Sequence record: OQ828465.1
Strand: one strand, 5' to 3'
Length of the DNA stretch: 64,000 nt
Shown here: positions 1-64,000 of the stretch, in pieces
Numbering within the stretch: the first letter of the stretch is position 1
How the letters are laid out: the number at the start of each line of letters is the position of its first letter
Program-made: the position numbers and the translations under genes
The notes under the pieces: generated by a model
What the model was told of the DNA's origin: nothing
What the model saw: the letters and a program-made list of their open reading frames with translations, nothing else
Databases searched by the model: none

Positions 1-41
1 ACTATAATTTTTCAGAAACTGTGTAATATTTAAGCGCATGA

Positions 42-1694
42 TTAATCCCTTTGTTTGGGTTCCCCAGTCATGTACCGAAGAGTTAAATTGAGTGTATGGA
101 TACCAACACTAAATGCCAGTCGACCATCGGCATGTATATATGCAATACGTTTCTTAAAGAAAGCATCTGTTTCAGCGATAGCTTCCTCTGAATAAACTGC
201 GTTAAATGATACAGTGTCCCCGTCGAAATCCGCCCCCAATGGCGCGAGAATAGAAGGAGAGATGGATACTGAGTCATGCCACTGGGCTGGTTTATTTAAT
301 TCAAACACAGGGAATTCTAAGGCTGGTTCCAACGTATCATCACGTTCCCATTGATCATTTAACGGATAACGTAATTCACCCACTACGGTTGTTTTAACAT
401 ACATCTTACAGGGGATAGAGCTATTGTAGTTTTCTACAGGATATCGTGTAACAAACGCTGAGTTTGTTCGCCACATACTTAATCCACTAAGGTAAACTAA
501 TTCGGCATAAGTAATAGGTCTAACAAATTTCTTATTTAGATTAGTAGGTAACTCATCGATGTTGCGGAATATTTTAAAATTCTGTTTATCATCAACGTAA
601 ATAAGGGCTAGATAATGATCAGCAATTTCAATTGCACGTGAACGTTTTTCAATGACATCTAACTCATTGATGATTTGTTCTTGCCCTTCAGGAGTTCCCC
701 ATAGATCCATATCTTCGTTAGAGATATCAACCCATTCTAAACGTAGTGTTTTCTTATTGATGAGCTGTACAGTGTTAGTAACTGTATCAAACACTTCACC
801 AACTACACCTTGCCTTAGTGCAAAGATTGTACGCGGTGCAACTGAACGAGCTGCTTGATGTAAGCCAACTACGGCATCTTTGAATGTTGGTCGATTAGGT
901 GAATCAAGATCAGCAGCATTAGTATCTAGCGAACTAATGACGTTACGTGTACCATTGGCAATACGACGGGATGCCCATTTAGATTGAATGTATCCACGTT
1001 TACCGGATAGCAGTCGTTCATAATGTTCATAAATAGCTAATACGGTGTTTTGCATTGCTACTCGTTTGCGATCATAGATACTCAAGTCATCATTTGGTCC
1101 AAAGCTATCAGGTACACCAAACGACTGATTTAATAGATACCTATAGTGTTCATTGATCTCATCCATCTCAACACGATTATTCTCATCAATCTCTGCATCA
1201 CGATAAGCGGCTGGTGTTACAAGCATGTCTTTAAAAATACAGTTATCTTTATATTTTTCGATTAATTGTAACCTTGATAGCCGAACCCCTGACTTAGTGG
1301 ACCCAAAGTCAATTCGTTTCCAGTTATCAAAAAAGAATGTATAACCAGTTTTACCAGTTAGTTCATCGGCGCGGATAAAATCTTTAATAGATTCGTCAAA
1401 TACTGCAAATGCCTTACCAAGAATAATTTCTTCATAGAAAGCTTTTAATTTAATTAAGTTTCGATATACAGCTGGATGGATAAGTTCTAAACCTAAATGA
1501 ATATATCCAAATAAACTCTCACGATCAGTTGATCCAACTCTTCCAAAAATGGAAACAGAGAACAAACCATCTTCATGAAAGTTACCACCTAAACCTTCAA
1601 ATATCTCATGACTCTTTACTTGACCTAAGAACTTTAATTGTTCTTTAGTAGGAATAAGTAAAGAAATATTAAAAGGAACTAATGCCTTCTTCAT
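42..1694 (-). CDS. Virion RNA polymerase beta-prime-like subunit (phiKZ gp180-like)
   Basis: Catalytic motif GADFDGD near the C-terminus; N-terminal GLFSxxIFG and FGYIHL beta-prime motifs; divergent from the gp181-like gene. Confidence 0.93.
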   Translation of the reverse strand: MKKALVPFNISLLIPTKEQLKFLGQVKSHEIFEGLGGNFHEDGLFSVSIFGRVGSTDRESLFGYIHLGLELIHPAVYRNLIKLKAFYEEIILGKAFAVFDESIKDFIRADELTGKTGYTFFFDNWKRIDFGSTKSGVRLSRLQLIEKYKDNCIFKDMLVTPAAYRDAEIDENNRVEMDEINEHYRYLLNQSFGVPDSFGPNDDLSIYDRKRVAMQNTVLAIYEHYERLLSGKRGYIQSKWASRRIANGTRNVISSLDTNAADLDSPNRPTFKDAVVGLHQAARSVAPRTIFALRQGVVGEVFDTVTNTVQLINKKTLRLEWVDISNEDMDLWGTPEGQEQIINELDVIEKRSRAIEIADHYLALIYVDDKQNFKIFRNIDELPTNLNKKFVRPITYAELVYLSGLSMWRTNSAFVTRYPVENYNSSIPCKMYVKTTVVGELRYPLNDQWERDDTLEPALEFPVFELNKPAQWHDSVSISPSILAPLGADFDGDTVSFNAVYSEEAIAETDAFFKKRIAYIHADGRLAFSVGIHTLNLTLRYMTGEPKQRD

Positions 1695-1757
1695 TTTCTA
1701 TTTTCCTATTTTGGTAATACTAAGTTAAACAACGATATGATACTTTACTAATCGTCA

Positions 1758-10530
<8,773 letters not shown>

Positions 10531-10588
10531 ATACTTGGAATAGTTATTTATTGTAACCATTCTTAAACCAATGTAATAGGTAATTAAC

Positions 10589-10894
10589 ATGTCTCTACTT
10601 AAAAAGATCGGTCTAGCTTTAATTGGATCAGAAGGACGTAAGGAAGTTTTTGAACAAGAATTAACTAAACTATCAAATTCTAATGCAGTTATTGATCAAA
10701 TGGTGATTAATTTACTGGGTAGTAAGAAGAAGTTAGATGACTTCCTAATTAAAGCTGAAGAAATTGATAATAAGAAACTAGGCTTCATTAAAAATCGAGC
10801 CGAACTTATTAAACTAGTCAAATCTAAATATTCACAAGACCCTCGGGTTGCCGATGTAGTAGTGTCACTTTACATTGGTGGTTTCATTTATTGA
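10589..10894 (+). CDS. Hypothetical protein
   Basis: 101-aa ORF with AGGT SD. Confidence 0.7.
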   Translation: MSLLKKIGLALIGSEGRKEVFEQELTKLSNSNAVIDQMVINLLGSKKKLDDFLIKAEEIDNKKLGFIKNRAELIKLVKSKYSQDPRVADVVVSLYIGGFIY

Positions 10895-10901
10895 GGTAAG
10901 T

Positions 10902-11594
10902 ATGTCTAAACCTAATCTTGAGTGGTTAGCTTCCTTAGAAAGTAAAGAAGCTAAGAGTACAGTAGATTCTTCCGATATGGATAATGATCAAAAGGAAGGT
11001 AGCGATAAGTCTCAACAAGATGAAGCTACTGAACCTGAGAAGAAAATTACTGCAACTGATGTACAAATTGCAATTGAAGAATATGCGCGTATCCGTGCAT
11101 TAACCACTACTAAAGATCTTCCAACTGACCCTGAACCAGGTGATACTTATCATGTAAATGGGGTAGATTGGATTTATCAAGAAGATGGTGGATGGGTAAC
11201 TATGCAAGGTATTTATGGCCATGAACATTTTGATGAAAATGGTCTAAATATTGAAGCAAGTGGTATTGATCAGAAATCAGGTGCAACTAAACGTTATGTG
11301 GTAACTGGTTATAATGCTCAGACTAACCCAGCTGCTATGCCTGGTGATAATCTGACTGAATGTGTTATCCTAATGCAGAATGGACTTGTTCCAGAAGTTG
11401 GTGTAAATGGCCTAACTGCTGACTGTCTACTTAAAATCGTTAAAGATTTATTTGAAGGTTATCAAGCAGGCCCATTTGCATGTGAAGAGAATCAGGTAGT
11501 GATTAATTCAATGGACCGTGCTCTTAGTGCAATTCATCAACGCCTCGTAAGACGTAAAGAACAAGGTACTGAAGGTACCTATAGTGGTAATTGA
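10902..11594 (+). CDS. Probable minor capsid protein (gp184-like); start moved from 10875 to ATG 10902
   Basis: GAGGT SD before 10902; acidic N-terminal half; gp number by gene count from gp181. Confidence 0.6.
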   Translation: MSKPNLEWLASLESKEAKSTVDSSDMDNDQKEGSDKSQQDEATEPEKKITATDVQIAIEEYARIRALTTTKDLPTDPEPGDTYHVNGVDWIYQEDGGWVTMQGIYGHEHFDENGLNIEASGIDQKSGATKRYVVTGYNAQTNPAAMPGDNLTECVILMQNGLVPEVGVNGLTADCLLKIVKDLFEGYQAGPFACEENQVVINSMDRALSAIHQRLVRRKEQGTEGTYSGN

Positions 11595-11601
11595 CATAAA
11601 T

Positions 11602-11626
11602 GCCTCCCTTCGGGGAGGCTTTATTT
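11602..11626 (+). terminator. Intrinsic terminator (UUCG loop)
   Basis: GCCTCCC-TTCG-GGGAGGC-TTTATTT. Confidence 0.9.
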
Positions 11627-11649
11627 CGTATTAAAAAAAATTTGAGATT

Positions 11650-11657
11650 TATATTAC
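11650..11657 (+). promoter_or_regulatory. phiKZ-type early promoter
   Basis: TATATTAC with an AT-rich upstream region, just after a terminator. Confidence 0.8.
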
Positions 11658-11702
11658 TAGTGTGTAATTAGGAAACCATCTATCTAGTAAAGAGGAATCA
11701 CA

Positions 11703-12257
11703 ATGAGCGTTGTAATTTTCACTGCCAGACCTATTGGTTATAAAGTTCCTGGCGCTAATTCCACTGTAAATAAGTTTGCACTAAATACAGCTAATGCACC
11801 TAGTGTATATAGTTCTTCACCAGGATCACCAATTACTGCTCAGGAGAGTAGTTGTATCTATACACTCACTTCAAATCATGAGTTAATCGCTGGGGACACC
11901 GATAAAGATAACTCCCTAATGAGTTTCAAACTAGTGCTTGCGTATAATAACGATACAGCTAATTATCTAATTAGTACGCAGGTTATTGATAGTATCGATA
12001 AACTAAAAGGAGTGGAAATTATTAGTGAACTCAGTTTCAGTGTAATTGATACTGGTGCACATATGATCCGTAGAGTGAATTCGATCGGTGTATGTGAGGC
12101 TGTCGCCGCTCGATGGTCTCCAGTTGCAATTGAACACGTGGCTAAAGCAACCGAGCGTGAGCACCCTGGTACTCCCATCGGTGATGCTCGTGAGATGATC
12201 GACTCTGGTGAAGACCTGGGTGACGTATGTACTTCATATATCAAATCGAGTAACTAG
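11703..12257 (+). CDS. Hypothetical early protein
   Basis: 184-aa ORF with GAGG SD, downstream of an early promoter. Confidence 0.75.
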   Translation: MSVVIFTARPIGYKVPGANSTVNKFALNTANAPSVYSSSPGSPITAQESSCIYTLTSNHELIAGDTDKDNSLMSFKLVLAYNNDTANYLISTQVIDSIDKLKGVEIISELSFSVIDTGAHMIRRVNSIGVCEAVAARWSPVAIEHVAKATEREHPGTPIGDAREMIDSGEDLGDVCTSYIKSSN

Positions 12258-12258
12258 C

Positions 12259-12501
12259 ATGGTAGATAAAGACAAAACAATGGTAGATTTGATTAAGTCA
12301 GCGCAAGAACTGACTTCACATCTTGGCCCACTGAATAAAGTATTAACTACCATTAATCTAATTGGTATGCCAGATGCTTTAAAAGAAGTAGTTAAACTCC
12401 CCGATGTAAAATGTGTTGTATATAAACGACCATTAACTGATAATCTAATTAAGGTTGTCTTTAATGATGGTAGTTGCTTTGTGATAAAAGATGTAAATTA
12501 A
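12259..12501 (+). CDS. Hypothetical protein (80 aa; ATG 12259 preferred over GTG 12208)
   Basis: ATG lies 1 nt after the upstream stop codon. Confidence 0.6.
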   Translation: MVDKDKTMVDLIKSAQELTSHLGPLNKVLTTINLIGMPDALKEVVKLPDVKCVVYKRPLTDNLIKVVFNDGSCFVIKDVN

Positions 12502-12531
12502 ACCACCACCGTAAATAGAGAGAGTACTAAA

Positions 12532-12936
12532 ATGTCCATCGAAACCACCAAGAAGTTTATCGAAACCCACAACCTAAATGAAAAAGTAAGCATGTCTGAT
12601 GCCGGGGTATTTGAGATCCCTGACGGTCTATTTGAAGAAGTTGTTCTTCAACCAGCAGGCGTTACTGCCGAGCAGTATGCGCAGGTACATGAAGGTGCAG
12701 GTCAACTAGCAGCGGCTGTAAGTTATGTATTTGCTGAAAAAGCCGCACCGTACATGAAAGAAAATGAAAGCATTGCTGAGCTTGGTTATTCTTATAATGC
12801 AGGCGGTGCAACTGTTTCTGGTATCATTGATCGCAGTGGTGCTCTTGTAACAGTTGTAGATACCAAATATAAGAGTAGCGCTATGACTGACGTTGTTGAA
12901 AGTGTAGCCAGCTTCTTTGAAGATGTCAATAGCTAA
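12532..12936 (+). CDS. Hypothetical acidic protein
   Basis: 134-aa ORF with GAGAG SD, followed by a terminator. Confidence 0.8.
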   Translation: MSIETTKKFIETHNLNEKVSMSDAGVFEIPDGLFEEVVLQPAGVTAEQYAQVHEGAGQLAAAVSYVFAEKAAPYMKENESIAELGYSYNAGGATVSGIIDRSGALVTVVDTKYKSSAMTDVVESVASFFEDVNS

Positions 12937-12963
12937 TATATACTAGCTATTTCAATATAATAA

Positions 12964-12997
12964 GATCAGTGGGTGCATTGCCCACTGGTCATTTTTT
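12964..12997 (+). terminator. Intrinsic terminator
   Basis: GATCAGTGGG-loop-CCCACTGGTC-ATTTTTT. Confidence 0.85.
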
Positions 12998-13056
12998 ATA
13001 TTAAAAAAGTTTAATGGCTAAATAGTACATTTTAATAATTTAAGGAACTGAGTATT

Positions 13057-13386
13057 ATGGCGGATCAGAATTTATTTAAAGAAGTTCATGGTGATAATAA
13101 AAAATCACATTCTGACAATATCAAATATAATCTAGTTATTGCAATTGTACAAACTGCCCGTCAAAAAGCCATTTCTCAAAAAGTATTGATTGATGATGTT
13201 TTCACTAAACTAGGCATCTCTGATGAACTTAGTGAGAATATTAAAATGTTTAATTTACCAGCTTTAAGCATTGATGTATTAGTTGATGTTCTATATAGCT
13301 TAGGTTATAGAGCTTCATTAGAATTATCGCAACAAGATTTAGAAGATAATGTTGAAGCAGTAATTAAACTTAAGATGAGGGATTAG
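13057..13386 (+). CDS. Putative XRE-like helix-turn-helix protein
   Basis: Pattern SQKVL..KLGIS..LS...LSIDVLVDVLYSLGYRASLEL resembles HTH_37/XRE proteins. Confidence 0.5.
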   Translation: MADQNLFKEVHGDNKKSHSDNIKYNLVIAIVQTARQKAISQKVLIDDVFTKLGISDELSENIKMFNLPALSIDVLVDVLYSLGYRASLELSQQDLEDNVEAVIKLKMRD

Positions 13387-13388
13387 TA

Positions 13389-14447
13389 ATGAATGGTTTA
13401 TTTGTATGTATCGAAGGAACTGAAGGTGTTGGTAAAACAACTGTTACAAAGATGGTTGTTGAGGAACTACGTAAGCGCAATTACGATGTAGTAGCAATGC
13501 GTGAACCAGGTGGTACAGCTACATCGGAAAAGATTCGACAAATGTTAATTTGGCCAGAATTTAAAGATGAAGTTCGTCCGCCAGAATTCGATGTATTGAT
13601 GCATAGTGCAGGTAGGATGCTTAATGTAGAAAACATTATTCGACCTGCTTTAAAAGATGATAAAATCGTTATCACTGAACGTTTCATTGCATCTACTTAT
13701 GCTCTTAATGTAGTACCTTTTGAAGAAACTAATCCATACCTATCAAAACTATTTATGGATATTCTTCAAGGAACACTACATTCTATTCCAGAACCGGCTA
13801 CTTTCTTTTTAACTGCTCCTGAAGAAGTTCGTAAAAAACGAATTGAAATGCGCGACCGAGGTCTTGACTATTATGAGTCTAAGGGTTCCAGTTACTTTAA
13901 TAAAGTAGATGAAGGTTATGGACGCTTAATTAATCAACCTAGTTCAATTGTTGTAGATACCAATCGCGATCTAGACATCATTGTTAATGAGATTGTTGAA
14001 TCAATTATTTTCCTGCGTGATAAACAGAAAAATAAACAATCATCATTTGATGAACAACTAGCTAAAACTACAACTAGTGATCAGTTTGATGATAGTGTAA
14101 GTTCTGAAATACCATGGAATGATGAACAGCAAGAAGATACTGTCGCAACAACCGATGACACTATTAATTTTGATCTAGATGCTGAAATCAGTAAGTATCT
14201 TGATGAAAATATTATCCCTCAGTTATTCGAAGGTGATGATCGTTTCCTTGCATCTGGTAAGGTTGTGGCACAGAAGTACTGCCAACGAGTTTACGATCAG
14301 CTACCTGATAGTGAAAAGCACAAGATGTTCTTAGGTTCAAATAAAGAACGTCTAAATCAACAAATTCATAGTTTACTTTACTATGGACATCAATTAGATG
14401 CATTCATTGCAGAAAATGATCTAATTGGTAAAACACTCTGGAAATAA
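13389..14447 (+). CDS. tmk: Thymidylate kinase with C-terminal extension (gp188-like)
   Basis: FVCIEGTEGVGKTT P-loop, REPGGT and ITERFIAST motifs. Confidence 0.93.
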   Translation: MNGLFVCIEGTEGVGKTTVTKMVVEELRKRNYDVVAMREPGGTATSEKIRQMLIWPEFKDEVRPPEFDVLMHSAGRMLNVENIIRPALKDDKIVITERFIASTYALNVVPFEETNPYLSKLFMDILQGTLHSIPEPATFFLTAPEEVRKKRIEMRDRGLDYYESKGSSYFNKVDEGYGRLINQPSSIVVDTNRDLDIIVNEIVESIIFLRDKQKNKQSSFDEQLAKTTTSDQFDDSVSSEIPWNDEQQEDTVATTDDTINFDLDAEISKYLDENIIPQLFEGDDRFLASGKVVAQKYCQRVYDQLPDSEKHKMFLGSNKERLNQQIHSLLYYGHQLDAFIAENDLIGKTLWK

Positions 14448-14484
14448 AATTAATTTATTATTTCGTAATTGGTGAAGAAATTAA

Positions 14485-14736
14485 ATGAGCACTACCCTGA
14501 CTCTGAAAGAATCTAAATACATCCCTGCAACTAATCTAGATAACCTAGAAGATTATATTGGTCGTACTTTTCTAGTCGAACGAAATGGCGTGTCTACAGC
14601 GCATAAGCTAATTAAACTCTCTCGCCGAGATGTTTATCTTGGTTATCCGGATGGTAGGGAAGATTCATTTACATTGTCTATTAATAAATTCCGGAAGTTT
14701 TATAAACTAGCACCATCTAATCGCGATAAAAAATAA
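14485..14736 (+). CDS. Hypothetical protein
   Basis: 83-aa ORF. Confidence 0.7.
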   Translation: MSTTLTLKESKYIPATNLDNLEDYIGRTFLVERNGVSTAHKLIKLSRRDVYLGYPDGREDSFTLSINKFRKFYKLAPSNRDKK

Positions 14737-14749
14737 AATACGATATAAT

Positions 14750-14777
14750 AGAGTCCCCATTACGGGGACTCTTCTTT
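14750..14777 (+). terminator. Intrinsic terminator
   Basis: AGAGTCCCC-ATTAC-GGGGACTCT-TCTTT. Confidence 0.85.
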
Positions 14778-14805
14778 ATAATTTTTTTGTTAAAAGGTAT
14801 ATCAA

Positions 14806-15246
14806 GTGTTCAATAGAATTGTTAGAGCTTTTCACATTATCGATAAAGACCAATCTAAACATGGTGAACTAGATCTACCACAATGGCCAGCCTATGTATC
14901 GGTTACTCCTAAAGTTATCGATATTAGGGATAAAGAATTTAATTATCATGGTTTTATTTCACATATCAATGCCCCTTTAAAAGTTATAAAACCAGATGAA
15001 TATATTAAAGCCAGGTATACTTTATCTTCATACTTTATCCATCAGAATGAAGGAGATGATGATCCAGTTGATGCACCAGGTTTTAGTATTGACATTGAAT
15101 ACAGGTTAGTTACTCAAAATACTAAGACATGGCATTTAGATATCAACATCATCACTGATAAATCAATTAGTTACAATATCGAAAGTATTCTAAATGCGGA
15201 ATTCATGTGTCAATGTCCATTTAATCTTTATATAAACGGTAAATAG
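14806..15246 (+). CDS. Hypothetical protein (GTG start)
   Basis: 146-aa ORF with AAGGT SD. Confidence 0.7.
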   Translation: MFNRIVRAFHIIDKDQSKHGELDLPQWPAYVSVTPKVIDIRDKEFNYHGFISHINAPLKVIKPDEYIKARYTLSSYFIHQNEGDDDPVDAPGFSIDIEYRLVTQNTKTWHLDINIITDKSISYNIESILNAEFMCQCPFNLYINGK

Positions 15247-15273
15247 CTAATCATTTATAATAGAGGAAAGAGT

Positions 15274-16065
15274 ATGTTTAAATCCTTGAACTTTAACTAC
15301 ACCACTCAACCTTCTACTGAAGGTATCTGTTTGTATATCGGTCATGGCGATATTGGACTACTTGAGGGTAATAAATTTTCAACTGATATTACTAAGAAAT
15401 TAGAACAATGTCCTTATTACCTACATGTTACTGTTGGTGAATCAAATACAGCTAACCAATTGACCATTACTGGTTATACTAATAACCAACCTAACATCCG
15501 TAGTTGGCATGGTCAAGAAGCTATGGACATTCTGCTGAATAATATCAACAGCAATAACAATGTGGTGCAACGAGAACTTAACTTTGAAGTACTCATTGAA
15601 TCAGTTGAACGTAAAGACCCGCGCGTTATTATACTAATGGCGCTAGGTGCACTTCCATCTCAAGATTACCCTGGTCATTTTAATGATTTAGCATCCGATA
15701 AGCAACTATTCAAACGAGAAGGCTCTTTCATTGATTATAATGAAAAAGAATATAGTGATACATACAATACCATTACACGCAAATTATTTAACCTGTGTGG
15801 CTGTGGTCATCCAGAAGCAGAGTTGCGTTATATTGATGACGTATTGGATATATATCGCCAAGGTTGGAATACTTCTAAACGTAATGAATGTGATAAGAAA
15901 TATGGATTTGGTCCGACTACATTCATGCTACATTATCTAGATAGTCTTGGATTTGCCGAGCATGGTACAGGCGCGGCCGGTTGGCTGCTCGATGAAGGTG
16001 CATGGGTTAATGTATTAGTAAAATTGGCAATTAAGGAAACCGAGGGTGGATGCACTGATGTTTAA
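15274..16065 (+). CDS. Hypothetical protein with CGCGxP and EHG-x5-WL motifs
   Basis: 263-aa ORF with GAGG SD. Confidence 0.75.
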   Translation: MFKSLNFNYTTQPSTEGICLYIGHGDIGLLEGNKFSTDITKKLEQCPYYLHVTVGESNTANQLTITGYTNNQPNIRSWHGQEAMDILLNNINSNNNVVQRELNFEVLIESVERKDPRVIILMALGALPSQDYPGHFNDLASDKQLFKREGSFIDYNEKEYSDTYNTITRKLFNLCGCGHPEAELRYIDDVLDIYRQGWNTSKRNECDKKYGFGPTTFMLHYLDSLGFAEHGTGAAGWLLDEGAWVNVLVKLAIKETEGGCTDV

Positions 16066-16783
16066 ATTATCGATGCGTGTATTTTGTGCGGTATTTCTGA
16101 TTAGTATCGGCATGTGTACTAAAGCTAGTGTTAATTACGAACCACTTGCTTTTTATGGTGTACCACTATTCTACTCTAATCATACTCCGCGAATTGCTCC
16201 ATGTAACTTCGACCAACAATCTGGACTTGGTAGTTGCGGATGGACTAGTTATCCAGAATATTCAGTTATTCCATTAGTTAAACCAAGTGATCCAACTAAA
16301 CAGATTCTTGTTAATTATTCGATGTATCAAGAAGTCATCTGTAATGATGAACAATGCTTTACTTCTGATTATCATGAGCCGTATGGTTTACTTTCAGGAT
16401 TTAAAGGCACCACATATTGGTCTGTGCCAACTGGTTATTATCTACTAAATGGACCCAATGGTGTACATGGTGTTAAGTTTGGTAACGGACCATTAAAAGA
16501 TAATTATCCTATTCGTGATATTTACATGATAAATAATGATAGAGATATTGATGGCGAATACCTCTCTCTAAAAAATACTAAGGGAATTTATAATGTGATG
16601 TGTAGTCCATTGACCCAGATGTGTAAATATTTGGGTAAAGAGTACACTCTATTGGAACTAAACCAATTGATTCCTTTTGTAAAGACTACCATTTGTGATG
16701 AATACCTTTGTTACATCGATAATAGTAAAGGCAAGGTTGCAGGCATAAATCCAAAACGAAAGGATATTTATGAGGGGTTATAA
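16058..16783 (+). CDS. Putative exported cysteine-rich protein (start probably 16058)
   Basis: Signal-peptide-like N-terminus; several C-x3-5-C pairs. Confidence 0.65.
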   Translation: MFKLSMRVFCAVFLISIGMCTKASVNYEPLAFYGVPLFYSNHTPRIAPCNFDQQSGLGSCGWTSYPEYSVIPLVKPSDPTKQILVNYSMYQEVICNDEQCFTSDYHEPYGLLSGFKGTTYWSVPTGYYLLNGPNGVHGVKFGNGPLKDNYPIRDIYMINNDRDIDGEYLSLKNTKGIYNVMCSPLTQMCKYLGKEYTLLELNQLIPFVKTTICDEYLCYIDNSKGKVAGINPKRKDIYEGL

Positions 16784-17145
16784 TGAATATTACCAATATA
16801 AAGCTCATCCAAACGATGGATGATGTATTGAAGGAACTCACGAAATATCATGATAACCTCAAGTCTCATGTAGATATTAAAATAGAGGTTTCACCGTGGG
16901 GCGCTAAGTGTACACTCTTGTCTGAGGATACGGTTCGTAAGGTAGTTGTTGAAATCAATATAGATAAACCACTAAATATGTGCGTAACCTATTTCTTTGA
17001 TGAGAAAGTGGTTACTAAGATTAACAAAGATAATTCACATCACCATACTGAATTAGCTAAACAAATAAATACGTTCTTTTCGGATACAAGTATCCCAACA
17101 CGAACATTCGATTACCATGGGTTCCTAGATTATCTTGGATTCTAA
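16783..17145 (+). CDS. Hypothetical protein
   Basis: 120-aa ORF, TAATG-coupled to the upstream gene. Confidence 0.75.
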   Translation: MNITNIKLIQTMDDVLKELTKYHDNLKSHVDIKIEVSPWGAKCTLLSEDTVRKVVVEINIDKPLNMCVTYFFDEKVVTKINKDNSHHHTELAKQINTFFSDTSIPTRTFDYHGFLDYLGF

Positions 17146-17157
17146 AAGGAGATTACA

Positions 17158-17514
17158 ATGGGTTCTCTAACTCTTGAAACAGGGCGACAGATTGAGCATT
17201 ATTTGCTGAATGCTATTAGTACCCATATTAATGCATCCCAGATTGACGCTACATTACGTGAAACAGTTAATGTCATCGATAACCCTGTAACAAAACGATC
17301 TATCGCATATGTGGTTGAAAGGGGCAAGGATATCCGCATTGCAGTTTATGATACTAGTAATGATCATCATGCCATGATATCTTATATTGAGTCTGGTGAT
17401 AGTGAATTTAAAGTTCTTAATATGGCACAGGCTGTTCGGATAACCAAATTCTCATTGAATCAATTTGATGAAGCAGCAACATGTGCAGTAAACTGGCTTG
17501 CCGGGAATCCATAA
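17158..17514 (+). CDS. Hypothetical protein
   Basis: 118-aa ORF with AGGAG SD. Confidence 0.8.
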   Translation: MGSLTLETGRQIEHYLLNAISTHINASQIDATLRETVNVIDNPVTKRSIAYVVERGKDIRIAVYDTSNDHHAMISYIESGDSEFKVLNMAQAVRITKFSLNQFDEAATCAVNWLAGNP

Positions 17515-17663
17515 TACGTCATTAATTAAAGTGTCACTACAGCTTAATACTCAATCTCAGTCTAAACACTGATCTGATTAGATTGAAGACTACTGAGTCA
17601 ACCCACTATTACCTAATTCTAATTCGATATAGGTAAATTATAAATACTAAATCAGGTAATGTC

Positions 17664-18038
17664 ATGGATTCATTAAAAATACAAAACATTCTCTTATGCA
17701 ATAAAGCATTCAAGGCGATTGTCGAACATCCACTTCAGATTAAATCTGATAGGTCTACTAGTATTCAAGTATTAAATAATGAATTGAATTATGGGTTGAC
17801 TTATATCTTTCATGATGCTGATTCCACTAGAACTGTGAAATTAACAGTACGTTACGGTAATGTAGTAATCTCATTAGTGGATAGTAATAATAGATTAGAA
17901 AAAGAATTTACCTTTGATAATGAAACTAGTTATCAATTAATGGGTAAAATAGTTTATTGTTATTTACGTAAAAATAAAGATGATTATTATCGTGGATTAA
18001 GTGATAGTGGATATTTACAATGGCTAGGGATTACTTAA
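17664..18038 (+). CDS. Hypothetical protein
   Basis: 124-aa ORF with AGGT SD. Confidence 0.75.
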   Translation: MDSLKIQNILLCNKAFKAIVEHPLQIKSDRSTSIQVLNNELNYGLTYIFHDADSTRTVKLTVRYGNVVISLVDSNNRLEKEFTFDNETSYQLMGKIVYCYLRKNKDDYYRGLSDSGYLQWLGIT

Positions 18039-18039
18039 T

Positions 18040-18402
18040 ATGCTATTTAATAAAGTTATCCGATATTTTAAAAGAAGGCGGTGTAATACGTCTGAATTAA
18101 TTGAGATTAATGAACTTATATTAAAAGCAGCTAGGCGACAGAATTATGATCTAGGCCATTTAATTAGTTATCTTGGTGATGGCAATGATCCAAAATTTAT
18201 TGATTTTATAAAGAAAGAATATTCTGAGATACACGCTTATTACAATTCCGTATTCAACCCAGCTGACTTCGGTAAAAACTATAAGACAAAGTTACATTCT
18301 GATCTATTAGAAGCTGAAACTAAATTAAATAAGTTTAAAGAATTATGTAAAAAACATAATATCGACTATTCACACATTGTTGAAGATGAAATACCTTTCT
18401 AG
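18040..18402 (+). CDS. Hypothetical protein
   Basis: 120-aa ORF. Confidence 0.7.
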   Translation: MLFNKVIRYFKRRRCNTSELIEINELILKAARRQNYDLGHLISYLGDGNDPKFIDFIKKEYSEIHAYYNSVFNPADFGKNYKTKLHSDLLEAETKLNKFKELCKKHNIDYSHIVEDEIPF

Positions 18403-18413
18403 GCGGAAATAAA

Positions 18414-18776
18414 ATGGAATTAATCAGTGTCAGCTCAATGGCATTATTCTTTGGTTTAATTGTGGCACACTTCATCTTTGATTTTTCATTGCAAAATGAT
18501 TTCATTGCAAAGGCTAAAAATCATACTACTGAACTAGGTTCGCTATACTGGAAATGGGTATTACCCGCGCATAGTTTTATGCATGGCGGTGCAGTTTATT
18601 TCATCACTGGTTCATTAGTTTTAGGACTTATTGAAGCAATTGCTCATTGCATTATTGATTATTTAAAATGTGATAATAAAATTACATTTAATCAAGATCA
18701 GTGGTTACACATTGGTTTTAAACTGATGTATACTTATCTAATTGTTTACGAAGTACCTTTCGTAATGTATGGATAA
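18414..18776 (+). CDS. DUF3307-like membrane protein
   Basis: AHFIFDFSLQ, HSFMH, HCIIDYLK and DQWLH motifs set in hydrophobic helices. Confidence 0.75.
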   Translation: MELISVSSMALFFGLIVAHFIFDFSLQNDFIAKAKNHTTELGSLYWKWVLPAHSFMHGGAVYFITGSLVLGLIEAIAHCIIDYLKCDNKITFNQDQWLHIGFKLMYTYLIVYEVPFVMYG

Positions 18777-18788
18777 AGTTATATATTA

Positions 18789-18812
18789 CCCTCTCCTTCG
18801 GGAGAGGGTTTT
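18789..18812 (+). terminator. Intrinsic terminator (UUCG loop)
   Basis: CCCTCTCC-TTCG-GGAGAGGG-TTTT. Confidence 0.9.
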
Positions 18813-18917
18813 ATGTTTAATATTTTTTTTGTTAAGTTTTATTACCCAATCTGATAGGGCTATAATGGAGTTTAGTCTTGTGGAAGTTTATAAAACCCTA
18901 TTGGGAAGAGAACTACA

Positions 18918-19406
18918 ATGGTTATTACACATCAAACTGTAGACCAGATAGATACACAAGTGAGTTTAGGTTTACCTATTGGTTACTATGGTGCTAATGA
19001 TGATCTATCTACATTAATTAGGATGATTGGTGATTGGAACATCAGACCCATTGAAGAGCGTAGGACACCAGGTACAGGTTATATTGTAGCTGTCCCATCG
19101 AATACTCGTACACGAGTGATTTACACTGCTGGTCGTAAGAAATGGCTAGAAGCATTAGATTTTAGCCCCGAATTAGCTGAGAAGTATATTCGTGCTTGTA
19201 GTGCAATAAAACGATGCTGGGACCACGATGTCGCAACCTTTGTCCTGACACATAATAAAATTAGCGACGAATTACTTAAAGAATTGATGAGTGTTGAGAA
19301 TCCTAAAGCTGTACTCAATCACTATAAAATTCCTGTAAAGATTTCTAGAAATAGAATAATTGCAGCTTGTCAAATAATCTTCAATATTCGTGGACTAAAA
19401 GTCTAA
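18918..19406 (+). CDS. Hypothetical protein
   Basis: 162-aa ORF. Confidence 0.75.
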   Translation: MVITHQTVDQIDTQVSLGLPIGYYGANDDLSTLIRMIGDWNIRPIEERRTPGTGYIVAVPSNTRTRVIYTAGRKKWLEALDFSPELAEKYIRACSAIKRCWDHDVATFVLTHNKISDELLKELMSVENPKAVLNHYKIPVKISRNRIIAACQIIFNIRGLKV

Positions 19407-19417
19407 TACTTTTATAG

Positions 19418-19445
19418 GAGAGAACCGCCATGGTTCTCTCTTTTT
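19418..19445 (+). terminator. Intrinsic terminator
   Basis: GAGAGAACC-GCCAT-GGTTCTCTC-TTTTT. Confidence 0.85.
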
Positions 19446-19496
19446 GACGTAAGTGCATTATTGTTATGATAAGACTTTCGTATAAGGAAAACTACT

Positions 19497-19928
19497 ATGT
19501 TACTTTTTGTTGATACAGAATTTGATACGCCTACTGGTACTCTTATTTCACTCGGTATTGTTAGTGAAGATCGACGTTGTGAATTCTACGAAGTTCTACC
19601 ATATGACAATATTGAAGATGAATGGGTTAAAGAAAACGTTATTCCTATTCTTCAAAAAGAACCAATCTCTTTAGAAGAATTCCATGATAGACTAGCCAAG
19701 TTTCTTGGTCAGTTTGCTCGATTACATTTTATAGCTAATCATGTTAACGATATGGTTTACACTGGTAAAGCTATGGATATGGGTAAAGGTAAACAAGTTG
19801 TTGAGTTACCAACTATATTTGAATTAAATCATGAGCTAAGTGGAAAAGGTTCTAAAATGCTTCACAACGCACTATTTGATGCTCGTGCAACCCTAGATGA
19901 CTGGGAGCGTTTAAATGGTGTGAACTAA
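19497..19928 (+). CDS. DEDDh 3-prime-5-prime exonuclease (Rv2179c-like exoribonuclease family)
   Basis: LFVDTEF (ExoI motif) and HNALFDA (ExoIII motif). Confidence 0.8.
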   Translation: MLLFVDTEFDTPTGTLISLGIVSEDRRCEFYEVLPYDNIEDEWVKENVIPILQKEPISLEEFHDRLAKFLGQFARLHFIANHVNDMVYTGKAMDMGKGKQVVELPTIFELNHELSGKGSKMLHNALFDARATLDDWERLNGVN

Positions 19929-19947
19929 CCTTTTTGGGATAGCCATC

Positions 19948-20607
19948 ATGACTAATACCTTTGAGAAGATGTCAGGCGACAAAGATAGAAAAAGTCGTCC
20001 AGAAATCGTACTGCGTTTGCTGATCGCAACCAGTTTTCCTCAATCCGTTTTAGCCGATTTGACTTTTGATATTACTAAGCAAGTTGGTATTACTGATAAC
20101 GATGAATTAGAGAAGATTGCTAATGACATGCGTGATGTTGAACGTAAGTTTGATATGACTGATTTCATTAGATGTATTGATCTACGTCGTAATGGTAATG
20201 ACGTAAATATAACTGTTAATTGTTGGGATTTTGATCCACGTGCTAAAACCATCGAGGATCGTGCGGAGAACCATGAATTCCTGGCAAACAGTAATATTAC
20301 CTTACATTCACCAGAAACAGATTTTAATGATCCACGTGAACTAGCTAGTAAATTAGTTGGACTATTTTTTCGTAGCAAGATAGGTCAAAAGCCGTCAGCT
20401 AGTAATTTTACTAAGGGATGGAAAATTCTTAGTAAACCAATTAGTAAATCTAAAAATACAGGTGATATAGAATCAATCGATCTAGTTGATGCTATTGAAC
20501 TAGTAGCTCAGAGTCTAGCTAAGCGTAGATTTAACATTAAAATTACCACAAGTGCTATTTTATTACTTGATCAGAAAAGACGGTTATTTAATATAACGCG
20601 TGGTTAA
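19948..20607 (+). CDS. Hypothetical protein
   Basis: 219-aa ORF. Confidence 0.75.
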   Translation: MTNTFEKMSGDKDRKSRPEIVLRLLIATSFPQSVLADLTFDITKQVGITDNDELEKIANDMRDVERKFDMTDFIRCIDLRRNGNDVNITVNCWDFDPRAKTIEDRAENHEFLANSNITLHSPETDFNDPRELASKLVGLFFRSKIGQKPSASNFTKGWKILSKPISKSKNTGDIESIDLVDAIELVAQSLAKRRFNIKITTSAILLLDQKRRLFNITRG

Positions 20608-20612
20608 AACAA

Positions 20613-20645
20613 CATAATGCCCTCCCATTGTGGGAGGGCTTATGC
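20613..20645. terminator. Bidirectional terminator between convergent genes
   Basis: CATAAT-GCCCTCCC-ATTGT-GGGAGGGC-TTATG. Confidence 0.85.
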
Positions 20646-20647
20646 CG

Positions 20648-22597
20648 TTAAACTTTTACAAGTTTATCATTTTCTATTTTCCAATTAGCATGGAAAGAAA
20701 TTGGTTGACCAGTGGTCTCATCAAGAATGTCACCAGTCTTTAACCTATTTTTAATAGCTCGATTATTTCCAAAGAATGGAACTAGTTTAGCTACTGTTAC
20801 ATCAGCTAATCCTGGATCTTTCATTACATACCAGCCAGGCGTTGAAGCCAGTTCATCATACTGGACAACTTTAGAAGTATCTGCAAAGATAACAATATCA
20901 CCATGTCGTCCGTTCTGGACACGTTGTGATAGTTTACCCCATGTGGAGTTATTATCATAAACATATACATTAGCTGTATTCAATGTCTCACCAAGGAATG
21001 TACGACGTAATGCAGTCAATACTATTGGTTTTATATTAATGTTATTCTTATATGCATTCGCTACACGATACATATACTTGGTCATGCTAAGATTAATATA
21101 TTCATAAATTTTAGCTTTACTTATCCCTTTATAATCATCCCATGCCATTGTACCTATAAGGGATGCTTCATTATAAAGAGAAGCAGGTTTTGAACTAAGT
21201 ACCACTTGATGATGCATTGTGTAAGTATAAGGTACACGTACGTTAATACGTATCTGATCATTATCATGGATTAAAAGAGTTGATCCATGAGTTATCAGAT
21301 CCCACTGAGTAATGCCCTGACTAAATAAGAATGATCCAACTAAATAGCCATTTATTTGAATATCGCCTAGATAATCCTGATGGTCAGTACCATTTGAGTA
21401 ACCTAGATTAAGATCAAAATAACGCTTAGCTGTTAGTATCTGAGTAGTATCAATAGCTTGGCCATTATCACGTGCAACAAAGATACCATCATCTACACCA
21501 ACTTGGAATCTAAATGAAATAGCATACGGTTTATTAGGATTTTCAGATGTCGTACAAAGAAAATTGTAAATGTACTCGCCAGTATGATCGAAGGTAAATT
21601 CAGGAATATCTTCTTTGTTATACGCTGGGAAAGTAACAAGCTTAATCTCACTTTCACTTGAATCACCTTTGATAACAAAGTCAGTTACTTGACCATTACC
21701 AATAGATTTATTCATACCTGTAAACAAACCAGATGATGCAGCTTTTGGTGACCAGCTTAGCATCTGATTTACAGTATATTGAACATCTGACCTATCAACA
21801 ACACCAGAGAAATAAGAACCAAAATTAAAGGCTAGTCTATTAGCGGTAAATGCAAAACTACCATTATTTTCTTTAGCATCTTCAATATTAGTGTAATCTC
21901 TTGAAGCAGAATCAGTTATAACAAAGATACCATTACCCGATTTACGCCAAGTAGCTAGATTATCGATAGTCGCCTGACTCACTCTTTCAGGAGTTAATGC
22001 GCCAGTATTATGATCTTTAGTAGAAAATAGAATACATGCATAATACTTATTAAGATCTGTTAAAGTAAGGTCTACTGTGCCACCCATCATTTCTGGGTAA
22101 TAAACATCATAGGTAGAATCTTGTACACGAGCAGCCGTATCTAGTATCTTTTTAAAACCATTACCTGACGTATTGAGGACTGAATAAGGTTCACTAGGAT
22201 TACTATCTGTGATTACTAAGAATTTCTTTCCAGTTGATTCGTACTTACTACCATTCCTAATAAACCCAATAGCATTATAAAAATATCTTACCCATCCCCA
22301 TAGATCTTGAGGGTTTGTTGTATTAGCCGGAATTTGGTAAGTATCATAGTTTAAATTATAGAATTTTGGAAAACTACAATCATAAAGAACATTACCAGTG
22401 CCATCTTGCACAACAGCAATAAATGGACTACCACCTGTTGCAGGGTCACCATCATAAGCAATGTATTCAGAGAGCACCGGAGGTAACTCCGGGCTCACTG
22501 TATAATACACCTTCTGAATATCTGAACTAAAGTTAAATTTAACTTTAGAGTTTAGTGCCACAGGACCCGGCACTTGCGACGGGACAATAGAAGGCAT
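20648..22597 (-). CDS. Virion structural protein (gp201-like)
   Basis: 649-aa ORF in the minus-strand block with the helicase; assignment by synteny. Confidence 0.65.
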   Translation of the reverse strand: MPSIVPSQVPGPVALNSKVKFNFSSDIQKVYYTVSPELPPVLSEYIAYDGDPATGGSPFIAVVQDGTGNVLYDCSFPKFYNLNYDTYQIPANTTNPQDLWGWVRYFYNAIGFIRNGSKYESTGKKFLVITDSNPSEPYSVLNTSGNGFKKILDTAARVQDSTYDVYYPEMMGGTVDLTLTDLNKYYACILFSTKDHNTGALTPERVSQATIDNLATWRKSGNGIFVITDSASRDYTNIEDAKENNGSFAFTANRLAFNFGSYFSGVVDRSDVQYTVNQMLSWSPKAASSGLFTGMNKSIGNGQVTDFVIKGDSSESEIKLVTFPAYNKEDIPEFTFDHTGEYIYNFLCTTSENPNKPYAISFRFQVGVDDGIFVARDNGQAIDTTQILTAKRYFDLNLGYSNGTDHQDYLGDIQINGYLVGSFLFSQGITQWDLITHGSTLLIHDNDQIRINVRVPYTYTMHHQVVLSSKPASLYNEASLIGTMAWDDYKGISKAKIYEYINLSMTKYMYRVANAYKNNINIKPIVLTALRRTFLGETLNTANVYVYDNNSTWGKLSQRVQNGRHGDIVIFADTSKVVQYDELASTPGWYVMKDPGLADVTVAKLVPFFGNNRAIKNRLKTGDILDETTGQPISFHANWKIENDKLVKV

Positions 22598-22607
22598 TTC
22601 TCACTCC

Positions 22608-23078
22608 TTACGGGGTATACACGGGAATATCAGCCGTCTTAATAGGTGAGTCAACTCGAATATAATAAGTGATTGGTACAGACAGGCTATACCCACGGAT
22701 ATTTAAAATCCCTGTAGATGAATCGAGATCCCAACCAATACTAGCAGAAGCGCTAATAAGCTTGCCACTAGTAGGACTAGTAGTTTCAGGGTCGATAATC
22801 TTGAGATCAACGATGGCTGTAGCCAGAGTATAATCACCCATAGAAGTAATAACTTTGGAAAGATCATAAGTAACTACATCTCCTGGGTTTAATGTACCAG
22901 TTTGAAATAGAATTGGTTTTAAACCAGTACTAGGACCTGGACCAGGGCCACCACCAGATTCTAGGATGGTTGTTACTTTGTCAACCCACCTTAAAATCGC
23001 ATTATACATTTCTTCACTGGTGGCTTCAGGCCCAAGAATAAGATCTTCACCAGTATTAGATGAATGTGGATCAGACAT
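22608..23078 (-). CDS. Probable virion structural protein (gp202-like)
   Basis: 156-aa ORF with a GGGPGPGP linker and AGGAG SD. Confidence 0.65.
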   Translation of the reverse strand: MSDPHSSNTGEDLILGPEATSEEMYNAILRWVDKVTTILESGGGPGPGPSTGLKPILFQTGTLNPGDVVTYDLSKVITSMGDYTLATAIVDLKIIDPETTSPTSGKLISASASIGWDLDSSTGILNIRGYSLSVPITYYIRVDSPIKTADIPVYTP

Positions 23079-23089
23079 TTCTGTCTCCT

Positions 23090-25201
23090 TTAAAACCGCA
23101 TATATGCGGGCTGATATGGTTTATACATACGTGTATCAAAGTCATTAAAATCAATTGCGATATCATACTTCTCAAATGATTCTTTTAGCATCTGATAAAT
23201 GATTTTATTTTCATCAAAATTATTATTTTTATCAACATAACTTTCTAATGACTCTGTGATCTCAAATGGAGATTTAATACCCATAATAGCTTCAACCATC
23301 GCCTGACTCCATTTTAGAATGTCATCTGACCTTGTTGAGATATTCGGTTCATCTTCTGTATCGAGAGTACATTGATATACGACTGTTTGTGAATCCTGAC
23401 CTTTACGGTAAATTCGAGCAATAGCTTGTTCTAGAATGTAATGCCTAAACGGTGAATTAATTGTCACCATAGTATCAGCCATCGTCATACGGACCGCTGT
23501 TGAAAGGGAAGCATATGTAGCTACCAATGGATTTAATTTAGGGTCTTTCTCAAATCTACTGATTATTTGAGGTAAATTGTCATTGGTTTTACCATACACC
23601 ACCGCCGGATGCATACCTAATTTATTGGTGTACTTATCAACAGTATCAACAACCTCAACAAACGATGTAAATGCAATCGTTTTCTTCATAGTTGATTCAG
23701 TGATACCAACCCAGTCAATATACGGTACCATGTCCACATGGCACTGAATGCGTTTAGCACCTAAAACCCTTCCCAAACATTCACCTTGTATCTTTAGCAT
23801 AACGTATTTTATAACTGATTTAATATCTCTAAAAGCAGCTATTTCATTACGAGGTAAAGTTGGCTCTATAAACATTTTTTCATATTGGTTAGATTCTTTA
23901 ATTTCTTCACCAATGTATCGCGGGTCTTGATTCTTCTGAATTATTTTAATCAAATTCTTATAGCGAGCGAAACCATCTTTCTGCGCCTGGGTCTTAAGAG
24001 AGTTCTCGTGTATCGCCATTAGTTTAGCCCAATACTTCTCATCTTCTGGTCGGCGCGCAGCATAGAACTTTACACGTTCTCTAATAAAAGCTTCACAATC
24101 ACGTTTAATGGCATTAAGAGTATACTGTGATCCATTTGGTATCTTGATACGATACGCTTTTATCCTCGGTGGTAAAACCTCAGTATCTTTCTTTTCAATG
24201 ACGTACGCAATTAACCCAAAGCGATGTTGGACAATATCTAATCCTTTCTGTGTCTCTTTTCCAAATGCTTTCTTAAAACGTTCTTCAACCTCATTGGTGA
24301 AGAGATCGTCTAATACTCTTAATGCACTTACTAATTCAGAACCAAGTGCTTTAACAGGGGTACCTGACGCTAATAATCTGTTATTAGAGTTAGACATAAA
24401 ACATATTTGCTGGAACTTAAGAGATTGTGCAGAATTAGGATCGTTCATATTGTGTGATTCATCCAGAATCACCGTAATGTTCTTACCTTTGAATATACCG
24501 CTTCTTAATAGATCAATTATTTTATCTTGCGCCTGGTAATGGGATATAAGTATTCTTTGACCGTTGTAGGCTTTATCATCAATGGTCGACCATACTTTTT
24601 GTCTTTCCTTATACATCTCAATAATAGATGGCTTCCATATTAGATCAATAGACTTCTTTTCACAAACAACTATAATGATATCCGACTCAACCATTTCAGC
24701 AATAGCCATCGTCATGAATGTCTTACCAGTACCAGGTTTACCTGCAACAATATCACCACGTAAACCATACTGGTCAATTCGATAATTATAATTTTCAAAA
24801 TAAGCTTTTTGAGACTCATCTGGTGTAAATGTCAATTTGTCTAACATCTTGAAATTGAGTCTACCTGGTACAGAGTTGGTATCTACAGGACGAGTATTTT
24901 TTAACCAGGTATATTGAAGCATTGCTTCACGGATGGCATTAACAGTTTTAATAGAGATGTATCTACTTCTATAATTCTTTACTGCTTCTAGCATGTAATA
25001 TATTTCAGGAGCAAAGAATTTATAAAATGAAATACTACGACGACTAACCGTGTTAAATAACTGCGTAGCTAATTTAGTGGTTCGCCAATACTTGTTAATA
25101 TCTCTAATGAATGCAGCACCATCAAAACCACTGATGATAATTTCTTGATCAGTTTCAGTAATTGATAGCGAGCCCATTAGCTTCCTAAATGAGTCTATCA
25201 T
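23090..25201 (-). CDS. SF2 (SNF2/DEAD-like) helicase (gp203-like)
   Basis: Walker A GKPGTGKT, DESH, SGTP motif III and QAIARIYRKGQ motif VI. Confidence 0.9.
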   Translation of the reverse strand: MIDSFRKLMGSLSITETDQEIIISGFDGAAFIRDINKYWRTTKLATQLFNTVSRRSISFYKFFAPEIYYMLEAVKNYRSRYISIKTVNAIREAMLQYTWLKNTRPVDTNSVPGRLNFKMLDKLTFTPDESQKAYFENYNYRIDQYGLRGDIVAGKPGTGKTFMTMAIAEMVESDIIIVVCEKKSIDLIWKPSIIEMYKERQKVWSTIDDKAYNGQRILISHYQAQDKIIDLLRSGIFKGKNITVILDESHNMNDPNSAQSLKFQQICFMSNSNNRLLASGTPVKALGSELVSALRVLDDLFTNEVEERFKKAFGKETQKGLDIVQHRFGLIAYVIEKKDTEVLPPRIKAYRIKIPNGSQYTLNAIKRDCEAFIRERVKFYAARRPEDEKYWAKLMAIHENSLKTQAQKDGFARYKNLIKIIQKNQDPRYIGEEIKESNQYEKMFIEPTLPRNEIAAFRDIKSVIKYVMLKIQGECLGRVLGAKRIQCHVDMVPYIDWVGITESTMKKTIAFTSFVEVVDTVDKYTNKLGMHPAVVYGKTNDNLPQIISRFEKDPKLNPLVATYASLSTAVRMTMADTMVTINSPFRHYILEQAIARIYRKGQDSQTVVYQCTLDTEDEPNISTRSDDILKWSQAMVEAIMGIKSPFEITESLESYVDKNNNFDENKIIYQMLKESFEKYDIAIDFNDFDTRMYKPYQPAYMRF

Positions 25202-25223
25202 TGCATTTTTCCTTAAGGGGTAT

Positions 25224-25470
25224 GTAAATATAACTCTAAGTCATAAGATTAGCTAACGAATAAAAATACGCACAGTGCAATGATATAGAGCAAGGCAGTT
25301 TGCGTAAAACGCACTGCACTTTAAGGGGGTGATCCAGTCGTAAATAAACCGGGGTACTAAAGTATCGTCAGGAACGACACGAACCCCAACTACGGTGCCT
25401 TGCTACTCACCGACCTCTAGATAGGGGTCGGACCTATTACATTAAAGGAGCCCACCAGGGGCTCCTTTAT
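25224..25470 (+). ncRNA. Candidate structured non-coding RNA (ends approximate)
   Basis: ORF-free GC-rich interval with multiple stems (25289-25297/25396-25404; 25410-25431), its own terminator and an upstream TATG at 25221. Confidence 0.55.
25444..25470 (+). terminator. Intrinsic terminator closing the ncRNA candidate
   Basis: AAAGGAGCCC-ACCAG-GGGCTCCTTT. Confidence 0.85.
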
Positions 25471-25497
25471 GCCATTCATTATAAATTAATTTAAATC

Positions 25498-25505
25498 TAT
25501 ATTAC
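25498..25505 (+). promoter_or_regulatory. phiKZ-type early promoter
   Basis: TATATTAC after a terminator. Confidence 0.8.
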
Positions 25506-25551
25506 AGGATTACCATAAAGATATTTATCCTTTTATAATGAGGAAAAGATT

Positions 25552-25947
25552 ATGTCCGATATTAATAGCACCAATGTAACAGATGAATTAGTACCTTATT
25601 TTCCATCGGCGGATGCCATTACTAGTTCTACTATTAGGGATGAAGTAATTCCTAATATTTTGTTATTCTACAAGAATGCTTTTAGTGACTTCCAACACGT
25701 TAGTAATATCACAGGTACTAACCAGATTGCATCAGGTTATTTACCAGGTGTAGGTTATTATTTCGAGTATAGTGTTACCGGTAATGCTAATCTTATTCCA
25801 CCTGAAGCAATTAAAGTATTACGTAATGTAATCACTAAAAATGGATATAAAGATGACATTACCATCACACCAAAAGGTTTTGGCCTAATCAATTGGTTCA
25901 TTGTAAGAGTATACGTAGATGAGCAAATTAAGAAGACTACTCAATAA
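25552..25947 (+). CDS. Hypothetical early protein
   Basis: 131-aa ORF with GAGG SD. Confidence 0.8.
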   Translation: MSDINSTNVTDELVPYFPSADAITSSTIRDEVIPNILLFYKNAFSDFQHVSNITGTNQIASGYLPGVGYYFEYSVTGNANLIPPEAIKVLRNVITKNGYKDDITITPKGFGLINWFIVRVYVDEQIKKTTQ

Positions 25948-26095
25948 AGAATTAGAAAAAGAGTTAGTTAAAAAACTAGATTTTCTAGAACGTGATTTTA
26001 GAGCTATAAAAGAAGTTATCAAAACTGGAAAATATCCTGATCCTGTTAATCCGAATCGCAGACAAAGTGATTATGATTTATCTTTTAATAATTAA
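25919..26095 (+). CDS. Small hypothetical protein, 58 aa (MSKLRRLLNKELEKEL...), absent from the ORF track
   Basis: Translated by hand; fills the gap between neighbouring genes. Confidence 0.55.
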   Translation: MSKLRRLLNKELEKELVKKLDFLERDFRAIKEVIKTGKYPDPVNPNRRQSDYDLSFNN

Positions 26096-26111
26096 CCTAT
26101 AAGAGGATGCT

Positions 26112-26513
26112 ATGGAAATCACATTTCCATCTGTAAAAGAAGTAATGACAACTGATCCAGCATTTATTGATTTGGTTCTGAAAAGTAAATTACTTACTAT
26201 CCGTAAAGCAATGATTGATGTTATTCGAAACATTGAGAATACATCACTAGCATCTAGTAGGCTTGTTAAACAGAAAAGCTATCCATATCAAACTACTTTC
26301 GAACTTGTATTTAACCCAAAGGTTTTTAAATGGTTTGATAAAACAGATGCTATCAATATTAAAAATATTCTTCATGCTGAAGTAGTTAACCAGGATTGGG
26401 AGAGTATTGATATTTCTTATAATGGTAGGGATATACATGGTTTTGAAAAAGTGACTATTGTATTAACTCCTATGAAAGATGAAGCTATTAAATATGATCT
26501 TTCAAAAGCATGA
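26112..26513 (+). CDS. Hypothetical protein
   Basis: 133-aa ORF with GAGGA SD. Confidence 0.8.
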   Translation: MEITFPSVKEVMTTDPAFIDLVLKSKLLTIRKAMIDVIRNIENTSLASSRLVKQKSYPYQTTFELVFNPKVFKWFDKTDAINIKNILHAEVVNQDWESIDISYNGRDIHGFEKVTIVLTPMKDEAIKYDLSKA

Positions 26514-26529
26514 ATTAAGATAACATATA

Positions 26530-26557
26530 CCCTCCCCTTTATTGGGGAGGGATTATT
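26530..26557 (+). terminator. Intrinsic terminator
   Basis: CCCTCCCC-TTTATT-GGGGAGGG. Confidence 0.75.
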
Positions 26558-26755
26558 TACTCATATGTTTAATAGAATAAGGACTCTACCTTGGAATAAT
26601 GCTAATGCTCTTCACCAGAGAAAAGAGATATATAGATAGACGTATTACACATTATCAGGTTGAGTAGTAAATTAAAACAACCAATAATACGTTATTCAAT
26701 ATTGAAATAGTTGTTATAAAACATTTATATTAATCTAATACAGGAAATAAAGAAA

Positions 26756-27466
26756 ATGGGTGATTATGTATATTTAGAAACTCAAGCTAAAGTAAATAAT
26801 GAATGGATTGGTATCGAAGATATTGAACTAACACAGAATTATGATCTTTATGCATATCTACTTGATATTCGCAATTATTGGGATGTAAAACCATTTGCTT
26901 ACCATAATGGTGTTCCTGATGATCTGAAAAAGAAACCAGAATGGTGGAGTAGTTATGATGATGATCCACGCTGTGATGCATGGATTAGTGGTGAAGCTAT
27001 TCTAAAAGGTATGAGTGAGCTTAAACCAGTTACTAAAACAGTATATATGAGTCTATATACTTATATGTCCTGGGATCGTATGTCAGAACCAGATTGCTAT
27101 TCACGGTATAGCCCACGTCTTGTAACAGATGAACCAAAAATTAATAAAATCTCTCAAAAACAATTACAGTATTATAAGAATTTAACTGAAAGTTTTTATT
27201 CTCTAAACCTTAAAGCTAATTATGATTGGAAGGTTATCGACGGTCGGTTACAACGAGTCGGGCCTAAATGTGGTAAGAATCACCTACGTAATCTACGTCG
27301 AGTATCGCGTTATCTATCTTTCTGCAATGTTCCTAATGAACCTATCAAAGTAACTTATACACTCACGGCTGATCAACAGCGAAAAGAATTTAAACCTTTT
27401 ATTTATCAAGTCCGAAATGCCGTTCTTAAGTACGGTGATATCCGTCTTCTAATGAGGGTTAGATAA
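26756..27466 (+). CDS. Hypothetical phage protein
   Basis: 236-aa ORF with AGGA SD. Confidence 0.8.
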   Translation: MGDYVYLETQAKVNNEWIGIEDIELTQNYDLYAYLLDIRNYWDVKPFAYHNGVPDDLKKKPEWWSSYDDDPRCDAWISGEAILKGMSELKPVTKTVYMSLYTYMSWDRMSEPDCYSRYSPRLVTDEPKINKISQKQLQYYKNLTESFYSLNLKANYDWKVIDGRLQRVGPKCGKNHLRNLRRVSRYLSFCNVPNEPIKVTYTLTADQQRKEFKPFIYQVRNAVLKYGDIRLLMRVR

Positions 27467-28119
27467 TGGCAATGACAGCTATTGTCGGTAGTCGCTATGC
27501 CCCTACATGGGCCCTAGAATTGATGATACGCGCAGGAAGAACATTTGTTGATCTAGGTATAGGTATTTCATCAGGCGATGCATATGGATCAGATAGAGCT
27601 GGTTGGTATGGTGCAATTCAGTCTGATAAATGGGATACAGTAGAAAGTCGTATTTACATTATTCGAAATGGATTTCTTGGAAGACGAATTGAGAATCTAG
27701 CGTGGTTTCATGATGCCTCCGTATATACTGATACCATTCCCACAGCTATGGCAATGGCCTGTGCAGCTCGGGGAAGTTTCAATGGTTTAGGTAGAACAGG
27801 TATTGAACTACATACTCGTAATGTATTTCAAATTCATGGCCATACTTTACGTGAACCTGTTTCAACTATTATTGCATACGGTGAACAAAAGACACCAACC
27901 TCTGTAATTAGTGGTGGTACTAATACAGCGTGGCAGTTGGCATTAGATGCAAATGTGCCAACTATGTATAACCTATACTGGTCCGATGATGTAAAGAGAC
28001 TAGAAGAATGGTTAAATAAAAATGAATCTGATGAGCCATATATGCCAATTGATTGGTCTGAAATCTTAGATCCTAGAGATAGCCGTCTACCTGAATTGAT
28101 GGATGAATATAATAATTAA
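27466..28119 (+). CDS. SLOG-superfamily (DprA/Smf-like Rossmann fold) protein
   Basis: AIVGSR, SSGDAYGSD, RNVFQIHG and SGGTNTAWQLA motifs. Confidence 0.75.
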   Translation: MAMTAIVGSRYAPTWALELMIRAGRTFVDLGIGISSGDAYGSDRAGWYGAIQSDKWDTVESRIYIIRNGFLGRRIENLAWFHDASVYTDTIPTAMAMACAARGSFNGLGRTGIELHTRNVFQIHGHTLREPVSTIIAYGEQKTPTSVISGGTNTAWQLALDANVPTMYNLYWSDDVKRLEEWLNKNESDEPYMPIDWSEILDPRDSRLPELMDEYNN

Positions 28120-28152
28120 TTTTCTCAAATGAATTAGTTATAATAGCCAAAA

Positions 28153-28180
28153 TAAACCCTCCTCTTAGTAGGAGGGTTTA
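28153..28180 (+). terminator. Intrinsic terminator
   Basis: TAAACCCTCCT-CTTAGT-AGGAGGGTTTA. Confidence 0.8.
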
Positions 28181-28222
28181 TATCGTCTCAAATTAGATTA
28201 TCAATTAGAAAAGGAACATCAA

Positions 28223-29323
28223 ATGAATTATCGTAATAGCAAACTTACGTTAGTCCAGCAGAAGTGGATTGATCGTTTTATCTCCATTGCTATGGAGGTT
28301 GATAATGGCCGTGCAATTTCCAATGCATATCGCTATACTCTTAATGAACAGGGAATTAGTTCAGATAGTGAAGATCTACGTATTCACTATCCTTTTGGAG
28401 TTGATAGAAAAGAATTCATCAAAGAACAAATTTACAAACTATGTGATGAAGTTATAAGCCCTTTAAATCTGAAAGCATTCAGAATTAGTGGTGGTTTTGC
28501 ATTACTAGATGATGAAGGAATCATTGGTTTCCTAATGAATGGAATGGAAGGTACCACTAGTCAGAACTTTAGATTATACTCCAATGAAGAACTGATCAAA
28601 GTATTTAAATTACGTTTTGAAGAAGTATTTGATCAGACTCGTCCACCTAGTATTAAAAGAATTCGGGTTAACTATCAAAATAATGAACTATATAGCTTTA
28701 GTGAAGTTATTTCTGTTCGTAACTACAATCCAAATATGATGGAAATGTATCCATTCCTAGATCGATCTCCAGCTGAAATCTGGACTGAATTCGCTGCATC
28801 TGAATCTAATGTTCTACTATTGATTGGTCCTCCTGGTACTGGTAAGTCTAATTATATCAATGAGATTATTCGGGCTCGTGGTTATAATGATCGTAATGTG
28901 TATCTAGCTGATCAAGATGATGTACTTGGCCACGCCGGTTTGACTAATTTTATTCGTGGTGTTGAGGATAATTCACTCATTATTACAGAAGACTCTGATA
29001 AAATGGTGGCTAAACGTGTAGATGGTAATAGTAATATGTCAGGGCTATTAAATGCTACAGCTGGTCTAGTATCTACTAAGACCAAGATTATCATTTCTAC
29101 TAATCTTCCGACTCTTCGTGATGTTGATGAAGCTTTAGTTCGACCTGGCCGTGCTTTCGATATTCTTACCTTCAAAACACTTACTGCTGAACAAGCGAAT
29201 GCAGCTCGTTTAGCTAATGGTCTAGATCCAGTTGAGTTTGTCGGTAATAATCTTACTTTAGCTGAAGCATTGAATACTAGTTCTTGCAGTAGCCCACGCA
29301 AAGCAAGTCGTGTAGGTTTCTAA
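28223..29323 (+). CDS. AAA+ ATPase
   Basis: Walker A GPPGTGKS, Walker B-like IITEDSD, SRH DEALVRPGRAFD. Confidence 0.9.
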   Translation: MNYRNSKLTLVQQKWIDRFISIAMEVDNGRAISNAYRYTLNEQGISSDSEDLRIHYPFGVDRKEFIKEQIYKLCDEVISPLNLKAFRISGGFALLDDEGIIGFLMNGMEGTTSQNFRLYSNEELIKVFKLRFEEVFDQTRPPSIKRIRVNYQNNELYSFSEVISVRNYNPNMMEMYPFLDRSPAEIWTEFAASESNVLLLIGPPGTGKSNYINEIIRARGYNDRNVYLADQDDVLGHAGLTNFIRGVEDNSLIITEDSDKMVAKRVDGNSNMSGLLNATAGLVSTKTKIIISTNLPTLRDVDEALVRPGRAFDILTFKTLTAEQANAARLANGLDPVEFVGNNLTLAEALNTSSCSSPRKASRVGF

Positions 29324-29430
29324 GGAAAAGTAAGCTGCTTTTAAACTAGCGAAGAAACATGAATTCCAACGTGTTATTTATAATCCTGATGACCTTAAAG
29401 TAAAGCATTATTTCACATACGGAGATCAGC

Positions 29431-30033
29431 ATGCAGCGCAATAATGACCCGCAGCAAGTAATCATGTCGATTGAGATGTACAATAGCCTACTGGCTATGG
29501 CTAATGATTCACCTCATTACACGACAAAACTTATCCAACGTCACGTGCGAAAGATGAATCCTTTTTTACAACCTGCACATCTAAAGAATGTCAGAACTAA
29601 GGAAGCTATTCGGTCCCAACGTATTCGTGAAGCTCGGGCTTTCTTCGAAGCCAATCATAGAAAAATTCTGTACGCAAAGGTTGATATGGGTAACTGTAAA
29701 AAAGGAGATGATCCGGTTTACTTCCCATGCATATCTGAACGTATTGCCAAGAATAGACAACTAATCCAAGTTCGTCATGCCAATGAAGTTGGTTATGGAC
29801 GGTGCATCCGGTTGGTAGAGGCTAAATATCTCACAACCATTATTCCTGATGGATATATCCAAGGAACTGGGCCGTATAAAAAATATCTTGTTAAAGAGAA
29901 TGGTCCTTACGATATCCGTGAACAAGAAGAAAAACGTAAACAAGCTTTTTCGAGTGAGATAGCTAAGAAGTTTGAGTTCAAACATGATTCTTACGATATG
30001 GATAATCTCAAAAAGAATTATTATACACAATGA
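29431..30033 (+). CDS. Hypothetical basic protein (paralog of 54398..54781)
   Basis: 200-aa ORF with GGAG SD. Confidence 0.8.
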   Translation: MQRNNDPQQVIMSIEMYNSLLAMANDSPHYTTKLIQRHVRKMNPFLQPAHLKNVRTKEAIRSQRIREARAFFEANHRKILYAKVDMGNCKKGDDPVYFPCISERIAKNRQLIQVRHANEVGYGRCIRLVEAKYLTTIIPDGYIQGTGPYKKYLVKENGPYDIREQEEKRKQAFSSEIAKKFEFKHDSYDMDNLKKNYYTQ

Positions 30034-30160
30034 GATTAGTATAAATGGACATTAGTTTATCTCCAGTATGAGTATTCCAACTTCTTAAATATTACTAAAG
30101 AGCAGACTATGAATATATCAGTGTTTGCTCTTTGGAGGTAATTACTCTGGAGCATCTAAT

Positions 30161-30493
30161 ATGTGTGCAATTCCTGTAATACCTGTATCAAATGACATCA
30201 CTGTTATTAAGCCAGGTGATACAGTTTGGTCAACAGGTGTTCTCGGTATGAAAGCATCCTGTGAGCATCCACCAGCGCTATTCTGTATACGGGGTGATGA
30301 ACTTGAAGTTCTAGAAATTAGCCCTCCCACGGAATATGAGAAAAAAGCAATGTATAAGTGCCGCTTAAAAAGAGGCACTGGTCATTTCTGGATCTATCGT
30401 AGTGGGTTTACTAAAATAAAGCCATTTAATCACAATATGACTGGTTATGAGTTTTGGGATGGTGAGAAAATTAGAGAATATGGTGGGCATTAG
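30161..30493 (+). CDS. Hypothetical SH3-like small beta protein (ATG 30161 preferred)
   Basis: GGAG SD; KPGDTV...GDELEVLEI pattern. Confidence 0.65.
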   Translation: MCAIPVIPVSNDITVIKPGDTVWSTGVLGMKASCEHPPALFCIRGDELEVLEISPPTEYEKKAMYKCRLKRGTGHFWIYRSGFTKIKPFNHNMTGYEFWDGEKIREYGGH

Positions 30494-30504
30494 AGTAAAA
30501 GAAA

Positions 30505-30630
30505 ATGGCTAGCGAAAATAATAAATCAGACATGCAACATGAACAAGAAGAACCACCCATATTCAAAATGCTTTTTCTAAGTGCAGTTATAGGTGGATCA
30601 TTATGGGAAATAATTAGACAGTGGTTTTAG
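30505..30630 (+). CDS. Small membrane protein, 41 aa, absent from the ORF track
   Basis: MASENNKSDMQHEQEEPPIFKMLFLSAVIGGSLWEIIRQWF, with a C-terminal hydrophobic helix. Confidence 0.55.
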   Translation: MASENNKSDMQHEQEEPPIFKMLFLSAVIGGSLWEIIRQWF

Positions 30631-30664
30631 CCACTGTCTTTATAATGTATTTTGAGTTATAAAA

Positions 30665-30829
30665 ATGTCCATAGAAAAAGCCTATTCCAATTTAATAGCT
30701 TCAATTAAAACAGTTAGAAAACATTTTCCTAAATTAATTCAAGAGAAGAATTTAGATGAGGAATTACGACGGGAGTTTACGACTCCTATTCAATTCGACC
30801 CGACTAAGAAATCGGGAAACTCCTTTTGA
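30665..30829 (+). CDS. Small hypothetical protein, 54 aa (MSIEKAYSNL...KKSGNSF), absent from the ORF track
   Basis: Translated by hand; ends in TCC TTT TGA and overlaps a +1-frame ORF. Confidence 0.5.
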   Translation: MSIEKAYSNLIASIKTVRKHFPKLIQEKNLDEELRREFTTPIQFDPTKKSGNSF

Positions 30830-31013
30830 TAACGAACAGTCAGAAATGGATAAGTTAAAACCAATCGATGACTTTTGGAAAACTAAAACAATTAAACCAT
30901 CAGATGCTTATTTAGAAAGAAAGAATGAGCAACTAAAGATGATTAATCCGCATAAAGTTTATAATCCATTCAATGAAAAAGATACGGTATTAAAACCTAT
31001 TTCTAAATTATAA
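30756..31013 (+). CDS. Hypothetical protein (true start uncertain: 30846, or reached by +1 frameshift)
   Basis: Open frame that fills the gap; weak SD. Confidence 0.5.
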   Translation: MRNYDGSLRLLFNSTRLRNRETPFDNEQSEMDKLKPIDDFWKTKTIKPSDAYLERKNEQLKMINPHKVYNPFNEKDTVLKPISKL

Positions 31014-31025
31014 AAAGGATTTACT

Positions 31026-31445
31026 ATGAAACAAGATCATCAATTCTGGCATGATAAACCATTTTCAGAAAATGAAGTTAGGAAGAAACTTGGCGGATCG
31101 CCATTATCCAAACTAAGTACAGAACAGATTTTAGAAGAGTGGCGAACAGAACATATTGAACGTAATACTCCTTTAAGTAAAAGGCTATATGACATTCGTA
31201 ATAAAGCCATCAATGATTACTCACTTACTGATAATCAACAAGTTAATAATTTGTTGCAATGTGCAGTGGATCAAGTCTTAGCAGATGTGATCATTATGTT
31301 AGATGGTTCAGTGCCACATAAGCAATTTCAAATTTCTGAATATGAAATTGAAATGGACAGTAAGGAATTATCGATTAAAGAACATACTCGTCCAATAACT
31401 GAAGATCTACTAAAAAATTATTTTGAATTGGTGAATGGCAAATGA
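31026..31445 (+). CDS. Hypothetical protein (related to the 57209/57940 family)
   Basis: 139-aa ORF with AAGGA SD. Confidence 0.8.
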   Translation: MKQDHQFWHDKPFSENEVRKKLGGSPLSKLSTEQILEEWRTEHIERNTPLSKRLYDIRNKAINDYSLTDNQQVNNLLQCAVDQVLADVIIMLDGSVPHKQFQISEYEIEMDSKELSIKEHTRPITEDLLKNYFELVNGK

Positions 31446-31786
31446 CTGAACGTATTCATTACTCAGATCGTAAGTTACCGCTGTGTTTTAAAGGTGTTTA
31501 TGACATTCCAGTTGTAACCATCGAAAACTATTGTAAGTGGTATGGTCTTAATATTGTCTATCCAGATGGGCGTGTTGAATGGGTTGACACTGATTTACTT
31601 GCTGAAATAGAACGGGAAAGCAAGTTCGCAGTAATGGGTGATCACAACTATCATCCAATTCTGCTGGACAAAGTAGCTGAGAAGATTGGCGGGGCGGCAT
31701 GTGATGTTGCACGTGAGTTGATGACTGGCCGTTGGGTACTAGAGGTTATGGACGGTGAAATCCCTGGTCAAGAAAAATTCTGTTAA
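31442..31786 (+). CDS. Hypothetical protein
   Basis: 114-aa ORF with ATGA overlap. Confidence 0.75.
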   Translation: MTERIHYSDRKLPLCFKGVYDIPVVTIENYCKWYGLNIVYPDGRVEWVDTDLLAEIERESKFAVMGDHNYHPILLDKVAEKIGGAACDVARELMTGRWVLEVMDGEIPGQEKFC

Positions 31787-31799
31787 ATGGATGATTAAA

Positions 31800-32339
31800 A
31801 TGGGTATTGATGTTTTCCCTGTAGTTACCAAACGTTCCACACGTTCTTCAGATGGTGCACGTGTACTTAAATTCATTGACATGCATACATGCGAGGCTCT
31901 TAACTTTAGCCGTTGCTATTATCTTTGGGATTGGTTAACCGATAATAATGAGTATACCAACCGATTCTGTCGACCGACTCTTAAAGGCTGTGGATTTGGT
32001 ACACTCGTCAGTGATGACTCGCATCCAGTATGGAACAACTTTGAAGGTCGCCTTTCACAAATTGTCAATTCCAAACAGGACAATCTAACACCGTACGCCT
32101 ATTATAGTGAAGATGGTTGGTACCCACTTACAATGATCTTCAATATGGAAGACCTCTGGAACTTCGATTATGATCAGAAGCCAACGATGTTCGATCAAGA
32201 TGTTAATGGTGAAGTCATTTCGGAAAAAACCTATCGCCAGCTATTTTTGAGCAATGGTGTGGATGATGGTTATTTCAAGTTCCTGGAAGAAACTAAAAAG
32301 ATGGAGTGTGTTCACTTCATCGCCCGATTCTGGGGATGA
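31800..32339 (+). CDS. Hypothetical protein (ATG 31800, MGIDV, preferred)
   Basis: Avoids a long overlap with the upstream ORF; GGA upstream. Confidence 0.7.
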   Translation: MGIDVFPVVTKRSTRSSDGARVLKFIDMHTCEALNFSRCYYLWDWLTDNNEYTNRFCRPTLKGCGFGTLVSDDSHPVWNNFEGRLSQIVNSKQDNLTPYAYYSEDGWYPLTMIFNMEDLWNFDYDQKPTMFDQDVNGEVISEKTYRQLFLSNGVDDGYFKFLEETKKMECVHFIARFWG

Positions 32340-32362
32340 TTACTTAACAGGAAAAGTTAAAA

Positions 32363-32932
32363 ATGGCTATTCTATCTGATAAAACAATCACTGACTTATC
32401 TAAAGGTCGTGAACCAATGATTACGGATTTCATTGGTCACCAGGTCCGTGAAAAAGATGGTAAAAAGATTATTAGTTATGGGCTTAGTTCATATGGGTAC
32501 GATGTAAGGCTAGCCCGTAATTTTAAGATCTTTTCTAATGTAACAAGTGCAGTTATTGACCCATTAGACCCTAGTGATGGATTCTTAGTAGATTGGACTG
32601 GTGATTATTGTATTATTCCACCTAACAGTTATATTCTTGGTCATACTGTAGAATCGTTTAATATTCCAGATGATGTCCTAGCTATTTGCACAGGTAAATC
32701 AACCTATGCACGACTAGGTGCAATTGTTAATGTCACTCCTATTGAACCAGGTTTCAAAGGACAAGTCGTTATTGAGATTGCAAACTGCACTACACTACCT
32801 CTAAAAATTTATGCTGATATGGGTATTGCTCAGTTTATGTTCTTTAGAGGTGATGCCCCATGTGAAGTTAGTTATGCAAAACGTAATGGTAAATATCAAA
32901 ATCAAATTGGTATCACAACAGCGAGACTTTAA
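32363..32932 (+). CDS. dcd: dCTP deaminase (gp214-like)
   Basis: ISYGLSSYGYDVRL, GKSTYARLG, TPIEPGFKGQVVIEI and YAKRNGKYQNQ motifs. Confidence 0.95.
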   Translation: MAILSDKTITDLSKGREPMITDFIGHQVREKDGKKIISYGLSSYGYDVRLARNFKIFSNVTSAVIDPLDPSDGFLVDWTGDYCIIPPNSYILGHTVESFNIPDDVLAICTGKSTYARLGAIVNVTPIEPGFKGQVVIEIANCTTLPLKIYADMGIAQFMFFRGDAPCEVSYAKRNGKYQNQIGITTARL

Positions 32933-32934
32933 TA

Positions 32935-33171
32935 ATGCTTAGTCCTAACCAAGAAAAGTTTGTCAGTCGGCTAACTGAAATTACAAAGGCATCTGATTCA
33001 GAACTTTGTGCAGTTAATGATACAATCTCATTTGATATTTCAACTGATAACATGCATGCTGAATTCTTTAATTTGGTTGCTGAACTGCATTTTAAGATTG
33101 TTCATATGTTTCCAATTAACCAATATAACACTCGTTATCGGGTTGTTATTCATGAACCATTCTATCTATGA
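32935..33171 (+). CDS. Hypothetical protein
   Basis: 78-aa ORF immediately after dcd. Confidence 0.65.
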   Translation: MLSPNQEKFVSRLTEITKASDSELCAVNDTISFDISTDNMHAEFFNLVAELHFKIVHMFPINQYNTRYRVVIHEPFYL

Positions 33172-33196
33172 TTGACCAACATAGTGGTTTATACAT

Positions 33197-33234
33197 TCAA
33201 AGCATTTTAAACAGTATATCACAAATGTGATATA
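33197..33234 (+). promoter_or_regulatory. Early promoter variant (TATATCAC) inside a perfect 20-bp palindrome
   Basis: AAAGCATTTTAAACAG-TATATCACA-AA-TGTGATATA; near-identical to the promoter at 58.8 kb. Confidence 0.7.
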
Positions 33235-33261
33235 ATCAACATATATAGGAGATTCTAATAC

Positions 33262-33738
33262 ATGTCACGCAATACTATTTCTTCCTGGAGTGAACTTGGT
33301 TCAATGCTGGGTGTACAGCCGAAGCCGGTTCAGAAGAAACAGAAAAATCGAGCTAAAAAGAATCATGAAGCTGCGGTTCGTAAAAATTCTAGGGAAACCT
33401 TTATGGACATTGCTGCAAAACAAACTAAATCAAGTCCTAACTTCCGTAAGAACAAACAAAAAGATGTTCGTCATTGCAGTGTATGTGATAATATTAAACT
33501 AAAAGAAAATGGTATCGAAGAAGGGCGGGCCAAACCAATTGGTATGACCGAATTAGCTAAGTTCAAAGTTGAGCTAGCAAAAAATGGTCTTGAGCTATTC
33601 GGTTGTGAAGTACGTAAGCAAGAATCTTTTGCAGATGCATTTTATGGTAATAATACCATTTGTGAAGAAACTGCAAAGCTGATTAAAGCATACCAGGAAG
33701 AGTTTGATTCAGTCTTCCGCCGCGCTATTACTGCCTAA
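33262..33738 (+). CDS. Hypothetical early basic protein
   Basis: 158-aa ORF with AGGAG SD, flanked by a promoter and a terminator. Confidence 0.85.
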   Translation: MSRNTISSWSELGSMLGVQPKPVQKKQKNRAKKNHEAAVRKNSRETFMDIAAKQTKSSPNFRKNKQKDVRHCSVCDNIKLKENGIEEGRAKPIGMTELAKFKVELAKNGLELFGCEVRKQESFADAFYGNNTICEETAKLIKAYQEEFDSVFRRAITA

Positions 33739-33744
33739 CGATAT

Positions 33745-33766
33745 AGGGGACCTTCTGGTCCCCTTA
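33745..33766 (+). terminator. Terminator-like hairpin
   Basis: AGGGGACC-TTCT-GGTCCCCT. Confidence 0.7.
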
Positions 33767-33795
33767 GTCATTATTATTTTTTTTGGATTTTAGCT

Positions 33796-33987
33796 ATGGA
33801 TGATATTGAAAAGAAAATAGCCAAAATGGAAGCTCTATTTAGGTACCATGGTATTACCGTTGATATTAACCATAAGTTGAAACCTAATGCTAAGACAAAA
33901 TTAACTCGTGCGGAAATTAACCGATTACAAATACAATATGATAAGCTTTTAGCTGAACGCGAAGAAGCTTTAAAAGCAATTCCTTAA
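33796..33987 (+). CDS. Small hypothetical protein
   Basis: 63-aa ORF. Confidence 0.65.
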   Translation: MDDIEKKIAKMEALFRYHGITVDINHKLKPNAKTKLTRAEINRLQIQYDKLLAEREEALKAIP

Positions 33988-33991
33988 ATTA

Positions 33992-34222
33992 TTGAGGATT
34001 TATAAAATGTTCAAGCGCGTTATGAGATATATTCGTGTTTTGAAATTAATTGTTATTTTCTATGTTAGGCGACAACTGGGTTTACACGATTATTGTACAC
34101 GAAAAAATACAATTGCATTAGATCGTGAAAATAATAAACGTGTTCAAATAAATGCTATTTCTCGTAAAGTCGAAGAAGCATTATTTAAAGTTGAACTAGC
34201 TGCGATAATGAGTAAGCGGTAA
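33992..34222 (+). CDS. Small hypothetical protein (start may be ATG 34006)
   Basis: Basic ORF; GAGGA SD precedes the internal ATG. Confidence 0.6.
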   Translation: MRIYKMFKRVMRYIRVLKLIVIFYVRRQLGLHDYCTRKNTIALDRENNKRVQINAISRKVEEALFKVELAAIMSKR

Positions 34223-34234
34223 TGTTGTCATAAA

Positions 34235-34279
34235 GCCCTCCCTTCGGGGAGGGCTATTGCACTAAATTTTATTTGAGAT
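34235..34279 (+). repeat. 45-bp terminator-promoter cassette, copy 1 (identical to 49356..49400)
   Basis: GCCCTCCCTTCGGGGAGGGCTATTGCACTAAATTTTATTTGAGAT, followed by the promoter variant TACATTAT. Confidence 0.9.
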
Positions 34280-34332
34280 CTACATTATAGATTAGCATAT
34301 ACTAATGGAAACATCTACATGAGGTAATTATC

Positions 34333-34632
34333 GTGAACGAAGCTATTATTTCACTGGACCGCAGAGGAGCCCATCATTTAGGATCTCGCGGTTATCCAAT
34401 TAGATCAATTGGAGATGTTACAGTATTTGATTTGAATCATAATCAACTATATCCCAAAATCCATTCTCTTAAAGATCAAAATCATGATGGATGGCACTCC
34501 ATTAGTGTTGATGATGAAAATGGAGTAACAGCATATACGTTTGTTTTGAATATGGATCTTAATCTAGGATGGCTAAGACCTAAGCAGCCTAATGTTGGTG
34601 GTGGATATATCAAAATCAAATTTGAACAATAA
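34333..34632 (+). CDS. Hypothetical protein (GTG start)
   Basis: 99-aa ORF with GAGGT SD. Confidence 0.75.
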   Translation: MNEAIISLDRRGAHHLGSRGYPIRSIGDVTVFDLNHNQLYPKIHSLKDQNHDGWHSISVDDENGVTAYTFVLNMDLNLGWLRPKQPNVGGGYIKIKFEQ

Positions 34633-34681
34633 GCGGTGTGTACACCGCTTTTATTCCGTGTTTATACTCAAAAGGTAATTT

Positions 34682-35815
34682 ATGATTATGTTTAAGTACT
34701 TAAAAAATGTTATTGATATTTTTAACAAACCAAAAAAGGTAGATACATTAGAACAAAAGATAGCTAATCTAAATGATAAATACATCAGAGAAAATGTAGA
34801 TGTTGATCAAATTGATATTCTGTCAGGTTATTTCACAGGAATGCTATCTGGGAAATTACATGATCGAAGTTTAGTATGGGGTTATTATACCAAAGAAACT
34901 AAGACATGGATGATTTATTTTGTTGAACAAAATTTTGATTCATTCATGTATAAAGTAACTAATAATTCATTAGATATTATTAATCTAACTGATATAGAAG
35001 ATCTTAAATTATTCTATTTCTCTAATGAACAATACATACCTGTAAATACACCAATCAATAGTGATCTAAATGTGGCTGTAATTTTCACATCAAAACCACT
35101 CACTAAGGATTTCATTGATCCATCTTTAATAGATCAAGTTAAATCAGTTAATAGTAATTACAAGATTGTGATGGATGGGTTATCTGATAATTCCAAATTT
35201 GATAGTAACCCAATAACTCTAATTGTAGAGTCTTATGAAGCAGATGGTGATATCGTCGTAGTTGAACTAACTAATGGTACAACTGTGGCCATCAATAGAA
35301 AACTACTTAATATGTTTATGTATCAGTCAAGAATAGTTGATACATGTAATAACTCAAAAGTGCTTATAGATTTCAATGGACGGCTAAAGTTCACACCTAT
35401 GGAGAATCATTTAGGTGGTATAAATAGTGCAATGCATTATTGGTCAAGTAATGGAATTATCAAAATTAGGTGTGACTATAGTATCATATTAGATCTAGAT
35501 AAGTTTCCAGAGATTGTTAATCATATTGGAAACTGGATACATATTGAAGCTAAAACAATTGCAAAAGTAATTGACTCGGTTGTGGTACCATACTTAACAA
35601 ATGGGGAGCTTAGTACGCTCATTGTTGATTTAGATAATGTCGATATTCAGTATCGTGGTTTAACATTATCTGGTAATATCAGCTTGCGTGATCGTTTAGA
35701 TAAATGCAAAATCAAACTGATAAATCCATCAACTGATCCATATGAGATACCTAGTCTAAATGGTAAACGTGATGTCCATGGTTTTTATAGAGTAGATGGA
35801 AGTTTATTAAAATGA
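34682..35815 (+). CDS. Hypothetical protein
   Basis: 377-aa ORF with AAGGT SD. Confidence 0.8.
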   Translation: MIMFKYLKNVIDIFNKPKKVDTLEQKIANLNDKYIRENVDVDQIDILSGYFTGMLSGKLHDRSLVWGYYTKETKTWMIYFVEQNFDSFMYKVTNNSLDIINLTDIEDLKLFYFSNEQYIPVNTPINSDLNVAVIFTSKPLTKDFIDPSLIDQVKSVNSNYKIVMDGLSDNSKFDSNPITLIVESYEADGDIVVVELTNGTTVAINRKLLNMFMYQSRIVDTCNNSKVLIDFNGRLKFTPMENHLGGINSAMHYWSSNGIIKIRCDYSIILDLDKFPEIVNHIGNWIHIEAKTIAKVIDSVVVPYLTNGELSTLIVDLDNVDIQYRGLTLSGNISLRDRLDKCKIKLINPSTDPYEIPSLNGKRDVHGFYRVDGSLLK

Positions 35816-36282
35816 TTAAATTAGTGATTAGTCTTTTTTATAAAATAGTTAATGAAAAGATGTCACCCACATATAAGAAATTAGTTACATTAGATAGAAA
35901 TGGATACATTTTCAATAATAAACAAGATCTGTATTCGATTAATCTTTCACTCTATCTTGAACTTATTCATTCAGTGACGAATGACTATATTGTTCAAGAA
36001 ATTATAATGTGTCTAAGTTCTAAGCCACAAGCAGTGAAAGAACTATTCCTTGAAGACCTAAGTACTAATAATCAACTACATTATTCATTGTTAGCTTGTA
36101 AAATAATGAATGAGAGGAAAATCATTAATAAGAATATTAATAAAGCGTGTGCTAAAAATATGGCTACTTTTTTAAAGGGCTATTTCCCAAGAGACTACTT
36201 CACTTGGTATAGTTGTCTCTATTTAGCGCTATCGGCTAAAAGTAAAGCTGAGAATAACAAAGTATCTGTTATTAATGAGTAA
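35812..36282 (+). CDS. Hypothetical protein
   Basis: 156-aa ORF with ATGA overlap. Confidence 0.7.
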   Translation: MIKLVISLFYKIVNEKMSPTYKKLVTLDRNGYIFNNKQDLYSINLSLYLELIHSVTNDYIVQEIIMCLSSKPQAVKELFLEDLSTNNQLHYSLLACKIMNERKIINKNINKACAKNMATFLKGYFPRDYFTWYSCLYLALSAKSKAENNKVSVINE

Positions 36283-36384
36283 ATACAATACTATGTAGTA
36301 GTATTTCTATTACGTACCTTTCGAGGCATATACTCCATGACTTATGTTGTGGGGTATATGTGTTATAATGTTTAAGAGGTTAAA

Positions 36385-36732
36385 ATGCAAAAGCAACTAA
36401 ATTCTGATGATCTAGATGTTCTTGACTCCTTTAATGCAGCATGGGAAATTGTTAAGGAAGAACATACTGATCTATTCTCACGTATAGCGATGATGGCTAT
36501 TAATAAGTTAACTGATGATGATATCTCAGTCAATGATACTAAAGTAAGTATTCAACAAGTAGTTAATTTCCATGAGCGAATTCGAGATATCATTCCTAGC
36601 TCTGAGATTGTTAATCTTACGATTGTTAAAACTATCTTAGGTGAAATGAATGGTTGGTTAGAATTTGATGAACTTAATGAAGAACTATTTACAGCTTTAG
36701 GCAAAGCTTATAGCACTGTTAACTTTAATTGA
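36385..36732 (+). CDS. Hypothetical acidic helical protein
   Basis: 115-aa ORF with GAGGT SD. Confidence 0.8.
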   Translation: MQKQLNSDDLDVLDSFNAAWEIVKEEHTDLFSRIAMMAINKLTDDDISVNDTKVSIQQVVNFHERIRDIIPSSEIVNLTIVKTILGEMNGWLEFDELNEELFTALGKAYSTVNFN

Positions 36733-36800
36733 TCATTAATATGAAAATTAAAACAATATAAGTGAGGCATGTGCCTCACTACATAGTAGAGGACTAACAC

Positions 36801-37133
36801 ATGCAGATTCAATTAGATCCATTAATGGTTTACCATGGTAGCACTAGATCTTTATTTAATGAAGATTCTAGTTTAAATGTTGTTGATGTAAGGGGCATTC
36901 AATTAAATGCTGAAGGGATAGCTGATAACAAAAATTACTATTTTGATTATGGACGTAAGAAAGATGATGATGGTGAAATACTCACTATTTACGTACATGA
37001 TCGAAATGTAGCTAAAGATTTTATTGTACTGTACGTTGAATTCCATTTAGGCACACATAAATTTCATACGTATGTACATCCACAATATCGGCATAAATTT
37101 CCAGTATTAGTACTGGAGTTATTATTCGTTTAA
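36801..37133 (+). CDS. Hypothetical protein
   Basis: 110-aa ORF with GAGGA SD. Confidence 0.8.
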   Translation: MQIQLDPLMVYHGSTRSLFNEDSSLNVVDVRGIQLNAEGIADNKNYYFDYGRKKDDDGEILTIYVHDRNVAKDFIVLYVEFHLGTHKFHTYVHPQYRHKFPVLVLELLFV

Positions 37134-37138
37134 TATTA

Positions 37139-37170
37139 AGGGACTCTTAATGAGAGTCCCTATTTATTTT
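37139..37170 (+). terminator. Intrinsic terminator
   Basis: AGGGACTCT-TAATG-AGAGTCCCT-ATTTATTTT. Confidence 0.8.
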
Positions 37171-37184
37171 GCGTAAGTGTATAT

Positions 37185-37283
37185 ATGAAAAAGAAAGCAT
37201 TTATTGAAACTAGTCTAAAATATTCAAACACCAAATATAACAAAGCGATCATCTGTAATGAAATAAAATTCAAACGGTACTAA
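37185..37283 (+). CDS. Possible 32-aa basic peptide (MKKKAFIETSLKYSNTKYNKAIICNEIKFKRY)
   Basis: Fills the intergenic gap; no clear SD. Confidence 0.3.
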   Translation: MKKKAFIETSLKYSNTKYNKAIICNEIKFKRY

Positions 37284-37321
37284 ACATACTAACCCTATGA
37301 ATTAAAACGCACGGTGGTTGT

Positions 37322-37720
37322 ATGAAAATCTATGGTTCTTCTTTTCATGAGGTCACACTAGAATATGGAAAACCCTTTATACGCAATGGGGTTTTAAAAC
37401 ATTTACCTGATCTAGGTACACCAGACTTAGGATGGACTGATTTTAATATCCTTGAAATTATTCCAGGACCAGGTTATATCGATAAGAATACTCTAAACTT
37501 TTATAAAGAAAGAGATTGCTTATTTCCAGCAATCGTCAGGTTTACTGTATTTGAAGAAGAGCGTAATCGTATTATATCAACAATTAATGTTGATCTGGCG
37601 AAAAAGGAATTAGAGTGGAATAAGACTGATCGTTTTTGGGAAATCGAAAACTTTGCAATTAGATTCCAATTAACTCAAAATCCTTATTCAGTTTTATGGG
37701 CATCCAATGGATCACTATAG
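37322..37720 (+). CDS. Hypothetical protein
   Basis: 132-aa ORF. Confidence 0.75.
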   Translation: MKIYGSSFHEVTLEYGKPFIRNGVLKHLPDLGTPDLGWTDFNILEIIPGPGYIDKNTLNFYKERDCLFPAIVRFTVFEEERNRIISTINVDLAKKELEWNKTDRFWEIENFAIRFQLTQNPYSVLWASNGSL

Positions 37721-38141
37721 GTGTCATATGCTTACAATGGTTCCGTTATACCCTGGTGTGAGAGGATATCTTGAAGACTCGGTATTTTCAAAGAATGGGA
37801 TTAATGATATTGGTTATCATAAATGGCTATCCCCTAAACGAGTGGTAGGTCCAGATGGGCTAATCATTAGTGAGGTAAAGATAACTCCACGTATAGCCAG
37901 AATGGAAGGCGAAGTAATTCTTAAAGTATGGGATAAATGGCGAAGAGCCCAGCCTAAGCTAGTTGCTACTGTGTATATTGATCCTAAAGATAATTCATAC
38001 AGGGTAGAAGTAGAGCCTTTTTATGCATGTCGTCGGATATTACTTGAAGTGGATTTATGGGCTCAAGTAATACCTGGTGACCGTGCACCATTTGTAAATG
38101 ACTCTGTAGATGGTACATGGGCATCAAGAGATATTATTTAA
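37707..38141 (+). CDS. Hypothetical protein
   Basis: 144-aa ORF. Confidence 0.7.
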   Translation: MDHYRCHMLTMVPLYPGVRGYLEDSVFSKNGINDIGYHKWLSPKRVVGPDGLIISEVKITPRIARMEGEVILKVWDKWRRAQPKLVATVYIDPKDNSYRVEVEPFYACRRILLEVDLWAQVIPGDRAPFVNDSVDGTWASRDII

Positions 38142-38458
38142 TGCTTATACCAATTAAACTTCGTAAGACATTTAAAAGACTGGGCAAAAGACATTCTAAA
38201 AGAGTGTTGGCTGCCCAGTCATCTTTTCTGCCGTTTGGTGAATTAACGTTGAGGAAGCAAAGAATGCCTAAGAAAAATAAAGAATATATTCTTGATGTTA
38301 TTGATACTAATACTAAAGAACTACAGGCACAGATTAATACGTTAAGTGAACTTGTATGTGAACAACAGAAACAAATTAGTTTATTAAACAGAACACTAGT
38401 TGAGTTACAAGATAATTTGAAAAAAAAAAAGATATGGATTAAAAATGAATGTAGTTGA
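38117..38458 (+). CDS. Hypothetical coiled-coil protein (start uncertain; contains an A11 tract near its 3-prime end)
   Basis: Heptad-like LQAQINTLSELVCEQQKQISLLNRTLVELQ. Confidence 0.6.
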   Translation: MGIKRYYLMLIPIKLRKTFKRLGKRHSKRVLAAQSSFLPFGELTLRKQRMPKKNKEYILDVIDTNTKELQAQINTLSELVCEQQKQISLLNRTLVELQDNLKKKKIWIKNECS

Positions 38459-38774
38459 TGAGTACCTACTTTTGACCTTATTCTGGATAGTTGTTTTATT
38501 TTCATTTATCCATGTATCGCAACGTTATAAACGAATTAAAGAAAAACGAAGAGTTGATTTTCTAGTTAAAAGAGAATTAGTATATAATTATTTCAAAGTA
38601 ACAGATCCTTCTGAATTAACTAATGATTCTATAGAAAGTATTATACTTAAATTAATTGGTGATAATTATAGAAAATTAACAGATATGCAGAAATTAGTAA
38701 TTAGGGCAGCAGCAGGTCGTGGTTATATGTATAACCCTAACAGACCAATTGGCAAACATTTGAAATATATGTGA
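38445..38774 (+). CDS. Membrane-anchored hypothetical protein
   Basis: N-terminal hydrophobic helix YLLLTLFWIVVLFSFI. Confidence 0.7.
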   Translation: MNVVDEYLLLTLFWIVVLFSFIHVSQRYKRIKEKRRVDFLVKRELVYNYFKVTDPSELTNDSIESIILKLIGDNYRKLTDMQKLVIRAAAGRGYMYNPNRPIGKHLKYM

Positions 38775-38783
38775 GTTATAAAA

Positions 38784-39299
38784 ATGTCAGAAAACCGCCC
38801 GTTATATATAGCTGCTATTAAAAAAGATCTTTTAAAAACAACAGGTTTGTATAAACCTTATAATGATTCACCAATAGCTGTGGTTAGTAATGAAACCAGT
38901 AAGTGGCATGTAATGCTAAATATATTACGACATGGTTGGGAATGGATTGAAATACCTGAAGGTGAGATTAAACAACCGGAAAGTTACCATGACTATGTTA
39001 TTCTAGCATTAACCACTGTATTAACTGATACTTTAGATTATAAAAATGATCCAAACTCTGATAAATATATCAAACAAATAATCTGTACTGATATAGCACT
39101 AAAAGTTGAATATGATAAATTAATCAATGTGCTAGAGACAAGTAACGAGTTAGATTTAGCTGATGAATACACCTTTACTAAACAAGGTAATCTCAGAGGA
39201 TATTTCCATTATGATGAGTATTATGGTTTAGATGTACTGGCATGTGCATCTTATGTGATCTGTTCACATATCGAACTAACACCTAGAAATGTTAAATAA
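38784..39299 (+). CDS. Hypothetical protein
   Basis: 171-aa ORF. Confidence 0.75.
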   Translation: MSENRPLYIAAIKKDLLKTTGLYKPYNDSPIAVVSNETSKWHVMLNILRHGWEWIEIPEGEIKQPESYHDYVILALTTVLTDTLDYKNDPNSDKYIKQIICTDIALKVEYDKLINVLETSNELDLADEYTFTKQGNLRGYFHYDEYYGLDVLACASYVICSHIELTPRNVK

Positions 39300-39311
39300 T
39301 AGGAACTACTG

Positions 39312-39911
39312 ATGAAAAAACGTACCGCTTATATCGATCGTGCTAAATTCCGAGATTTTCTAGCCGAGAAAAAAATTAGCGTAAGTAGCCGACAGTGGAT
39401 TGAAAAGAGCCACCCAGATCATAAAGAATATTACAAGGCAATCCTAGATTACGTCGTATCTAATGTAAAATTCAAAGAAGAACGTTATATTGAAAAGGCA
39501 AATGAGGTTATTATTAATGGGTGTATTCGATATCATCTACCCATTCACGCTCAACGTGCACTAACTGTAGTTGAAGAAGAATTCATTAATAATGCTAGTC
39601 TTCAATTTACTTATCTGAATGATAATGATACTAATATTGCCAATATTAACTTTGAAGAAGTTCTTGATGCACAAGTAACTGAGAATGAAACTGAACTAAG
39701 ACAAAGTTGGGAATATGTCAATTGTGATATCAACCCATCAGAATACTTTATTGATGTTGTTGATGTACCAGAAGAACTAATTCTTCGTCTATCTGTATTC
39801 CGTTTTGTACACAGTATCAAGAAACTGGAAGTAAAGGATAAGTTAGATCTTGCCGATGTTGTAGGTAAAGATCTAGTTATTGAAGATGGTAACGTTAGGG
39901 TTGTAGAATGA
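39312..39911 (+). CDS. Hypothetical protein
   Basis: 199-aa ORF with AGGA SD. Confidence 0.8.
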   Translation: MKKRTAYIDRAKFRDFLAEKKISVSSRQWIEKSHPDHKEYYKAILDYVVSNVKFKEERYIEKANEVIINGCIRYHLPIHAQRALTVVEEEFINNASLQFTYLNDNDTNIANINFEEVLDAQVTENETELRQSWEYVNCDINPSEYFIDVVDVPEELILRLSVFRFVHSIKKLEVKDKLDLADVVGKDLVIEDGNVRVVE

Positions 39912-39964
39912 TTTAAGGCTATTTTAGTAGCTTTATATTCTGATCTTAGCAACCTAGGTACAAC

Positions 39965-40333
39965 GTGATGCAATGTTTAACACACGTAATGAAGTTAGTG
40001 GCCGTATTAAGTACGTTGTTATACGTATCAAACCCACTAGCTGCATCGTTGGTAGTTGACGAGAATTACTGTAATGGTGTTGCACTTATAGCACATGCCA
40101 CAGCAGAAGCACGTCAGCGTAAAACACCCATTTTACAATGGGAAGAAAACCTACGATCCCTAAAAGGGTACGGCGTGAAGAACAAAGATAACGTTCTTTA
40201 CAATGTTCTCCCAGCAGCAATTAAAGAGGTGCACGTTGTGTATTCACGTAGACAAAGCCCACGTGATGCATACGTTACATCATTTAAAACCTGTATGGAT
40301 AACAACTACGGTAAAGCTGTGGTTGTAAAATAA
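39965..40333 (+). CDS. Exported two-cysteine helical protein (dispersed member of the 52.8-55.7 kb family)
   Basis: Signal-like N-terminus; Cys36 and Cys110. Confidence 0.7.
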   Translation: MMQCLTHVMKLVAVLSTLLYVSNPLAASLVVDENYCNGVALIAHATAEARQRKTPILQWEENLRSLKGYGVKNKDNVLYNVLPAAIKEVHVVYSRRQSPRDAYVTSFKTCMDNNYGKAVVVK

Positions 40334-40335
40334 AT

Positions 40336-40360
40336 ACCAGCCCTTCGGGGCTGGTTTATT
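40336..40360 (+). terminator. Intrinsic terminator (UUCG loop)
   Basis: ACCAGCCC-TTCG-GGGCTGGT-TTATT. Confidence 0.9.
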
Positions 40361-40368
40361 TCATCTAG

Positions 40369-40686
40369 ATGAGAATCTGTGGGTTGCAAATGTATAAAGT
40401 ATTTGTTATATCAATGATAACACTAACGGCTATATCAACATGTGTAACTTTCATTATTAATATAAAAAATCATTATATTCACTGGATGGGTGTTTATAAG
40501 GTTAGATATGTATTAGATAAAATGCCCAATGGCATAAGTTATTTTTTCTATCAAAATGCTGTCCAAGACATTATAGATAAAGAATCATCTAAAATAACAA
40601 ATCAACATATTTTTACATCTTTTATTTACGATATCAACTCATTGATTATATTAAAATGTAATAATAGGGAAACAGCAAATGAATGA
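40369..40686 (+). CDS. Membrane-anchored hypothetical protein (start may be 40390)
   Basis: Hydrophobic VFVISMITLTAISTCVTFII. Confidence 0.55.
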   Translation: MRICGLQMYKVFVISMITLTAISTCVTFIINIKNHYIHWMGVYKVRYVLDKMPNGISYFFYQNAVQDIIDKESSKITNQHIFTSFIYDINSLIILKCNNRETANE

Positions 40687-40969
40687 TATCATGACAGTAA
40701 TTATAGGTATTTTGTTTCTGATTATAATGATGGCTTTAATTAACTGGGGTTATTATGCCATCAAACACACGATAAAGTGTAACAGGCTTTATAAAGAAGC
40801 ACTATCAATTATTGACAATATGAGTGATGGTTTATCTGAATACCAGTATACAGTAGCTATTGGACGTTTACGTAAAAAGGCATACTCTATCGACCATTTA
40901 ACTGCTGTTAAAATGTTTGAAGCATTAGACTTAGTTATTAAAGATAAGTCAAGAAAGAAAAATAAATAA
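40679..40969 (+). CDS. Membrane-anchored hypothetical protein
   Basis: N-terminal TM helix VIIGILFLIIMMALINWGYY. Confidence 0.7.
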   Translation: MNDIMTVIIGILFLIIMMALINWGYYAIKHTIKCNRLYKEALSIIDNMSDGLSEYQYTVAIGRLRKKAYSIDHLTAVKMFEALDLVIKDKSRKKNK

Positions 40970-40977
40970 GCATAAAT

Positions 40978-41003
40978 AGGAGAGCTATTTAGCTCTCCTT
41001 TAT
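40978..41003 (+). terminator. Intrinsic terminator
   Basis: AGGAGAGCT-ATTT-AGCTCTCCT-TTAT. Confidence 0.85.
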
Positions 41004-41026
41004 TGCATTAAATTTTTTTTGAAATC

Positions 41027-41034
41027 TATATTAC
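41027..41034 (+). promoter_or_regulatory. phiKZ-type early promoter
   Basis: TATATTAC in the context CATTAAA-T-tract-GAAATC-TATATTACA, shared with 56140. Confidence 0.85.
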
Positions 41035-41070
41035 ATATTTGGTCAAGTCATATCAAAATAGGTAGTTATA

Positions 41071-41244
41071 ATGCTAGCATTACATTCACTACTATTATTA
41101 GTTATAGTGATTTGTTATATAATTCATAAGTGGTTGTGGTATACTTTCAATATGTTTAAACTAAAAGACATTATTAAAAATAAAGACAATTTAACTAATG
41201 ATGAACTATTAAAATTACTCATTGATAAAATAAAGGCAACCTAA
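41071..41244 (+). CDS. Small membrane protein, 57 aa (MLALHSLLLLVIVICYIIHKWLW...), absent from the ORF track
   Basis: AGGT SD; first gene after an early promoter; TAATG-coupled to the next gene. Confidence 0.65.
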   Translation: MLALHSLLLLVIVICYIIHKWLWYTFNMFKLKDIIKNKDNLTNDELLKLLIDKIKAT

Positions 41245-41711
41245 TGTATCCATTCTTTACAGGTAATGAGAAAGTTACTGTAGATGTTCTTGATGATAAA
41301 CATAATCTACATAGAAGTTGGACTGATTATAAACATCCCATCACGACGCGTGTGGACGGTAAACTAACCAATGTGTGGTATAAAGTTGAACCACCGATGA
41401 GTGCTAAGGATATTGAAAATAACTTTACAATTGACAAAGATAAAGTTAAATTATCTAATCGTTTGCACCAAGCTTTAGATGCAACGTTGATTAAAAATGA
41501 ATTAGAAGAGTTTAACAAATTAATTGATCTATGCGTAAAACATGTTAATTCAGTTAGTATTCATCTAGGTCTTACTATTTGGAAATTAGCAGATACTGTA
41601 AAATATGAAAAAGCAGATTTAAAGAAACTATTTAATGCACATTATACCAAATCTACTGAACTTGTAAAAGAAAAGAATATAGTGCCCTCAGTAGAAGATA
41701 TCTTCCTATAA
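41244..41711 (+). CDS. Hypothetical protein
   Basis: 155-aa ORF. Confidence 0.75.
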   Translation: MYPFFTGNEKVTVDVLDDKHNLHRSWTDYKHPITTRVDGKLTNVWYKVEPPMSAKDIENNFTIDKDKVKLSNRLHQALDATLIKNELEEFNKLIDLCVKHVNSVSIHLGLTIWKLADTVKYEKADLKKLFNAHYTKSTELVKEKNIVPSVEDIFL

Positions 41712-41733
41712 TTTATTTAAAGGTAATACAAAT

Positions 41734-42642
41734 ATGCTAAAGGTAAAATCATTACTTACTGGCCATATTCTTCGAGCTACCTATGATTGGTTTCTTGAGA
41801 ATAACTTCAGAGATATTCTAATTGTAGCACATACTCAATTAGTACCTGATTTATCTGAGGTAGCTCTAAAGCATGCGAAAGAAGATCACACTATCACTTT
41901 CAATATCCATCCACGCTGTGCAAAGAATTTTTATATCAGTGACGAATATATCTCTTTCAATGTAACAGTAAATGGAGTTGGGGTCAGTATTAAACTTCCT
42001 CTTTATGCAGTATTGGGTGTAGTTACACCTATTGATGATAATTCTAACGCATTCTTTGAAATGCCGCTAGTGGATAGATATCTCAATGCAGATACTATTC
42101 GTGCAACATTAGAAGGAACTGTTAATAATGTAGTTGACAAAAACCCAGTATTAACTACCGTAGGTAATGTCACTGAGGTTAATTTTAAAAATAAAGCCGA
42201 TACCACTAATGGTAAGTTAGTTGTAAGGAATACATCTGAGAATGAGCATGATCAGATGATTGAAAGCGCCATTAACAGAGTAACTGAATTTAGTAATCCA
42301 GAATTAGATGCACATATTAGAGTAGCGGTAACTGCAATTAAACAGAATGCACCAGAATTAATTATGGATTGGTGTGAGCGGGTTATTAATTGTACACGTA
42401 ATGAAAACTATCAGGATAACATCAATGTACTTATGATGGAACTCCTCAGTTACCCTATTTCAAATGTGGTTAGTGAATCAACTGTGGACTCGGGTGATAA
42501 TACATCTAATTCATTTGACAATGATGTAAATAAGATGGTTGAGGATTTCAATAATTCTTCCAATTCGCAGATTATTATTAATAAACCTTCTCGTCCTACT
42601 GGTCCACCAAAACTCACTGTTATTAAAGGTGGTAAGAAATGA
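41734..42642 (+). CDS. sspB: SspB-like ClpXP protease adaptor with a long insertion
   Basis: ILRATYDWFLEN, ITFNIHP, ISFN and LPLYAVLGV align to the SspB core; C-terminal PKLTVIK resembles the ClpX-binding tail. Confidence 0.75.
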   Translation: MLKVKSLLTGHILRATYDWFLENNFRDILIVAHTQLVPDLSEVALKHAKEDHTITFNIHPRCAKNFYISDEYISFNVTVNGVGVSIKLPLYAVLGVVTPIDDNSNAFFEMPLVDRYLNADTIRATLEGTVNNVVDKNPVLTTVGNVTEVNFKNKADTTNGKLVVRNTSENEHDQMIESAINRVTEFSNPELDAHIRVAVTAIKQNAPELIMDWCERVINCTRNENYQDNINVLMMELLSYPISNVVSESTVDSGDNTSNSFDNDVNKMVEDFNNSSNSQIIINKPSRPTGPPKLTVIKGGKK

Positions 42643-42896
42643 ATGCAACTTTAGCAATTCTTTTTAGTAGTATCAGTATCGCTGGTTATCAAGCCAATGG
42701 TGCATCGCAGTCAACCACTGAGTTCTCTGACATGACTACTTGTTTTAGCGCGATTGAGCGTATTCAAAAACTAGCTAAAGCAAGTGCTATTCGTAATAAT
42801 GTAGAGACTGTAAAAATCAGCGATGGTGTTCTATTACGTTATTTTTCTTCTAGTACCAGTAAAGTAGAACATACTCTAATCTGTGTAAATAAATAG
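42639..42896 (+). CDS. Putative exported small protein
   Basis: Hydrophobic N-terminus; two Cys. Confidence 0.65.
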   Translation: MNATLAILFSSISIAGYQANGASQSTTEFSDMTTCFSAIERIQKLAKASAIRNNVETVKISDGVLLRYFSSSTSKVEHTLICVNK

Positions 42897-42904
42897 GTAC
42901 GGAT

Positions 42905-43612
42905 ATGTCTGAGAAAATGTATTTATCTTTTTCTGGAATTGGACACAATGACGTAATCAAACAAGATCTTAATGGATTCATTCCAATGGATGTATCAACT
43001 ATTGATACTGAAGTGGCTGATCGATTATTTTATACTCCATTCAATAGTTCTGAACCAGATACGTCATTACCTAATGTTGCTAATGTGGTATTCAAGGTAT
43101 TACCTATCCATATCGAGGATAACACTATCTGTGTTTTAGATAGTTGTTCTAGTACCGAATACTCATTGAATGACTTAGTTGATACCAGTGTCTCATCATT
43201 AGAAACATATGGTCCATTAATAGATTTACGTAGTAGTGATCCAATTGAGACATATGCTAATCAGGCAGTGTATACTTGGTTAAATAAGAATATCTGTGAT
43301 ATCGAATTTGAAGTACATGGCGGGCTGCAAGTGCAACTAACTGCTGACCAAGTGCGTTCCAATGTTAATGCATTTGTAGCAGGTATTGATCTTGACATCG
43401 ACGATAAATTGATGGTATATGTGGTGATTAAAATCAATGATCGTTTATACGATGCTTGGTCTAGTCAACATGTGGTGGAACCATTAACAATGTATCATGT
43501 ACAAGGTGGTCATGAGCCTATTGTCTATAGTGAAACCCATATTGAAAATAGCCTATTGCGATATGCTAAAGAGAAAGGTTGGGCTGAAATTTTGACTCGT
43601 ATTGGTCTGTAA
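42905..43612 (+). CDS. Hypothetical acidic protein
   Basis: 235-aa ORF. Confidence 0.8.
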   Translation: MSEKMYLSFSGIGHNDVIKQDLNGFIPMDVSTIDTEVADRLFYTPFNSSEPDTSLPNVANVVFKVLPIHIEDNTICVLDSCSSTEYSLNDLVDTSVSSLETYGPLIDLRSSDPIETYANQAVYTWLNKNICDIEFEVHGGLQVQLTADQVRSNVNAFVAGIDLDIDDKLMVYVVIKINDRLYDAWSSQHVVEPLTMYHVQGGHEPIVYSETHIENSLLRYAKEKGWAEILTRIGL

Positions 43613-43676
43613 TAAAAATACTTTTAATAGACTAATATTATAGGCAAAATACTGGCCGATTGGTTAGTTGCGCTTA

Positions 43677-43696
43677 GGGGGTCCTTCGGGACTCCC
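43677..43696. other. UUCG-capped hairpin without a plus-strand U-tract
   Basis: GGGGGTCC-TTCG-GGACTCCC. Confidence 0.6.
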
Positions 43697-43717
43697 GTAT
43701 GCCGTCTAGGAGGTTTT

Positions 43718-44011
43718 ATGTATACAGTTACACTTGAACAAGTAGGACACCGTATACAGTCTAGTTTAAGTGCTTTTGTAATTAGACCGTTTGAAAATAC
43801 CATTACGCATAATGATACGTCTTATTACTTGATTATGGGTAAAGATGATTTCGATAACATGCACATGGAATGGCGAGATGTAGCTGTAGCTGATAGTCAA
43901 GCCGTTATAATTGCTACATACACTCCATCAAAAAACTCATTTAATCTTGTAAAAAATGAATTAGGTATTCCGGTTGAAATCAAATACAAACGGATAGAGG
44001 TTGATCTGTGA
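43718..44011 (+). CDS. Hypothetical protein
   Basis: 97-aa ORF with AGGAGG SD. Confidence 0.8.
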   Translation: MYTVTLEQVGHRIQSSLSAFVIRPFENTITHNDTSYYLIMGKDDFDNMHMEWRDVAVADSQAVIIATYTPSKNSFNLVKNELGIPVEIKYKRIEVDL

Positions 44012-44038
44012 TTATTAGTAAGACTAGAGGAATAAAGT

Positions 44039-44239
44039 ATGGATCGTCTTGATGAAAGAATCGCATTCAGTGTAAAGTCGTACAAAATTTTCAATGCTCT
44101 CACCCATGGTCGAGTTCGGGCATTGATTATTAACTTTAAAGATGGTAAGGGTACGATCGTATCTATTAGTGATGAGCGCCGCCATGATAAACATCTCTGG
44201 TTCAACTGTGGACTAGTAGACAATCCGAGGATCAAGTAA
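44039..44239 (+). CDS. Small hypothetical protein
   Basis: 66-aa ORF with GAGGA SD, TAATG-coupled to thyA. Confidence 0.7.
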   Translation: MDRLDERIAFSVKSYKIFNALTHGRVRALIINFKDGKGTIVSISDERRHDKHLWFNCGLVDNPRIK

Positions 44240-45705
44240 TGGAACAATATCTTAATTCAATCCGTTTAGTTAAAGAACACGGTGTACATAAAGGTGACCG
44301 TACTGGTACTGGTACTCAGAGCATGTTTGGTCAACAAGAACGTTATAGTCTGCGTAATAATCAGCTACCAGTTGTAACCACCAAGAAGATTCATCTAGCT
44401 TCTGTAATTCATGAATTGTTCTGGATGCTGTCAGGTGATACTAAGGTGGATTACCTGATCGCTAATGGTGTACGCATCTGGAACGAGTGGGTTAAACCTG
44501 AAACCGCAGTATATGAGCCGATGACCGATGAGGCCGTTCTTAAAGCAGTAACTGCCCTCATTGGTGCCCCATTCGTAATGTACTTACATTGTATGAACGA
44601 TGACTCTACTCCATTCATTGAGACTGTAGCGGAATTCGAGTCGGGTATGACTCCAGAGACTATTCAGGCCTTCTGGGATGAATATCCAGTTAACCGTGAG
44701 GAAATCCAATACATCATTGGAGTTAGCGTAACGTCGTGGAATAGGTTCGCTACTGAAGGGTTCGATGAAGCCAAAAATCCTGAAGGTATTCGTGCTGAAT
44801 ATAACAAGCGACTGTATCGTGCTTTGATGCATAAAGAACCAGAGCGTCTGGTCGGCGGCGATCTAGGTGCTGTTTACGGTAAGACATGGCGTAATCTTGA
44901 AGACACTCGTGTAATCCCTAAATATGAGTGGTTTGATTATGAGAAGCGTGGTTTTGACTTCGTGGCGGATATCCCAGGTACAACCATGGAAACCGATAGA
45001 TGCGTGGTTACTCGACGTATCGACCAAATCCAAGACATCATCGATCAACTTCGCACCAACCCGGATTCTCGTCGGATCATTGTTTGTGCATGGGCGCCAC
45101 ATCTTATTGATGAGCAGGCACTCCCACCTTGCCACGCATTTATTCAGTTCTGGACCCGTGAACTGACCGTAGATGAACGAGTGCAAGCTCTAGACCAAAC
45201 CCAGTTCGAAGCTGATGCTTATCATGATAAGATTAGTGGTGAGATTACTCGTGGTCAACCTCCATTCGATAGTGCTGAGCAGGTTAAAGCACTTCTGCGT
45301 GTCTGTCGTGGTTATGAAAAGGCTACAGATGAAGCAGTAGTAGAATGGCTGGATCAACATGGTGCTCCGAAACGAGCCATCAGTTGTCAACTCTATCAAA
45401 GATCTTGTGATACTTTCTTAGGAAAACCCTTTAACATCACATTCTATAGTCTGCTGACTCACATGTTAGCTAACCAAATGAATATGATTGCTGAAGAGTT
45501 TATCTGGACTGGTGGTGATGTACATATTTACTCTAATCACCAAGAACAGACTGATCTTCAATTAACTCGTGAACCGAAGGTTCTACCAACTATTCGTTTC
45601 AAACAAGAAGCTATTGGTAAAGATATTCGGGAAATTGGTGTAGATGATTTTGTTATCGAAAACTACGAATATCATTCACACATTGCTGGTAAAGTTGCTG
45701 TCTAA
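44239..45705 (+). CDS. thyA: Thymidylate synthase with two large insertions (gp235-like)
   Basis: DRTGTGT, LPVVTTKKI, ELFWMLSG, LGAVYG, LPPCH and YQRSCDTFLGKPFN motifs. Confidence 0.97.
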   Translation: MEQYLNSIRLVKEHGVHKGDRTGTGTQSMFGQQERYSLRNNQLPVVTTKKIHLASVIHELFWMLSGDTKVDYLIANGVRIWNEWVKPETAVYEPMTDEAVLKAVTALIGAPFVMYLHCMNDDSTPFIETVAEFESGMTPETIQAFWDEYPVNREEIQYIIGVSVTSWNRFATEGFDEAKNPEGIRAEYNKRLYRALMHKEPERLVGGDLGAVYGKTWRNLEDTRVIPKYEWFDYEKRGFDFVADIPGTTMETDRCVVTRRIDQIQDIIDQLRTNPDSRRIIVCAWAPHLIDEQALPPCHAFIQFWTRELTVDERVQALDQTQFEADAYHDKISGEITRGQPPFDSAEQVKALLRVCRGYEKATDEAVVEWLDQHGAPKRAISCQLYQRSCDTFLGKPFNITFYSLLTHMLANQMNMIAEEFIWTGGDVHIYSNHQEQTDLQLTREPKVLPTIRFKQEAIGKDIREIGVDDFVIENYEYHSHIAGKVAV

Positions 45706-45712
45706 CATAAAT

Positions 45713-45737
45713 GCCTCCCTTTGGGGAGGCTTTATTT
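45713..45737 (+). terminator. Intrinsic terminator
   Basis: GCCTCCC-TTTG-GGGAGGC-TTTATTT. Confidence 0.9.
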
Positions 45738-45838
45738 CCCTATGGTTCATTTGGGATATTCAGCGAATACTACTATGCACAGACTCCTGCCTAGTGGACC
45801 GATGTAGTACGTAAATACAATACAAAGGAATTTGTCCT

Positions 45839-46246
45839 ATGAACAACACTGAACTGAAGCGTCAACTTGAAATGGTTATTGAACTGATGGGGGTCTTTCC
45901 TGATCCTCTCACGATCGGTATCGCCGGTAATAGAGTAACCAAAGAAACTCGCTGTAGCCTTTTTAACGGAAAAGATCCAGGTGAAGAGTTTAGTATTGGT
46001 CTTGGTATCAGTAGTCGCAAGCAATGGTTGAAGCTTGCAGATCATGCACTGATTCTTACTAAGCCCGAGAAAGAGCCTATTGTCATCCCGTACGAGGCTA
46101 TATGCGAACTATCGGCACCACTGAAATTCGAAGAGGAACTTGTGAGCAAAGGTTGGTTTGTATACAACTTGCTGGGTACATCGATGTTCATGTATCTGGA
46201 CACAGGTAAAGAAGAAAAACTCAAATTTGAAAAGGTTGGTGGATAA
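45839..46246 (+). CDS. Hypothetical protein
   Basis: 135-aa ORF with AAGGA SD, TAATG-coupled to the next gene. Confidence 0.8.
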   Translation: MNNTELKRQLEMVIELMGVFPDPLTIGIAGNRVTKETRCSLFNGKDPGEEFSIGLGISSRKQWLKLADHALILTKPEKEPIVIPYEAICELSAPLKFEEELVSKGWFVYNLLGTSMFMYLDTGKEEKLKFEKVGG

Positions 46247-47079
46247 TGGATCAACGTCATCCAGTTAACGATGAGATGCGGGTAACGATTAATGTAGAAC
46301 TAGACCGTATCGAAAAGAAATATGGTGTAAAGATTATTTATGCTTGTGAGTCCGGTAGTCGTGGATGGGGCTTTGCTTCAACTAATAGTGACTATGACGT
46401 TCGTTTCATTTACGTTAACCATCCGAGTCATTATGTTCGTGTGGATAATGAAGCACGTGATACTATTGAAGAGATGGTGTCTAAAGAACTAGACCTAGCT
46501 GGTTGGAGTATCACTAAGACTCTTCAGCTTGCTTACAAGTCTAACCCCACTCTCTTGGAATGGCTAAACTCCCCAATCGTTTACCGTAAGGTTGATCGGG
46601 ACTACAAGTTAATCCGTGATGCTGCGCTAAAGCACTTCATCCCTGAATCGAGTTACATGCACTATATCTCGATGGCCAAACAAACCAAAATGCGTTGGTT
46701 GTCAGATGAGAAGATCCGGATGAAGAAATACTTCTATTCTCTTCGTCCTCTGTTGGCTGCAATGTGGGTCCGTGAAAGTCTGGAACATCCGCCGATGGTA
46801 TTCCATGACCTACTGCCTCTTCTGTCAGATCCTATCCTTTATAAACGTATCCAAGAACTGGTTAATGATAAGGTTGGGTCTATTGAACAGGATCTGATAG
46901 ATCGTTGCCCTATATTAGATCAGTTCATCGATTTTCAATTGAGTCGTGAGAAACCAGACTTCGGTAAATACGAACGTCCGGACATCTATACACTTACCGA
47001 TCTAGCCTGGCATTTTGTTGACCAATACAAGCTCGACACATTCGCGAAACTACAGGATATCGAACGAAGAAAATATTAG
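46246..47079 (+). CDS. Pol-beta superfamily nucleotidyltransferase (RlaP/YcgL-like, Nuc-transf family; gp237-like)
   Basis: ACESGSRGWGFASTNSDYDVRFIY, DLAGW, SNPTLLEWLNSP and KKYFYSLRPLLA motifs. Confidence 0.88.
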   Translation: MDQRHPVNDEMRVTINVELDRIEKKYGVKIIYACESGSRGWGFASTNSDYDVRFIYVNHPSHYVRVDNEARDTIEEMVSKELDLAGWSITKTLQLAYKSNPTLLEWLNSPIVYRKVDRDYKLIRDAALKHFIPESSYMHYISMAKQTKMRWLSDEKIRMKKYFYSLRPLLAAMWVRESLEHPPMVFHDLLPLLSDPILYKRIQELVNDKVGSIEQDLIDRCPILDQFIDFQLSREKPDFGKYERPDIYTLTDLAWHFVDQYKLDTFAKLQDIERRKY

Positions 47080-47128
47080 TCAATAAAGAAAAAAGTTTAA
47101 TACCATCTTATTAAAAGGAAAATATTTT

Positions 47129-47629
47129 ATGCTATTTAAAGATGAACTATGCATCGAAAATATCTTAGTAAAAGAAAAACTATATCTAGTTAGAAATATT
47201 GGTAGGAATCGTGAGGTATATCCTAATCCAAAAGTAACATATAAATATATTAAGGAATTCACTAAAATGTATGGTGTGATTCCAATGCAATTCTTAGGGC
47301 CGCTACTTCATGAAATCGTTGAACGAGAAGATTTCGCCTTAAAAGGAAAAGAAGCACAGAAATTCATTGATGATAATCCTTATACTTTAATTGAATATGG
47401 TAGCAGTTTTCATATTTACTACATTATTCGTAATTATATTATCCCAACTACTACTGATCCAGATTGTAATAAATTCACTATTAATCTTTATAAGTATAAA
47501 GAATTTCTAGAAGAGGTTACTAATAGGTTAAACATGCCACCTTTTTTGGACACCAGTGAACCTTATCGTAATTTCTTACTGACAATGCAAGAAAGTCTAC
47601 GTACCATCCAGGATATTGTGGAAAATTAA
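47129..47629 (+). CDS. Hypothetical protein
   Basis: 166-aa ORF with AAGGA SD. Confidence 0.75.
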   Translation: MLFKDELCIENILVKEKLYLVRNIGRNREVYPNPKVTYKYIKEFTKMYGVIPMQFLGPLLHEIVEREDFALKGKEAQKFIDDNPYTLIEYGSSFHIYYIIRNYIIPTTTDPDCNKFTINLYKYKEFLEEVTNRLNMPPFLDTSEPYRNFLLTMQESLRTIQDIVEN

Positions 47630-47728
47630 TGAAGTTTAGAATGTTAAAAGTTAATGTATTAAATTTACTCTACTACATACTTTACCCTACTCCATATTGG
47701 GGTAGGGGTATTAAGGTGGAGTATAAAT

Positions 47729-48022
47729 ATGTCAAGCAACAAACTATCTGCACAACTTAATCGTCATCACAATACTCGTATAGTTAATTATTATGTTTCA
47801 CTAGCCGAGAGTCGTTATAATGACACTAATCCTTCAGCAAAGGCTAAAGGTAAATGGCGTAAACATAATCCGTTTAACTGCGGTAGGTCTCGTTGTATGC
47901 TATGTGGTAATCCGCGTAAACATTGGAATAGGATTACTCTTAATGAATTAAAAATAAATATTTCATTAAAAGAGCAACTCAATGATCTTTATGTAGATTA
48001 TACTACGCTGACTGAGGATTAA
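47729..48022 (+). CDS. Small basic putative Zn-binding protein
   Basis: KGKWRKHNPFNCGRSRCMLCGNPR motif; GGAG SD. Confidence 0.75.
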   Translation: MSSNKLSAQLNRHHNTRIVNYYVSLAESRYNDTNPSAKAKGKWRKHNPFNCGRSRCMLCGNPRKHWNRITLNELKINISLKEQLNDLYVDYTTLTED

Positions 48023-48093
48023 ATTATGCATGAAGAATATGAAGCAATTTAATAGTTTAGATTAACCATTTGAAATAAATTTGGAATTAGCAA

Positions 48094-48216
48094 ATGAAAG
48101 TTAAAAATAAGCAACAGCCTAAGTTTGTCAATCTAGCTACTATGCAAGCTGCTTGGCGGCTTAATAATGCAGAACTCAAAGCTAAACGTGAAGCTAAAGA
48201 AAAGCAAAAAGAATAA
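48094..48216 (+). CDS. Small basic protein, 40 aa (MKVKNKQQPKFVNLATMQAAWRL...), absent from the ORF track
   Basis: Translated by hand; GGA upstream; followed by a terminator. Confidence 0.55.
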   Translation: MKVKNKQQPKFVNLATMQAAWRLNNAELKAKREAKEKQKE

Positions 48217-48232
48217 AACTATTTAGTTGCAT

Positions 48233-48264
48233 AAAGAGAGAGGAATTTATCCTCTCTCTTTTTA
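48233..48264 (+). terminator. Intrinsic terminator
   Basis: AAAGAGAGAGGA-ATTTA-TCCTCTCTCTTT-TT. Confidence 0.85.
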
Positions 48265-48402
48265 TGTTGTTTTATAATTTGTATACTACAGGTATATTTC
48301 AATATGGAATCTTACTTACACGTACCATTCTAGATAGAAATATCCTAACTGATATGTTTGTTCTTTATTCTCGGATCACTGAACCTAAAGAGGATTTTTA
48401 AG

Positions 48403-48885
48403 ATGGTTGAGCATTTAAATAAAGATAACTTCTTTTCATGGGGTGCTGTAGTAGGTGGTGCGCTATTACAGTATTTTGAAAATGGTAAACTTGAAGGTGG
48501 GTATGATATATTTAAATTCAGTGATGATGTCAACGGCCTAGTTATTACAGGTGGTATAACGCATCGAAAAAATATCGGGATCCTGAATGGTCAAGGTGAT
48601 GATGAAGATCTGTTTTTAGTATTTGTCATAAGTAATACCAATAATCCATATGTCGTATGGTATTATGATATTTATAAAGATAATGAAGGTATTTGTTTTA
48701 CGAATGCTTCACCTACCAGTGGTCGTATTTTTAAATCAGATACTGATGAAAATAATGACCTGTCGATAAGTCAATTACTTAAAGTAGTTAAATACCTAGT
48801 AGATGAACGAGTTCGTTTAAATAAAAATATAGTTAATTTACCAGGTTATGAAATCATTGAAGAAGATAAAGACTTTCAACTATAA
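48403..48885 (+). CDS. Hypothetical protein (ATG 48403 preferred over 48358)
   Basis: GAGGA SD before 48403. Confidence 0.75.
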   Translation: MVEHLNKDNFFSWGAVVGGALLQYFENGKLEGGYDIFKFSDDVNGLVITGGITHRKNIGILNGQGDDEDLFLVFVISNTNNPYVVWYYDIYKDNEGICFTNASPTSGRIFKSDTDENNDLSISQLLKVVKYLVDERVRLNKNIVNLPGYEIIEEDKDFQL

Positions 48886-48911
48886 TAAGTCTTTTACAAA
48901 GTCACCATAAA

Positions 48912-48933
48912 GTCCTCCCTTCGGGGAGGCTTT
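48912..48933 (+). terminator. Intrinsic terminator (UUCG loop)
   Basis: CCTCCC-TTCG-GGGAGG-CTTT. Confidence 0.85.
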
Positions 48934-48969
48934 ATATTTTATTTTTTGTATTCAAACATATTTTAACAG

Positions 48970-48977
48970 TATATTAC
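48970..48977 (+). promoter_or_regulatory. phiKZ-type early promoter
   Basis: TATATTAC with downstream AATGTGA. Confidence 0.85.
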
Positions 48978-49013
48978 TAATGTGAATTCAATCTTGAAAA
49001 AAGGAGATATGTC

Positions 49014-49343
49014 ATGAATATGTCAACTATTTCCACTGGTGTTCTGGTGCTTGGTGGTATTGCATTTGGTTACCATCTCTTTGATGGGGCACGTTCCATT
49101 TATAAAGAATGGTCGATGGAATACATTTACAAAAAGCAAATGGCTAAGGTAAAGGAGCAGCTTACCGAATATGAAAACAAGTATGTTGAGATTCCATCAA
49201 TAGCTGAAATAAATATCTATATCGAACCAGTTCTAACTGAAGCTTTAAATAAACTTGATCGGTATAGTTACAACTGCTTCTTACATGATGTCGAACAGTA
49301 CATCGAGTTTATTATTGATAATTATCGTGTAGTTAATCGATAA
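49014..49343 (+). CDS. Early membrane-anchored protein, monocistronic (gp241-like by gene count)
   Basis: AGGAG SD; N-terminal hydrophobic GVLVLGGIAFGYHLF; own promoter and terminator. Confidence 0.7.
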   Translation: MNMSTISTGVLVLGGIAFGYHLFDGARSIYKEWSMEYIYKKQMAKVKEQLTEYENKYVEIPSIAEINIYIEPVLTEALNKLDRYSYNCFLHDVEQYIEFIIDNYRVVNR

Positions 49344-49355
49344 TAAGAGCATATG

Positions 49356-49400
49356 GCCCTCCCTTCGGGGAGGGCTATTGCACTAAATTTTATTTGAGAT
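49356..49400 (+). repeat. 45-bp terminator-promoter cassette, copy 2
   Basis: Identical to 34235..34279. Confidence 0.9.
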
Positions 49401-49401
49401 A

Positions 49402-49409
49402 TATATTAC
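49402..49409 (+). promoter_or_regulatory. phiKZ-type early promoter
   Basis: TATATTAC. Confidence 0.85.
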
Positions 49410-49454
49410 ATGTGTGTATTACAAAATCAAATTAATGTGTCGAGGTTTTAATAG

Positions 49455-49892
49455 ATGGACGTAGTTACTAACATTTGGGAGGACGTTCTTACGAACGTGC
49501 ATCACAAACTAAAGGTAATGGCCACTACTGCTGGCGATGTCATTCATATAGTGGAACCCAAATTAAATGAAATGATTAAATCGAATATTAATCAACTACA
49601 GACAGAAAGGTATAGTCTTAGTTTAAACAAAACTAAAGACAATAAATACTACGCAAAATACCATGATAATCATCATGGCTGGGATGTTTATTTATTTGTT
49701 GAACAAACTAGGTATGGGGCTATTGTTGGTAGTGGATTACGCCATCGTGCTAAAGAAGCTTGGGGTCTTAATAAATTCAGAGAATATAATCTTATCAAAG
49801 TAAGGTGTACTCGACAAAATAGTGTTGTTGATAGTATTGTCTTCTTCGACGATCCATCTGAATATTTTCTTAGAACTGTAAATAAATTTTAA
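49455..49892 (+). CDS. Hypothetical early protein
   Basis: 145-aa ORF with GAGGT SD. Confidence 0.8.
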   Translation: MDVVTNIWEDVLTNVHHKLKVMATTAGDVIHIVEPKLNEMIKSNINQLQTERYSLSLNKTKDNKYYAKYHDNHHGWDVYLFVEQTRYGAIVGSGLRHRAKEAWGLNKFREYNLIKVRCTRQNSVVDSIVFFDDPSEYFLRTVNKF

Positions 49893-49912
49893 ATTAACTA
49901 AAAGGTAAAAAA

Positions 49913-50812
49913 ATGAATAATCTACAAGTTAATACCACTATTAAAGAATTACATAAACTTCTAATCTGTAATATTATTGATGGTAAACTAATTGAATATA
50001 ATGACATTGTGAAAGAACTGAAAATTACTAATGATGAATTAGATAATCTACTAATAGCTATTTCAAAGCTATCTGATACACCAATTAATAATATCTTTAA
50101 ATCACTTTCACTAGCAATTGATCTACGTACAATTACATCCGTCATTGAAAAACTTAGTAATTCTACGAAACTATCTAAAAAAGAAATCCAGCTAGATCTG
50201 TTAACTAGGTTAGGAATAAAAGATAATTATTTTTCGAATAGTTTTACTAATGTGTATCATGAACTAAGTGATATTATCAAAAAGCTTGAATATAGTGATA
50301 AACTATATCAATCAGATTATCAAAACTTTATTATTGATAAAGTAACTAGTCATTTTAAAGATGTATTATATTCAGCTGGTTATGCAATCAATGATATTTA
50401 TAAGTACACTGATTCTAAAGTAGTTAATGTAGATAAAAATGGACTATTGGTAGGTATGAGTATTACCAATTATAGCTTCCATAATAAGGATGAACCAATT
50501 AGGACTATTGGTTTTTCATTAATTGATAAAACCGAGCGTTGTGTTGGAAAATCTGAAACTATTAAAAAGTTTGATGTTGAAGATTTTCTTAATACAATGG
50601 ATACTATCAATATTAATCATAATGATATTATGTTTTTCTCAAAGCAGTATCGAGAAAAAGACTTAGCCATTCATAATGCGATCATGAATGAATTTAAGGT
50701 GAACAAGATTTCAAATGATACACGTGATAATATAATATCTTATCATATTGCCATGATGGGACATAACTGTATTATCTCATTTAATCACAGTGGGCTCCTA
50801 TTAAAAATTTAA
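49913..50812 (+). CDS. Hypothetical protein
   Basis: 299-aa ORF with AAGGT SD. Confidence 0.8.
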
Positions 50813-50869
50813 TAGAATATCAATTAAAAATTATCTTATGTAGTTTATCTAATTAAGGAAACAAAAAGA

Positions 50870-51226
50870 ATGCCAACTTATATTGAATTAATCAATATTG
50901 TCAATGATGATACTCCTGTAGATGATGCAGTTATTAGTGATCTGATGAGTCAAATGAATGATAAACAAACTGTTCTTGACAGTTGTCGTATCAATCATAA
51001 AGGCTATGCTTATTTTAAGTTCCATGTTAAGGGATCAATTAGTAAGGATAAACTTAAGGCTCTAAATGAAACTTTAAAAGATTCTAATCTTGTTGTGACT
51101 GATGCTAGTACACAACGTGGTTTCATGCCACCTAATAAGTTTGATGATATCACTTATACTGAAGAGAGTGTTGGTTATAGGGCAATGGTCTGGACAAGCT
51201 TCACTATTGAAAAGCTACTTGTATAA
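50870..51226 (+). CDS. Probable capsid decoration/vertex protein (gp244-like by gene count)
   Basis: 118-aa ORF with AAGGA SD; upstream TATG late-type motif near 50837; own terminator. Confidence 0.55.
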   Translation: MPTYIELINIVNDDTPVDDAVISDLMSQMNDKQTVLDSCRINHKGYAYFKFHVKGSISKDKLKALNETLKDSNLVVTDASTQRGFMPPNKFDDITYTEESVGYRAMVWTSFTIEKLLV

Positions 51227-51227
51227 T

Positions 51228-51250
51228 AAGAGCCCTTCGGGGCTCTTTCT
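51228..51250 (+). terminator. Intrinsic terminator (UUCG loop)
   Basis: AAGAGCCC-TTCG-GGGCTCTT-T. Confidence 0.85.
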
Positions 51251-51276
51251 ATTTCGCAATTAGGTATCTGTATTAA

Positions 51277-51711
51277 ATGGATAAGTATCCTATTCTACAA
51301 GCTATGTCTAAAGAAGAGGCATTTAGACTTTTAGACATACAAGGTGAGTTTAGAAAAACTCAAATGAAAGAAAGGTATTGGAATGAGGAAACTGGTCTAT
51401 GGTGGTGGGAACAACATCCCGATGTGAAATTAAGGATAGTTGCCGCCTGCAATAGATGGAAGGATGTTTATTTCATTGCAGCGAGGCATTCATCAATCAT
51501 AATGACTCAACAACAGCTAATGTATGGTGGTCTTAAGGTATTGCATGAATATGCAGGAGATGATCATGAACAAGGTTTTATTGATCAGTATGAAAACTTC
51601 CACTCTAGGGAAGAAGCAGTAATTATCGCTAAGAATAATAATCAGTTATATCGAGCTGAATTAGAAAATAGATTAGTAACTAAATATTTATTTAGTGAAG
51701 ACCTATATTAG
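51277..51711 (+). CDS. Conserved phage hypothetical protein (QGF-DQ...REEA...LFSEDLY type)
   Basis: 144-aa ORF with a recurrent phage motif set. Confidence 0.75.
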   Translation: MDKYPILQAMSKEEAFRLLDIQGEFRKTQMKERYWNEETGLWWWEQHPDVKLRIVAACNRWKDVYFIAARHSSIIMTQQQLMYGGLKVLHEYAGDDHEQGFIDQYENFHSREEAVIIAKNNNQLYRAELENRLVTKYLFSEDLY

Positions 51712-51741
51712 GTTTCCAATAATTTAAATAGGAATATAGCT

Positions 51742-52398
51742 ATGCTAATGAATGAAATTATCGATATTCTAGAAGGAGGGAAAGAGAATATTCTCTTAAC
51801 TAACCATCTAGGTAATGGCAAATATTCCAATGCGGGTAATGCAATGGCTGCATCATATGCCATTGCGGCACATACTGCTGTTGGTCAATTGCGAGATGGT
51901 TCAGGAAAACCTTACTGGCATCATTTATTACAAGTAGCTGAGATGGCGCAATTATTCGACCTATCTCACGCTGCTTATAAAGCAGCATGGTTACATGATG
52001 TAATTGAGGATACTGCTGTAACTGCTTCTGATCTAACTAAACTATTCTCAATCCCTGTTGTTAATTTAGTAACTGAACTAACAAATGTAACTTACGAAGG
52101 TAATCGTAAAACTAGGATTAGTTTACAACATGAAAGACTTTCTCGCATTTCATGGAGTGGTCAATCTCTTAAGTTACTAGATTCCATTTCAAACATGTGG
52201 TCGATTGTTAATGATAAGCCTGATTTTGCTGAACTGTATCTGACTGAGAAAGCTCAACTAATCAGTAAGTTAAATAATTGTCACCCCGCTATTAAAGATC
52301 TGGCTATATCTGTTCTCTATGGCAGGTGTACTATGGTTGGTGGGGATGCACTAAAAGAATATAATAAACTATTTTCTGATAATGAAATTGTATGTTAA
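51742..52398 (+). CDS. HD-domain hydrolase, RelA/SpoT hydrolase (Mesh1/SAH)-like
   Basis: AHTAVGQLRDGSGKPYWHHLLQVA, AAWLHDVIEDT and LKLLDSISN motifs. Confidence 0.85.
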   Translation: MLMNEIIDILEGGKENILLTNHLGNGKYSNAGNAMAASYAIAAHTAVGQLRDGSGKPYWHHLLQVAEMAQLFDLSHAAYKAAWLHDVIEDTAVTASDLTKLFSIPVVNLVTELTNVTYEGNRKTRISLQHERLSRISWSGQSLKLLDSISNMWSIVNDKPDFAELYLTEKAQLISKLNNCHPAIKDLAISVLYGRCTMVGGDALKEYNKLFSDNEIVC

Positions 52399-52416
52399 AA
52401 TAATTACTTAATATAC

Positions 52417-52439
52417 ACCCTCCCTTCGGGGAGGGTTTT
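52417..52439 (+). terminator. Intrinsic terminator (UUCG loop)
   Basis: ACCCTCCC-TTCG-GGGAGGGT-TTT. Confidence 0.9.
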
Positions 52440-52475
52440 ATTTATCTTTTTTTGTATTTAAACTATTTAAAAAGC

Positions 52476-52483
52476 TATATTAC
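52476..52483 (+). promoter_or_regulatory. phiKZ-type early promoter driving the exported-protein array
   Basis: TATATTAC after a terminator. Confidence 0.85.
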
Positions 52484-52516
52484 AAATATGAATTTAATAA
52501 CCAAGAGGGCAATACA

Positions 52517-52780
52517 ATGACTGAACGTTTGAAATCCGTATGGTGCGCTTGCAGCTTACTGCGTGAACGCTGGAGACACATCCAAGACATTGCTGTCGGG
52601 GATGAACATCATGTCATAGTAAAAAACGATATGCTGATGGTGTTTCGTGGTCAAGTACCGGTAGGTAGCATGTACCGGGGTGACAGTGACCCACTCATCT
52701 ACGAGGGTGGTGCACTGGAAGAATTTACTAAAGTTGTATTGGATTTAGAATTCAATACTCGTGGTGAAACCAATAGTTAA
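52517..52780 (+). CDS. Hypothetical early protein
   Basis: 87-aa ORF with GAGGG SD. Confidence 0.75.
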   Translation: MTERLKSVWCACSLLRERWRHIQDIAVGDEHHVIVKNDMLMVFRGQVPVGSMYRGDSDPLIYEGGALEEFTKVVLDLEFNTRGETNS

Positions 52781-52806
52781 TAAAATTAATTTTGAGGTAA
52801 TTCATT

Positions 52807-53214
52807 ATGAAATATGTAATTGTATTTATGTTGTCTATTGTAACTATCACTGCTAACTCGGCTGTCATGTACACTAATCGTGATTCATGCATCGAGTTTG
52901 TAAAACAGGCAGATGAATTGTTTGTAAAAGGTGCATCTGTAACTGAAGTGCAAATGAAGACTTATGAAAGGATTCATTATATCCTTAATAACACTAAAGA
53001 TCTAAAGACCAACCAGTCTAAAGTTGAAGAACTCACTGGTCTATTTTACCTATGGTCTAAGGTAGATAAAATGGCAATTGAGGCAAGTTTGCCACGTGCA
53101 ACAAATGCTGCTAAAGTCTATAAGACCACTCCTGAGAAATTCATCATTGATGGTTATTTCCAGCGTTGTGTAGCGGCAGGTGCGTTTGAAGCAAAACCAC
53201 TTACTCTAAAATAA
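52807..53214 (+). CDS. Exported two-cysteine helical protein (family member)
   Basis: Signal peptide MKYVIVFMLSIVTITANS-A; Cys28 and Cys121. Confidence 0.8.
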   Translation: MKYVIVFMLSIVTITANSAVMYTNRDSCIEFVKQADELFVKGASVTEVQMKTYERIHYILNNTKDLKTNQSKVEELTGLFYLWSKVDKMAIEASLPRATNAAKVYKTTPEKFIIDGYFQRCVAAGAFEAKPLTLK

Positions 53215-53226
53215 TGGAGGTACAAC

Positions 53227-53586
53227 ATGCTTAAGAATTGGCTATTATTCCTTTTCCTGCCAATCCTGTCCATTGCATGTCAGCCTGCCCACGCTGTAGA
53301 AGTGGGTATTACTAAGAAATCATGTAATGTGGCAGTAAATCTTTCACAAAAAGCAACTGAGCTTTATGATAAGAACCTATCCCAATTTGAGATAATGATG
53401 CAGTTAGATATGATCTCTCGTAAGGATATGGATGACTTAGAGTTCTATGCAGGTACCGTATATGCTAAATTAAACTTAGTTGATATTCGCGTAAATAAAC
53501 GAAAAGGATTTACCAATGGAGCTATTCTAGATAGGCTAGCTGAAAACTGTGTTGAAGCAATTGGTACTAAATTTAACTTGGAGTAG
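53227..53586 (+). CDS. Exported two-cysteine helical protein (family member)
   Basis: Signal peptide ending AHA; Cys33 and Cys108. Confidence 0.8.
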   Translation: MLKNWLLFLFLPILSIACQPAHAVEVGITKKSCNVAVNLSQKATELYDKNLSQFEIMMQLDMISRKDMDDLEFYAGTVYAKLNLVDIRVNKRKGFTNGAILDRLAENCVEAIGTKFNLE

Positions 53587-53589
53587 AAT

Positions 53590-54384
53590 ATGGTTAGTAT
53601 TTATATTGTCATTATACTCATGGCTATGCTAGCTGCATTGACATGTGGTAATTTGGTAGATAGCTGGGTAAGGCCAGCTATTCTAAAGTGGTTAAATGAT
53701 GATGTCGCTATTCATTTCACCAATGCTACCTGGATGGTTGGGGGGATCCCTAATAGTGTTCCAATGCAACTAGGTAAAGCTGTTTGGTTACCCAAATACG
53801 TGGGTGACGGAATACGTCTTTATATCACGGCTGATGAAATAAAATTTGGATGGAATGGTAAAGAAAAAGATGCTTTAGCACGAGCCATTGTTGAAGTTAT
53901 CTTTATTGGTAAAAATCCAAATAGTAAACTTCTTGAAGTAAGTATTAAACCTATTTGGTTACACCCTTCTATCCAAAAAGAAAGTTTCTATTTAATGTTT
54001 GATTGGGAAAAGCTTTATACAAAAAATGAAGAGATGCGTATTTGTTGGAAGACAATACGTCACACTTTTTTCTATGGATTCCTAGGTTTGCTATTTGGCG
54101 GTAGTGCCAATGCAGATAACCTTGTATTAACTGAACGTGGATGTGACCAATATGAAGCAATGGTGAGAACTATTGCATCTAAAGCTTATATTGGATTAGA
54201 TCCAGTTATGGGTAGGGAATTCATTATTAATGATCCTGATATGTTAAATGCCCGTGAGAAAGCACAACGTAATACCCGTATCATTATCGATATGGTGGAA
54301 ACTGGACAAGAACCCAAAGACATTGCATTATGGATGAATACTCAATGTAAACAAGAAGCAGTGTCAAATTTAATCAAACAGTGA
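53590..54384 (+). CDS. Membrane-anchored protein fused to a C-terminal copy of the two-cysteine domain
   Basis: N-terminal TM; internal signal-like segment FFYGFLGLLFGGSANA; Cys185 and Cys253. Confidence 0.7.
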   Translation: MVSIYIVIILMAMLAALTCGNLVDSWVRPAILKWLNDDVAIHFTNATWMVGGIPNSVPMQLGKAVWLPKYVGDGIRLYITADEIKFGWNGKEKDALARAIVEVIFIGKNPNSKLLEVSIKPIWLHPSIQKESFYLMFDWEKLYTKNEEMRICWKTIRHTFFYGFLGLLFGGSANADNLVLTERGCDQYEAMVRTIASKAYIGLDPVMGREFIINDPDMLNAREKAQRNTRIIIDMVETGQEPKDIALWMNTQCKQEAVSNLIKQ

Positions 54385-54397
54385 AAAAGGCATAGAT

Positions 54398-54781
54398 ATG
54401 AAAAGAAATTTTGAAGATGATCACGTGGTAATGGCAGTGGAAGTATATGAGAAACTGAAAGAAGCTGCTGCTTATTCATTACACTCTTCTGAAATTAGTA
54501 AGATCGAACGACATATGCGTAAGTTTAATCGTGTTCAACGCGATAAACATATTGAAAATATGCGTATGGAAATGCTTGAGAAACGCGAGGCTATTAGAAA
54601 AGCAAAATCTTTCTTTTCTCAAAATGCCGGTAAAATTGGTTGCGTAGTAGATAGGCTTGTCAAAGTATGTGAAGTGTATAAAATGGATAAGTCTATGGTG
54701 GTTGTTGAGTTTCTCCAACATAAATCTAAAATTAAAGTTCCAGTAAATCCTGAAAAAATTACTATTCTTACCATTAAATAA
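54398..54781 (+). CDS. Hypothetical basic protein (paralog of 29431..30033)
   Basis: 127-aa ORF; alignable N-terminal 80 aa. Confidence 0.8.
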   Translation: MKRNFEDDHVVMAVEVYEKLKEAAAYSLHSSEISKIERHMRKFNRVQRDKHIENMRMEMLEKREAIRKAKSFFSQNAGKIGCVVDRLVKVCEVYKMDKSMVVVEFLQHKSKIKVPVNPEKITILTIK

Positions 54782-54798
54782 ATGAAGAAGGATTTAAA

Positions 54799-55254
54799 AT
54801 GAAAAATGTAATTGCAGCAGCTTTCGCTGGTCTCATTGCCATTACCGGTATCATGTTCAATACCGCAATGGCTGAAATCAAGATTGGTAAAAAAGATGCT
54901 CAACTCACTGTGCAGTCGTGTGCAATGGTTGAAACCATTACTAAACAAGCTGTATTTCGAATGAGTGAAGGTCATAGCGCAGATGAAGTTGGTGTGCTTA
55001 TGCTCAACAACTCTGCTAAACTCAAAGATGAGTTGGATACCAATAATTGGATTGCGTTAACATTCGTATTCAATAGTCTTAATAAAATCAATAATGACCT
55101 TAACAGTAAAGAGATCCATGATTATATCCGTAGTCAAGGTTACAATGTGACTACTCCTAATCTGGCAGCTTTTATCAGCGGGTATTATGGCAATTACTGC
55201 ATGAAGCATATTGGTGAGAAATTCACTCACATGGTAATTGTTGAACTCATTTAA
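54799..55254 (+). CDS. Exported two-cysteine helical protein (family member)
   Basis: Signal peptide ending AMA; Cys41 and Cys134. Confidence 0.8.
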   Translation: MKNVIAAAFAGLIAITGIMFNTAMAEIKIGKKDAQLTVQSCAMVETITKQAVFRMSEGHSADEVGVLMLNNSAKLKDELDTNNWIALTFVFNSLNKINNDLNSKEIHDYIRSQGYNVTTPNLAAFISGYYGNYCMKHIGEKFTHMVIVELI

Positions 55255-55286
55255 TTCATATCGAATACTTTCAAAAGGAAAATAGG

Positions 55287-55664
55287 ATGAAATACGTCTT
55301 CTCGCTCATTATCACTATGGTAGCAATGTCGGTTAATGCACAACCCGTAACCGTGTCATCTTGCTACGTGCTGCACAGCTTGGCAAAGAATATGGTTCAA
55401 TTCTACACTAATGGCGGTGAGCCATTGGAGATGTATGCAATACTGCAAGATGAACTATCCATTGCCATAGATAAAAACCAGAGTGATAAGGCACTCGCTA
55501 TTAATATCGCATTGGATAATGTCGATGTAATATACCAAAATCTCACTGATCCCGCACTTAAGCTTTTGGCAAAGAGCGAGGGAAGTGATCTTGGTGAGAT
55601 GCTGACTGAAAAACTCAGTAATGGGTGTTTCAATATAGTCGGCGAGGAGTTGTATGATAACTAG
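55287..55664 (+). CDS. Exported two-cysteine helical protein (family member)
   Basis: Signal peptide ending VNA; Cys26 and Cys114. Confidence 0.8.
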   Translation: MKYVFSLIITMVAMSVNAQPVTVSSCYVLHSLAKNMVQFYTNGGEPLEMYAILQDELSIAIDKNQSDKALAINIALDNVDVIYQNLTDPALKLLAKSEGSDLGEMLTEKLSNGCFNIVGEELYDN

Positions 55665-55893
55665 AATCATCCTAATTGTTGCATGGGTATGGGTAATCTC
55701 TCTTATGGGAATGATTACGTATGTTCTTTATGATACGTATCAATTTCGTAAGAAATTAGAAATGCCTGTTGTAGAATGGGAAGATAAGGCGAAGGACACT
55801 CCTGTTAAGAAGTGTCCAGATGAAGTATTATTCGCTGAAGACCCAAAGGATGGCAAACTCAAAATGGGATGCCCTGAGAGTTATAAGAAATAA
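55654..55893 (+). CDS. Single-pass membrane protein
   Basis: TM IILIVAWVWVISLMGMITYVLY; two C-terminal Cys; GAGGAG SD. Confidence 0.75.
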   Translation: MITRIILIVAWVWVISLMGMITYVLYDTYQFRKKLEMPVVEWEDKAKDTPVKKCPDEVLFAEDPKDGKLKMGCPESYKK

Positions 55894-55895
55894 TT

Positions 55896-55919
55896 AGAGG
55901 ACCTTCGGGTCCTCTTTTT
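55896..55919 (+). terminator. Intrinsic terminator (UUCG loop)
   Basis: AGAGGACC-TTCG-GGTCCTCT-TTTT. Confidence 0.9.
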
Positions 55920-55975
55920 AACCGACTGGACGGTTAAAACTAGGTGGGATAAATTAAACTATTTGAGGAAATCTA

Positions 55976-56083
55976 ATGCAACTTAGTAATGAACTTTTCT
56001 ATGTGGGTATGGTAGCTGTATCAATGTCAATCGGTATGCTATTTAGCTATATTTACCACACTCATAAGAAAAAATATAAATAA
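55976..56083 (+). CDS. Small membrane protein, 35 aa ([35 protein letters not shown]), absent from the ORF track
   Basis: GAGGA SD; one TM helix and a basic tail; lies between two terminators. Confidence 0.65.
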
Positions 56084-56092
56084 AGTCATAAA

Positions 56093-56117
56093 CCCTCTCC
56101 CAAAGGAGAGGGCTTTT
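56093..56117 (+). terminator. Intrinsic terminator
   Basis: CCCTCTCC-CAAA-GGAGAGGG-CTTTT. Confidence 0.85.
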
Positions 56118-56139
56118 ACATTAAATTTTTTTTGAAATC

Positions 56140-56147
56140 TATATTAC
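56140..56147 (+). promoter_or_regulatory. phiKZ-type early promoter
   Basis: TATATTAC; context nearly identical to 41027. Confidence 0.85.
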
Positions 56148-56186
56148 ACTAATACAACATTAAACTATTAAATAGGTAATTAAAAA

Positions 56187-56561
56187 ATGAATGAAAATAT
56201 TAAACGCTCATTTATTGGTATGCCACTGTCTATCAATATTGGTAAAGATATTGATTTATCAATGTATGAACGAATTGTATTTGTATCACAAGTAGATAAA
56301 AATGATATAAAATACTTTGTTTATAAATTAAATAAATCCAAATTTAAACATGAACCAAATGTAGTTAATTACGCCGAAACAGATAAGGATATTATTATTT
56401 ATCCCCCGCTTGATTTCATTCAGACAATTAATGAATATTATCGAGTATCATTGGAAAATGAATTTATGTGTCATCCTGTTATTCTAAAAGCAGATGATAG
56501 TAATAATCAAGAAGTATTTTTGAAAACTATTAAAATGGTACATGAGTATGTCGATGAATAA
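56187..56561 (+). CDS. Hypothetical early protein
   Basis: 124-aa ORF with AGGT SD. Confidence 0.8.
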   Translation: MNENIKRSFIGMPLSINIGKDIDLSMYERIVFVSQVDKNDIKYFVYKLNKSKFKHEPNVVNYAETDKDIIIYPPLDFIQTINEYYRVSLENEFMCHPVILKADDSNNQEVFLKTIKMVHEYVDE

Positions 56562-57009
56562 CTGCGCATTTATTAATTTAAGGCAACGTTTAGTTAATGA
56601 TAAACTAACCTATGTGATTCATCCCATAGTGAAGGTTTATGATTTCACTAGAAAGGCTATTAGACAATTAACTGATTTTGCTATTTTAGATAGTTATAAC
56701 TTCCCAGAGGAAACTTCCAATATTAGTGTTCAGCCAACTATCACAGATGATACTAATAATAGAAATTCTTTGATACATCTTGGGGTTATAGAAGAGCCTG
56801 ATTTTGGACCAACTAGATTATACGCCATCTTAGATAGAGAAATCAAAGATGATTCTAATCTAATTGAAACAACTGATGATGGCTGGTATACATTGGATGA
56901 GTTAATTCTAGTTGAAGACGATATGGATGAATTCGCGCGACTTATTGTTCAGTACTTGCGAACTATTCCGAGGAAGCCACAATGGTTAACTTCGACAAAA
57001 GATGTTTAG
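56542..57009 (+). CDS. Hypothetical protein
   Basis: 155-aa ORF. Confidence 0.75.
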   Translation: MSMSMNNCAFINLRQRLVNDKLTYVIHPIVKVYDFTRKAIRQLTDFAILDSYNFPEETSNISVQPTITDDTNNRNSLIHLGVIEEPDFGPTRLYAILDREIKDDSNLIETTDDGWYTLDELILVEDDMDEFARLIVQYLRTIPRKPQWLTSTKDV

Positions 57010-57212
57010 AAATAGAGCCTAATCAGTTAGGTTATGTATTTACAAAGATCGGTTGGGAAATATGTGTTACTATTGGCATACGACATATATGTGCTAAAAC
57101 CTATTATACAGTGTATTCACTTAATGATAAATGCATTTATTACATTGAGCATTCAGCGCAATTTACTAAACGCATAAAACCAAACTATATACAAAGGTTT
57201 CATGTTCTATGA
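56982..57212 (+). CDS. Small hypothetical protein
   Basis: 76-aa ORF with GAGGA SD; ATGA overlap with the next gene. Confidence 0.55.
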   Translation: MVNFDKRCLEIEPNQLGYVFTKIGWEICVTIGIRHICAKTYYTVYSLNDKCIYYIEHSAQFTKRIKPNYIQRFHVL

Positions 57213-57895
57213 TCAATACAACCGATAAAACTATAGTTGGTATAGGATTTGAAACAAAGGTTTCAGATTCACCGATTGAACAACCTGTAAAGAAAACTAA
57301 GACTCCTAAGATAAATAAACAAAAAGAATGGGAGAAAGTAGATGATCCGAGAGAATATACAAAAGAGGAACAAACTTCTCTCTTTGTAAATTGGCTTCAA
57401 AGCACACGTAATTACTGGCATAAACAGTATACCGATACTCAAAATACAGATAAGGCACTATCTATCAGAGATATGCTTGATGGATTTATATATAGCATCG
57501 CAGCTGGCCTAGATGGCAATGATCCAAATATACCCGGATTCAAACTTATACCTAATGTTACTCAAGAGGATATTGACTACCTAATAAGTATTGGTGAGAA
57601 TTATTGGCCAGTAAACCCAGTTGAAAATTTAAAAGATAATATCCGTGCAAAGTGTGATGCAGTTGATATTTCTGGTAATCTACGTTATCAAGTTTCTAAG
57701 ACATTTACGGAACCTTTCAAAGGACCACATGCACTATTGAACCATTTCCTTAGTTTAGCAGGTGAGAAACCTGTTAAGTATTACTCGGGTAATTTTACGC
57801 AAGAGCAACTTGCTATGTTAGTAGAAAAAGCTAAAGAAAAAGCGGAAAAGATACAATCACAAATAGCTGATGATATCAGTCGAATAATGCGTTAA
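57209..57895 (+). CDS. Hypothetical protein (tandem paralog of 57940..58314)
   Basis: 228-aa ORF. Confidence 0.8.
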   Translation: MINTTDKTIVGIGFETKVSDSPIEQPVKKTKTPKINKQKEWEKVDDPREYTKEEQTSLFVNWLQSTRNYWHKQYTDTQNTDKALSIRDMLDGFIYSIAAGLDGNDPNIPGFKLIPNVTQEDIDYLISIGENYWPVNPVENLKDNIRAKCDAVDISGNLRYQVSKTFTEPFKGPHALLNHFLSLAGEKPVKYYSGNFTQEQLAMLVEKAKEKAEKIQSQIADDISRIMR

Positions 57896-57939
57896 TGAAC
57901 TAATAAATTTATAAGCTACTGATAACAAGGTATGTAATT

Positions 57940-58314
57940 ATGATCTATTTTGAAGGCGATGGTAATGTTAAACCTGTAACACAGGAACAAGTTAAAGAAC
58001 TATTTATTAGTAGTGTTGTCAATATGCGTGATAATGCTATCAATAACTCTAAACTTGATCAATTTACAGAGCCAGCTGATCGGGACAGGGCTGTAGCAGA
58101 TAGTGTCATTACAGGCATGCTAGATATACTAGATGGCAATAATGACGATTGCCCAGCGTTTCATTTAATTCCAGCAGTTGGTGAGGAAGAATATTTAGCG
58201 GCTGTAGAAGCAGGTGCTGATTATATCCCTTATGATGATGGTAGTGATAATTATCAACCATTAGATTTAGCTGGTGAACTACGAGATTATTTTATCTTTG
58301 TTAATAGGGGTTAA
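57940..58314 (+). CDS. Hypothetical acidic protein (tandem paralog of 57209..57895)
   Basis: 124-aa ORF with AAGGT SD. Confidence 0.8.
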   Translation: MIYFEGDGNVKPVTQEQVKELFISSVVNMRDNAINNSKLDQFTEPADRDRAVADSVITGMLDILDGNNDDCPAFHLIPAVGEEEYLAAVEAGADYIPYDDGSDNYQPLDLAGELRDYFIFVNRG

Positions 58315-58316
58315 TA

Positions 58317-58751
58317 ATGGCTGATATAGTAATTGCACTAATCCTGTCAGCAATTATTGTTTATCTAATTAATATTTTTAAACACCCAAAAATAATTTAT
58401 GCCAATAGTGTAAATGATAATGTCTTCATTGTTACTGGTTGCTCTTATATATCTGAAAATAATGAAGATGGTACATTAACAACTTTTTCACCTAAATTAA
58501 ATAATAGGTTAATAATTGATTTAACTAAAGGTCAACCCAATAAAGACTTTTATATTTCAGTATTAGATAACACACTTAAATTCCATCACACTGTTGATGA
58601 AATCATCACAGCTAATAAATGGGAAGCTTTATTTAAAATTAGCATAACCAAAGAGGATGTGTGTATCTCAGGAATGTCTCTTAAAAATAAACACATTAAA
58701 TGTAATTTACACTGGGTTATAGTACCAGGTAAAATGGCGAATAAATTGTAA
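58317..58751 (+). CDS. Membrane-anchored hypothetical protein
   Basis: N-terminal TM IVIALILSAIIVYLINIF. Confidence 0.75.
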   Translation: MADIVIALILSAIIVYLINIFKHPKIIYANSVNDNVFIVTGCSYISENNEDGTLTTFSPKLNNRLIIDLTKGQPNKDFYISVLDNTLKFHHTVDEIITANKWEALFKISITKEDVCISGMSLKNKHIKCNLHWVIVPGKMANKL

Positions 58752-58764
58752 TAGTTATTATATT

Positions 58765-58787
58765 GCCCTCCCATTGCGGGAGGGCTT
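58765..58787 (+). terminator. Intrinsic terminator
   Basis: GCCCTCCC-ATTGC-GGGAGGGC-TT; nearly identical to the 20619 hairpin. Confidence 0.85.
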
Positions 58788-58824
58788 ATATTTTATTTTT
58801 TTGTATTTAAAGCATTTTAAACAG

Positions 58825-58832
58825 TATATTAC
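58825..58832 (+). promoter_or_regulatory. phiKZ-type early promoter
   Basis: TATATTAC-AAATGTGATA. Confidence 0.85.
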
Positions 58833-58875
58833 AAATGTGATAAAACTATCTAAATTTCAAATAGGTAAATCAATT

Positions 58876-59235
58876 ATGTTGGATTATGCTTTGGAAAAGT
58901 GTCGCGAGATCCCTTATGTAAAACATCGTCAACGTGTTTATTCAGTCATTACTGATAAGCGTGGCAGGATTATTAGTGAAAGCCAAAATATGTATGGTAA
59001 AACACATCCTGTTCAGAAACGTTATTCTCTAAAAGCAGGATTGTCTGATCTACGTTGTGAGATGCATAGTGAGTTGCGTTCTATCATCCTCTCCAAAGGA
59101 AAAGGATATAGGATCTATGTTGCGCGGGTCGGTGCTGATGGCAGGCCATTGGATGCGTATCCGTGCCCCACTTGTCAGATGGCAATTAATGACCATGGTA
59201 AATTAAAAGAGGTAATTGTATCTATTGGTAAATAA
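58876..59235 (+). CDS. Cytidine/deoxycytidylate deaminase-fold protein (ATG 58876; the track start lies inside a terminator)
   Basis: Zn-binding HSE and PCPTC motifs; AGGT SD. Confidence 0.8.
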   Translation: MLDYALEKCREIPYVKHRQRVYSVITDKRGRIISESQNMYGKTHPVQKRYSLKAGLSDLRCEMHSELRSIILSKGKGYRIYVARVGADGRPLDAYPCPTCQMAINDHGKLKEVIVSIGK

Positions 59236-59288
59236 TAAACCATCAAAACGCGTATTAAAATTTATTTAACTCACGGGGAACTGATACG

Positions 59289-59633
59289 ATGACTCTTGGT
59301 ATTTCAAAATCTCTTTTGGAAAATGCAATCAAAACTCTTCAAATAGAAACTGGCAATTGCTCTATTCCGACCAAAAATGAAATTCATGCAATGTTGGTTG
59401 AACGGCAAGCCAATGAAGTCTGTGCGGGTATTCGGAGAAAGATGCTTGAAGACCTACCTGGTTTCAACAACTTCCATTTTATTCGCAGTTATGAAATTGT
59501 TGTCGAACATAAGGATGAAATTGCTCCATCTGTAATGAAGGTTGTTAAAGCACGATTGCGTGAAGCGGGCTGGAGAAAAGTCGAGTTCGGTGAGCACGAT
59601 TGCGGTATTACAAAGATTAGGATTAAGCTATGA
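59289..59633 (+). CDS. Hypothetical protein
   Basis: 114-aa ORF with GGGGA SD. Confidence 0.8.
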   Translation: MTLGISKSLLENAIKTLQIETGNCSIPTKNEIHAMLVERQANEVCAGIRRKMLEDLPGFNNFHFIRSYEIVVEHKDEIAPSVMKVVKARLREAGWRKVEFGEHDCGITKIRIKL

Positions 59634-60052
59634 AAAATACACGCTTAGTTGAAGTTGCTGAACATGCATATTGCCTGATTGGTGGACTTCCTAAACCAGA
59701 AGAAATGGATGAAGCAGAAAAAGAGTATTGGGCATCTGTACCAAGTGAGGATATTAAATTAGCTTCATATTGGAAAATGGTTCAACCACCACTATATGCC
59801 CTAGTGATGAAATATAGTGGAATTGATTACGAAAGATTTTATCCTTATCCTGGTGGTCCTTCTCTTAACACTGACGAGCTAAAGACTTTCAGGCTCAATG
59901 ATATCGATGAAGGTGCGCTTATTTGGCGTGATGTCTGCATTACTTGGTATAAACGACCAGGACGGTGTATGTGTGTTTCACGCGACATCGCAGATGATGA
60001 ACTCGTGCAACTTGAACAGGAACTCATTAAAGCTATCGCAAAACCGAAATAA
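59630..60052 (+). CDS. Conserved phage hypothetical protein (WYKxxGR motif)
   Basis: 140-aa ORF with ATGA overlap. Confidence 0.8.
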   Translation: MKNTRLVEVAEHAYCLIGGLPKPEEMDEAEKEYWASVPSEDIKLASYWKMVQPPLYALVMKYSGIDYERFYPYPGGPSLNTDELKTFRLNDIDEGALIWRDVCITWYKRPGRCMCVSRDIADDELVQLEQELIKAIAKPK

Positions 60053-60103
60053 CTTATAAAAGAAGTTTAACAGATTTTTAATCCAACTAAAAGGAAATTG
60101 TAA

Positions 60104-60337
60104 ATGCAACATGTAACTGTAAAAACTATGAACTCTGGACTGAAAGTCATTGATCTGGATGGTATCCGACTCAAAGACAAAAATATTATCCAGCTACGTT
60201 CTATTATGAATCACGATGCAGCAAAGAAATCGTCAGCTTTTATGCATCACGATAGCCAGTTCAATAATGTACGTATTGAATTTTGGCGCGAACCATCAGC
60301 GCGAATTATCTCGCTGATTAAAGATGCGGTCGCATGA
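60104..60337 (+). CDS. Hypothetical protein
   Basis: 77-aa ORF with AAGGA SD. Confidence 0.8.
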   Translation: MQHVTVKTMNSGLKVIDLDGIRLKDKNIIQLRSIMNHDAAKKSSAFMHHDSQFNNVRIEFWREPSARIISLIKDAVA

Positions 60338-60364
60338 CCGCTTTCTTTTAAGAAGGTAACTAAT

Positions 60365-60643
60365 ATGTCTATCTCTGATGTAGTATATGAAGCCGCTGTC
60401 AAAAGTGGTGTTAGTCTTGAACACCTTGGTAAAGAAGAGCCTATTCTAAAAATTCGCTCTGTTAAAGAAAGTGATGGATGGGATATCATCCTCTATTATC
60501 CTGGTAAGATTACCAAGACTGTGAAACTACTATCAAGCGATGTAGCTGGGTCAGATGCATCAAAGTTTATTGAACATGTATTTGGAGATGTTCAATTTGC
60601 TAAAGAAGCAGTACGCAATGCTGAAGGCATTGTAATAAAATAA
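60365..60643 (+). CDS. Hypothetical protein
   Basis: 92-aa ORF with AAGGT SD. Confidence 0.8.
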   Translation: MSISDVVYEAAVKSGVSLEHLGKEEPILKIRSVKESDGWDIILYYPGKITKTVKLLSSDVAGSDASKFIEHVFGDVQFAKEAVRNAEGIVIK

Positions 60644-60669
60644 TCAATCTGGAAAAAAAGGAAATATAA

Positions 60670-61089
60670 ATGTATATTGATGAAAAGTACTGGGCTCATT
60701 CTGTAAAAGCTATGGATAACAAACATCCAGTTTTGATGAATGTGCATGGTCTTCATTGGTGTTCACCGTCTTTGGTTAATTGGAGCCTAACTGCCGTCAA
60801 ACGCGATGGATCACTTTCATCAAAAGAAGTGTTTGATATCACTAGCAAATATGCCAGCCATCTCATTGATCATGAAGTTAAAATCGTTAATGATCAATTG
60901 GTCTACCTGATCAAAAATAATCTGATTAGTGGCATTACTGAGCTTGATGATGGTTTCTTTGTATTTGCAAATATTGATGGCGAGTCATGGTCCATGCATG
61001 TTGTAATTGAATGCTTGATGGAACATGAAGAAAATTGGGAAAAACTCGCTGCCGTTAAGTGCAATGAGTTGACCATTTCTGCATTCTAA
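60670..61089 (+). CDS. Hypothetical protein
   Basis: 139-aa ORF with AAGGA SD. Confidence 0.8.
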   Translation: MYIDEKYWAHSVKAMDNKHPVLMNVHGLHWCSPSLVNWSLTAVKRDGSLSSKEVFDITSKYASHLIDHEVKIVNDQLVYLIKNNLISGITELDDGFFVFANIDGESWSMHVVIECLMEHEENWEKLAAVKCNELTISAF

Positions 61090-61103
61090 TTAATTATGAA
61101 AAT

Positions 61104-61130
61104 GGGGGTCTAAAGACCCCCTATCTATTT
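61104..61130 (+). terminator. Terminator-like hairpin
   Basis: GGGGGTC-TAAA-GACCCCC. Confidence 0.7.
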
Positions 61131-61167
61131 AATAGAATGAAACTAATCTTAATAATGGTGAATACTA

Positions 61168-61464
61168 ATGAATAAATATTACCATTTGAAGAAACAGAAG
61201 GATGCTACATGGACAATTGAATTTCTAGGAAAGATGCGTAATTTTAAATTCAACCATATAACTAAACAGAATAATAGCTGGGTTAGCATGGGTATTGAAG
61301 GTTATCCAGCACTTAAATTTAACTGTGATGGATTTGGTAGATTAGAAAGTATTCAACCCATTGATGATGATTTAACCATCGATGAAATATTTATTCCACG
61401 TAAACATTCTGTTTCACAGTGTATCGATATAACAACACTTTACATAGGTGGTCAATGTGACTGA
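61168..61464 (+). CDS. Hypothetical protein
   Basis: 98-aa ORF. Confidence 0.7.
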   Translation: MNKYYHLKKQKDATWTIEFLGKMRNFKFNHITKQNNSWVSMGIEGYPALKFNCDGFGRLESIQPIDDDLTIDEIFIPRKHSVSQCIDITTLYIGGQCD

Positions 61465-61894
61465 GATAATATTAGTTATTTTATCATTGTTTGTTCTTTC
61501 AGTCATAACCGGCTATTGTATAACCCGGTTAGAGAAAACCGAAGATATAGCCTATTATGTTAAATCAATTACGTATTACTTAGGTGAACCCGGTGATACA
61601 TTTTTTAATAGTGAACCCAAAGTAATACAGCTGGATAACCCTGTAAAACTAGTTTTCACTAATGAACCAGTTCAAATAAAAACACTTTATTTAGACCTAA
61701 ATAAGAAAGAATTATACCTTAATCATCCCGAACATGATTGTATTGTGATGCGTGTTATTTTCTTTTTAAATTATCATAACCAGAAAAAACTCATAGGTTA
61801 TTCAGATGAATACTATCATGACAATGAGTATGTTGATAGTGAGTTTGATATGACCATAAAGAAAATTAGCGTAGAATGCTATAAAGGTTTATAA
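61448..61894 (+). CDS. Membrane-anchored hypothetical protein (GTG start)
   Basis: N-terminal TM IILVILSLFVLSVITGYCI. Confidence 0.7.
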   Translation: MVNVTEIILVILSLFVLSVITGYCITRLEKTEDIAYYVKSITYYLGEPGDTFFNSEPKVIQLDNPVKLVFTNEPVQIKTLYLDLNKKELYLNHPEHDCIVMRVIFFLNYHNQKKLIGYSDEYYHDNEYVDSEFDMTIKKISVECYKGL

Positions 61895-61927
61895 TGGTCA
61901 ATTTTATAGACCGTCAATCAGGAGTTA

Positions 61928-62362
61928 ATGATGAGTGTTCTACAACCGCTAGGAAGTTTCCCAGTATATAAGAAAACTATTGGTGAAACTCGATTTCTAT
62001 TAGACCATGATGTTGCTATCAGTATGGTTACAACTGAGCAAGGTAGTTTTATGACAGCCCCACTGAAAACAGATGGGGTAGAGTTTAATCTATCTGAAGT
62101 CTTTGGTGATTACAAAAAATTTGATAATGTGATTGTAGATAAACTCTACTATCGTGATTTATCTGGTAAAATGCAGTCAAAGGTAGTGCCAACTATCCCT
62201 CAGCTTTATAAAGACATGGCTGTATTCAAAAGTGGTTATACCACTAAAATAAATAATCTCCGTTGGGGTTATTGTTTAACTATTAAAAATGATGGTACTG
62301 CAAAAATTTGGACAGATGACAATAGTCCTATTTGTGGTGTGTCAATTCGTTTCACAATGTAA
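61928..62362 (+). CDS. Hypothetical protein
   Basis: 144-aa ORF with AGGAG SD. Confidence 0.8.
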   Translation: MMSVLQPLGSFPVYKKTIGETRFLLDHDVAISMVTTEQGSFMTAPLKTDGVEFNLSEVFGDYKKFDNVIVDKLYYRDLSGKMQSKVVPTIPQLYKDMAVFKSGYTTKINNLRWGYCLTIKNDGTAKIWTDDNSPICGVSIRFTM

Positions 62363-62372
62363 CGTCATAATG

Positions 62373-62394
62373 GCCTCCCTTCGGGGAGGCTTTT
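62373..62394 (+). terminator. Intrinsic terminator (UUCG loop)
   Basis: GCCTCCC-TTCG-GGGAGGC-TTTT. Confidence 0.9.
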
Positions 62395-62424
62395 ATATCC
62401 TTTTATATAAACAGGTATATTCAA

Positions 62425-62727
62425 ATGAAAATGAATGATAAGGTAATCAAATCGACTCAGTATATGTTGGATAATACTGATAAATTCATAAGTGCTGTTT
62501 TCTCTGGTGAGGATCGATACATTGATGCATGCGCTGGTCTGGTTGCTGCACATGGGGATAAAACTGAACAGTATCGTTATATCTGGGAAGAAGCTGGATT
62601 GGACTTTAACAAAGCCCAAGTAATATATTTTCTAACGTACACCAAATTACTAGGTGATACTCCTAAACATATGTCATGCCAATGGGTTATCGATAACTAT
62701 AATAAATATAATAAACTATTACCTTAA
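62425..62727 (+). CDS. Hypothetical protein
   Basis: 100-aa ORF with AGGT SD. Confidence 0.8.
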   Translation: MKMNDKVIKSTQYMLDNTDKFISAVFSGEDRYIDACAGLVAAHGDKTEQYRYIWEEAGLDFNKAQVIYFLTYTKLLGDTPKHMSCQWVIDNYNKYNKLLP

Positions 62728-62812
62728 TACGGGGTAATAGTTTATTATAATAAAATTTAAAGTTATATAACAACCATGCCAAATAAAATAAATATTATCT
62801 GAGGTATCACAA

Positions 62813-62965
62813 ATGGAAGGAATGAAATATGTAGTATTGTTTTTAGTTATAGCGGTTTTAGGTAGTACGCTAATTGGTATTAATAAAATTATCAATATAG
62901 GTGATATCGATGGATACCGATCAGAAAAAGAAAGAATCACCGAAATTCAATCCTATCATAAATAG
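62813..62965 (+). CDS. Small membrane or exported protein, 50 aa (MEGMKYVVLFLVIAVLGSTLIGI...), absent from the ORF track
   Basis: GAGGT SD; N-terminal hydrophobic helix. Confidence 0.65.
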   Translation: MEGMKYVVLFLVIAVLGSTLIGINKIINIGDIDGYRSEKERITEIQSYHK

Positions 62966-63021
62966 CATCTTTAACAAGTCATGGCTGACTGAAGAGAAGA
63001 GTTGTAAAGAGGTAAAAAGAA

Positions 63022-63324
63022 ATGAGTTCAACAGTGAGCTGTCTAGCAAACGCGCTAGCTAATGGTATTAGTCTTATCGCTAAGAATAAAGTTCAAGTTG
63101 GTATGATTCTACAAGCAACACAGGATATTTGGATCATGCGTACTTGTAAAAAGAATGGTTATCTAGAATGGAAGTTTGCCGATGAAGGAGATGACCTAAC
63201 CGTATTAGGCGTTGATGAGGGTAATCCCGAAGGCGGCTTTAGAGTTTTAAATGCCGACAATTATAATCAAATTGAAACTGTACAATGTACAGATATGGAT
63301 GATATTCTTCACGCATATAACTGA
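63022..63324 (+). CDS. Hypothetical SH3-like small beta protein
   Basis: 100-aa ORF with GAGGT SD. Confidence 0.8.
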   Translation: MSSTVSCLANALANGISLIAKNKVQVGMILQATQDIWIMRTCKKNGYLEWKFADEGDDLTVLGVDEGNPEGGFRVLNADNYNQIETVQCTDMDDILHAYN

Positions 63325-63332
63325 GGTGGTAT

Positions 63333-63545
63333 ATGTCAAATTCATTTAAAGCCGGTGACAAAGTTGTAGTCAATACAGATATTATTAATAGCACCGGTGA
63401 ATGCGGTTATGATCTTACACTATGTAAAGCTGGTACTGTAGTTATAATCGAATCTGTTAATGGAGACCATCTGTTAGTTTATCCATCTAATAGTGGTCCT
63501 AGTAATGGATTTTATGTTCATCTACATCAGGTTAATGCACAATGA
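63333..63545 (+). CDS. Hypothetical SH3-like small beta protein
   Basis: FKAGDKVVV...GTVVIIESV; GAGGTG SD. Confidence 0.8.
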   Translation: MSNSFKAGDKVVVNTDIINSTGECGYDLTLCKAGTVVIIESVNGDHLLVYPSNSGPSNGFYVHLHQVNAQ

Positions 63546-63919
63546 AACTTGAATGCATAAGAGATACTGCACAGATCTTCTACAGTAAAAGAGCTTTTAT
63601 AAAAGGTGATTATATTGGTAGCGAATATCATATTTACCAATTACTAACCCATCTTCATCATCGTATCGTTAATACACTTATTGAAATATATGATGATGAT
63701 TCACTAGCTGATGTGCTAAATAAAAGTCCTGATGATATTATCATCATGTTCTCTAAACATGCGACTAATGCGTATCAGCATTACAAAGTTCTTCGCCAAA
63801 ATATAAATGCTAAGATTGAAGAAGTAAATGCATCACGAAATAGGTATACCCTGTGGTCTAACTTAGTAGAGGATATTCTTAAGTTTAGACTATATTGCAG
63901 TAAACTAAAGGTTGGTTGA
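63542..63919 (+). CDS. Hypothetical protein
   Basis: 125-aa ORF with ATGA overlap. Confidence 0.75.
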   Translation: MKLECIRDTAQIFYSKRAFIKGDYIGSEYHIYQLLTHLHHRIVNTLIEIYDDDSLADVLNKSPDDIIIMFSKHATNAYQHYKVLRQNINAKIEEVNASRNRYTLWSNLVEDILKFRLYCSKLKVG

Positions 63920-63920
63920 G

Positions 63921-64000
63921 ATGATTGAATTTAATGCGACTGAAGTGGAAATGCTTGTTAAAACAGTTACTGGTGATTTATTTAACATCACCTATGGCGC
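63921..64000 (+). CDS. Partial CDS running off the window end (MIEFNATEVEMLVK...)
   Basis: ATG 1 nt after the upstream stop; open to the window end. Confidence 0.55.
   Translation, partial: MIEFNATEVEMLVKTVTGDLFNITYG

Follow-up and report, generated by a model that had tools for sequence, protein, structure and literature searches.

The closest known analogues of the phage RNA described here are rreB and rreR of the alpha-proteobacteria (Hahn et al. 2016, PMC5711450), which it resembles in being short, structured and independently transcribed, and in carrying a conserved complement of about 17 nt to the 3' end of the 16S rRNA that reaches past the Shine-Dalgarno (SD) sequence on both sides. 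The rre RNAs are bacterial, are transcribed from sigma-70 promoters and contain a conserved ORF of 14-18 codons with a start 7 nt after the SD (PMC5711450). The 17-nt extended SD of the Bradyrhizobium rreB was found to confer strong, extension-dependent binding to the 30S subunit in co-sedimentation experiments, together with weak translation, and over-expression of rreB in Bradyrhizobium had no effect on growth (PMC5711450), which implies that for such an RNA the numbers matter. The phage RNA differs from the rre RNAs in that it has no start codon or conserved ORF, is folded into a three-way junction with a GNRA arm, and belongs to lytic giant phages; moreover, no homology between the phage RNA and the rre RNAs is detectable.

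A second group for comparison is provided by the non-coding RNA candidates of the phages phiKZ and 201phi2-1 (Gerovac 2021; Putzeys 2024; PMC11512511), which are likewise small structured transcripts with a promoter and an intrinsic terminator, some of them conserved between genera. The candidates named in the main texts lie elsewhere (gp40 5' UTR, PHIKZ298 3' UTR, upstream of PHIKZ221, PHIKZ302, gp182/gp277), most of them are the product of premature termination in a gene's own 5' UTR, whereas the RNA with the 16S complement has no fixed downstream gene, and for none of them has rRNA complementarity been reported. The Grad-seq study of phiKZ sampled cells 10 min after infection and the dRNA-seq study covers the early infection phase only, designs by which a middle or late RNA would be missed. 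Pooled ONT-cappable-seq (5-80 min) yielded 17 phiKZ candidates, and 11 sRNAs, three of them intergenic, were listed for 201phi2-1 (PMC11512511), so that the transcript may already have been catalogued as an anonymous candidate. The locus is unnamed in the main texts of Wicke 2020, Gerovac 2021/2024, Putzeys 2024, the 201phi2-1 study, the antisense-oligomer (ASO) study and the reviews, of which the recent ones state that phiKZ non-coding RNAs exist and say nothing further; no description of the family-wide structure or of the 16S complementarity was found in the literature, the reviews of 2025-2026 included.

Two further systems concern the small ribosomal subunit. Ribosome-associated non-coding RNAs such as those of Haloferax are processed from cellular RNAs and act at the decoding site, and a Val-tRNA fragment competes with mRNA on the small subunit, much as is proposed below for the phage RNA (PMC5711459, PMC11009984); the phage RNA differs in having a gene devoted to it and in being directed at the anti-SD tail. 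The ribosomal protein bS21 encoded by some phages is thought to act at the 30S platform and anti-SD region, biasing initiation late in infection (PMC9723584). It is a protein and is encoded by unrelated phages, so that the analogy is one of target only.

A non-coding RNA gene beside the helicase gene

The window analysed is a stretch of 64,000 nucleotides (record OQ828465.1), of which positions 25150-25600 are 100% identical to 212716-213166 of Pseudomonas phage phiKZ (AF399011/NC_004629); a phiKZ coordinate is the window position plus 187566. The RNA gene occupies the 350-base gap between PHIKZ203 and PHIKZ204, which are encoded on the - and + strand, respectively (Table 1). The ORF list holds no ORF of at least 30 aa within 25202-25551, in agreement with the first-pass annotation, which had described an ORF-free gap and, within it, a discrete + strand non-coding RNA gene with its own terminator between the helicase gene and an early operon. 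Judged by comparative criteria, the segment from about 25282 to 25470 on the + strand is indeed a real and independent gene, specifying a structured non-coding RNA of about 150-190 nt. The interval had originally been drawn from 25224; the conserved unit begins at about 25282, and the roughly 58 bases of 25224-25281, where the helicase gene has its 5' UTR and promoter (on the opposite strand) and the RNA its own promoter region, lie outside the conserved RNA.

Table 1. Positions in the window of the RNA gene, its parts and its neighbours
Feature	Position	Strand	Remarks
PHIKZ203, SNF2/DEAD-like helicase	23090..25201	-	Start codon 25199-25201; ORF list and NC_004629 annotation; 100% identical to phiKZ
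AATCTTATGAC, late-type TATG promoter candidate of the helicase	25240..25250	-	Predicted +1 is G at 25242; not for the RNA
ATAAAAATAC, AT-rich box, candidate RNA promoter element	25260..25269	+	Putative assignment
AATGATATAG, conserved	25279..25288	+	RNA 5' end predicted within 25280-25289
P1 5' arm, AGCAAGG	25289..25295	+	Pairs with 25398-25404
P2 hairpin, CAGU..UGCGU-AAA-ACGCA..ACUG	25296..25316	+	Stacked on P1; UUCG loop in the short form
J2/3, long joining strand	25317..25347	+	No conserved internal partner; most conserved columns of the family
TAAGGGGGTGATCCAGTCGTA in J2/3	25322..25342	+	21-base continuous complement (3 G-U) of the last 21 bases of 16S rRNA
P3 domain	25348..25396	+	ACC/GGU and GGGGU/ACCCC closing stem, small side hairpin, apical P3b
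P3b hairpin, loop CAGGA	25365-25377	+	Apical hairpin of the P3 domain
J3/1, AACUACGGUG, second joining strand	25388..25397	+	ACGG.GCC nearly invariant
P1 3' arm, CCUUGCU	25398..25404	+	Pairs with 25289-25295
P4 hairpin	25410..25431	+	Long forms only; same place in all, stem sequences differ
Terminator, GC-rich hairpin then UUUAU(GCC)	25444..25469	+	18/18 members
CTATATTAC, early-type promoter of the PHIKZ204 operon	25497-25505	+	Downstream of the RNA terminator; outside the RNA
PHIKZ204	25552..25947	+	Context gene; ORF list and phiKZ annotation

The RNA could not be assigned to any described family; inspection by eye had already failed to match it to tRNA, tmRNA, SRP, 6S or hammerhead. Rfam 15 gave no match in the whole window at gathering thresholds, and at a permissive threshold nothing with E below 1 within 25100-25650, the best being a chance match to the SraG terminator (E = 1.2); there was likewise no Rfam match at the element in ten other members, and ARAGORN reported no tRNA or tmRNA.

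The gene arrangement around the element varies among phages. The helicase gene is divergent from it in phiKZ, PA1C and Psa21 and co-directional and downstream in phiPA3, and in Phabio, 201phi2-1 and Viktualia small genes separate the two. The gene that follows the RNA is the helicase gene in phiPA3, a structural gene on the opposite strand in PA1C, and small unrelated genes elsewhere. These differences indicate that the element travels as a unit of its own, and it keeps its own signals although the neighbouring genes switch orientation. The early-type promoter beyond the terminator carries the early promoter motif of phiKZ as described in PMC7598289; the motif has four + strand copies in the window and is also found downstream of the RNA gene in Phabio, Psa21 and two uncultivated contigs (L009 and L033). 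An assignment to the class of RNAs that arise by premature termination in a 5' UTR (Putzeys 2024) was considered and rejected, since this promoter intervenes before PHIKZ204 and since the downstream gene varies.

Members and distribution of the family

The family comprises 18 distinct members, all in phiKZ-like phages, and one truncated copy. Besides phiKZ, they are found in phiPA3, PA1C, Phabio, 201phi2-1, Viktualia, Psa21 and 11 uncultivated contigs. BLAST recovered short conserved cores in phiPA3, PA1C-like phages, Phabio, 201phi2-1 and Viktualia, in each case inside a gap of 260-320 bases that has no annotation and is close to the SNF2 helicase gene; further members came from a search of IMG/VR and JGI metagenomes with a pattern of the conserved core, and the divergent member of Psa21 was recovered by scanning for 16S complementarity. 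The members always sit in the gp199-gp204 neighbourhood, and in the genomes checked for copy number (201phi2-1, phiPA3 and PA1C-like phages) there is a single copy. An apparent occurrence at 2-3 places per genome was traced to other parts of the query and discarded.

Two forms can be told apart. The long form (12 members, from the cultured Pseudomonas phages and their near relatives) bears a side hairpin on the P3 arm and an extra hairpin, P4, both of which are missing from the short form (6 members, all uncultivated). The short form is carried by distant phiKZ-like phages: in one contig, L020, genes for gp199 and gp201 homologues (30% identity) immediately precede the element, and another, L023, has the paralogous virion-protein family typical of phiKZ-like phages.

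Further searches yielded no new member. When the helicase protein was compared with IMG/VR, phiKZ itself was the sole match, and the relaxed DNA pattern GGTGATCCAGYC..CGGYGCC gave at least 120 matches, of which none was a new member after filtering. In RTH11, RP12, pEa_SNUABM_54, Goslar, OBP, EL and Yong XC32 the 10 kb to either side of the helicase gene contain no member, and this absence near the helicase gene of seven nucleus-forming phages indicates that the RNA is not a general requirement of their family.

Fold and covariation

The + strand of 25224-25470 folds with -77.5 kcal/mol against -55.7 +/- 4.1 for shuffled sequences (z = -5.3), and none of the 200 shuffles did as well, which bears out the earlier description of the interval as highly structured. 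In the architecture common to the family, P1 (7-13 bp) is stacked on P2 and followed by J2/3, the P3 arm with P3b, J3/1 and the 3' arm of P1, giving a three-way junction; P4 comes after the junction in long forms only, where its loop motif YUAUYCUAA is kept, and the GC-rich terminator hairpin is always last.

Most of the helices in the first-pass annotation could be placed within this architecture, and all the coordinates that were checked proved right. Present in the DNA are the stem AGCAAGGCA (25289-25297) with TGCCTTGCT (25396-25404), the hairpin TGCGT-AAA-ACGCA (25301-25313), ACCG/CGGT, GGGGT/ACCCC and TCGT-CAGGA-ACGA (25365-25377), the hairpin at 25410-25431, and a terminator made of a GC hairpin followed by TTTAT (25444-25469). 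The long-range stem, given as 9 bp, is shortened to 7 bp in the family model (25289-25295/25398-25404), its inner two or three pairs (GCA/TGC) being in competition with the base of the next hairpin (GCAG/CUGC). Two pairings had to be revised or given up: five pairs around a 2-base loop, as in GTACT-AA-AGTAT, are impossible, the maximum being four pairs with a UAAA loop, and the alternative CAGTGC/GCACTG, which would draw on bases that precede the conserved unit, is not preserved in the relatives. The switch or pseudoknot suggested in that annotation is hypothetical.

The short forms, taken alone, support the fold. Among these six sequences 97% of cells pair and 9 pairs change on both sides, a result reached by none of 500 shuffles, and sliding the partners against one another lowers pairing to 28-45%. 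A covariance model, R1, built from the six short forms only, detects all 12 long forms over their full length, with no other match in 337 kb; its match to the phiKZ window (25282-25411) scores 27.3 bits, with E = 6.6e-5 for 337 kb. R1 finds nothing in the 22-kb helicase regions of the seven other nucleus-forming phages and nothing elsewhere in the window.

In an alignment of 19 sequences 93% of cells pair and 18 of the 23 pairs change on both sides (99 cells), with a covariation score of 0.61 against 0.19 in shuffles and 26-38% pairing in slid controls, so that the compensatory changes in relatives by which the earlier annotation had proposed to judge the RNA are abundant. This alignment was fitted to the model, which favours structure; the detection across subgroups and the MAFFT-based result for the short forms are independent of it. 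RNAalifold on plain MAFFT alignments of the full set missed most helices because helix arms were misaligned, a fault remedied by subgroup and model-guided alignment. Compensatory changes above both shuffled and slid controls are the generic mark of a conserved structured RNA, and they are seen throughout the junction: in P1, 5 of 7 pairs have changes on both sides and 98% of cells pair across the 19 sequences, in P3 and P3b every pair shows changes on both sides, and at the base of P2 the otherwise invariant GCAG/CUGC is replaced by GGU/ACC in Psa21. Over a shorter distance, phiKZ and SL2, a phage of the same genus, are separated by 3 substitutions in the RNA and by 9 in the 50 bases preceding it; of the 3, one converts a U-A pair in P3 to U-G.

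Complementarity to the 16S rRNA 3' end

Within the RNA, conservation is highest in J2/3, which has the consensus aAGGgGGUGAUCCAGcC. The unpaired strand of J2/3, (U)AAGGRGGUGAUCCAG(C/U)C, complements the 3'-terminal 14-21 nt of the 16S rRNA, the anti-SD included, and all 18 members form 14-21 contiguous pairs beginning at the last or second-last base of the 16S rRNA. The continuous complement of at least 16 nt by which rre RNAs are recognised is thus found in 17 of the 18 (17-21 nt; 21 in phiKZ and 17-19 in most), with 14 nt in Phabio, and the small ORF about 7 nt after the SD, by which they are also recognised, is absent, the triplet at that position being GUC or GCC. The 16S ends used were those of two Rfam-verified metagenomic rRNA genes, L028 and L092. 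Many Pseudomonas genomes have exactly this end (...GGCUGGAUCACCUCCUUA), and among the matches listed are P. putida, P. fluorescens and species of the syringae group; P. aeruginosa is absent among the listed matches.

Within the 64-kb window the next longest complement to the 16S tail is 12 bases and lies outside the SD core. The predicted duplex of J2/3 with the 16S tail amounts to -27 to -38 kcal/mol over the members. SD pairings of the ordinary kind are much weaker. By thermodynamic folding, the core that complements the 16S tail is unpaired with a probability of only about 0.48, a weak GGG/UCC mini-hairpin competing for it. The SD-like core occurs once per RNA and reads GGGGG in 13 of the 18 members, its central base being mostly G and not the perfect A; an Rsm/Csr-type sponge, which needs several GGA loop motifs, was rejected on account of this single core. 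The complementarity at 25322-25342 had escaped the first-pass annotation.

Beyond the tail, J3/1 and the 3' arm of P1 show a weak colinear likeness to antisense 16S, significant in 3 of the 18 members only, and this second block was therefore dropped as evidence. Complements to phage messages were counted in this 64-kb window only, where 101 perfect 9-mer complements of the RNA outside its own locus stand against 88 expected, which is no excess.

A proposed role at the 30S subunit and its alternatives

The existence of the gene, its fold and strand, its conservation, its lack of an ORF and its complementarity to 16S rRNA are established, whereas we infer the timing of expression, the binding to 30S and any effect on translation. 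The reading that we favour, at a probability of about one half, is that the RNA acts in trans, binding the 30S subunit by way of the 16S tail and serving as a decoy mRNA or ribosome-bound RNA. A phage RNA polymerase would transcribe it in the middle or late phase, and the RNA would then base-pair with the free 16S 3' tail of host 30S subunits. The pairing, with a predicted duplex of about -36 kcal/mol, would be far tighter than that of any mRNA, so that the RNA would occupy or block the anti-SD site, and, as no start codon follows the SD core, it would do so untranslated. A decoy or ribosome-bound RNA of this kind would change which messages initiate, or would hold 30S subunits. Possible benefits to the phage are a bias in initiation, the holding or marking of a 30S pool near the phage nucleus, or a shielding of the 16S end.

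The main weakness of this scenario is that a plain anti-SD sponge would also hurt the phage, whose mRNAs use the SD themselves. A plain sponge would, moreover, need a high copy number, and pairing beyond 14 nt would require the base of 16S helix 45 to open. The conserved J3/1, the GNRA loop and the P4 loop suggest further contacts with protein or rRNA. Of the roles put forward in the first-pass annotation, namely packaging, scaffold, protein sponge and RNAP regulation, none has gained evidence; what the sequence suggests is a link with the ribosome.

Among the means by which nucleus-forming giant phages steer host ribosomes, only proteins such as PhiKZ014 have, to our knowledge, been implicated so far. 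The RNA, as a defined conserved gene with an obvious and easily mutated target-recognition strand, would make the matter directly testable, and antisense-oligomer knock-down is already established for phiKZ. Should the RNA bind the 16S tail, it would represent a new viral route to act on translation and a natural model for RNA tools with which to capture bacterial ribosomes; as it stands, it is a well-supported addition to the very few families of structured RNA described from phages.

Among the alternatives, one that is unlikely but deserves consideration is that the RNA is a protein-binding scaffold or regulator, its partner being, for example, a phage polymerase, a nuclear-shell or export factor, or an SD-recognising nuclease, and that the SD-like strand is a protein site or decoy. 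The GNRA loop, the conserved J3/1 and the P4 loop motif exceed the needs of simple pairing with the 16S tail, the centre of the SD core is mostly G (GGGGG) where a perfect complement would have A, and the PhiKZ proteins 135 and 216 co-sediment with the 30S subunit. However, a base-by-base complement of 18 nt to the 16S tail, counted from the last nucleotide and present in 18 of 18 members, is hard to explain in this way, and no such protein is known. A protein scaffold and pairing with the 16S rRNA are mutually compatible.

A bolder version of the ribosome reading, which is speculative and rather doubtful, is that of a two-part antisense clamp on the 16S 3' minor domain, with a four-way junction, that alters host 30S subunits. 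Here J2/3 would pair with the 16S tail and the 3' strand of helix 45, J3/1 (CUACGG) would pair with the 5' strand of helix 45, and the P3 arm of the RNA and the top of helix 45 would complete the four-way junction. By such a clamp the phage might remodel host 30S subunits, mark or protect them, or put them out of action, for instance by producing a ribosome pool with a blocked anti-SD and an altered choice of messages, or by shielding the 16S end from host nucleases. If true, this would be the first phage-encoded RNA that directly targets ribosomal RNA.

It is improbable that the functional transcript is the - strand, which would mimic the 16S 3' end (GGAUCACCCCCUUAA), serve as a decoy for anti-SD-binding factors or mRNAs and, in phiKZ, form part of the helicase 5' leader. 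That strand folds well too (z = -3.5 for 25224-25470), the + strand being the better folder in 13 of 18 members (p = 0.07), which is suggestive at most. The terminator flanks carry TATG on both strands and form an imperfect palindrome (GGYAUA...UAUGCC), so that the U-run and terminator alone do not fix the strand. The helicase gene is, moreover, downstream on the - strand in phiKZ, PA1C and Psa21, and in some members J3/1 with the P1 3' arm is like antisense 16S. What decides for the + strand are the loops and the G-U pairs. The P3b loop is a GNRA tetraloop in 16 of the 18 members, with GNRA-like pentaloops in phiKZ and Phabio, and 7 of the 18 have a C(UUCG)G terminator loop; these make sense on the + strand only and become UCNC and CGAA on the other. 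The terminal hairpins hold 9 G-U pairs and no A-C, so that on the - strand nine A-C mismatches would arise, and in the helices of the subgroup and short-form alignments GU pair types are present and AC types absent; the earlier argument that G-U pairs favour the plus strand is thereby upheld. In phiPA3, Phabio, 201phi2-1 and Viktualia a - strand transcript would also extend, in antisense orientation, into genes unrelated to it, and the helicase gene is served by a conserved promoter of its own that lies between its start codon and the element.

Slightly less probable still is a small mRNA or leader of the rre type, whose extended SD would direct the synthesis of a very short peptide or recruit ribosomes to a gene downstream. 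In favour of this, rreB has an extended SD of this type, and rre-like small mRNAs surfaced with the same search pattern. Yet no AUG, GUG or UUG is found 4-12 nt after the SD core; the sole constant GUG overlaps the SD and opens frames of 4 to more than 42 codons that are not conserved, and across the members there is no conserved start codon or ORF. Variation tracks base pairing and not codons, and the RNA is followed by a terminator, then by a separate promoter and a variable gene that in PA1C is on the opposite strand. Finally, an element acting at the DNA level (in replication, packaging or recombination) or a captured piece of 16S that survives without function is barely credible, for although the RNA lies at the edge of a block that is inverted between phiPA3 and PA1C/phiKZ and shows the weak colinear likeness to antisense 16S past the tail, the compensatory changes, G-U pairs and tetraloops reflect selection on RNA, and sequence that is invariant across phages with proteins about 30% identical excludes a neutral relic.

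Upstream signals and timing

The late promoter consensus of phiKZ is (-3)TATG(+1) (PMC7618050, PMC7598289), and a TATG at 25221-25224 had been taken as a late-type signal for the RNA. The motif is located there, but it is destroyed in SL2, absent in PA1C and situated in the region of the helicase 5' UTR, which makes it an unlikely promoter for the RNA. The TATG that is conserved in this region, AATCTTATGAC on the - strand, is assigned to the helicase, since the same motif also precedes the helicase gene in phiPA3, Psa21 and the contig L009.

The signals that accompany the RNA itself are of another kind. An AAA..(A/T)TAC box is found at an equal upstream distance in all 12 long forms, followed downstream by (A/C)ATGAT..TATAG, and the middle promoters of phiKZ have a weak AT-rich motif centred near -24 (PMC7598289). 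These upstream signals match a middle-type promoter no less well than a late one, so that the late timing first proposed for the RNA is one of two candidate timings, middle being the other. Directly before P1, TATAG is invariant in the long forms, with TATG in its place in the short forms, and in most long-form relatives the AUAG pairs with a CUAU past the 3' arm of P1.

Likeness to antisense 16S rRNA and flanking signals

Beyond the tail complement, the RNA gene bears a weak resemblance to antisense 16S rRNA: the second joining strand (J3/1) and the 3' arm of the closing stem P1 together form a sequence, CUACGGUGCCUUG, that is similar to antisense 16S CUACGGCUACCUUG and colinear with the tail complement. 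This similarity, which reaches significance only in phiKZ, PA1C, and phiPA3, may hint at an antisense 16S fragment as the origin of the RNA element, or at pairing that reaches helix 45. Further downstream, the conserved palindrome GGYAUA...UAUGCC lengthens the terminator stem and places TATG on both strands; it could act as a two-way terminator, as promoters starting right after the hairpin, or as both. The SNF2 helicase gene has the late-type motif AATCTTATGAC about 40 nt 5' of its start codon in phiKZ, phiPA3, Psa21, and the retrieved locus L009; this motif is probably the helicase promoter.

Features in and around the RNA gene and its relatives
Feature	Location	Strand	Remark
CUACGGUGCCUUG, J3/1 + P1 3' arm	window 25388-25404		also at homologous positions
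Imperfect palindrome around terminator hairpin	window 25436-25475		retained at this site in every relative (alignment A1)
AATCTTATGAC, late-type TATG	window 25240-25250	-	conserved 5' of SNF2 helicase
AATCTTATGAC, other copies	L001 (phiPA3) ~1707-1717; L216 ~9950-9960
Helicase gene spans	SL2 MF805716 74235-77165; phiPA3 216447-219608; PA1C 208738-211889
HEARO RNA (RF02033, 122 bits)	L026:100-316	-	contig of uncultivated phiKZ-like phage
Two tRNA genes	L018:875-948; L018:63-136	both -
GAGGAGGTGATT	L220:1657-1668		Goslar; immediately 5' of ATG

Gene neighborhood

In phiPA3 the gp201-gp203 block is reversed relative to phiKZ (window 20648-25201) and PA1C, and the RNA gene sits at the edge of the inverted segment. 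The helicase gene itself extends over 2.9-3.2 kb in SL2, phiPA3, and PA1C, compared with 2.1 kb in phiKZ, and in these three phages the match comes as two pieces, the PA1C gene being annotated as two CDS. These longer, two-piece matches suggest that an intron, intein or homing-endonuclease gene has been inserted into the helicase gene.

Other RNA genes occur near short-form copies. A HEARO RNA lies about 1.5 kb from the short-form gene in L026, and in L018 two tRNA genes follow 3' of the RNA gene on its own strand, so that it adjoins other translation-related RNA genes.

Long Shine-Dalgarno sequences on mRNAs

An unusually long SD (12 nt), GAGGAGGTGATT, directly precedes the start codon of an ordinary Goslar gene, which shows that real mRNAs of this phage group can also carry long SDs.

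A small bacterial transcription unit was also found in soil-metagenome loci (L024, L031, L032, L037, L043, L045, L049, L050, L058, L061, L064-L069, L072, L074, L077, L079, L087, L088, and L094-L096). From 5' to 3' it comprises a sigma-70-like promoter, a GGCAG..CUGC hairpin, GAGGAGGUGAUCCA, and an ORF of 11 codons (MSTESRVACG followed by R, H or L) whose UUG start lies 7 nt 3' of GGAGG; a terminator is also present. By its sequence, the unit looks like a small mRNA of soil bacteria of the rreB/rreR type known from alpha-proteobacteria, with which it shares an extended SD.

What the first reader, a model, noticed from the sequence alone, without database searches (positions are those of the whole stretch)
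52476..55893. Early operon encoding a tandem array of diverged, exported two-cysteine helical proteins (candidate undescribed periplasmic system)
Seen: after the early promoter at 52476, ORFs 52807, 53227, 54799 and 55287, and the C-terminal half of 53590, each have a Sec-type signal ending A-x-A/S and exactly two Cys in the mature part (28/121, 33/108, 41/134, 26/114, 185/253). They share an N-motif T-x-x-(S/G)-C followed by an amphipathic helix, and a C-motif C-x-x-x-x-G (CVEAIGTKF, CMKHIGEKF, CFNIVGEEL). A sixth copy lies at 39965 (36/110). The operon ends with a TM protein bearing two Cys. The high sequence divergence on a conserved scaffold suggests diversifying selection. Inference: periplasmic, disulfide-closed helical bundles resembling in size and layout T6SS amidase immunity proteins (Tai4/Rap1a) or HdeA. 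They are candidate inhibitors of peptidoglycan hydrolases (superinfection exclusion of incoming tail lysins such as gp181, or protection of the infected cell from T6SS attack) or of periplasmic anti-phage sensors.
Basis: partly seen in the sequence, partly recalled or inferred. Interest (0 to 1): 0.8.

Follow-up and report, generated by a model that had tools for sequence, protein, structure and literature searches.

The report
Early exported disulfide-stapled helical proteins
Phage phiKZ carries an early-promoter operon encoding several small helical proteins, each apparently closed by one disulfide bond, that are sent to the bacterial periplasm or outer membrane; they are real and undescribed, but their function, most plausibly blocking further phage entry, is still a guess.

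Summary
The window is Pseudomonas phage phiKZ or a near-identical isolate. The ORFs are gp246.1 to gp253, plus gp229 at 39968.

**Confirmed:** The eight genes sit tightly packed between a terminator followed by a TATATTAC early-promoter-like motif and a terminator hairpin.

**Corrected:**
- gp248 is a lipoprotein, not a Sec A-x-A protein. The lipobox Cys is kept in 14 of 17 relatives.
- The gp249 copy is a periplasmic C-terminal domain of a two-TM protein.
- Only gp248, gp251 and gp252 are demonstrably one sequence family.
- gp249C and gp229 are linked by predicted fold only. gp247 is unresolved.

**Fold:** the gp248 model (pLDDT 87.5) has five helices plus a small N/C strand pair. The two Cys are the only invariant columns in 20 relatives. 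The nearest solved fold is saposin, weakly (TM 0.62-0.70). No Tai4, Rap1a, HdeA or Spackle appears in the 50 listed PDB fold matches.

**Selection:** orthologues evolve under purifying selection (dN/dS 0.03-0.16), not diversifying selection.

**Distribution:** the family is tiny (18 clusters among 1.84 billion proteins) and was found only in Pseudomonas phages, at 2 to 6 copies per genome.

**Function:** unknown. The best guess is early envelope-level exclusion, analogous to T4 Spackle or T5 Llp.

The parts
52417..52436 (+). Intrinsic terminator hairpin ending the upstream gp245-gp246 unit
   Evidence: 8-bp GC-rich stem followed by a T-run
52476..52483 (+). TATATTAC core of an early-promoter-like motif with a T-rich tract upstream
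   Evidence: Eight of the ten + strand copies in the window, this one included, have this context: after a terminator, T-rich upstream, intergenic. It fits published descriptions of phiKZ early promoters (PMC8244752, PMC7598289). No mapped transcription start site table could be read.
52517..52780 (+). gp246.1, 87 aa, no export signal, function unknown
   Evidence: ORF and annotation. No gene is called at this position in the diverged relative L006.
52807..53214 (+). gp247, 135 aa: signal peptide (cleavage about ANS|A) plus a helical two-Cys domain (C28, C121). Membership of the core family is unresolved.
   Evidence: Orthologue-like PS119XW gp302 shares 19 invariant columns (hhalign P=1e-4). 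The model has pLDDT 65.8 and five helices. It gave no fold match to the gp248 family.
53227..53586 (+). gp248, 119 aa: lipoprotein signal (lipobox LSIA|C18) plus a five-helix domain with C33 and C108. The most widely conserved member.
   Evidence: Lipobox Cys in 14 of 17 relatives, and C33/C108 are the only invariant columns. UniRef names it 'Lipoprotein'. Model pLDDT 87.5. The identical Churi gp059 was detected at 15 min post infection (PMC11849849).
53590..54384 (+). gp249, 264 aa: N-terminal TM segment, about 125-aa middle domain, second hydrophobic segment (aa 159-175, nt 54064-54114), and a C-terminal two-Cys domain (aa 176-264, nt 54115-54381; C185, C253)
   Evidence: The charge distribution places the C-domain in the periplasm and the middle domain in the cytoplasm (inference from the positive-inside rule). 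A 264-aa BFVD entry matches the gp248 model at TMq 0.68, prob 1.00.
54398..54781 (+). gp250, 127 aa, no export signal, function unknown
   Evidence: It is the fastest-evolving gene of the operon (59% identity, dN/dS 0.24).
54799..55254 (+). gp251, 151 aa: signal peptide (AMA|E) plus a two-Cys helical domain (C41, C134). Paralogue of gp248.
   Evidence: hhalign s248 vs s251: prob 81%, P=1e-5 over the full length. It hits the gp248 PHROG at E=0.002 without its signal peptide. A 151-aa BFVD entry matches at TMq 0.71.
55287..55664 (+). gp252, 125 aa: signal peptide (VNA|Q) plus an acidic two-Cys helical domain (C26, C114). Paralogue of gp251 and gp248.
   Evidence: hhalign s251 vs s252: P=7e-4 over 102 columns. 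T, S, C, A, C and G are invariant in A3. It scored E=3e-23 with the A3 family profile, which includes gp252 itself. pI 4.2.
55654..55893 (+). gp253, 79 aa: N-terminal TM segment with C54 and C73. It overlaps gp252 by 11 nt.
   Evidence: It is 96% identical in relative L006.
55896..55915 (+). Terminator-like hairpin closing the unit
   Evidence: GC-rich hairpin followed by a T-run, read directly in the sequence. The scan listed it on the minus strand.
39968..40333 (+). gp229 (PHIKZ229), 121 aa: signal peptide (LAA|S) plus a basic two-Cys domain. A distant copy in another transcription unit, followed by a terminator at 40336-40355.
   Evidence: Orthologues occur in phiPA3, Phabio, 201phi2-1 and PS119XW. 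A 121-aa PS119XW BFVD entry matches the gp248 model at TMq 0.73. The mature part hits phrog_2315 at E=2e-4.

Best explanation
This is one transcription unit of phiKZ that carries an early-type promoter (core 52476-52483, terminator hairpin 55896-55915).

Among its eight products, four stand-alone proteins (gp247, gp248, gp251, gp252) and the C-terminal domain of gp249 leave the cytoplasm. gp247, gp251 and gp252 use cleavable Sec-type signals. gp248 is a lipoprotein, probably tethered to the inner leaflet of the outer membrane. The gp249 domain sits behind an internal membrane segment.

Each exported unit is a 90-125-residue bundle of about five helices. One Cys lies at the start of the first helix and one at the end of the last helix. 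They most likely form a disulfide that ties the two ends together.

gp248, gp251 and gp252 are true paralogues. gp249C and the distant gp229 share the predicted fold. gp247 has the same layout, but its kinship is unproven.

Inferred function: the proteins reach the envelope within minutes of infection and bind envelope components or parts of incoming phages. This would make the infected cell refractory to further phage entry, as do the small, early, disulfide-stapled T4 Spackle (periplasmic) and T5 Llp (outer-membrane lipoprotein). The differently charged paralogues would have different targets.

The anatomy and location rest on tool results (my confidence about 0.8). The exclusion function is inference by analogy (about 0.3).
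For: Operon:
- Terminator, promoter-like motif, tight gene spacing and a closing hairpin.

Early expression:
- The promoter motif class matches published descriptions.
- Churi gp059, 100% identical to gp248, was found by proteomics at 15 min post infection.

Export:
- Signal-like N-termini are kept in all orthologues despite 20-40% identity.
- The lipobox Cys is present in 14 of 17 gp248-type proteins.

Disulfide:
- The two Cys are the only invariant columns in 20 sequences.
- In the model, N-terminal strand 2-4 pairs with C-terminal strand 92-94. This puts C10 and C85 in register.

Fold and family:
- The gp248 model has pLDDT 87.5 and pTM 0.78.
- BFVD matches: phiPA3 gp303, a 125-aa Psa21 protein and a 113-aa 201phi2-1 protein (TMq 0.79-0.89). 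Also entries with the lengths of gp251 (0.71) and gp249 (0.68), and of the PS119XW gp229 orthologue (0.73).
- Profile comparisons: gp248 vs gp251 P=1e-5, gp251 vs gp252 P=7e-4.

Functional constraint:
- dN/dS is 0.03-0.16 where it could be estimated (gp251 dS saturated), and the whole operon is syntenic in a diverged relative.

Analogy:
- T4 Spackle is early and periplasmic. Its 75-aa mature form is a helical bundle with a Cys29-Cys81 disulfide (PMC7677548).
- T5 Llp is an early-expressed outer-membrane lipoprotein with a Cys11-Cys58 disulphide that binds the periplasmic face of its receptor (PMC9586334).

Distinct surfaces:
- Mature pI ranges from 4.2 to 9.4.
Against: - There is no sequence or listed fold match to Spackle or Llp, so the functional link is analogy only.
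- No interaction partner was tested.
- SignalP and LipoP were not available. Export calls rest on a heuristic and on conservation.
- The transcription start site at 52476 was not confirmed from a published table.
- gp247, gp229 and gp249C are not significantly similar to the core by profile comparison.
- The gp247 model is of low confidence and matched only itself.
- The identities of the nameless BFVD entries are inferred from length and organism only.
- Homologues were found only in Pseudomonas phages. This fits a host-envelope target at least as well as a phage-tail target.
Confidence: 0.4

Rival explanations
1. Saposin-like lipid handlers. The domains are periplasmic, disulfide-stapled, saposin-type helical leaves. 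They would bind phospholipid, LPS or lipoprotein acyl chains and remodel or stabilise the envelope during the long jumbo-phage cycle, rather than block phage entry.
For: - The only solved structures with meaningful TM-scores are saposins. Human saposin A gives TMq 0.62, TMt 0.70, rmsd 2.8-2.9 over 81 columns, prob 0.82-0.92. Saposin C, Na-SLP-1 and the prophytepsin saposin insert also appear.
- Like saposins, the first and last helices carry the stapling Cys.
- One member is itself membrane-tethered.
- The A2 profile gave two prosaposin chains among its 19 weak PDB hits.
Against: - Foldseek E-values are 0.76 or worse.
- The prosaposin sequence hits have E of 0.5-0.7 and vanish with the larger A7 profile.
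- There is one disulfide, not the three that define saposin-like proteins.
- There is no Pfam SapB hit.
- Small five-helix bundles often match saposins by chance.
Confidence: 0.2
2. Inhibitors of host periplasmic enzymes, envelope sensors or competitors' weapons. They would protect the infected cell rather than exclude phages.
For: - They are periplasmic, small, helical and disulfide-stapled, as are some immunity proteins (general knowledge).
- Homologues are restricted to Pseudomonas phages, which suggests a host-genus-specific target.
- Several paralogues have different charge.
Against: - No Tai4, Rap1a or HdeA appears in the 50 listed fold matches, and Pfam, NCBIfam and PADLOC gave no hit.
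- There are no cellular homologues among 1.84 billion representatives.
- Sensors that act at phage entry would fire before early genes are expressed (inference).
Confidence: 0.12
3. Not one family. Apart from the gp248/gp251/gp252 trio, the 'copies' (gp247, gp229, gp249C) would be unrelated small secreted proteins. They would share a generic layout (signal, helices, one stabilising disulfide) by convergence, with unrelated functions.
For: - Profile comparisons of these three groups with the core, and with one another, are at null level. P is 0.02-0.9, similar to reversed-sequence controls.
- The gp247 model found no family member.
- gp229 belongs to a different, wider PHROG, phrog_2315.
- gp229 lies in another transcription unit.
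Against: - BFVD entries matching gp249 and the PS119XW gp229 orthologue in length and organism align to the gp248 model at TMq 0.68-0.73, prob 0.97-1.00.
- The gp247-like PS119XW gp302 sits in tandem with gp248-like and gp251-like genes.
- The signal-plus-two-Cys layout is otherwise absent from the window's ORFs.
Confidence: 0.15
4. Lysis-timing components: periplasmic antiholin-like sensors, as T4 RI is.
For: They are small, early and periplasmic. Membrane proteins lie in the same unit (gp249, gp253), with gp253.1 just downstream.
Against: The phiKZ lysis cassette is elsewhere (gp141-gp144). Its holin is described as having its large soluble domain in the cytoplasm (PMC12894885). That leaves little for a periplasmic antiholin to bind.
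Confidence: 0.05

Closest known systems
T4 Spackle (Sp), periplasmic inhibitor of the gp5 tail lysozyme
   Same: Early gene; cleaved export signal; small mature helical bundle of about five helices; one disulfide between the first helix and a C-terminal helix (Cys29-Cys81) (PMC7677548).
   Different: There is no sequence similarity (PHROGs and PDB profile searches). It is not among the 50 listed PDB fold matches. Spackle is a single gene of 75 mature residues. Here there are up to six members of 89-126 residues, one lipidated and one fused to a membrane protein. The target is unknown.
T5 Llp / Cor small exclusion lipoproteins
   Same: Like gp248, these are small phage lipoproteins facing the periplasm, with an intramolecular disulphide near the two ends (Llp Cys11-Cys58); exclusion proteins of this kind are expressed early in infection (PMC9586334).
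   Different: Llp is 61 residues. No homology or fold match was found here. Only gp248-type members are lipidated, and 3 of 17 of those are not. Any receptor-jamming role is untested.
Saposin-like proteins (SAPLIP fold)
   Same: Closest solved fold (TM 0.62-0.70). It is a helical leaf whose first and last helices are tied by a disulfide.
   Different: There is one Cys pair instead of three. E-values are not significant, and there is no Pfam SapB match. An extra N/C strand pair is present in the model. Lipid binding is untested.
T6SS amidase immunity proteins Tai4/Rap1a and the chaperone HdeA
   Same: Small, periplasmic and helical.
   Different: They did not come back in any search: not in the 50 listed fold matches, and no Pfam, NCBIfam or PADLOC hit. 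No effector gene is adjacent.

Membership tests
gp248/gp251/gp252 family (PHROGs 15284, 22400, 26535; unnamed) | Significant profile-level sequence similarity over the whole mature domain | tested here: met
   gp248 vs gp251: prob 81%, P=1e-5 over 94 columns. gp251 vs gp252: P=7e-4 over 102 columns. Mature gp251 hits phrog_15284 at E=0.002. The rep search with A3 (which contains gp248, gp251 and gp252) recovers all three. This is met for these three only. gp247, gp229 and gp249C are at null level.
gp248/gp251/gp252 family | Shared predicted fold | tested here: inconclusive
   BFVD entries with the lengths of gp251 and gp249, and of the PS119XW gp229 orthologue, match at TMq 0.68-0.73. Their identities could not be confirmed. 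The gp247 model is of low confidence and matched no member.
Bacterial-type lipoprotein (signal peptidase II substrate): gp248 | Lipobox with an invariant Cys after a hydrophobic segment | tested here: met
   LSIA|C in gp248. The Cys has G, A or S at -1 in 13 of 17 gp248-type relatives, and a Cys is present in 14 of 17. UniRef labels it 'Lipoprotein'. LipoP and SignalP were not available.
T4 Spackle family | Sequence or fold homology to Spackle | tested here: not met
   No annotated PHROG hit. No PDB sequence hit. Not among the 50 listed Foldseek PDB matches.
T4 Spackle family | Binds and inhibits the phage's own tail lysozyme | not testable with these tools
   No complex prediction tool was at hand.
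T5 Llp / Cor family | Homology to Llp or Cor, and binding to a TonB-dependent receptor | tested here: not met
   No hit in PHROGs, PDB sequence or fold searches. Receptor binding is not testable here.
Saposin-like proteins | Saposin fold | tested here: inconclusive
   Saposin A gives TMq 0.62, TMt 0.70, prob 0.92, but E=0.76.
Saposin-like proteins | Six conserved Cys forming three disulfides, and a SapB Pfam signature | tested here: not met
   Only two conserved Cys. No Pfam hit.
Tai4/Rap1a immunity proteins; HdeA | Family HMM or fold match; for the immunity proteins, an adjacent effector gene | tested here: not met
   No Pfam, NCBIfam or PADLOC hit. They are absent from the listed fold matches. 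The neighbouring genes are phage hypotheticals.
phiKZ early transcription unit | Early promoter motif upstream, and product present early in infection | tested here: met
   The motif context is shared with seven other sites. Published descriptions agree. The identical gp248 protein was detected at 15 min in phage Churi. The mapped start site itself was not seen.

The most novel reading that the evidence does not exclude
The operon would be a phage-encoded envelope-reprogramming system specific to Pseudomonas nucleus-forming phages. It would comprise a set of saposin-like, lipid- or protein-binding periplasmic modules: soluble ones, one outer-membrane-tethered, and one (gp249) wired through the inner membrane to a conserved cytoplasmic domain. 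Events in the periplasm would then be coupled to the cytoplasmic phase of infection. This would be a kind of system not described for any phage.
Probability: 0.1. Interest if true: 0.8.

Novelty: new variant of a known kind. Interest (0 to 1): 0.5.

Why it matters
phiKZ is the model nucleus-forming jumbo phage, and work on it has centred on the cytoplasm: the nucleus, the early vesicle and the RNA polymerases. No paper in the searched library describes gp247-gp253 or gp229.

This operon would commit up to six conserved, purifying-selected proteins to the periplasm and outer membrane, from an early-type promoter. If they act in exclusion, they would be the first such proteins for this phage group. 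That would bear on how phiKZ-type phages, including therapy candidates such as OMKO1, behave in mixed infections. If they are saposin-like lipid binders, that would be a new activity for phage proteins.

Either way, the family gives a defined set of small, well-predicted targets for structural work.

Tried and rejected
Homologue and family searches with little or no yield:
- Word-index homologue searches found almost only near-identical proteins.
- Pfam, NCBIfam and PADLOC gave nothing.
- PDB sequence searches with A3, A2 and A7, and with the gp249 N-part and gp250, gave only noise.

Literature:
- Published start-site tables were not held.
- The 2014 phiKZ transcription paper was not held.

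Checks that failed or overturned a lead:
- UniProt accessions from BFVD could not be fetched. The cluster look-up did not reveal them either.
- The gp247 structure came out at low confidence, and its fold search matched only itself.
- Larger-profile hhalign did not link gp247, gp229 or gp249C to the core.
- A possible bridge through phrog_2315 was rejected. The phiPA3 gp303 hit disappeared once its signal peptide was removed. The gp229 hit stayed.
- An independent internal start for the gp249 C-domain was considered and judged unsupported. The purine-rich stretch abuts the ATG, and the fusion is conserved.
- Diversifying selection was rejected on dN/dS.
- An o-spanin role for gp248 was rejected, because the phiKZ spanins are gp141 and gp141.1.

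Technical notes:
- Loci L003-L005 did not reach the script machine. Their proteins were taken from the alignment files instead.

Full report
**Identity of the window.** The 3.6 kb around the finding is 100% identical to several phiKZ-type isolates and 99.9-100% identical to phiKZ itself. In the RefSeq record the ORFs are gp246.1, gp247, gp248, gp249, gp250, gp251, gp252 and gp253, all unnamed. The ORF at 39965/39968 is PHIKZ229.

**Check of the observation.**
- Each mature part has exactly two Cys. One lies 8-16 residues after the predicted cleavage site and one lies 11-17 residues from the C-terminus.
- A simple signal-peptide heuristic flags ten + strand ORFs in the 64 kb. Six of them are the finding's proteins.
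- Of 77 small + strand ORFs, eight have the two-Cys N/C layout. Five of those are the finding's stand-alone proteins. The pattern is therefore not chance.
- The N-motif T-x-x-(S/G)-C holds in four of six proteins. The C-motif C-x-x-x-x-G holds in three of six.

**Operon structure.**
- A terminator hairpin (52417-52436) is followed by a T-rich tract and TATATTAC at 52476-52483. Seven other intergenic sites in the window have the same arrangement.
- This agrees with published descriptions of phiKZ early promoters: a conserved AT-rich element near -10 with a T-rich part upstream (PMC8244752, PMC7598289).
- The eight genes are separated by -11 to 32 nt. No + strand terminator was found inside the unit. 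A GC hairpin with a T-run follows gp253 at 55896-55915.
- I could not read a published start-site table.
- Independent support for early expression comes from phage Churi. Its gp059 is 100% identical to gp248 and was detected by proteomics at 15 min post infection.

**Corrections to the anatomy.**
- gp248 has a third Cys (C18) in LSIAC. Its relatives in phiPA3, Phabio and PS119XW, and metagenomic relatives, carry a canonical lipobox at the same place. The Cys is present in 14 of 17 gp248-type sequences. UniRef labels the protein 'Lipoprotein'.
- gp248 is therefore a lipoprotein. With Q-P-A after the Cys it most likely goes to the outer membrane. This rests on my knowledge of Lol sorting and was not tested.
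- The gp249 copy is the C-terminal domain of a 264-aa protein that is conserved as a fusion in a diverged relative.
- gp249 has an N-terminal hydrophobic segment, a middle domain of about 125 residues, a second hydrophobic segment preceded by basic residues and followed by acidic ones, and then the two-Cys domain. By the positive-inside rule the C-domain is periplasmic and the middle domain cytoplasmic (inference).
- A separate internal start is not supported. The purine-rich stretch abuts the ATG.

**Kinship.**
- Pairwise BLAST among the six is at noise level, except for gp251 vs gp252.
- gp248 has orthologues in 16 further Pseudomonas phage records at 25-39% identity. Subfamily alignments built from these relatives gave the following hhalign results:
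  - gp248 vs gp251: 81% probability, P=1e-5, over the full length.
  - gp251 vs gp252: P=7e-4 over 102 columns.
  - gp247 vs PS119XW gp302: P=1e-4.
- The gp247 to PS119XW gp302 link is confirmed by 19 invariant columns.
- gp247, gp229 and gp249C are not significantly similar to the core or to each other, even with larger profiles. Reversed-sequence controls score alike.
- A full HMMER scan of 1.84 billion representatives with the core profile found only 18 clusters.
- In the 20-sequence alignment the only invariant columns are the two Cys.

**Fold of gp248.**
- The gp248 mature domain was modelled with seven sequences. It gave pLDDT 87.5 and pTM 0.78. The elements are strand 2-4, five helices (7-25, 30-38, 47-59, 61-69, 74-87) and strand 92-94.
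- The two terminal strands pair. C10 and C85 are then in register for a disulfide.
- Against predicted viral structures, the model matched these entries:
  - phiPA3 gp303, a 125-aa Psa21 protein and a 113-aa 201phi2-1 protein, at TMq 0.79-0.89.
  - A 151-aa entry at 0.71 and a 264-aa entry at 0.68. These are the lengths of gp251 and gp249.
  - A 121-aa PS119XW entry at 0.73. This is the length of that phage's gp229 orthologue.
  - A 157-aa Phabio entry at 0.74.
  - More weakly, PS119XW gp302 at 0.50.
  - 'Lipoprotein' or 'exported protein' entries of other phages.
- I could not confirm the identity of the nameless entries.

**Fold of gp247.** The gp247 model is of low confidence (pLDDT 65.8). 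It has five helices, with the Cys at the start of the first and the end of the last. Its fold search found only itself.

**Comparison with solved structures.**
- The only matches with meaningful TM-scores are saposins. Saposin A gives TMq 0.62, TMt 0.70 and prob 0.92, but E=0.76.
- Tai4, Rap1a, HdeA, Spackle and Llp are not among the 50 listed matches.
- Sequence profiles found nothing significant in the PDB.

**Distribution and evolution.**
- gp248 and gp229 have orthologues in all the Pseudomonas phiKZ-like genera that appeared: phiPA3, Phabio, PS119XW and HPP-Temi for both, Psa21 for gp248 and 201phi2-1 for gp229. gp247, gp249 and gp252 were found by tblastn only in phiKZ-type genomes.
- Around the gp248 orthologue, PS119XW has three tandem copies, Psa21 has two and phiPA3 has one.
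- Every tblastn hit was in a Pseudomonas phage.
- A Logan contig from a 70-88% identical relative keeps gp247 to gp253 in the same order.
- dN/dS against that relative is 0.03 (gp248), 0.09 (gp247), 0.10 (gp249) and 0.16 (gp252). dS is saturated for gp251.
- This is purifying selection on each paralogue, not diversifying selection.
- Mature pI ranges from 4.2 to 9.4. This suggests different partners.

**Function.** Nothing in the searched library describes these genes.

The closest known things in layout and timing are two phage exclusion proteins:
- T4 Spackle is early and periplasmic. Its 75-aa mature form is a helical bundle with a Cys29-Cys81 disulfide, and it inhibits the tail lysozyme (PMC7677548).
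- T5 Llp is an early-expressed outer-membrane lipoprotein with a Cys11-Cys58 disulphide. It jams the receptor from the periplasmic side (PMC9586334).

I therefore rank early envelope-level exclusion first, at roughly 0.3. This is analogy, not homology. The rivals are:
- A saposin-like lipid-handling role.
- Inhibition of host enzymes, sensors or competitors' weapons.
- The view that the outlying 'copies' are convergent.
- A lysis-timing role, which the known lysis cassette makes unlikely.

**Verdict.** The family is undescribed and small, and it lies in a heavily studied phage. Its mechanism is open.

Noticed in passing
window 53590-54114: gp249 has a conserved N-terminal hydrophobic segment and a middle domain of about 125 residues with no homologue in Pfam, PHROGs (other than its own family) or the PDB. 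By charge distribution it would be cytoplasmic, linked through the membrane to the periplasmic two-Cys domain.
   Followed up: partly
window 40369-41244 and 55977-56084: Runs of very small membrane proteins follow both loci. gp230, gp231 and a 57-aa ORF follow gp229. gp253 lies at the end of the operon and gp253.1 just after it. PS119XW (L004 3600-3872) and Psa21 (L005 3224-3502) have a multi-TM protein of about 90 aa just upstream of their gp248 orthologue.
   Followed up: no
window 42639-42896: An 85-aa ORF has a hydrophobic N-terminus (no basic residue), then two Cys at positions 35 and 82 in the same N/C layout. It may be a further, smaller exported two-Cys protein.
   Followed up: no
window 16058-16783 and 9901-10530: Two further + strand ORFs (241 aa with nine Cys after the signal-like part; 209 aa) have signal-like N-termini by the heuristic.
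   Followed up: no
window 51742-52398: gp246, just upstream and in a separate unit, is annotated as a metal-dependent phosphohydrolase. Its orthologue on L006 carries Pfam HD_4 (PF13328). The gene next to the gp248 orthologue is conserved in phiPA3 and PS119XW.
   Followed up: partly
window 11650, 25498, 41027, 48970, 49402, 52476, 56140, 58825: A recurrent module of terminator hairpin, T-rich tract and TATATTAC marks probable early promoters across the window. Two sub-types of upstream context are visible.
   Followed up: partly
proteins P0003, P0008, P0009, P0012, P0016, P0017, P0041-P0049: Many fragments of these phiKZ proteins are deposited as 'hypothetical protein, partial [Klebsiella pneumoniae]' on contigs of 210-414 bases. 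This looks like phage carry-over or contamination in those assemblies.
   Followed up: no
phage record PP456878.1 (hit H82): In one isolate (KEN19) the gp252 orthologue matched in two pieces at 89% identity, so it may be disrupted there. All other 46 records match in one piece.
   Followed up: no
window 54398-54781: gp250 is the non-exported protein inside the array and the fastest-evolving gene of the operon (59% identity, dN/dS 0.24). Its first 80 residues match phrog_18482 (E=2.5e-13). Its match to the Phd/YefM antitoxin Pfam model is below threshold (E=0.076). Psa21 likewise has a non-exported gene between its two exported copies.
   Followed up: no
window 39968 versus 52400: The offset between window and NC_004629 coordinates differs by 317 bases between gp229 and the operon. 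The window therefore comes from an isolate with an indel relative to the reference somewhere in between.
   Followed up: no
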